Assembly (NCBI GenBank): GCA_045586685.1
Contig: JAZNAU010000016.1
Coordinates: 1 to 22,494 of the forward strand
DNA from: Clostridia bacterium
Lineage (GTDB): Bacteria; Bacillota; Clostridia; HGM11514
DNA: 22,494 nt
Reading direction: 5' to 3'
In this document: positions 1 to 22,494 of the stretch, piece after piece
Numbering within the stretch: the first letter of the stretch is position 1
Layout: every line of letters begins with the position of its first letter
Position numbers and translations under genes: made by a program
The notes under the pieces: generated by a model
The model's database searches: none
Told to the model about the DNA's origin: nothing
What the model saw: only the letters and a program-made list of their open reading frames with translations

Positions 1-221
1 GCTTTGGAAAACAGCACCAGACCTGCTGCTGCACCAATTAAAAACCGAATTAAAAATAAAATACTTTCTTTTTTGAATTTTACCGCATTGTTGACGGCTG
101 AAATCAGACGGTCATAAATCCCCAAAATCATTGCCATAGAGCCGCCGCTGATGCCGGGAACTGTCATGGTTCCCCCAATCCACATTCCTTTTAATAGGGT
201 AACAATATAATCTTTTTTCAT
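1..221 (-). CDS. DUF368 family membrane protein (undecaprenyl-phosphate translocase family), N-terminal part, runs off the window edge
   Basis: Not in the ORF track. Manual translation from ATG 221 gives MKKDYIVTLLKGMWIGGTMTVPGISGGSMAMILGIYDRLISAVNN..., which has the DUF368 N-terminal signature KG..IG....PG(V/I)SGG..A..LGIY. A GGAG RBS is present and the ATG overlaps the upstream gene's TGA (ATGA). Confidence 0.88.
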   Translation of the reverse strand, partial: MKKDYIVTLLKGMWIGGTMTVPGISGGSMAMILGIYDRLISAVNNAVKFKKESILFLIRFLIGAAAGLVLFSK

Positions 222-1078
222 TTGTTCTCTCCTTGCAAATAAAATTTTAATTCTTCCAGACGGTTTTGCATCTGTTTTACACCGCAGTCATACATTTCCT
301 GTAGTTTTTCAGGCTCCCGTTCTGTTCTGGTCCAGCCATTTGTGTTTTCGGGAGCAATCAGGAAAATATCGCCCCGCCGTTCCATTTCCAAAATTTTTTG
401 ATGGGCAATATTATATTCCTCCGCCCGTCTTGCCAGAAGTTTTCGGAATTTGGGATATTGATATAGTAAGGCGCCCGCCAAACCTGCCCCCTGTTCTTTT
501 TCCTTGTGATAGCTTCGTTCACGGGTAATGATCACAATATTTTTATCGCATCCCCGCCGTATGGCTTCATCTACCGGAATGGGGTTGGAAATACCGCCGT
601 CCATGTATTTTTTTCCGTCCAGCTTTACAATGGGAAACATTAAAGGAAGGGAACAGCTTGCCACTAAGGTTTTCCAAGTGGAATCTTCTCCCGTTACGGG
701 CAGGTATTCAGTTTGGGCAGTTTTAATGTTGGTTACTGCCGCCAGTACCTCTCCTTCAAATTCTTTAAAAGCCTGATAATCAAAGGGAAGATATTGATTG
801 GGCAGTTTATCAAATACAAAGGAAATATTATAATAGCTTTTGTTTTTTGGATTCAATAAATGCCGCCAGCCCATGTATCGTTTATCGGATAAGTACCGAA
901 GTCCCAGCTCCAGACTTCGCCCCTTTTGACGGGATACATAGCTGACGCCGTTGGCAATTCCCGCCGATGCACCGATAACCACATCCGCCATAATGTCTTG
1001 TTGTAAAAGGACGTCCATCACGCCCACAGAAAAATAGGTTCGGCTTGCACCGCCCTCCAATGTTAATCCAAGCTTCAT
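218..1078 (-). CDS. Patatin-like phospholipase family protein
   Basis: LEGGASR oxyanion motif, GASAG (GxSxG) nucleophile motif and DGG catalytic Asp motif; 286 aa. Confidence 0.93.
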   Translation of the reverse strand: MKLGLTLEGGASRTYFSVGVMDVLLQQDIMADVVIGASAGIANGVSYVSRQKGRSLELGLRYLSDKRYMGWRHLLNPKNKSYYNISFVFDKLPNQYLPFDYQAFKEFEGEVLAAVTNIKTAQTEYLPVTGEDSTWKTLVASCSLPLMFPIVKLDGKKYMDGGISNPIPVDEAIRRGCDKNIVIITRERSYHKEKEQGAGLAGALLYQYPKFRKLLARRAEEYNIAHQKILEMERRGDIFLIAPENTNGWTRTEREPEKLQEMYDCGVKQMQNRLEELKFYLQGENK

Positions 1079-1138
1079 TGTTATGTGCCTCTTTTATGGT
1101 TTATTTTTTTATGATACAATGATATTATACATTATTTT

Positions 1139-1167
1139 ATTATACCACGTTTTTTAAGCACCGTCAA
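1139..1167 (-). promoter_or_regulatory. sigmaA-type promoter for the patatin-DUF368 operon
   Basis: Minus strand TTGACG (1167-1162), 17 bp spacer, TATAAT (1144-1139). Confidence 0.75.
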
Positions 1168-1187
1168 TTACACGAGAGCAATTTTTG

Positions 1188-1216
1188 TTGACAAAAAAAC
1201 AGTTTTTTGGTACAAT
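1188..1216 (+). promoter_or_regulatory. sigmaA-type promoter for the lipoprotein gene
   Basis: TTGACA (1188-1193), 17 bp spacer, TACAAT (1211-1216) with an extended -10 TG. Confidence 0.8.
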
Positions 1217-1239
1217 ATAGAAAAAATAGGAGGACATCC

Positions 1240-1836
1240 ATGAAACGATTTTTTTCCACAGTTGTGATTTTGATTCTTGGACTTCTTTGTATAACATCGT
1301 GCGGCGACCAAAAGGGCAATGAAAATAGTGAGGCGTTGGCAGAAACCGCAGTAAAACAGGCAGTGATTCGCTTTCAAGAGGGAGATTCAGACTATATTCT
1401 TCGTATTATGGGATTGAATCAGGCACCCTTTGTAACCTATTGTTCTCAAGAACAGATTGACCGTATGGCAGGTGTTTTATATGGCAATCTGAAAGGGAAA
1501 ATAGTATCTTCTGAAAAGAAAAATGATAATACCGTTATTGTGGAAACCAAGCTGATAACAGCAGATTATAGTGCCCTGATGGAAGAGATCATTCAGAATA
1601 CAGCCAATCTTTCATTCACTGCTTTACTTTCTGATGAAATAGACATTACAGCCTTGCCCGAGCAGATTTTGACTGCACTGGAGGAGCTGGCATCAGATTG
1701 CGACGAAGTGACAGAAATAACGCTCCCCATCACTGTGAAAAAACAGGGGGGCGGTTGGGAAATTTTAGGAACCGAGGAAGTGCGGGATGCCTTTTCCGGT
1801 GGTTTGTACAGTAAAATAATTGAATTAACAGAATAA
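1240..1836 (+). CDS. Putative lipoprotein, function unknown
   Basis: AGGAGG RBS before ATG 1240. Signal peptide MKRFFSTVVILILGLLCITS-C has a lipobox Cys, followed by an acidic alpha/beta domain. Confidence 0.8.
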   Translation: MKRFFSTVVILILGLLCITSCGDQKGNENSEALAETAVKQAVIRFQEGDSDYILRIMGLNQAPFVTYCSQEQIDRMAGVLYGNLKGKIVSSEKKNDNTVIVETKLITADYSALMEEIIQNTANLSFTALLSDEIDITALPEQILTALEELASDCDEVTEITLPITVKKQGGGWEILGTEEVRDAFSGGLYSKIIELTE

Positions 1837-1838
1837 AG

Positions 1839-1870
1839 CTGAAACCGACTTCTTTGGAAGTCGGTTTCAG
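1839..1870. terminator. Terminator-like hairpin directly after the lipoprotein stop (copy 1 of a duplicated hairpin)
   Basis: CTGAAACCGACTTC-TTTG-GAAGTCGGTTTCAG forms a perfect 14-bp stem. Confidence 0.7.
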
Positions 1871-2109
1871 ACCGTCGAAAAAGTCGGTCTAACGCAAGAA
1901 GATGAAGAGGGAAGCATTATAAACATTAAATTTTTTATATTGCATTACAAAAAATCGTCGGAAAAACATTGAGTTTCTCCGACGATTACTTGCTTTTTGC
2001 CAAAATGAACACTTGCCGTACCCCCGTACTGTCTGCGATTCATTTTGACAAAATATCCCTTCCTTTTTCCCAGTCTGACAGCGTGTCGATAGGTTTACCG
2101 ACACGCTGA
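1867..2109. mobile_element. MITE-like non-coding insertion with imperfect inverted ends, flanked by a 26-bp direct repeat
   Basis: Left end TCAGACCGTCGAAAAAG (1867-1883). Reverse-complement ends TCAGACTGGGAAAAAG (2063-2078) and TCAGCGTGTCGGTAAAC (2093-2109). Exact direct repeat AACCGACTTCTTTGGAAGTCGGTTTC at 1843-1868 and 2109-2134. Confidence 0.55.
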
Positions 2110-2134
2110 ACCGACTTCTTTGGAAGTCGGTTTC
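2109..2134. terminator. Terminator-like hairpin directly after the mrnC stop (copy 2 of the duplicated hairpin)
   Basis: AACCGACTTC-TTTG-GAAGTCGGTT, identical to the core of the 1843-1868 hairpin. Confidence 0.65.
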
Positions 2135-2137
2135 CTT

Positions 2138-2536
2138 TTACTCTTTTTCTAATATAGCAACTGCTTTTTCAACCAGCTCATTGAGCCGAGGAGTGTTGCC
2201 TTCCAGATACAGGTAGCCTATCAATGCTTCAAATCCTGTGGCGCGGTGGTAATCTCCTACATTGGCGTGCTTTGGCAAGGTGGCAGGTTTGGCATTTCTG
2301 CCTCGCTTATATACCCGCAACTCTTCTTCGGTTAATTCCGGTTCCAGTGCAGTAATGGCATCGCTCTGAGCTTTTGCCTGTACATAATGAACCGCTGTTT
2401 TATGGAGTTCGTTTACAGAAAAATTCCCCTTTGCCAGAAGATGATTACGAATATAAAGCTCATAGACTGCATCTCCTAAGTAGGCAAGAGCAAGAGAGGA
2501 ATATTCCGTTGGTTTTTTTGTTACATCCGTTTCCAT
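2138..2536 (-). CDS. mrnC: Mini-ribonuclease III
   Basis: [21 protein letters not shown] and [16 protein letters not shown] motifs; 132 aa without a dsRBD; directly downstream of cysS as is usual in Bacillota. Confidence 0.95.
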
Positions 2537-3918
2537 TTGACCCCCTGAGGTGTATCCTCCAGAAGAATTCCCTGTTCTTTTAATAAATCCCTAATTCTGT
2601 CCGCTTCTGCAAAATTCTTTGTTTTTCTGGCTTCCTGTCTTTGTTCAATCAGTGCCGTAATTTCTTCATCCAGATTCTTTTCTTCTTTTTGCTCAAACAA
2701 TCCTAACACCCCTGAGAAACGGGCAAATAAGTCCAAGAAATGCTGTGCGGCTTTATGAGAATGGGGGGCACCGTCATTCATCAGCGTATTGACATCTCTT
2801 ACCATGTCAAATACCACGGAAATGGCATCTGCTGTGTTCAAATCATCGTCCATGGCAGTGTCAAAACGGGTGACATAATCAATCTCCATCAATGACTTTT
2901 CGGCATCCGTTAATGCTTTGTCTTCGCCTTTTAATAAAAATTGCAGTGTTTCAATACAGGTCTGAATCCGTTCTAAAGAGGATTTTGCCTGGGCCATCAA
3001 GTCCTTGCTGAAATTGATGGGGCTTCTGTAATGAGCACTTAACATAAACATCCGCATTACAGGATAATCAAATTCTTTGGTAATATCCCGCACTGTGAAA
3101 AAATTTCCCAAGGATTTTGACATCTTTTTATTGTCAATGTTAATATATCCGTTGTGCATCCAGTAGCGGGCAAAGGGAACACCGTTACAACATTCGCTCT
3201 GAGCAATTTCATTTTCGTGGTGAGGGAAAATCAAGTCCCGTCCGCCACAGTGAATGTCAATGGTTTTTCCTAAATATTCATTTGCCATAACGGAACATTC
3301 AATGTGCCAGCCCGGGCGTCCCATACCCCAAGGGCTTTCCCATGCAGGTTCCCCTTCTTTTTGTTTTTTCCATACAGCAAAATCCATTGCGTCTTCTTTT
3401 CGTTCGTCAACACTGATTCTGGCACCTGCCTCCAAATCTTCTAGAGGTTGATGGGATAATTTACCGTATTCCTTAAATTCCTTGGTACGGAAATAAACAT
3501 CTCCGTCCACTTCGTAAGCAAAACCTTTTTCAATCAGGGTTTCAATCATGGTAATAATTTGGTTGATGTGCTCGGTTGCTCTGGGGTGAACGGAAGCTGG
3601 ACGGATTCCCAAACCTTCCGCATCTTTTTTATATTCCCCGATAAACCGTTCTCCAAGCTCTGCCACCGTAATCCCTTCCCGATTGGCACGCTGAATCATT
3701 TTATCGTCAATGTCCGTAAAATTCTGGACAAAGGTTACCTCAAAGCCTTTGTATTCTAAATATCTGCGGAGAGTGTCAAAAATAATGAAGGGACGGGCGT
3801 TTCCGATATGAAAATAGTCATAAACGGTGGGACCGCAGGCATAGATGCTTGCCTTTCCCGATATGATGGGGATAAACTCTTCTTTTTGTCCTGTGAGAGT
3901 GTTGAAAATTTTCATCAT
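2521..3918 (-). CDS. cysS: Cysteine--tRNA ligase
   Basis: CGPTVY, HIGN (HIGH), [10 protein letters not shown] and KMSKS motifs. Start reassigned to ATG 3918 behind an AAGGA RBS. Confidence 0.98.
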
Positions 3919-3980
3919 GAAAAATTCCTTTCTGCCTGCAAAAAACAAGACTTTGCAAGCCCACAATAATCTTTTTTCCT

Positions 3981-4009
3981 ATTTTACCACCTTTTTTGGA
4001 AAAAGTCAA
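3981..4009 (-). promoter_or_regulatory. sigmaA-type promoter for cysS-mrnC
   Basis: Minus strand TTGACT (4009-4004), 17 bp spacer, TAAAAT (3986-3981) with an extended -10 TG. Confidence 0.75.
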
Positions 4010-4016
4010 TTTTTAC

Positions 4017-4045
4017 TTGACAAAAAAGGGCGTTTTTAATATAAT
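4017..4045 (+). promoter_or_regulatory. sigmaA consensus promoter for the Lrp-aminotransferase operon
   Basis: TTGACA (4017-4022), 17 bp spacer, TATAAT (4040-4045), a perfect consensus. Confidence 0.85.
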
Positions 4046-4090
4046 TTTAATAAGACAGCTAAAATTTATGTGTGAAAGGTGGTTCCGATT

Positions 4091-4579
4091 ATGGAAAAAC
4101 AAGAACAAATTTTAAGACTGCTGGAGCGAGATGCCAAAATGGAGGCGGCGCAGTTGGCGGTTATGGTAGATATGAAGACAGAAGAAGTAGAAGCGCTGAT
4201 TCAAGAATTTGAACAAAACGGAACCATTGTATGCCGTAAAACAGTCATTGATTGGGAAAAAACAGAATATGAGCAAGTATCTGCTTTGATTGAATTGCGT
4301 GTGACCCCTCAGATGGGAGAGGGTTTTGATAAAGTAGCAAAACGGGTAATGCAGTATCCGGAGGTTCGTTCTACTTATCTTATGTCAGGCGGATTTGACC
4401 TGATGGTGATTGTGGAAGGAATGACCATGAAGGAGGTTGCTCTGTTTGTTGCCAACTGTCTGGCACCTATGGACGAGGTTATTAGTACTGCAACCCACTT
4501 TGTGCTGAGAAAATACAAGCAAGAAGGGGTTGTATTCGGAGCGGAGCATAAGGACGAAAGAAGGGTGATTACCCTATGA
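4091..4579 (+). CDS. Lrp/AsnC family transcriptional regulator (B. subtilis YugG/AlaR-like)
   Basis: N-terminal HTH (ILRLLERDAK...LAVMV), the YLMSGGFDL and STATHFVLRKYK motifs, and pairing with an aminotransferase. ATG 4091 follows AAAGGTGG. Confidence 0.92.
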   Translation: MEKQEQILRLLERDAKMEAAQLAVMVDMKTEEVEALIQEFEQNGTIVCRKTVIDWEKTEYEQVSALIELRVTPQMGEGFDKVAKRVMQYPEVRSTYLMSGGFDLMVIVEGMTMKEVALFVANCLAPMDEVISTATHFVLRKYKQEGVVFGAEHKDERRVITL

Positions 4580-5751
4580 GCAATTTTTCAATGGAATCCC
4601 GGATTTCTTCCAAGGTCGCGAATATGCAACCTTCCGGAATCCGAAAGTTTTTTGATATTGTAGCAGAAATGAAGGATGCCATTTCCTTAGGGGTGGGCGA
4701 GCCTGATTTTGTGACCCCCTGGCATATTCGTCAAGCAGGTATTTTTTCACTGGAACGGGGGCATACTTATTATACCTCCAATGCAGGATTTATGAATTTA
4801 AGACAGGAAATTTGTAATTATTTAAACCGTCGTTTTTCCCTTTCCTACAATCCCCAAACCCAGACGGTGGTTACGGTAGGGGGCAGTGAGGCAATCGACC
4901 TATGCGTAAGAGCGGTGATTGAACCGGGAGATGAGGTATTAGTGCCGGAGCCTTGTTTTGTATGCTATTCCCCCATTGTAATGCTGGCGGGCGGAACGCC
5001 TGTGCCTATCGTAACAAAAGCGGAGGATCAGTTTAGGCTTACGGCTGAACAGTTGAAAGCTTCCATTACTCCACGCACCAAAATGTTGGTTCTTCCCTTC
5101 CCCAATAACCCCACAGGGGCAGTCATGGAACGGGAGGATTTGGAACAGATTGCAGAGGTTCTTCGGGGAACGGATATTGTGGTGCTTTCGGATGAAATTT
5201 ATGCTGAGCTTACCTATGGAAACGAGCATGTTTCCATTGCATCCATTGACGGAATGTATGAAAGAACGGTGTTGGTCAGCGGATTTTCCAAGGCTTACGC
5301 CATGACCGGCTGGCGTCTTGGTTATGCCTGCGGGGACGAGGCGGTGATTGCGGCAATGACAAAGGTACATCAATATGCCATTATGTCTGCCCCCACTACC
5401 AGTCAGCACGCAGCAGCCGAAGCGCTTCGTAACGGCGATAACGACATTCAGATGATGAAAGGTGAATATAATTACCGTCGCCGTGTGATTTTAGACGGTG
5501 TTCGGGATATGGGCTTAGAATGCTTTGAACCGTTGGGAGCGTTTTATATTTTCCCCAGTATTCAAAGAACAGGGATGACTTCCAATGAGTTTTGCAATCA
5601 ATTACTAATGGATCAGAAGGTTGCAGTAGTGCCCGGAGATGCCTTCGGACAAAGCGGTGAAGGCTATATCCGTTGTTCTTATGCATATTCTATTGATAAG
5701 ATAAACGAAGCGTTGAATCGGATGGAGCATTTTGTTAAAAAACATATTTAA
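4576..5751 (+). CDS. PLP-dependent class I/II aminotransferase (YugH/AlaT-like)
   Basis: SGIRKFFD, SLGVGEPDF, PNNPTG, SDEIY and SKAYAMTGWRLG (PLP lysine) motifs; ATGA overlap with the lrp stop. Confidence 0.95.
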   Translation: MSNFSMESRISSKVANMQPSGIRKFFDIVAEMKDAISLGVGEPDFVTPWHIRQAGIFSLERGHTYYTSNAGFMNLRQEICNYLNRRFSLSYNPQTQTVVTVGGSEAIDLCVRAVIEPGDEVLVPEPCFVCYSPIVMLAGGTPVPIVTKAEDQFRLTAEQLKASITPRTKMLVLPFPNNPTGAVMEREDLEQIAEVLRGTDIVVLSDEIYAELTYGNEHVSIASIDGMYERTVLVSGFSKAYAMTGWRLGYACGDEAVIAAMTKVHQYAIMSAPTTSQHAAAEALRNGDNDIQMMKGEYNYRRRVILDGVRDMGLECFEPLGAFYIFPSIQRTGMTSNEFCNQLLMDQKVAVVPGDAFGQSGEGYIRCSYAYSIDKINEALNRMEHFVKKHI

Positions 5752-5760
5752 GGAGACGCC

Positions 5761-6873
5761 ATGGTTTGTTTAAAGGCTTGCAACAGTTATCAATCTGAGG
5801 AGGTCAGCCTTGCAGTAGAAGGAATTTTAAATGCATTAGGCGGAATGGAGTCTTTTGTAAGTTCGGGAGATAAGGTGTTGATTAAACCTAATCTTTTGGC
5901 GGCAAAAACGGTTTCTACTGCTACTACCACCCACCCTACGCTTGTGGCAGAGGTGGCAAAACGAGTCATAAAGGCGGGAGGGCATCCGGTAATAGCAGAC
6001 AGTCCGGGAGGACCCTTTCAAAGCACCTTATTAAAAAATTTATATCATGTATGCGGTATGGATCAAGCGGCAGAAGAATCGGGAGCACATCTGAATTTTG
6101 ATACCGCTGTGACGGATGTTTCCTATCCGGAAGGGCAGACGGGAAAAAGCTTTGCGGTAATCAAACCATTTATCGAATGTGATAAAGTGATCAATCTTGC
6201 CAAGCTGAAAAGTCACGGTATGACGTATTATACGGGTGGCGTGAAAAATCTGTTTGGTCTGATTGGCGGTCTGACAAAAGCGGAATATCATCTTCGTTAC
6301 AAGGAAAAAGAAGCGTTTTGTAATATGTTGGTGGATTTGTGCGAATTTGCCTCTCCGATACTTACCATAATTGACGGTGTAGTGGGCATGGAGGGGGATG
6401 GCCCGTCCAACGGAACGCCCCGTGCGATGGGTGTTATGATTGGCAGTAAAAGCCCCTATCTTTGCGATTTGGCGGCAATGAAAATAATCGGAGCGAAATT
6501 GGGGGATGTACTTCCTCTTGCATTGGCAGTAAAGAGAGGACTTTGCCCTGAGCAGGTGGAGGAGCACTTATGCGGGGATGCCATTGAGCAGTTCATGATA
6601 ACAGATTTTCAATTTCCCGATACCAAATCTATCACCTTTGACGATCATCTGCCCTCTTGGCTGATGAAGCTGGCAAATAAAATTTTATTGCCCTATCCAA
6701 AATATGACCACACAAAATGTGTGGGATGTATGCACTGTAAAACCGTTTGTCCGGCAGATGCACTGACAAAACGAAAAGGGTATCCTTCCTTGAATAAACG
6801 GAAGTGCATTCGTTGTTATTGTTGTCAAGAATTGTGTCCGAAGGATGCAGTGATTTTAAAGAAAAGGATATAA
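5761..6873 (+). CDS. DUF362 domain protein with a C-terminal 2x[4Fe-4S] ferredoxin domain
   Basis: KVLIKPNLL, TTHP, KLKSH...TGGVKNLFG and GMEGDGP motifs; CxxCxxCxxxCP twice at the C-terminus. Confidence 0.9.
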   Translation: MVCLKACNSYQSEEVSLAVEGILNALGGMESFVSSGDKVLIKPNLLAAKTVSTATTTHPTLVAEVAKRVIKAGGHPVIADSPGGPFQSTLLKNLYHVCGMDQAAEESGAHLNFDTAVTDVSYPEGQTGKSFAVIKPFIECDKVINLAKLKSHGMTYYTGGVKNLFGLIGGLTKAEYHLRYKEKEAFCNMLVDLCEFASPILTIIDGVVGMEGDGPSNGTPRAMGVMIGSKSPYLCDLAAMKIIGAKLGDVLPLALAVKRGLCPEQVEEHLCGDAIEQFMITDFQFPDTKSITFDDHLPSWLMKLANKILLPYPKYDHTKCVGCMHCKTVCPADALTKRKGYPSLNKRKCIRCYCCQELCPKDAVILKKRI

Positions 6874-6876
6874 TCA

Positions 6877-7374
6877 ATGGGAATACATATTGTTTTGTTA
6901 GAACCTGAAATTCCTCAGAACACCGGAAACATTGCCAGAACTTGCGCGGCAACGGGAGCGTCCTTGCATCTGGTGGGACCTATGGGATTTCAGATTGATG
7001 ATAAAAAATTAAAGAGAGCGGGTCTGGATTATTGGCACCTGCTGGATATTACCTATTACAAAAGCACACAGGAATTTTTTGAACAACATTCTGACGGTGT
7101 GTTTTATTATGCCACTACCAAAGCACCTCAAACCTATTGTGACGTGGATTATCCCGAGGATGTGTTTTTGGTGTTTGGAAAAGAAACTGCCGGAATTGAT
7201 GAGGAAATTTTAGTCAACAATCAGCCGTGGTGTGTGCGGATTCCTATGGTGGATGACGCAAGGTCCCTGAATTTGTCCAATTCAGCAGCAATCATGGTAT
7301 ATGAAGTCATGCGACAGCATGGATTTTCTCACTTAAAGCAACAGGGTCAGTTAACAAAATATGAATGGAGTTGA
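6877..7374 (+). CDS. trmL: tRNA (cytidine/uridine(34)-2'-O)-methyltransferase, SPOUT family
   Basis: PEIPQNTGNIARTC, RAGLDYW, FGKETAG and RIPM...RSLNLSN motifs. Confidence 0.95.
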   Translation: MGIHIVLLEPEIPQNTGNIARTCAATGASLHLVGPMGFQIDDKKLKRAGLDYWHLLDITYYKSTQEFFEQHSDGVFYYATTKAPQTYCDVDYPEDVFLVFGKETAGIDEEILVNNQPWCVRIPMVDDARSLNLSNSAAIMVYEVMRQHGFSHLKQQGQLTKYEWS

Positions 7375-7378
7375 ATCA

Positions 7379-8263
7379 ATGAGTAATATTAAAATAATTG
7401 GCGACAGCAGTTGTGACATCCCCCGTCATTATGAGAAGGAGCTGAATATTTCTCTCGTCCCCTTAACAGTAGATATTGATGGCGAATTGTATCTGGATCG
7501 GGTGGAAATTACATCTGCGGAGTTTTTTGAAAAGCTGGAAACCTGTAAAAATTTCCCCAAGACCTCTCTGGCGGGTCCGGATTTGTTTTTGGAGCAATAC
7601 AAAAAGGCGAAGGAAGAAGGGTATGACACCATTATTTCCATTACCATTGCTTCTGTTGCCAGCGGAACCTATCAGGCGGCAAAAATTGCGGCAGAAATGA
7701 TGAAGGAAGAGGCCCCCGAGCTTGACATTACCGTGGTGGATTCTCAAGTATTAAGTTACGTCACCGGTCTTTTGATTATGGAGTCGGCAACACTGGCAAA
7801 GAAGGGTGCTTCCAAGCAAGAAATTTTGGACCGAATCCGATATATTCAATTACATTTTGACGTGTATTTTACATTAGACTCCTTGGAATATCTAAAAAAG
7901 GGAGGTAGAATCAGTGCCACCAAGGCAGCGCTTGGAACGATGCTGGATTTAAAACCTATTTTGACGTTAAAGGACGGACTGGTGGTACAGGTGGAAAATG
8001 TTCGGGGTGAGAAAAAGGCAATGAGCCGTATAGTAGAGCTGATTGCTCAGAGAAAAGGAAACGCACCTTTAGAACGAGTGACCATCGGTCACGGGACGGT
8101 ATCGGGAAAGGTGGAATTTCTTGCAAAGAAGCTGGAAAGTGCTATGGGAATCACCGAATATGAGACCTTTGAGGTGGGGGTTGTAATAGGTGCTCATACG
8201 GGGCCCGGATTATCCGCTGTTTTTGTAATAAATCCCGAAATTACAAATGATTGGATAAAATAA
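7379..8263 (+). CDS. DegV/FakB family fatty-acid-binding protein
   Basis: IIGDSSCD, PKTS, SGTYQ, VVDS, L.YLKKGGRI and IGAHTGPG motifs. ATG 7379 follows a GGAG RBS. Confidence 0.95.
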   Translation: MSNIKIIGDSSCDIPRHYEKELNISLVPLTVDIDGELYLDRVEITSAEFFEKLETCKNFPKTSLAGPDLFLEQYKKAKEEGYDTIISITIASVASGTYQAAKIAAEMMKEEAPELDITVVDSQVLSYVTGLLIMESATLAKKGASKQEILDRIRYIQLHFDVYFTLDSLEYLKKGGRISATKAALGTMLDLKPILTLKDGLVVQVENVRGEKKAMSRIVELIAQRKGNAPLERVTIGHGTVSGKVEFLAKKLESAMGITEYETFEVGVVIGAHTGPGLSAVFVINPEITNDWIK

Positions 8264-8273
8264 GAAAAAATAC

Positions 8274-8302
8274 TTGAAATTTTTTCTAAAATAGGGTAAA
8301 AT
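8274..8302 (+). promoter_or_regulatory. sigmaA-type promoter for pgk-tpiA
   Basis: TTGAAA (8274-8279), 17 bp spacer, TAAAAT (8297-8302). Confidence 0.7.
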
Positions 8303-8349
8303 AAAAGTATTGAGATTTTTTTAACAAAATTTTTATAGAGGTGAAGTTT

Positions 8350-9549
8350 ATGTACAACAAAAAATCTATCGAAGATATCGCAGTAGCAGGCAAGAAGGTT
8401 CTGGTTCGTTGCGACTTCAATGTTCCTCTGGATGATGACCTGAATATTACTGATGAAACCCGTATCGTAGGGGCTTTACCTACCATCAAGTACCTGGTGG
8501 AACAGGGTGCAAAGGTAATTCTGTGTTCTCACTTAGGGAAACCAAAGGGAGAAGCGATTCCTAAATTTTCTCTGGCTCCCGTTGCAAAAAGATTGTCTGA
8601 AAAACTGGGCAAGGAAGTTGTTTTTGCAGCAGATGAAAATGTTGTTGGTGAAAATGCAAAAAATGCCGTTTCTGCTATGAAAGACGGGGATGTAGTGCTT
8701 TTAGAAAATACCAGATACAGAGCAGAAGAAACCAAGAATGTAGAAACCTTTAGTAAGGAGCTGGCATCCTTGGCTGATGTATTTGTAAACGATGCATTCG
8801 GTACTGCTCACCGTGCACACTGTTCTACCGTTGGTGTTGCAGAATTTATTGAAGGAGAAGCGGTTTGCGGATACCTGATTGAAAAGGAAATTAAGTTCCT
8901 GGGAAATGCTGTCAACAATCCTGTTCGTCCTTTGGTTGCAATCCTGGGCGGTTCAAAGGTTTCCAGTAAGATTTCTGTTATTAACAATTTGTTGGAAAAG
9001 GTAGATACTCTGATTATCGGCGGAGGTATGGCTTATACCTTTATGAAGGCACAAGGGTATGAGGTTGGTAATTCTCTGTTAGAAGAAGATTATATTGATT
9101 ATGCAAATGAAATGCTCAACAAGGCAAAGGAAAAGGGAATTAAGCTGTTGTTGCCTGTTGATACTGTTGTAGCACAGGAATTTTCCAACGATGCAGAATT
9201 TAAAACCGTTTCCAACGGCGGTATTGAACCCGGTTGGGAAGGTTTGGATATTGGGGAAGAAACCATTAAGCTGTATTCTGATGCATTAAAGGATGCAAAG
9301 ACCGTTGTATGGAACGGACCTATGGGTGTATTTGAAATGTCTAACTTTGCAAAGGGAACCAATGCCATTGCTAAGATTCTGGCTGACATTGATGCTACCA
9401 CCATCATTGGCGGCGGAGACAGTGTTGCAGCAGTCAATCAGGCAGGACTGGGGGATAAAATGTCTCATATTTCTACCGGTGGCGGTGCATCATTGGAATT
9501 TTTAGAAGGCAAGGTTCTGCCCGGTATTGATATACTTAACAATAAATAA
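8350..9549 (+). CDS. pgk: Phosphoglycerate kinase
   Basis: [27 protein letters not shown] and [11 protein letters not shown] motifs. ATG 8350 follows GAGGTG. Confidence 0.98.
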
Positions 9550-9573
9550 TAGATACGAGAGGATATGAGTAAA

Positions 9574-10335
9574 ATGAGTAGAAAATATGTAATTGCCGGA
9601 AACTGGAAGATGAACAAAACTCCTTCCGAGGCAAAAGTACTGGTAAAAGAAGTCATCGAAGCAATCGGCACAAAACCTGAAAATGTAGACGTTATCGTTT
9701 GCCCTCCCTTTGTTGCCGTTGATGCGGCAATGAGTGCGGCTGAAGGAAGCTTTGTCAAGGTTGGTGCACAGAATTTGCATTTTGAAGCAAAGGGTGCCTA
9801 CACCGGCGAAATCGCAGCAGATATGCTGAATGATTTGGGTGTTTCCTATGTCATTATCGGTCACTCCGAACGCAGACAATACTTTGCAGAAACAGACGAA
9901 ACTGTAAATAAAAAGGTTTTGACTGCGTTTGAAGCAAATTTAACTCCCATTATCTGCGTTGGCGAAACCTTGGAGCAGAGAGAACAGGGGATTACAGCTG
10001 ACCTGATTCGTATGCAGGTGAAAATTGCATTTGGCGGTGTTAGTGCTGAACAGGCAAAGAAAGCAATTATTGCTTATGAGCCCGTTTGGGCAATCGGTAC
10101 CGGTAAAACCGCTACCAACGAACAGGCTGATGAAGTTTGCGGTATTATCCGTGAAACCATTGGCGAACTCTATGACAGTGCAACGGCTGAAGCCATTATT
10201 ATTCAGTATGGCGGCAGCATGAATGCAGGGAATGCGGCTGATTTGTTGGCTATGCCCAATATTGACGGCGGTTTGATTGGCGGTGCAGCATTAAAACCCA
10301 ACGATTTTGCTACCATTGTAAAGAGTGCAAAATGA
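9574..10335 (+). CDS. tpiA: Triosephosphate isomerase
   Basis: [24 protein letters not shown] and YGGS motifs. ATG 9574 fits the GAGGA RBS spacing better than 9565. Confidence 0.98.
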
Positions 10336-10376
10336 ACCGTTTCGCTAAAAAACATTTTTTAACGAATTGCATGGAT

Positions 10377-10408
10377 AAAAGCGGGTGCAGTGTTGTACCC
10401 GCTTTTTT
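10377..10408 (+). terminator. Intrinsic terminator-like hairpin between tpiA and gpmI
   Basis: AAAAGCGGGTGCA-GTGT-TGTACCCGCTTTT plus further Ts; one G-U pair on the + strand. Confidence 0.7.
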
Positions 10409-10428
10409 GAGAGATTGGAGGAACTGAA

Positions 10429-11940
10429 ATGAAACAGTTGATGAGTTTGATTATTCTGGATGGTTTTGGAATCAATAATGATGAACAGGGCAATGCCATT
10501 CATTCTGCCAAAACACCAAATTTAGATGCCTTGTTCGCCAAATACCCCCATACGCAGATTGCAGCTAGCGGCATGGATGTTGGTCTGCCTGAGGGACAAA
10601 TGGGAAATTCCGAGGTTGGTCACACCAATATTGGTGCGGGCAGAATTGTGTATCAGGAATTGACCCGCATTACCAAATCCATTCAGGATGGAGAGATGTT
10701 TGAAAATATTGAATTAAAAAATGCAATGCAGAATTGCGTTGATAAGGGAACGGCGTTACACCTTTTGGGGCTGTTGTCTGACGGCGGTGTTCATAGCCAC
10801 AACACCCACCTGTATGCTTTAATTGAAATGGCAAAAAGAAAGGGTGTCAAAGATATTTGGGTGCATTGCTTCTTGGACGGCAGAGACGTACCCCCTCAGA
10901 GCGGTAAGGATTTTGTACAGGAATTGCAAGACAAGTTAGCGGAAATCGGTGCAGGAAAGGTAGCAACCGTAATGGGTCGTTACTATGCAATGGACCGTGA
11001 CAACCGTTGGGACCGTGTGGAAAAAGCGTACAACGCCATGGTAAAAGCAGAGGGCGTCACCGTTCCTTGCCCCGTGTGTGCCGTTGCCAATTCCTACAAG
11101 GAAGAAGTTACCGATGAATTTGTGGTTCCTGCAGTGGTAGAAGGCTTTGAAGGAATCAAAGAAAACGATTCCATGATTTTCTTTAATTTCCGTCCCGACC
11201 GTGCAAGAGAAATCACCAGAACCTTTGTGGACCCTGATTTTGAAGGCTTTAAGCGGGACTATTTCCCCGTTCAATATGTATGTATGACCCAGTATGATGC
11301 GGCAATGCCAAATGTATCTGTTGCTTATAAGCCTGAAAGCCTGGTGGACACCTTCGGAGAATACATCAGCAAAAAGGGCTTGAAACAGCTCCGTATTGCT
11401 GAAACGGAAAAATATGCCCATGTTACCTTCTTCTTTAATGGCGGCGTAGAAAAAACCTATGAGGGAGAAAGCAGAATTTTGGTGAACTCTCCCAAGGTTG
11501 CCACTTATGATTTGCAACCTGAAATGAGTGCTTATGAAGTCACCGAAAAGGTGTGTGAACAAATCAGAGGAAGAGAGTTGGATGTCATTATTCTAAACTT
11601 TGCCAACTGTGATATGGTTGGACATACAGGAGTATTTGATGCGGCAGTTGCAGCAGTGGAAGCGGTTGATGCTTGCGTTGGAAAGGTAATGGAGGAAATC
11701 GAAAAAGTAAATGGAATTGCTATTATTACTGCTGACCACGGTAATGCAGATTGCATGGTGGATGACACCACCGGCGGACCTTTTACTGCTCATACCACCA
11801 ATCCTGTTCCCTTGCTCCTTAATCAGAAGGGTGCAAAATTAAAGAAAGGCAGACTTGCCGACATTGCTCCCACCATGCTTGACTTAATGGGGCTGGAAAA
11901 ACCAGCATCCATGACAGGAGAATCCTTATTAGTAAAATAA
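10429..11940 (+). CDS. gpmI: 2,3-bisphosphoglycerate-independent phosphoglycerate mutase
   Basis: [39 protein letters not shown] and TADHGN motifs. Confidence 0.98.
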
Positions 11941-11966
11941 AAAGAGATATAAAAAGTCTAGATCTT

Positions 11967-12000
11967 AAAAGGGGAAAACATATATTGTTTTCCTTTTTTT
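11967..12000 (+). terminator. gpmI intrinsic terminator
   Basis: GGGGAAAACA-TATAT-TGTTTTCC followed by a T run. Confidence 0.7.
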
Positions 12001-12148
12001 CTATAAATAAACTTCGCTTCTCGACGTACCTTTGTACACCTTCAGGTAAACCCCTAGCAAAGCTTGGATTGAGTTTGTCCATTCCGAAACAGTTTCTTTC
12101 CCTATTTTAACTATGTGGGAGTCTACTGTTGAAACTTCTTTAAAAAAT

Positions 12149-12180
12149 TATTTATAAAGGGGGATGGTGTCATCCCCCTT
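12149..12180. repeat. 32-bp hairpin-containing direct repeat, copy 1
   Basis: TATTTATAAAGGGGGATGGTGTCATCCCCCTT is 29/32 identical to 12648-12679 and contains a perfect 10-bp stem (AAGGGGGATG/CATCCCCCTT). Confidence 0.85.
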
Positions 12181-12633
12181 CACCCCCACAGCCTCTCGGT
12201 CTTTGCTCAAGGCGGCTGTTAGCACTTGGGCACGAATGATTTTTGTGTCGCTTCGATTCGCAGCTTTCTGCTCAGCTCAGCTAAAATACCGCAAGCAGCA
12301 GCGGAAACGGATATGCGGTATTTTACACCAAAATCATCCCAGCCCTTCATTGACAGCCGACCATTCGCTCCGACAGGTCGGCAAAAGGGCGGCAAAGCCG
12401 CCAAACGCCATGTTGGAGGCGACTGACAGATGTTTGCGAAAGAGGGACGGATGTACCGCAACGGACAGCGAAATCAGTTTCCTTTGCGGTCGCTGAGCGT
12501 TAGTGAGGCGGAGCAAAGGGTTTGCGACTCCGAAACGGCGGTAAAAGAAGTCCCGAAGGAGCAATTACAGATGCCCGAGCCGTAAACCCAGGCGCGGTGG
12601 GGGAGTTTGAGGGGGCGACTGTTGAGCCCCCTC
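12181..12633. ncRNA. Candidate large structured non-coding element (RNA or ssDNA), family unrecognised
   Basis: About 56% GC by hand count (12181-12630) inside AT-rich flanks. At least eight nested helices, including pairings between the 5' and 3' ends. No credible ORF. Confidence 0.55.
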
Positions 12634-12647
12634 GGGAAAAGAAATGG

Positions 12648-12679
12648 TATTTATAAAGGGGGATTGTATCATCCCTCTT
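12648..12679. repeat. 32-bp hairpin-containing direct repeat, copy 2
   Basis: TATTTATAAAGGGGGATTGTATCATCCCTCTT; starts 499 bp after the start of copy 1. Confidence 0.85.
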
Positions 12680-12704
12680 TACTTTTACAGTTTTCTATTT
12701 TTAC

Positions 12705-12740
12705 AAAAAAATCCCCCACATAGATTGTGAGAGATTTTTT
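12705..12740 (-). terminator. Citrate synthase intrinsic terminator
   Basis: Minus strand ATCTCTCACA-ATCTA-TGTGGGGGAT followed by TTTTTT. The stem is complete only on the minus strand, through two G-U pairs. Confidence 0.75.
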
Positions 12741-12757
12741 CACTGTATAGAGGTTGT

Positions 12758-14113
12758 TTAACGCTCGTCAATAGGCACATATTTCTGTCTGGGGGAAACG
12801 CTTTTGTATGCAGGGCGGATGATTTTTCCGTTAGCATACACTTCCTCGATTCTGTGTGCACACCAGCCCACAATACGAGCCATGGCAAAAATGGGTGTAA
12901 ACAGTTCTTCGGGAATATTCAGTATCCGATAAAGTAGACCTGAGTAGAAATCCACGTTGGTTACTGCATGACGGCTATATTTTTGACGTAATACAGCGGG
13001 CACTAGTTTTTCCACTCGTTCATATAACCGATATTCCTGTTCAAACTCTGTTCCCAGAGCCAGCTTTTCCACCTGTGCTTTTAATGCGCCGGCACGGGGG
13101 TCGGAAACAGTATAAACTGCATGACCAAAGCCGTAAATCAAACCTGTTTTGTCAAATTCTTCTTTGTATAACACCTTGGTCAAATATTGGAACAGTTCGT
13201 CCTCATCTTCCCAATTTTCAACCTTTGCTTCCAAATCAAGCATCATATTTCTTGCTTTAATATTGGCACCGCCGTGCTTAAAGCCTTTTAATGCACCTAC
13301 GGCTGTTGCAATAACAGAATAAGTATCTGTTCCCGAAGAAGAAACAACGTGAGTGGCAAAAGCGGAGTTGTTACCGCCTCCGTGTTCTGCATGAAGGGTC
13401 AGGGCAATATCCAACGCTTTTGCTTCAGCCTCGGTATATTGGTTGTCAAGTCTTGTCAGATGGAGCAGATTTTCCGCAATGGATGCTCCCGGTTTTGGGG
13501 TGTGAATGACTAAGCTTTGCCCGTCATAATAATGCCGTTTTGCCTGATATGCATAAGCAATCAGGGCGGGGAAACGGGAGAGCAGAGCAATGGACTGGTT
13601 CATGATATTGGTAAAATCCAGACTGTCCGGATTTTCGTCATAGGAATACAGAGCCAGCACACTCCGAGCCAGCTTGTTCATAATATTACTGCTGGGAGCC
13701 TTTAAAATCATATCTTCCACAAAATTGGCCGGCAACTCCTGATTCTGTTCAATCAGTGAACGGAAATTTGCAAGCTCTGATGCACTGGGCAAGGAACCGA
13801 GCAACAGAAGATAACAGGTTTCTTCAAAACCATACCGGTTTTCCTTTTCGCTGGCAGTAATCAAATCCTTTACATCAATTCCGCGGTAAAAAAGTCTTCC
13901 GTCGATAGGCACCCGTTCGTTATCGTCGATAATATATCCACGCACCTCGCCGATTGAGGTCAGACCCACCAAAACCCCTGTGCCATCAGAGTTACGAAGT
14001 CCTCGTTTTACGTTATACGCAGAGTATCTTTCGGGGTCAATCGTATAATTTTGTTTTACATTTTCCTGACTCATAAGGGTCGGATTTGTGTTTTTTTGAA
14101 TTTTTTCAGACAA
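12758..14113 (-). CDS. gltA: Citrate synthase (Si-type citrate/2-methylcitrate synthase family)
   Basis: LHAEHGGGNNS, GALKGFKHGGAN, GFGHAVY...DPR, NVDFYSG and ARIVGWCAH motifs. Start reassigned to TTG 14113 behind AAGGAGG. Confidence 0.92.
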   Translation of the reverse strand: MSEKIQKNTNPTLMSQENVKQNYTIDPERYSAYNVKRGLRNSDGTGVLVGLTSIGEVRGYIIDDNERVPIDGRLFYRGIDVKDLITASEKENRYGFEETCYLLLLGSLPSASELANFRSLIEQNQELPANFVEDMILKAPSSNIMNKLARSVLALYSYDENPDSLDFTNIMNQSIALLSRFPALIAYAYQAKRHYYDGQSLVIHTPKPGASIAENLLHLTRLDNQYTEAEAKALDIALTLHAEHGGGNNSAFATHVVSSSGTDTYSVIATAVGALKGFKHGGANIKARNMMLDLEAKVENWEDEDELFQYLTKVLYKEEFDKTGLIYGFGHAVYTVSDPRAGALKAQVEKLALGTEFEQEYRLYERVEKLVPAVLRQKYSRHAVTNVDFYSGLLYRILNIPEELFTPIFAMARIVGWCAHRIEEVYANGKIIRPAYKSVSPRQKYVPIDER

Positions 14114-14188
14114 ACAAACAACCTCCTTCTTGTATAAAAACGAATGTTGAAAGCTTCTTTCTTTCAAAATTATTTTTTTATCCAGTTT

Positions 14189-14217
14189 ATTATATCATAA
14201 TTTTAAATATTTTGCAA
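14189..14217 (-). promoter_or_regulatory. sigmaA-type promoter for citrate synthase
   Basis: Minus strand TTGCAA (14217-14212), 17 bp spacer, TATAAT (14194-14189) with an extended -10 TG. Confidence 0.75.
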
Positions 14218-14287
14218 GAATTTATTTTTTAAATTTCATTGATTTGTTGTTTCAAAAAAAAATATTTAACTTTTTCTTCAATTTATA

Positions 14288-14316
14288 TTGCAAAATGTTC
14301 AAAAATAGTGTATTAT
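14288..14316 (+). promoter_or_regulatory. sigmaA-type promoter for the cdaR-like/ftsEX operon
   Basis: TTGCAA (14288-14293), 17 bp spacer, TATTAT (14311-14316). Confidence 0.65.
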
Positions 14317-14391
14317 ATATAATGATACTTTATGTCTTTCAAACGCAAAGGCGTTTGCAAAAGAGAAAACAAAGCAGAGAGGAAGGTTTTT

Positions 14392-15477
14392 ATGGCAAGT
14401 AATCTGTTCCAGAATATGATGTATCAGCTTAAGGATGTAATCGGTCGTGACGTGGGATTATTGGATGACACGGTTACGGTTATCGCAAGCTCCGATTCAT
14501 CGATGCTTTATATGACAATGGATGCGGTGGAGGATGCTCTTTCCGAAACCTTTGGTATCTTCACCTGCAACGGTTATACTTACAAAGTGGTTGGAGTTCG
14601 TAATAAAATTGAATACATTGTATTTGTTGAAGGAGAAGATGAGGAAGCAAAAACATTCTGCTCTATGGTTGCTGTCAGCGTTGCAAACCTCAGACAGATT
14701 TATGACGAAAAGTATGATAAAGCGAATTTAATAAAAAATATTATTTTAGACAATATTTTACCGGGAGATATTCATCTGCGGGTGAAGGAGCTTCGGGTTT
14801 CTTCTTCTGCAAGCCGTGTGGCAATGCTGATTCGGGTTACCGAGGGCGAAGATGTTTCCATTTATGAGATTATTCAGAATATGTTCCCTGAAACAGAGAA
14901 GGACTATATTATCAATTTAAACGAAAAAGATTTGGTGTTGATTAAAGAAGTAAAACAGGGAACCACTGCCAAGGAACTGGAAAAGCTGGCAAAGGCCATT
15001 GTGGATACCATTGGGGTAGAGGCATATGTAAAAATCAATATCGGTATCGGCACAGTGGTTGACAATGTAAAAGAGCTTGCCCGTTCTTATAAGGAAGCAC
15101 AGGTTGCCATGGAAGTCGGCAAAGTGTTTGATATGGAAAAAAATATTGTTAACTATGAAAACCTAGGGATTGGGCGATTGATTTATCATCTGCCCACCAA
15201 GCTTTGCGATATGTTTTTAAATGAAATTTTCAAAAAGGAATCCATTGAAGTATTGGATCAGGAAACCATTATTACTATTCAAAAATTCTTTGAAAATAAC
15301 CTGAATGTCAGTGAAACCTCCAGAAAGCTGTATGTACACCGTAATACACTGGTGTATCGTCTGGACAAGATTTATAAGCTGACAGGCTTGGATTTGAGAA
15401 ACTTTGACGATGCGATTGTATTTAAAGTTGCTATGATGGTAAAACGGTATCTAGTATCCAATCCGACTAAAATCTAA
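14392..15477 (+). CDS. CdaR/PucR family transcriptional regulator
   Basis: C-terminal HTH FFENNLNVSETSRKLYVHRNTLVYRLDKI...TGLD and a GIG...L..SY.EA central domain. ATG 14392 follows GAGGAAGG. Confidence 0.92.
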   Translation: MASNLFQNMMYQLKDVIGRDVGLLDDTVTVIASSDSSMLYMTMDAVEDALSETFGIFTCNGYTYKVVGVRNKIEYIVFVEGEDEEAKTFCSMVAVSVANLRQIYDEKYDKANLIKNIILDNILPGDIHLRVKELRVSSSASRVAMLIRVTEGEDVSIYEIIQNMFPETEKDYIINLNEKDLVLIKEVKQGTTAKELEKLAKAIVDTIGVEAYVKINIGIGTVVDNVKELARSYKEAQVAMEVGKVFDMEKNIVNYENLGIGRLIYHLPTKLCDMFLNEIFKKESIEVLDQETIITIQKFFENNLNVSETSRKLYVHRNTLVYRLDKIYKLTGLDLRNFDDAIVFKVAMMVKRYLVSNPTKI

Positions 15478-15489
15478 GGAGGTGCCGTC

Positions 15490-16182
15490 ATGATTCAATT
15501 TGAAAATGTAACAAAAATTTATGACGGGGAAACGACGGCATTGGAACATGTTTCATTTCATATTGAAGAAGGCGAGTTTGCATTTGTGATTGGGCCCTCG
15601 GGGGCGGGAAAATCAACGGTAACCAAGCTCATTACCCGTGAGGAATTGCCCACAGAAGGGAACATTTATGTCAACGGAATTGATGTAGCAAATTTGCGTC
15701 GTTCCAAAGTGCCCTATTTACGCCGTAATATCGGGATGGTATTTCAGGATTTCAGATTGCTGTCCCAAAAAACCATAAAAGAAAATATTGAATTTGCAAT
15801 GGAGGTTGTGGGAGCATCTCCTAAGGAAATCAATAGAATCGTTCCTAAGCTTTTGAATATGATTGGACTTTCCTCCAGAGCAAATGCTTACCCAGATCAG
15901 CTTTCGGGGGGCGAGCAGCAGAGAGTCGCTCTTGCCCGTGCTCTGGCAAATCAGCCGCCTGTGCTGATTGCGGACGAGCCTACCGGAAATCTGGATCCTA
16001 AAAGCTCAGGAGAAATTATTCAGCTCTTGAATGAAATAAATAAGCAAGGAACAACGGTAATGGTGGTAACCCACGATAAGGAAATTGTAAATTCCTTAAA
16101 AAAACGTGTTATCACTATTTCTGACGGACAGATTTTCAGCGATGAGGAGAGGGGTGAATATCATGAAGCTCCGGTCGTTTAA
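15490..16182 (+). CDS. ftsE: Cell division ATP-binding protein FtsE
   Basis: Walker A GPSGAGKS, FtsE-typical PYLRRNIGMVFQDFRLL, LSGGEQQRV and ADEPTGNLD motifs. Confidence 0.95.
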   Translation: MIQFENVTKIYDGETTALEHVSFHIEEGEFAFVIGPSGAGKSTVTKLITREELPTEGNIYVNGIDVANLRRSKVPYLRRNIGMVFQDFRLLSQKTIKENIEFAMEVVGASPKEINRIVPKLLNMIGLSSRANAYPDQLSGGEQQRVALARALANQPPVLIADEPTGNLDPKSSGEIIQLLNEINKQGTTVMVVTHDKEIVNSLKKRVITISDGQIFSDEERGEYHEAPVV

Positions 16183-17059
16183 TTATTTGATAAAAGAAGG
16201 ATTGAAAAGCCTCTGGTATAATCGGTTGATGAGCTTTGCATCGATTATGACGGTCACTGCCAGTCTGATTATTTTCAGCTTGTTTCTGATTCTCAGCCTG
16301 AATGTAGAACACATGGTAGAGCAAGTGAAAAGCGAGTATGAATTGTTGGTTGTGATTGATGAACATGCGGATGAGGCAACCATTCAGGGAATCGGAAAGG
16401 CTATTGATGCCATGCCACAGGTCAGGGAAATCCGCCTTGTGACAAAGGAAGAGGGGCTGGAAGACCTGAAGGCAACTGTGGACAATCCGGAAATGCTGGT
16501 AGGCTTGGAATTGGACAATCCTATTCGTAATACCTATCGGGTATCGTTGAATAATTTGAACGCATCTGTAGAGGTTATGGAGCAGATTGCCCTGATTTCC
16601 GGTGTGGTAAAAATCAACTCCAATCAGGAGACAGTGTATGCTTTGCAGAATATTACGAGAATGGTGAATATGATAGGCTTCTGGCTGTTTGTTTTATTGA
16701 TGGTTGTGGCAATCGCCATTATTACCAATACGATTCGTCTGGCTGTATATGCCCGTCGGAAGGAAATCAATGTAATGAAATTTATCGGTGCAACCAACTG
16801 GTTTATCCGTTGGCCGTTTATGGTTGAGGGAATTGTAATCGGATTGATTGCCGCAATTTTTTCTTTTGGCATTGTGTATGGGGGATATTATTATATTTCT
16901 GCCAGCTTTAATTCTATGCTTGGCAACGGTCTTGCCGGAATGAAGCTGATTGATACAATACAGATGATGCAATGGGTTGCAGTTTCTTCTGTTGTACTTG
17001 GGGTATTCAGCGGAATAACGGGAAGTGTCATATCCGTTCGCAAGCATATGAAGGTGTAA
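16163..17059 (+). CDS. ftsX: Cell division permease FtsX
   Basis: Four-TM layout with an extracellular loop; ITNTIRLAVYARRKEINVMKFIGATNWFIRWPFMVEG motif. Start ATG 16163. Confidence 0.95.
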   Translation: MKLRSFNYLIKEGLKSLWYNRLMSFASIMTVTASLIIFSLFLILSLNVEHMVEQVKSEYELLVVIDEHADEATIQGIGKAIDAMPQVREIRLVTKEEGLEDLKATVDNPEMLVGLELDNPIRNTYRVSLNNLNASVEVMEQIALISGVVKINSNQETVYALQNITRMVNMIGFWLFVLLMVVAIAIITNTIRLAVYARRKEINVMKFIGATNWFIRWPFMVEGIVIGLIAAIFSFGIVYGGYYYISASFNSMLGNGLAGMKLIDTIQMMQWVAVSSVVLGVFSGITGSVISVRKHMKV

Positions 17060-17087
17060 CAGACGGAAGACTTAGGAGGTACCTATT

Positions 17088-18269
17088 TTGAAACGACAAA
17101 CACTGGTGGTGACAGCAATACTCCTTTTGGTGTTCATGCTGGTAACCGTTTTAGGGTCTGCTTTTTATAATATTGCTTTTGCACAAACAGCCACAGAGCA
17201 AGCGCAACAGGCTCGACAGGAGCAGGCAGAAACCCAACAAAAAATTGAAGAAAATCAGGAACAACAAGGAAATATGCTGGAATACAAGAGCCAGCTGGAT
17301 GAAACGATAAATGTACTGCATCTGGAATTGGAAACCTTGGAAGAAACCATTGTTTCCACCCAATCAGAGCTTGACAAACTGGAGATTGACTTAAAAAAGG
17401 CCCAAGAGAGAGTTGATATTCAGGATGAACTGATGAAAAAGCGGATTCGGGTGATGTATGAAGACGGTGCTTTGGGGTATTTGGATGTGCTTCTCAGTGC
17501 CAGAAGCTTTTCTGACCTAATGAGTCGGCTTGAAGCCATAAAAACAATTATGGAATATGATGCGAATCTTCTGAATAATTATGAGACAGCAAAAGCCACC
17601 GTTGAGGAAAATAAAATCTTGGTGGAACAGCATAAGAAATCTCTTGAAGAATCTCATGAGAGTAAAAGTGAGAAACAAGCACAACTGCAGGAGCAGTTGG
17701 ATTTGGCTCAGGCGGAAATTGACCGTTTGAGTGCCGAGGAGGATTCATTGCAGGAGGCTCTGGCTGCCGCAAGAGCTGCAGAGGAACAGGCAAATCAAAG
17801 AATTGCAGCGGCAATGGCCGCTTCCGGTGGGTATGTGGATACCAGCCAAGACGTGTATGTTCCCGCATATGCCGGCACCTTTATCTGGCCTTTTGCCCAA
17901 TCCTATCCCATTACTTCTCCTTTTTCGTACAGAATCAGTCCCATCTGGGGCAGCAGTGAATTGCATACCGGTCTTGATATAGGAGCACCTTATGGTACTA
18001 CCATTCGTGCTTCTGCGGCGGGGCGGGTATTGGTATCAGAATTTAATACAGGCGGATACGGAAACTATGTGGTCATTGATCACGGCGGCGGATATACCAC
18101 CCTTTACGGTCATGCAAGTATCAATTTGGTTCAGGCAGGGCAGACCGTCGTGCAGGGGCAGGCAATTTCTCAGGTAGGAAGTACCGGTTGGTCAACAGGA
18201 CCTCATCTGCATTTTGAAATCCGGATCAATAATTCTCCGGTGGATCCGTCTGCTTATGTATTGCAATAA
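17088..18269 (+). CDS. EnvC-like coiled-coil protein with a C-terminal M23 (LytM) peptidase domain
   Basis: TTG start behind AGGAGG; signal peptide, long coiled coil with RIRVMYEDG...L, and M23 motifs HTGLD, YGH and STGPHLHFE; follows ftsEX. Confidence 0.92.
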   Translation: MKRQTLVVTAILLLVFMLVTVLGSAFYNIAFAQTATEQAQQARQEQAETQQKIEENQEQQGNMLEYKSQLDETINVLHLELETLEETIVSTQSELDKLEIDLKKAQERVDIQDELMKKRIRVMYEDGALGYLDVLLSARSFSDLMSRLEAIKTIMEYDANLLNNYETAKATVEENKILVEQHKKSLEESHESKSEKQAQLQEQLDLAQAEIDRLSAEEDSLQEALAAARAAEEQANQRIAAAMAASGGYVDTSQDVYVPAYAGTFIWPFAQSYPITSPFSYRISPIWGSSELHTGLDIGAPYGTTIRASAAGRVLVSEFNTGGYGNYVVIDHGGGYTTLYGHASINLVQAGQTVVQGQAISQVGSTGWSTGPHLHFEIRINNSPVDPSAYVLQ

Positions 18270-18302
18270 TATGAAGTAATCTGATGAAAGGCGGCTTTCT
18301 AT

Positions 18303-19472
18303 TTGAAACAGTATAATAAGTCCTTTGTGATAAAGCTGTCCCTCCTTTTGGTAGGAGGGACTGCTGTGTTGACTACCTTCTTTGTCAGCCTGATGTTTCT
18401 TGCAGGCAGTTTTTTAGGAAGTGGCTTGACAACAATGAAAATACAACGGATTAAAACCTTAATTGATACCTACTATTTGAAAGAGTATGATGCCGAATTG
18501 GTGGAGAACGGTGCTTTTTATGGGATTCCGCTGATGTTGGGCGATCCTTATTCGGGTTATCTATCCTCTGATGATGTAGAAAGCTTAAAAGAAAGTGTTA
18601 CGGGTGAATATGTAGGAATCGGTGTTGAGGTGACAGTTGATCCGGAGGACGGACTGATTACGGTTATTTCCCCCATTGCCGATACTCCTGCCGCATTGGC
18701 AGGAATTCGCACAGGAGATAAGTTTTTAACCATTAACGGAGAAGAAGTAACGGGCAGTACTTTGGATGAAGTGGTTGCCAAGTTAAAAAACGGAAAGAAA
18801 AAAGAAGAAATTAAGCTTGAGCTGTTACGGGAAGGGGAAACGGTTTCTTTGACGGTTATCCGTGATGAAATTACCATTCACAGTGCCACGGGCAATATGC
18901 TTAACGAAGAAATCGGTTATTTGAAATTAAGCTCCTTTGATGATACTACCGTTAATGAATTCTCTGATACTTTATCCGGCTTGGAGAAAGAGGGCGCAAC
19001 CTCTTTGATTTTGGATTTGCGCGGAAATCCGGGGGGAACGGTAGAGGCTGCCCAATACGTAGCAGATTTATTTCTGGACGAAGGAATCTTTTATTATACC
19101 ATGGATAAAAACGGAGAGAAGGAATATTTTGAAACTGAGGAAGAAGTCAATTCCATCCCTCTGATTGTATTGATTAACGAAGGCAGTGCCAGTGCGTCAG
19201 AGATGCTGGCAGGTGCACTGCAGGATCGCGACCGCGCTACCTTGGTGGGAGCTAAGACCTTTGGGAAAGGCATTATGCAGCAGCATTTTATGGTAGATTC
19301 CTCCAGTATGTTAAAATTAACAACTCACGAATTTTACACTCCCAACGGAAATCGAATTCATGAAACAGGAATTTCACCGGATGTAGAGGTGCCTATGGAC
19401 AGCAGTGTACCTTTAGGCGATTTAGAGCAGGATATTCAGCTTCAGAAGGCAATTTCTTTGTTGGCTGAATAA
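18303..19472 (+). CDS. S41 family carboxy-terminal processing protease (CtpA/CtpB-like) with a PDZ domain
   Basis: N-terminal membrane anchor, DPYS, GIGV PDZ entry, DLRGNPGG, SASASE (catalytic Ser) and TFGKG (catalytic Lys). Confidence 0.94.
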   Translation: MKQYNKSFVIKLSLLLVGGTAVLTTFFVSLMFLAGSFLGSGLTTMKIQRIKTLIDTYYLKEYDAELVENGAFYGIPLMLGDPYSGYLSSDDVESLKESVTGEYVGIGVEVTVDPEDGLITVISPIADTPAALAGIRTGDKFLTINGEEVTGSTLDEVVAKLKNGKKKEEIKLELLREGETVSLTVIRDEITIHSATGNMLNEEIGYLKLSSFDDTTVNEFSDTLSGLEKEGATSLILDLRGNPGGTVEAAQYVADLFLDEGIFYYTMDKNGEKEYFETEEEVNSIPLIVLINEGSASASEMLAGALQDRDRATLVGAKTFGKGIMQQHFMVDSSSMLKLTTHEFYTPNGNRIHETGISPDVEVPMDSSVPLGDLEQDIQLQKAISLLAE

Positions 19473-19495
19473 GATGCCCCCTCCTTTCATATATT
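19467..19495 (+). promoter_or_regulatory. Putative sigmaE (mother-cell sporulation)-type promoter
   Basis: GAATA (19467-19471), 16 bp spacer, CATATATT (19488-19495), resembling the sigmaE consensus ATA-N16-18-CATAnnnT. Confidence 0.5.
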
Positions 19496-19519
19496 AGGAT
19501 GAATAAGGGGGGGCGGAAC

Positions 19520-20197
19520 ATGAAACAATTTATTTATTTGAGGCAGGATAACAAAAAATCTCTATTTCCGAAAATTCGCGAGGAAAGAAGGGATGCTTGT
19601 CTTATTTTCAATATGGCGGTGTGCAGTCATTTTTTTGACTCCATAACGGAAAGGCGGATTAGAAAGAGAGGATTGCCCGTGTTTTCTGAAATCCCCTTAG
19701 GTGGAATTTCCGTTTACCGCCCTCACAAAAAGCTGTTTTATAGGGAATTGGAAACGGTCCTTCGAAAGGCGGGACGCCGTTTGGGAACAGATTTTTGTCA
19801 GAGAGATATAGGAATTGTATGCGATACCTGTGAGCAGGCGTCCAATTTGATTCCTCGTTTGACGGCACCTGTCATTTGGGTTTTTTGTCGGGAAGAAGGG
19901 TTTGTATTTGAGGAGGAAGAAGGCAGTCCCGTGTTTGTCAGTCATGAAGATGAAAATATACGGAGATTGCCGACGGTGATTGCTTTGACGGAGCATCCGG
20001 CTCTGATCCGTCTTTCTCCCAAAACGGTGTTGTTTAATCTGACAGAACGGGAGTTTGTACGGGAATATACGATAAATGATGCATGGATGCGGATCCCATC
20101 CGAACTGAAAGCAACAGGAATTTCAAAAAAGGTGTTAAACAGTATTCTATTTGATATAGAGCAAACGGAAAAAATCTCCTCCTTACAGTGGGGATAA
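19520..20197 (+). CDS. Hypothetical protein, possibly sporulation-associated
   Basis: Open frame fills the gap between the S41 protease gene and greA; ATG 19520 follows AAGGGGGG. No motif recognised with confidence. Confidence 0.7.
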   Translation: MKQFIYLRQDNKKSLFPKIREERRDACLIFNMAVCSHFFDSITERRIRKRGLPVFSEIPLGGISVYRPHKKLFYRELETVLRKAGRRLGTDFCQRDIGIVCDTCEQASNLIPRLTAPVIWVFCREEGFVFEEEEGSPVFVSHEDENIRRLPTVIALTEHPALIRLSPKTVLFNLTEREFVREYTINDAWMRIPSELKATGISKKVLNSILFDIEQTEKISSLQWG

Positions 20198-20233
20198 AAT
20201 ATAAATATTTAGAAAAAAGGGTGAACAAAAACG

Positions 20234-20713
20234 ATGGCAGAAACTAAAAAGGTAATTTTGACATCTGAAGGCTTGGAAAAATTAGAACAGGAATTGGAAT
20301 ATCTGACAACAGAAAAGAGACAGGAAGTAGCCGCAAAAATTAAACAGGCATTGTCTTTTGGGGATTTATCCGAAAATTCGGAATATGACGAAGCAAAAAT
20401 TGAACAGGCTCAGGTAGAAGAACGAATTAAGGCACTGGATAATATGTTAAAAAATGTCCAGATTATTGAAGAGGAAGAAATTGACACAAAAAAAGTCGGT
20501 CTGGGAAGTAAAGTAAAGGTGCTGGATATGGAATTTAACGAAGAAATGGAATATACCATTGTAGGTTCTACAGAAGCAGATCCCAGTCAAAATAAGATTT
20601 CCGATGAATCTCCTGTAGGAAAAGCTTTGCTTGGACAGAAAAAGAACAAAGTTGTAGAAGCAACCGTTCCCGCAGGCGTAATTAAATTCAAAATTTTATC
20701 CATTACAAAATAA
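20234..20713 (+). CDS. greA: Transcription elongation factor GreA
   Basis: LTSEG...[18 protein letters not shown] and [12 protein letters not shown] motifs; precedes lysS. Confidence 0.97.
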
Positions 20714-20748
20714 TACAGCAGAAAATTTTATTTGAAAGGAAGACCTGC

Positions 20749-22305
20749 ATGTCAAACAATCAGAATCAAGTAGAAAACACGAAGGAATTGTCCGAGCTGT
20801 TACAAATCAGACGGGACAAGCTGACGGAACTTCAGCAGGAAGGCAGAGACCCGTTTCAGATTACTAAATATGAACGGACTCATTCTTCTAAAGAAATTTG
20901 TGAAAATTGCACCACGGAAGAACGCACTGTTGCTATTCGCGGAGAAGAAAAGCAGGTAACTGCCCAGATTTCTCCTCTTGACGGACAACGGGTAACAGTT
21001 GCAGGCAGAATTATGTCCAAACGGGGTATGGGTAAGGTTGGCTTTGTCCATATTGCGGATATGGACGGACAGATTCAGTTATTTGTGAAGAAGGATATTT
21101 TGGGCGAGGAAGAATATAACCGCTTTAAAAAGCTGGATATCGGGGATATTGTAGGAGCAGAAGGGGAAGTATTTACCACTCAAACAGGGGAAGTGTCTGT
21201 TCGGATTGACTGTATTACCCTGTTATCCAAATCCTTACAGCCTTTGCCTGAAAAATTCCACGGTATGACCGATACAGATATGCGTTACAGACAACGTTAT
21301 GTGGATTTGATTATGAATAAGGACGTCAAAGATACCTTTATCAAGCGGTCAAAAATCATTTCTTCTATTAGAAGCTATCTGGGTGCACAGGGATTTTTGG
21401 AAGTGGAGACTCCTATGCTTGTTTCCAATGCAGGGGGTGCAGCGGCACGTCCCTTTGAAACCCATTTTAATGCGTTGGATGAGGATTTCAAACTGAGAAT
21501 TTCTCTGGAACTATATTTAAAACGTTTGATTGTCGGCGGTCTGGAACGGGTTTATGAAATTGGACGTGTGTTCCGTAACGAAGGTCTGGATACTCGTCAC
21601 AATCCCGAATTTACATTGATGGAGCTGTATCAGGCATATACTGATTATCATGGCATGATGGATTTGACAGAAAATTTGTATCGTCATGTGGCAATGGAAG
21701 TGCTGGGTACTACAAAGATTGTATATAACGGTATAGAAATGGATTTGGGAAAACCCTTTGAACGGATTACCATGGTAGATGCCGTAAAGAAATATGCAGG
21801 TGTGGACTTTAATGAAATTAAAACCTTGGAAGAAGCACGTGCTGTTGCAAAAGAACATCATGTTGAATATGAAGAACGGCATAATAAGGGAGATATTTTG
21901 AACCTCTTCTTTGAAGATTATGTGGAAGAACACCTGCTCCAGCCTACATTTGTGATGGACCATCCTGTGGAGATTTCTCCCCTTACTAAGAAAAAGCCTG
22001 AAAATCCAGAATATGTGGAACGGTTTGAGTTCTTTATGAACGGTTGGGAAATGGCGAATGCTTATTCGGAGCTGAATGACCCCATTGACCAAAGAGAACG
22101 GTTCCGTGCACAGGAAGAACTTCTGGCACAGGGTGACGAGGAAGCAAATACCACAGATGAAGACTTTATGAGAGCCTTGGAAATCGGTATGCCTCCTACA
22201 GGCGGAATCGGGTTTGGAATCGACCGTATGTGCATGTTGCTGACCGATTCGGCAGCCATCCGCGACGTGCTGTTGTTCCCTACAATGAAGCCGCTTGAGA
22301 AATAA
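20749..22305 (+). CDS. lysS: Lysine--tRNA ligase (class II)
   Basis: VAGRIMSKRGMGK OB fold, YRQRYVDL, GGAAARPF, FRNEG...HNPEFT and GMPPTGGIGFGIDR...IRDVLLFPTMK motifs. Confidence 0.98.
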   Translation: MSNNQNQVENTKELSELLQIRRDKLTELQQEGRDPFQITKYERTHSSKEICENCTTEERTVAIRGEEKQVTAQISPLDGQRVTVAGRIMSKRGMGKVGFVHIADMDGQIQLFVKKDILGEEEYNRFKKLDIGDIVGAEGEVFTTQTGEVSVRIDCITLLSKSLQPLPEKFHGMTDTDMRYRQRYVDLIMNKDVKDTFIKRSKIISSIRSYLGAQGFLEVETPMLVSNAGGAAARPFETHFNALDEDFKLRISLELYLKRLIVGGLERVYEIGRVFRNEGLDTRHNPEFTLMELYQAYTDYHGMMDLTENLYRHVAMEVLGTTKIVYNGIEMDLGKPFERITMVDAVKKYAGVDFNEIKTLEEARAVAKEHHVEYEERHNKGDILNLFFEDYVEEHLLQPTFVMDHPVEISPLTKKKPENPEYVERFEFFMNGWEMANAYSELNDPIDQRERFRAQEELLAQGDEEANTTDEDFMRALEIGMPPTGGIGFGIDRMCMLLTDSAAIRDVLLFPTMKPLEK

Positions 22306-22344
22306 ACCTAGTGTTTATGCAGATTTGAGGGTGTTAAGTGCTGA

Positions 22345-22388
22345 AATTTACGCCCAATTTACGCCAAACTTACGCCATAATACGCAAA
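22345..22388. repeat. Tandem ~11-bp repeats resembling integrase arm-type binding sites
   Basis: AATTTACGCCC / AATTTACGCCA / AACTTACGCCA / TAATACGCAAA; TACGC cores at 22349, 22360, 22371 and 22381. Confidence 0.75.
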
Positions 22389-22420
22389 AAGTTATGCACT
22401 AAATAGGAACCTTAACTATT

Positions 22421-22457
22421 AAACTCCTTGCAAATGTAATTGTTGCAAGGAGTTTTT
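22421..22457 (+). terminator. Terminator-like hairpin downstream of lysS
   Basis: AAACTCCTTGCAA-N9-TTGCAAGGAGTTT forms a perfect 13-bp stem followed by Ts. Confidence 0.7.
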
Positions 22458-22494
22458 GATAAAATAAAGTAATTATAATTTAAACGGTGTAATG

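Follow-up and report, generated by a model that had tools for sequence, protein, structure and literature searches.

Two inverted copies of a multi-hairpin module between gpmI and gltA form a doublet of a structured repeat family of gut Clostridia

The window—by which we mean the whole stretch of 22,494 nt that was analysed, from contig JAZNAU010000016.1 of a Clostridia bacterium—carries the gene for the cofactor-independent phosphoglycerate mutase (gpmI, 10429-11940, + strand; iPGM_N, 1.5e-88) and, convergent with it, the citrate-synthase gene (gltA, 12758-14167, - strand; family match 4.7e-109), with a GC-rich block between the two. The GC content of this block, put at about 56% in a previous sequence-only reading, was measured at 0.561 over 12183-12633 and at 0.537 over 12149-12679, compared to 0.425 in the window and 0.41 in the genome. 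That reading had also given each gene a terminator of its own, and both hairpins can be read in the letters, although neither was listed by a simple terminator scan; the scan did list the left hairpin of the element in the - strand reading (12183-12154). The gltA hairpin, for its part, is kept along with the gene in two sister genomes (L006 and L026). Two features had been missed: that the element is not single-copy, and that a direct repeat of about 70 nt brackets the block (12114-12183 versus 12608-12682, by local alignment), which repeat is element sequence and not target sequence.

The block consists of two diverged copies of one module of about 235 nt, placed tail to tail (Table 1) and about 58% identical in the model alignment. 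In the module, a G5/C5 head hairpin and a C-run are combined with a long stem and a three-way junction; of the two hairpins of this junction, one has a conserved loop of about 20 nt. We used two models: R1, a covariance model constructed from left-half (A-type) copies only and containing no B sequence, and R2, a model of the three-way-junction core with both cores of the window in its seed. Since the A-only R1 matches the - strand of the right half over the full model length, we conclude that one module is present in the block as two inverted copies; moreover, the consensus fold obtained from B copies alone had the same architecture as A. Eight copies of module A were found at 84-95% identity in genomes of the same genus, and the A copies of another genus—about 59% identical in the covariance-model alignment, and 72-76% by BLAST over stretches of about 105 nt—keep the nested helices. 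A hairpin resembling H1, the head hairpin of B, stands before nearly every A copy in the sister genomes; the stretch from about 12406 to 12434 occurs in A-only and B-only copies alike; and a partial B copy on contig C30 lacks the stretch between the two GTTTGCGA repeats. The hairpin formerly proposed at 12455-12490 is present in the letters but represents an alternative pairing of the P5 of B, which P5 is backed in the B copies by compensatory changes from GCGA/TCGC to GTGA/TCAC and TCGA/TCGA.

Table 1. Features of the doublet and of its immediate surroundings, in window coordinates
Feature	Position	Strand	Basis or remark
gpmI terminator-like hairpin and T-run	11967..12000	+	visible in the sequence; context, outside the element
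Degenerate copy of right-end hairpin H1	12114..12140	+	left arm of the ~70-nt direct repeat; local alignment
Module A, left half, model (sense) orientation	12148..12382	+	R1 274.7 bits, by construction (sequence in R1)
P1 head hairpin of A, AAGGGGGATG/CATCCCCCTT	12157..12180	+	changes on both sides in 6/10 pairs
C-run 3' of P1	12183..12189	+	kept in every subtype (alignments)
Three-way-junction core of A: P4, small hairpin P4a (GCAG/CTGC), P5	12237..12340	+	R2 92.2 bits (in seed); covariation
P5 hairpin of A	12282..12325	+	loop 12294-12313 (AGCAGCAGCGGAAACGGATA) with family motif GCA..GAAA..GAT
Spacer hairpin GGCGGC/GCCGCC between the tails	12388..12402	.	a different hairpin here in sister copies
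Module B, right half, inverted diverged paralogue of A	12404..12642	-	R1 43.2 bits, model positions 1-235, E ~1e-10
Hairpin X (CGCC/GGCG), tail of B	12406..12421	.	sequence and copy comparison
GTTTGCGA, 8-nt direct repeat, first copy	12432..12439	+	second copy 12520-12527
Three-way-junction core of B	12444..12549	-	R2 99.9 bits (in seed)
P5 hairpin of B	12459..12503	-	loop CCGCAAAGGAAACTGATTT, - strand reading
H1, P1 head hairpin of B, GAGGGGGC/GCCCCCTC	12609..12633	-	model match, letters checked
DR', second, slightly decayed A head hairpin	12648..12682	+	right arm of the ~70-nt direct repeat; 89% identity with 12149-12183
gltA terminator-like hairpin and T-run	12705..12740	-	visible in the sequence; context, outside the element

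The block is absent from Rfam, no match reaching the gathering score anywhere in the window. At E<=10, 17 matches were obtained over 11900-12800, all of them far under gathering and none on the element body, the best (26.4 bits; gathering 56) being on a flanking terminator; and the same search on six loci with relatives returned only an S10 leader outside the module. The earlier reading saw no credible ORF, and the two longest internal ones, of 110 aa (12164-12496) and 51 aa, have no Pfam match. That the former is open would be expected if the block were a decayed protein-coding gene, but the same frame, read by eye, gives unrelated peptides between genera while the base pairs are kept, and the substitutions track helices and not codons, so that we give this origin practically no credence. 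BLAST of the block against phage and plasmid collections produced no match. Among genome contigs, 27 stretches had the loop pattern, of which six were real modules according to R1 (in uncultured Clostridia and Congzhengia sp. MAGs) and the rest were due to chance; the viral contigs contained no stretch with the loop pattern and none with the head pattern, while a looser loop pattern there retrieved 46 stretches, none confirmed by R2 (one partial match of 18.6 bits); and in metagenome contigs none of 25 loop-pattern stretches was a module (one loop-only match of 19.2 bits).

The genome of the window contains a single full A and a single full B, those of the window itself, together with a partial B and three A-head fragments; in three genomes of the same genus, A-only and B-only copies lie in other spacers (ispD-ispF, pyrE-pyrB, cinA-recA, and lgt-ybaK). 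Orthologous sites may be filled or empty: the pyrE-pyrB spacer is empty in the genome of the window but has an A in G005 and a B in G001, and the cinA-recA spacer, likewise empty in the former, is filled in G003. No target-site duplication was seen at three filled/empty comparisons, in which other repeats and deletions blur the boundaries. The identity among A copies tracks neither genome nor locus, the window copy being 95% like a non-orthologous copy of G003 and 87% like the orthologous one; four copies of G008 are 92-99% alike, and G006, of the same genus and 98% complete, has no copy. Of the 12 genomes in the order to which the window belongs, 8 contained the family according to R1. With R2 it was located in 5 of the 151 genomes sampled from the class, in 32 of 61 of the distant family f46, where a genome had as many as 23 matches, and in 7 of 55 of f62, the junction-core model finding the element in three GTDB families of Clostridia. 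In the f46 genus, 29 of 36 genomes have the family, at 1 to 23 matches each. At least 29 pairs with a + match followed by a - match are present in f46 (58 of the 150 matches listed), and all 22 loci picked as pairs and fetched were confirmed, with gaps of 56-93 nt. The f46 copies are only about 50-65% alike, and nearly every one has perfect stems. The genus fragments would fit as contiguous arcs on a single circular order of about 499 nt, some of them slightly longer than one unit (about 1.15 units in the window, and about 1.1 units, in another phase, at G003:C251), which arcs leave room for a rolling-circle or circular intermediate that may exist. As regards MITEs, which have terminal inverted repeats bounded by a target-site duplication, the outer head hairpins of the doublet are inverted homologues, with no such duplication seen at the blurred boundaries.

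The sequence-only reading had interpreted the block as a multi-domain RNA of about 450 nt whose ends meet in a 5'-3' stem. Its list proved exact in letters and coordinates, both for the seven long-range or nested helices, of which the nested ones were checked pair by pair, and for the four local hairpins. Folding of 12149-12690 by RNAfold yielded -223.7 kcal/mol on the + strand and -217.6 on the -, with a z of -5.95 on each strand and none of 100 shuffles equally good, so that the folding claim stood; furthermore, the minimum-energy fold of the + strand has the same nesting. This fold, with that z-score, argues for a single large RNA, or ribozyme-like fold, of some 450-500 nt, as do the facts that f46 has the convergent pair more often than any other arrangement, the single module included, and that the head regions there are again complementary, e.g., CCCCAAAACGGCC versus GGCCGTTTTAAGGGG. 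Such complementarity, however, is automatic for homologous heads in opposite orientation, and this arrangement accounts for the apparent 5'-3' closure of the block as a whole. Furthermore, the - strand folds as well as the +, single modules are common, and the halves of doublets differ in the stems of both head hairpin and core. The genus has two other full pairs, and there the closing helices have lost base pairs with no compensating changes: CTCGG/CCGAG keeps 2/5 and 3/5 pairs, CTTTGCTC/GAGCAAAG 6/8 in both, and CCCCCAC/GTGGGGG—the outermost stem, whose 5' arm is the C-run at 12183..12189—5/7 in one, whereas the module-internal helices keep 9-12 of 10-12 pairs. With R1 matching both halves, the closing stems decaying and the halves separable, the single closed RNA is not supported, and we consider it improbable. 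The recurrence of the convergent pair as a whole in a distant family, for its part, favours the former reading insofar as the pair of about 500 nt is a real unit of organisation. Between the alternatives offered then, a large structured RNA or a folded single-stranded-DNA mobile element, the second comes close to our best reading, and the non-coding, strongly structured, non-Rfam and undescribed character holds for the block; the earlier interpretation as a whole is thus partly supported.

The pairing within modules was examined in several alignments. In that of two genera, 89.1% of the cells were paired, against 39-47% with slid partners, and among 15 cores from 7 subtypes, changes on both sides occurred in 17/21 pairs. 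In 45 cores of f46, whose alignment was fitted to the model, 92.1% were paired (38-46% when slid), with double changes in 20/21 pairs and in 251 cells versus 64 +/- 7 in shuffles; the 22 fetched loci contributed 43 distinct cores, with several pair types at most positions. The loops are conserved across subtypes while the stems vary. Templated correction of imperfect palindromes could mimic Watson-Crick covariation, but would not conserve loops. Wobble pairs are rare (3 G-U and 4 A-C in 300 core cells; about 7 G-U in 897 f46 core cells) and the z-scores of copies are alike on both strands, which combination of rare, symmetric wobble and similar z fits a constraint on both strands. By helix, the G-U versus A-C counts were mixed (1 versus 23 in the head hairpin, 57 versus 27 in the long stems, and 10 versus 6 in P5), the row alignment of the B type being unreliable. 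The strand opposite to the model folded better by 4-23 kcal/mol in 25/25 copies, an effect mostly of base composition since the z-scores are similar on both strands; and the model-sense strand had 69-85 C versus 52-59 G in six of the seven copies tested.

These patterns bear on the possibility that each module is a structured non-coding RNA gene—for example protein-binding, or a regulatory small RNA with the C-run as seed—with the window holding two convergent paralogues and no mobile DNA. Massive covariation, conserved loops, and nearly all stems intact in 45 diverged f46 copies speak for that proposal, together with the conservation, in every subtype, of the C-run directly 3' of the head hairpin. 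Compared with the orthologous gltA locus of G003, identity is 88% for the element, 84.9% for the gene, and 70% for its third codon positions, so that the element is better conserved than the latter. Doublets in f46 also stand between divergent genes (6 of the 17 classifiable), where there is no read-through from the neighbours, and the last feature of module B, in that module's own orientation, is a hairpin with CTTTTG after it (12402-12388, - strand). Against the RNA gene, G-U makes up less than 1% of paired cells and is no commoner than A-C, which proportion is unusual for an RNA of one strand, just as the excess of C over G in the model-sense strand is unusual for a structured RNA; copies, moreover, are gained and lost between sister species, with none in G006. 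Nor do the modules have a conserved sigma-70-like promoter upstream: a G008 copy gave no promoter-like site, and the sites of the window and those of a G093 doublet are at no comparable place. A TTGAAA-18-TATAAA read by eye to the left of the window copy was rejected as a promoter, since it is not conserved in the other copies. Sequencing runs containing the sequence comprised six DNA runs, each with about 5-6% of the sampled words, and no RNA run, a result that does not bear on expression. On balance, we regard RNA genes as a possible, though tentative, explanation.

Alternatively, the element might act in cis on neighbouring transcripts, as a two-way terminator, an insulator, or a 3'-end stabiliser between gpmI and gltA. 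In the window it does sit between convergent genes, and on the - strand the scan rated its left head hairpin as a terminator. The form of an intrinsic terminator, a GC-rich hairpin followed by a T-run, was seen in that A head hairpin and in one of G093, but in neither the B head hairpin nor those of G008. Among the genus copies with co-directional flanks, the strand corresponding to the window's + runs gene-wise in 10/11, according to crude ORF calls, the terminator-like hairpins being on the other strand, which bias looks like selection against terminating orientations. Nevertheless, gpmI and gltA each have a terminator-like hairpin outside the element, a terminator needs no three-way junction with conserved loops, and the 22 f46 doublets are not concentrated at gene 3' ends (7 between co-directional, 6 between divergent, and 4 between convergent genes, with 5 having unclassifiable neighbours); an action in cis consequently appears to us quite unlikely.

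REP units are some 20-40 nt long and the two REPs pair together; REPINs also occur as single copies, form diverged intergenic populations inherited vertically with turnover, are non-coding, and need a protein acting in trans. The element resembles them in having two inverted repeat copies with a short spacer as a unit (window cores at 12237-12340, +, and 12444-12549, -), single copies, diverged intergenic populations with turnover, no coding capacity, and a putative trans-acting protein. It differs in that the halves, of about 235 nt here and about 330 nt in f46, are each self-folding with a three-way junction and conserved loops, and are about 50-60% alike, with only the head regions pairing and that pairing decaying. 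REPINs are described as hairpin-forming REP doublets associated with RAYT transposases (PMC3116915, PMC3337134), whereas no Y1/RAYT gene was flanked by modules at the loci examined here. Mosaic intergenic repeats are also represented by the BIMEs of E. coli and the NIMEs of Neisseria, as well as by elements in streptococci. Those of Streptococcus pneumoniae are the BOX elements (PMC3049150). The present modules share with all three a construction from hairpin-bounded pieces combined, truncated, and permuted by locus, an intergenic location, and stable folds, but bear no sequence relation to them, those being simple hairpins of 45-150 nt without a junction or loops conserved across bacterial families. 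In size, in GC content within an AT-rich genome, and in a nested covarying fold they are comparable to the large or multi-copy RNAs of Rfam (OLE, ROOL, GOLLD, HEARO/IscB omega RNA, raiA, group I/II introns, and RNase P), and to HEARO in the many copies per genome, yet no such model matched, tmRNA and self-cleaving ribozymes included, and G-U pairs are nearly absent. The attC sites are single imperfect hairpins of 57-141 nt arrayed beside cassettes and an integrase gene; like them, the modules are multi-copy and keep structure and a few unpaired positions while the stem sequence is free, which pattern fits the recognition of a folded single DNA strand; unlike them, the copies are scattered singly or in pairs and not in cassette arrays. 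Word searches of the literature gave no description of the element, although the supplementary tables of Fremin and Bhatt 2021 (PMC8040213), which contain thousands of candidate gut RNA motifs, may include it.

The interpretation that we favour, with about even confidence, is that the block is a complete doublet of a new REPIN-like, dyad-symmetric family of non-coding multi-hairpin repeat modules, a genomic replicator. With A on the + strand and its paralogue B on the -, tail to tail, the G/C head hairpins outward and the direct repeat bracketing both, either DNA strand—or a transcript of either—would present the same set of hairpins; the conserved loops would be recognised by a putative protein acting in trans, by which the element would be copied, moved, or maintained; and here the doublet would sit passively between two genes already terminated. 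We infer that selection probably sees the folded single strands and that a protein partner is likely to exist. The circular order of about 499 nt is not predicted by the REPIN analogy.

The candidates for a linked enzyme were sought as genes. Y1_Tnp (IS200/RAYT-type) genes do exist, but no R2 core lay within about 1.5 kb at any of 11 loci, nor an R1 module at any of 6, and the TnpB zinc-ribbon domain was not found in the genome of the window; searches with Rep_1 and Y2_Tnp gave no match and were uninformative, their controls being equally silent. Two reverse transcriptases are encoded in that genome, of which one is accompanied by an ATPase and a helix-turn-helix protein and the other is next to a four-helix-bundle protein; neither has a module nearby or a group II intron RNA, and no nuclease, reverse-transcriptase, or transposase gene stands beside the copies examined. 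This lack of a linked enzyme at those loci, along with that of a visible target-site duplication, counts against a replicator. Old copies of selfish DNA should decay, so that the perfect stems of the diverged f46 copies make a function per copy, as in an RNA gene family, the simpler account. A more specific proposal, which we put forward as a conjecture of lower probability, is that the elements form a new class with the doublet as its working unit, namely a dyad-symmetric set of hairpins of 0.5-0.7 kb with invariant loops, kept or copied via a folded single-stranded intermediate by a putative protein; or else that they are a new family of structured RNAs transcribed from both strands.

Much work has been devoted to interspersed structured repeats in Proteobacteria and streptococci, while to our knowledge little is known about them in the small-genome uncultured gut Clostridia, in several lineages of which the present family is a previously undescribed structured repeat with many copies. 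For annotation, the locus is a caution that two inverted copies of a small structured unit can pose as a large RNA with a terminal stem. The family offers a large natural set of covarying sequences, and since the three-way junction is defined and the loops are invariant, a binding partner can be sought directly. If that partner were a new strand-specific DNA enzyme, these bacteria would possess a new system of transposition or maintenance; if, instead, the modules were RNAs, they would constitute a new multi-copy RNA class missing from Rfam.

That the interval between the phosphoglycerate mutase and citrate synthase genes is a structured non-coding block, as the sequence-only reading had observed, is confirmed: all the helices that it had listed are present, letter for letter and position for position; the GC content is 0.561 over 12183–12633, compared with 0.425 in the window and 0.41 in the genome; and no Pfam family matches either of the two longest ORFs inside it. 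RNAfold gave 12149–12690 free energies of −223.7 (+ strand) and −217.6 kcal/mol (− strand), with z −5.95 for each, and 0 of 100 shuffles folded as well on either strand. The window had no Rfam match at gathering score, and at E ≤ 10 only weak matches appeared, far below that score, with the body of the element free of any. Two features had been overlooked, namely a direct repeat that flanks the block, and the presence of the block sequence in multiple copies. Beyond the citrate synthase gene, the AT-rich spacer leading to the next + strand gene is presumably a divergent promoter region.

Features of the window and loci discussed in the text
Feature	Position	Strand	Remark
Phosphoglycerate mutase gene	10429-11940	+	left neighbour of block 12149-12679
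Direct repeat, ~70 nt	12114-12183 and 12608-12682		flanks the block
Module A	12148-12382	+	~235 nt
Module A extent in sister-genome copies	12143-12434		
Module B extent in sister-genome copies	12406-12644		
GTTTGCGA octamer pair	12432-12439 and 12520-12527		intervening stretch missing from partial B copy of G000:C30
Citrate synthase gene	12758-14167	-	right neighbour of block 12149-12679
AT-rich spacer	14100-14300		GC 0.19-0.23
Two reverse transcriptase loci	L033, G000:C11:33893-37465; L034, G000:C32:50634-54377		own genome (G000)

The block consists of two inverted copies of one module, placed tail to tail. A covariance model of the whole module (R1) was built from eight copies of the left module, A, and four copies from G008, a genome of another genus, with the nested helices of the sequence-only reading plus a head hairpin as its structure. 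On the − strand this model aligned from end to end (235 of 235 positions) with the right module, B, at 12404–12642, with 43.2 bits and an E-value near 1e-10, and it did equally well on the B copies of sister genomes. Folded by themselves, the B copies give a consensus with the same architecture as A. Because R1 matches the right half and B folds alike, we assign A to the + strand and B to the − strand. The plan common to both modules, which are about 58% alike, comprises a G5/C5 head hairpin, a C-run, the conserved junction stretch CGCCG.TTC, a small hairpin, and a long hairpin whose loop carries GCA..GAAA..GAT.

The four long-range helices that had been taken to close the block join the head region of A to that of B, which regions, being homologous sequences in opposite orientation, are bound to be complementary to the extent of their similarity. 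The genus has two other full pairs, and there CTCGG/CCGAG kept 2/5 and 3/5 pairs and CTTTGCTC/GAGCAAAG 6/8 in each, while CCCCCAC/GTGGGGG kept 5/7 in one of them, and none of the substitutions was compensated. The helices within A kept 9–12 of 10–12 pairs in the same comparison. Substitutions thus break the proposed 5′–3′ closure, whereas the pairings of the modules themselves hold.

The fold of the module is real. In the alignment of A with the G008 copies, the nested helices were paired in 89.1% of the cells, versus 39–47% with the partners slid, and changes on both sides occurred in 12 of 47 pairs, with only two lineages contributing. RNAalifold on the junction cores of 15 copies, representing seven subtypes (A, B, G008, G007, G004, G150, and G093), yielded 21 pairs, 17 of them with compensatory double changes; a second covariance model (R2), built from these cores, was then run over further genomes. 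Among 45 cores (43 distinct) from the GTDB family f46, 92.1% of the cells were paired, versus 38–46% when slid, with double changes at 20 of the 21 pairs and 251 double-change cells against 64 ± 7 in shuffles, all in an alignment fitted to R2 and hence biased toward the structure. The stems of the f46 modules are hypervariable and the loops constant; the loop is ACTYA in the small hairpin, YCNGCARMGGAAANTGAT in the long one, and TTCCGATT in the head hairpin, and a further hairpin is GCCYCGCAGGGGC.

The strand opposite to the model folded better by 4–23 kcal/mol in 25 of 25 copies, which advantage is mostly one of base composition, since the z-scores are similar on both strands. Wobble is rare and symmetric in the core cells (3 G-U and 4 A-C among 300; about 7 G-U among the 897 cells from f46), the pattern expected when both strands have to fold; the folded form could be a cruciform, a DNA hairpin on one or the other strand, or RNA transcribed from both. 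So scarce and symmetric a wobble would not be expected of an RNA transcribed from a single strand. The main rival explanation, a multi-copy family of structured RNA genes, is kept alive by the near-complete intactness of the diverged copies, and we consider it less likely than not.

The 1.55-Mb genome itself holds four partial BLAST matches to the block at three other places: two adjoining right-half pieces in the spacer between an ispD-like and an ispF-like gene (names resting on our reading of the ORFs), and two left heads of ~70 nt each; one additional head remnant was found beyond these. The partial B copy in that spacer (G000:C30:20092–20242) lacks exactly the stretch separating the two GTTTGCGA octamers, a loss that takes away part of the junction core and has the look of slipped mispairing. 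Three genomes of the same genus contain many copies, at 85–93% identity, that fall into modules A and B and occur joined, single, or as B-A. In G008 we found at least seven A-like copies, 72–76% identical over ~105-nt stretches by BLAST and about 59% identical to the window over the whole module in the covariance-model alignment; four copies of that genome are 92–99% alike.

Occupancy of orthologous spacers varies among species of the genus: between pyrE and pyrB the own genome has no module, G005 has A, and G001 has B; between cinA and recA, G003 has a copy and the own genome none; and one own-genome site retains only a head remnant versus a full A at its G001 counterpart. Identities between copies track neither genome nor locus. 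At the gltA locus, common to G003, the element is 88% identical versus 84.9% for the gene and 70% for its third codon positions, which excess points to constraint or to homogenisation among copies. Read along a single circle that runs from the head hairpins through A, X (the hairpin at 12406–12421, at the tail of B), B, and H1 (the head hairpin of B) back to the head hairpins, the fragments of the genus fit contiguous arcs, some slightly longer than one unit. Such a pattern would arise either from a circular intermediate or from recombination at H1 and X, the shared boundary hairpins.

Other repeats adjoin or interrupt module copies. In G008:C12 (L016) the loop of the long junction hairpin of one copy is interrupted by ~270 nt of inserted sequence that ends in ~22-nt inverted repeats (AGGCAACCGAGAGGCGAACCCT and its reverse complement), apparently a separate, MITE-like element that inserted into the module. 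Directly upstream of G008 modules (L037 1250–1500 and others) are three to four ~21-nt units in tandem, in each of which a mini-hairpin (GCCGNAAGGC-like) precedes AATTCATGA; this stretch has more than 10 matching places in G011 (87–91%), where such arrays likewise lie directly upstream of copies. A further family, with two occurrences of GGGGGTGGAGGCTAGACAGAGAAAAGCCTATCCCCCG at a spacing of ~140 nt together with GAGCAGTGAAAC..TAAGCTGCAAG, adjoins copies in two genomes (L004 1200–1400, G000:C43, upstream of an A-head fragment; L014, G001:C77). Just downstream of a copy in G008:C8 (L010 1721–2182) lies a 231-nt tandem duplication of 75% identity, followed by a small CCFAGH-motif ORF, a similar one adjoining a G003 copy.

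Between co-directional genes, the genus copies have the window + strand parallel to the genes in 10 of 11 cases by crude ORF calls, which bias fits avoidance of the terminator-like hairpins, these being on the − strand. The 22 f46 doublets, that is, convergent pairs of modules, showed no preference, for gene 3′ ends or otherwise (7 co-directional, 6 divergent, 4 convergent, 5 unclassifiable), and we therefore rejected the reading of the element as specifically a gene-end device. As to partners, no Y1 transposase gene had an R2 core (0/11 loci) or an R1 module (0/6) within about 1.5 kb, no TnpB zinc-ribbon domain was found in the own genome, and searches for Rep_1 and Y2_Tnp returned nothing, the controls being silent too. 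The weak RAYT-like Y1 ORF of the own genome (107 aa; L032, G000:C13) lies away from any copy; a ~27-nt stretch within it recurs inverted just upstream of the gene (1668–1695 and 1812–1840), and the gene may be rearranged or truncated. Two reverse transcriptases are likewise located away from modules: one of 321 aa, flanked by a helix-turn-helix-like protein and an AAA-type ATPase, a locus tentatively read as retron-like or defence-like, and one of 505 aa, adjoining a 123-aa four-helix-bundle-like protein, which may be a diversity-generating retroelement.

R2 matched 5 of 151 sampled genomes of the class, 32 of 61 in f46 (29 of 36 in its genus g51, where a single genome had as many as 23 matches), and 7 of 55 in the family f62; the module was not found in phage or plasmid by BLAST of the block, nor in viral contigs by pattern search and R2. 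The cores of the window lie + then −, 103 nt apart, and at least 29 such tight pairs occur among the 150 R2 matches listed for f46; 22 of 22 f46 loci chosen as pairs proved to be pairs, the gaps being 56–93 nt, and as selected loci they give no rate. The halves of an f46 pair are different variants. As a unit of organisation, the ~0.5-kb pair is thus the canonical arrangement and recurs in distant lineages, so that the earlier view of the block as one thing holds in part, in this organisational sense, though as two modules and not as one closed RNA.

Of known systems the family most resembles REPINs, in being dyad-symmetric, non-coding, and probably read as folded strands, but its size and self-pairing differ and flanking by RAYT is absent, for which reasons we do not count it as a REPIN member. 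The block is one whole convergent doublet, and the multi-hairpin modules that make it up belong to a new family found in uncultured gut Clostridia. We give even weight for and against the proposal that this family is a REPIN-like, dyad-symmetric, non-coding replicator with folded strands, in which the symmetry of the pair would present an identical set of hairpins on either strand.
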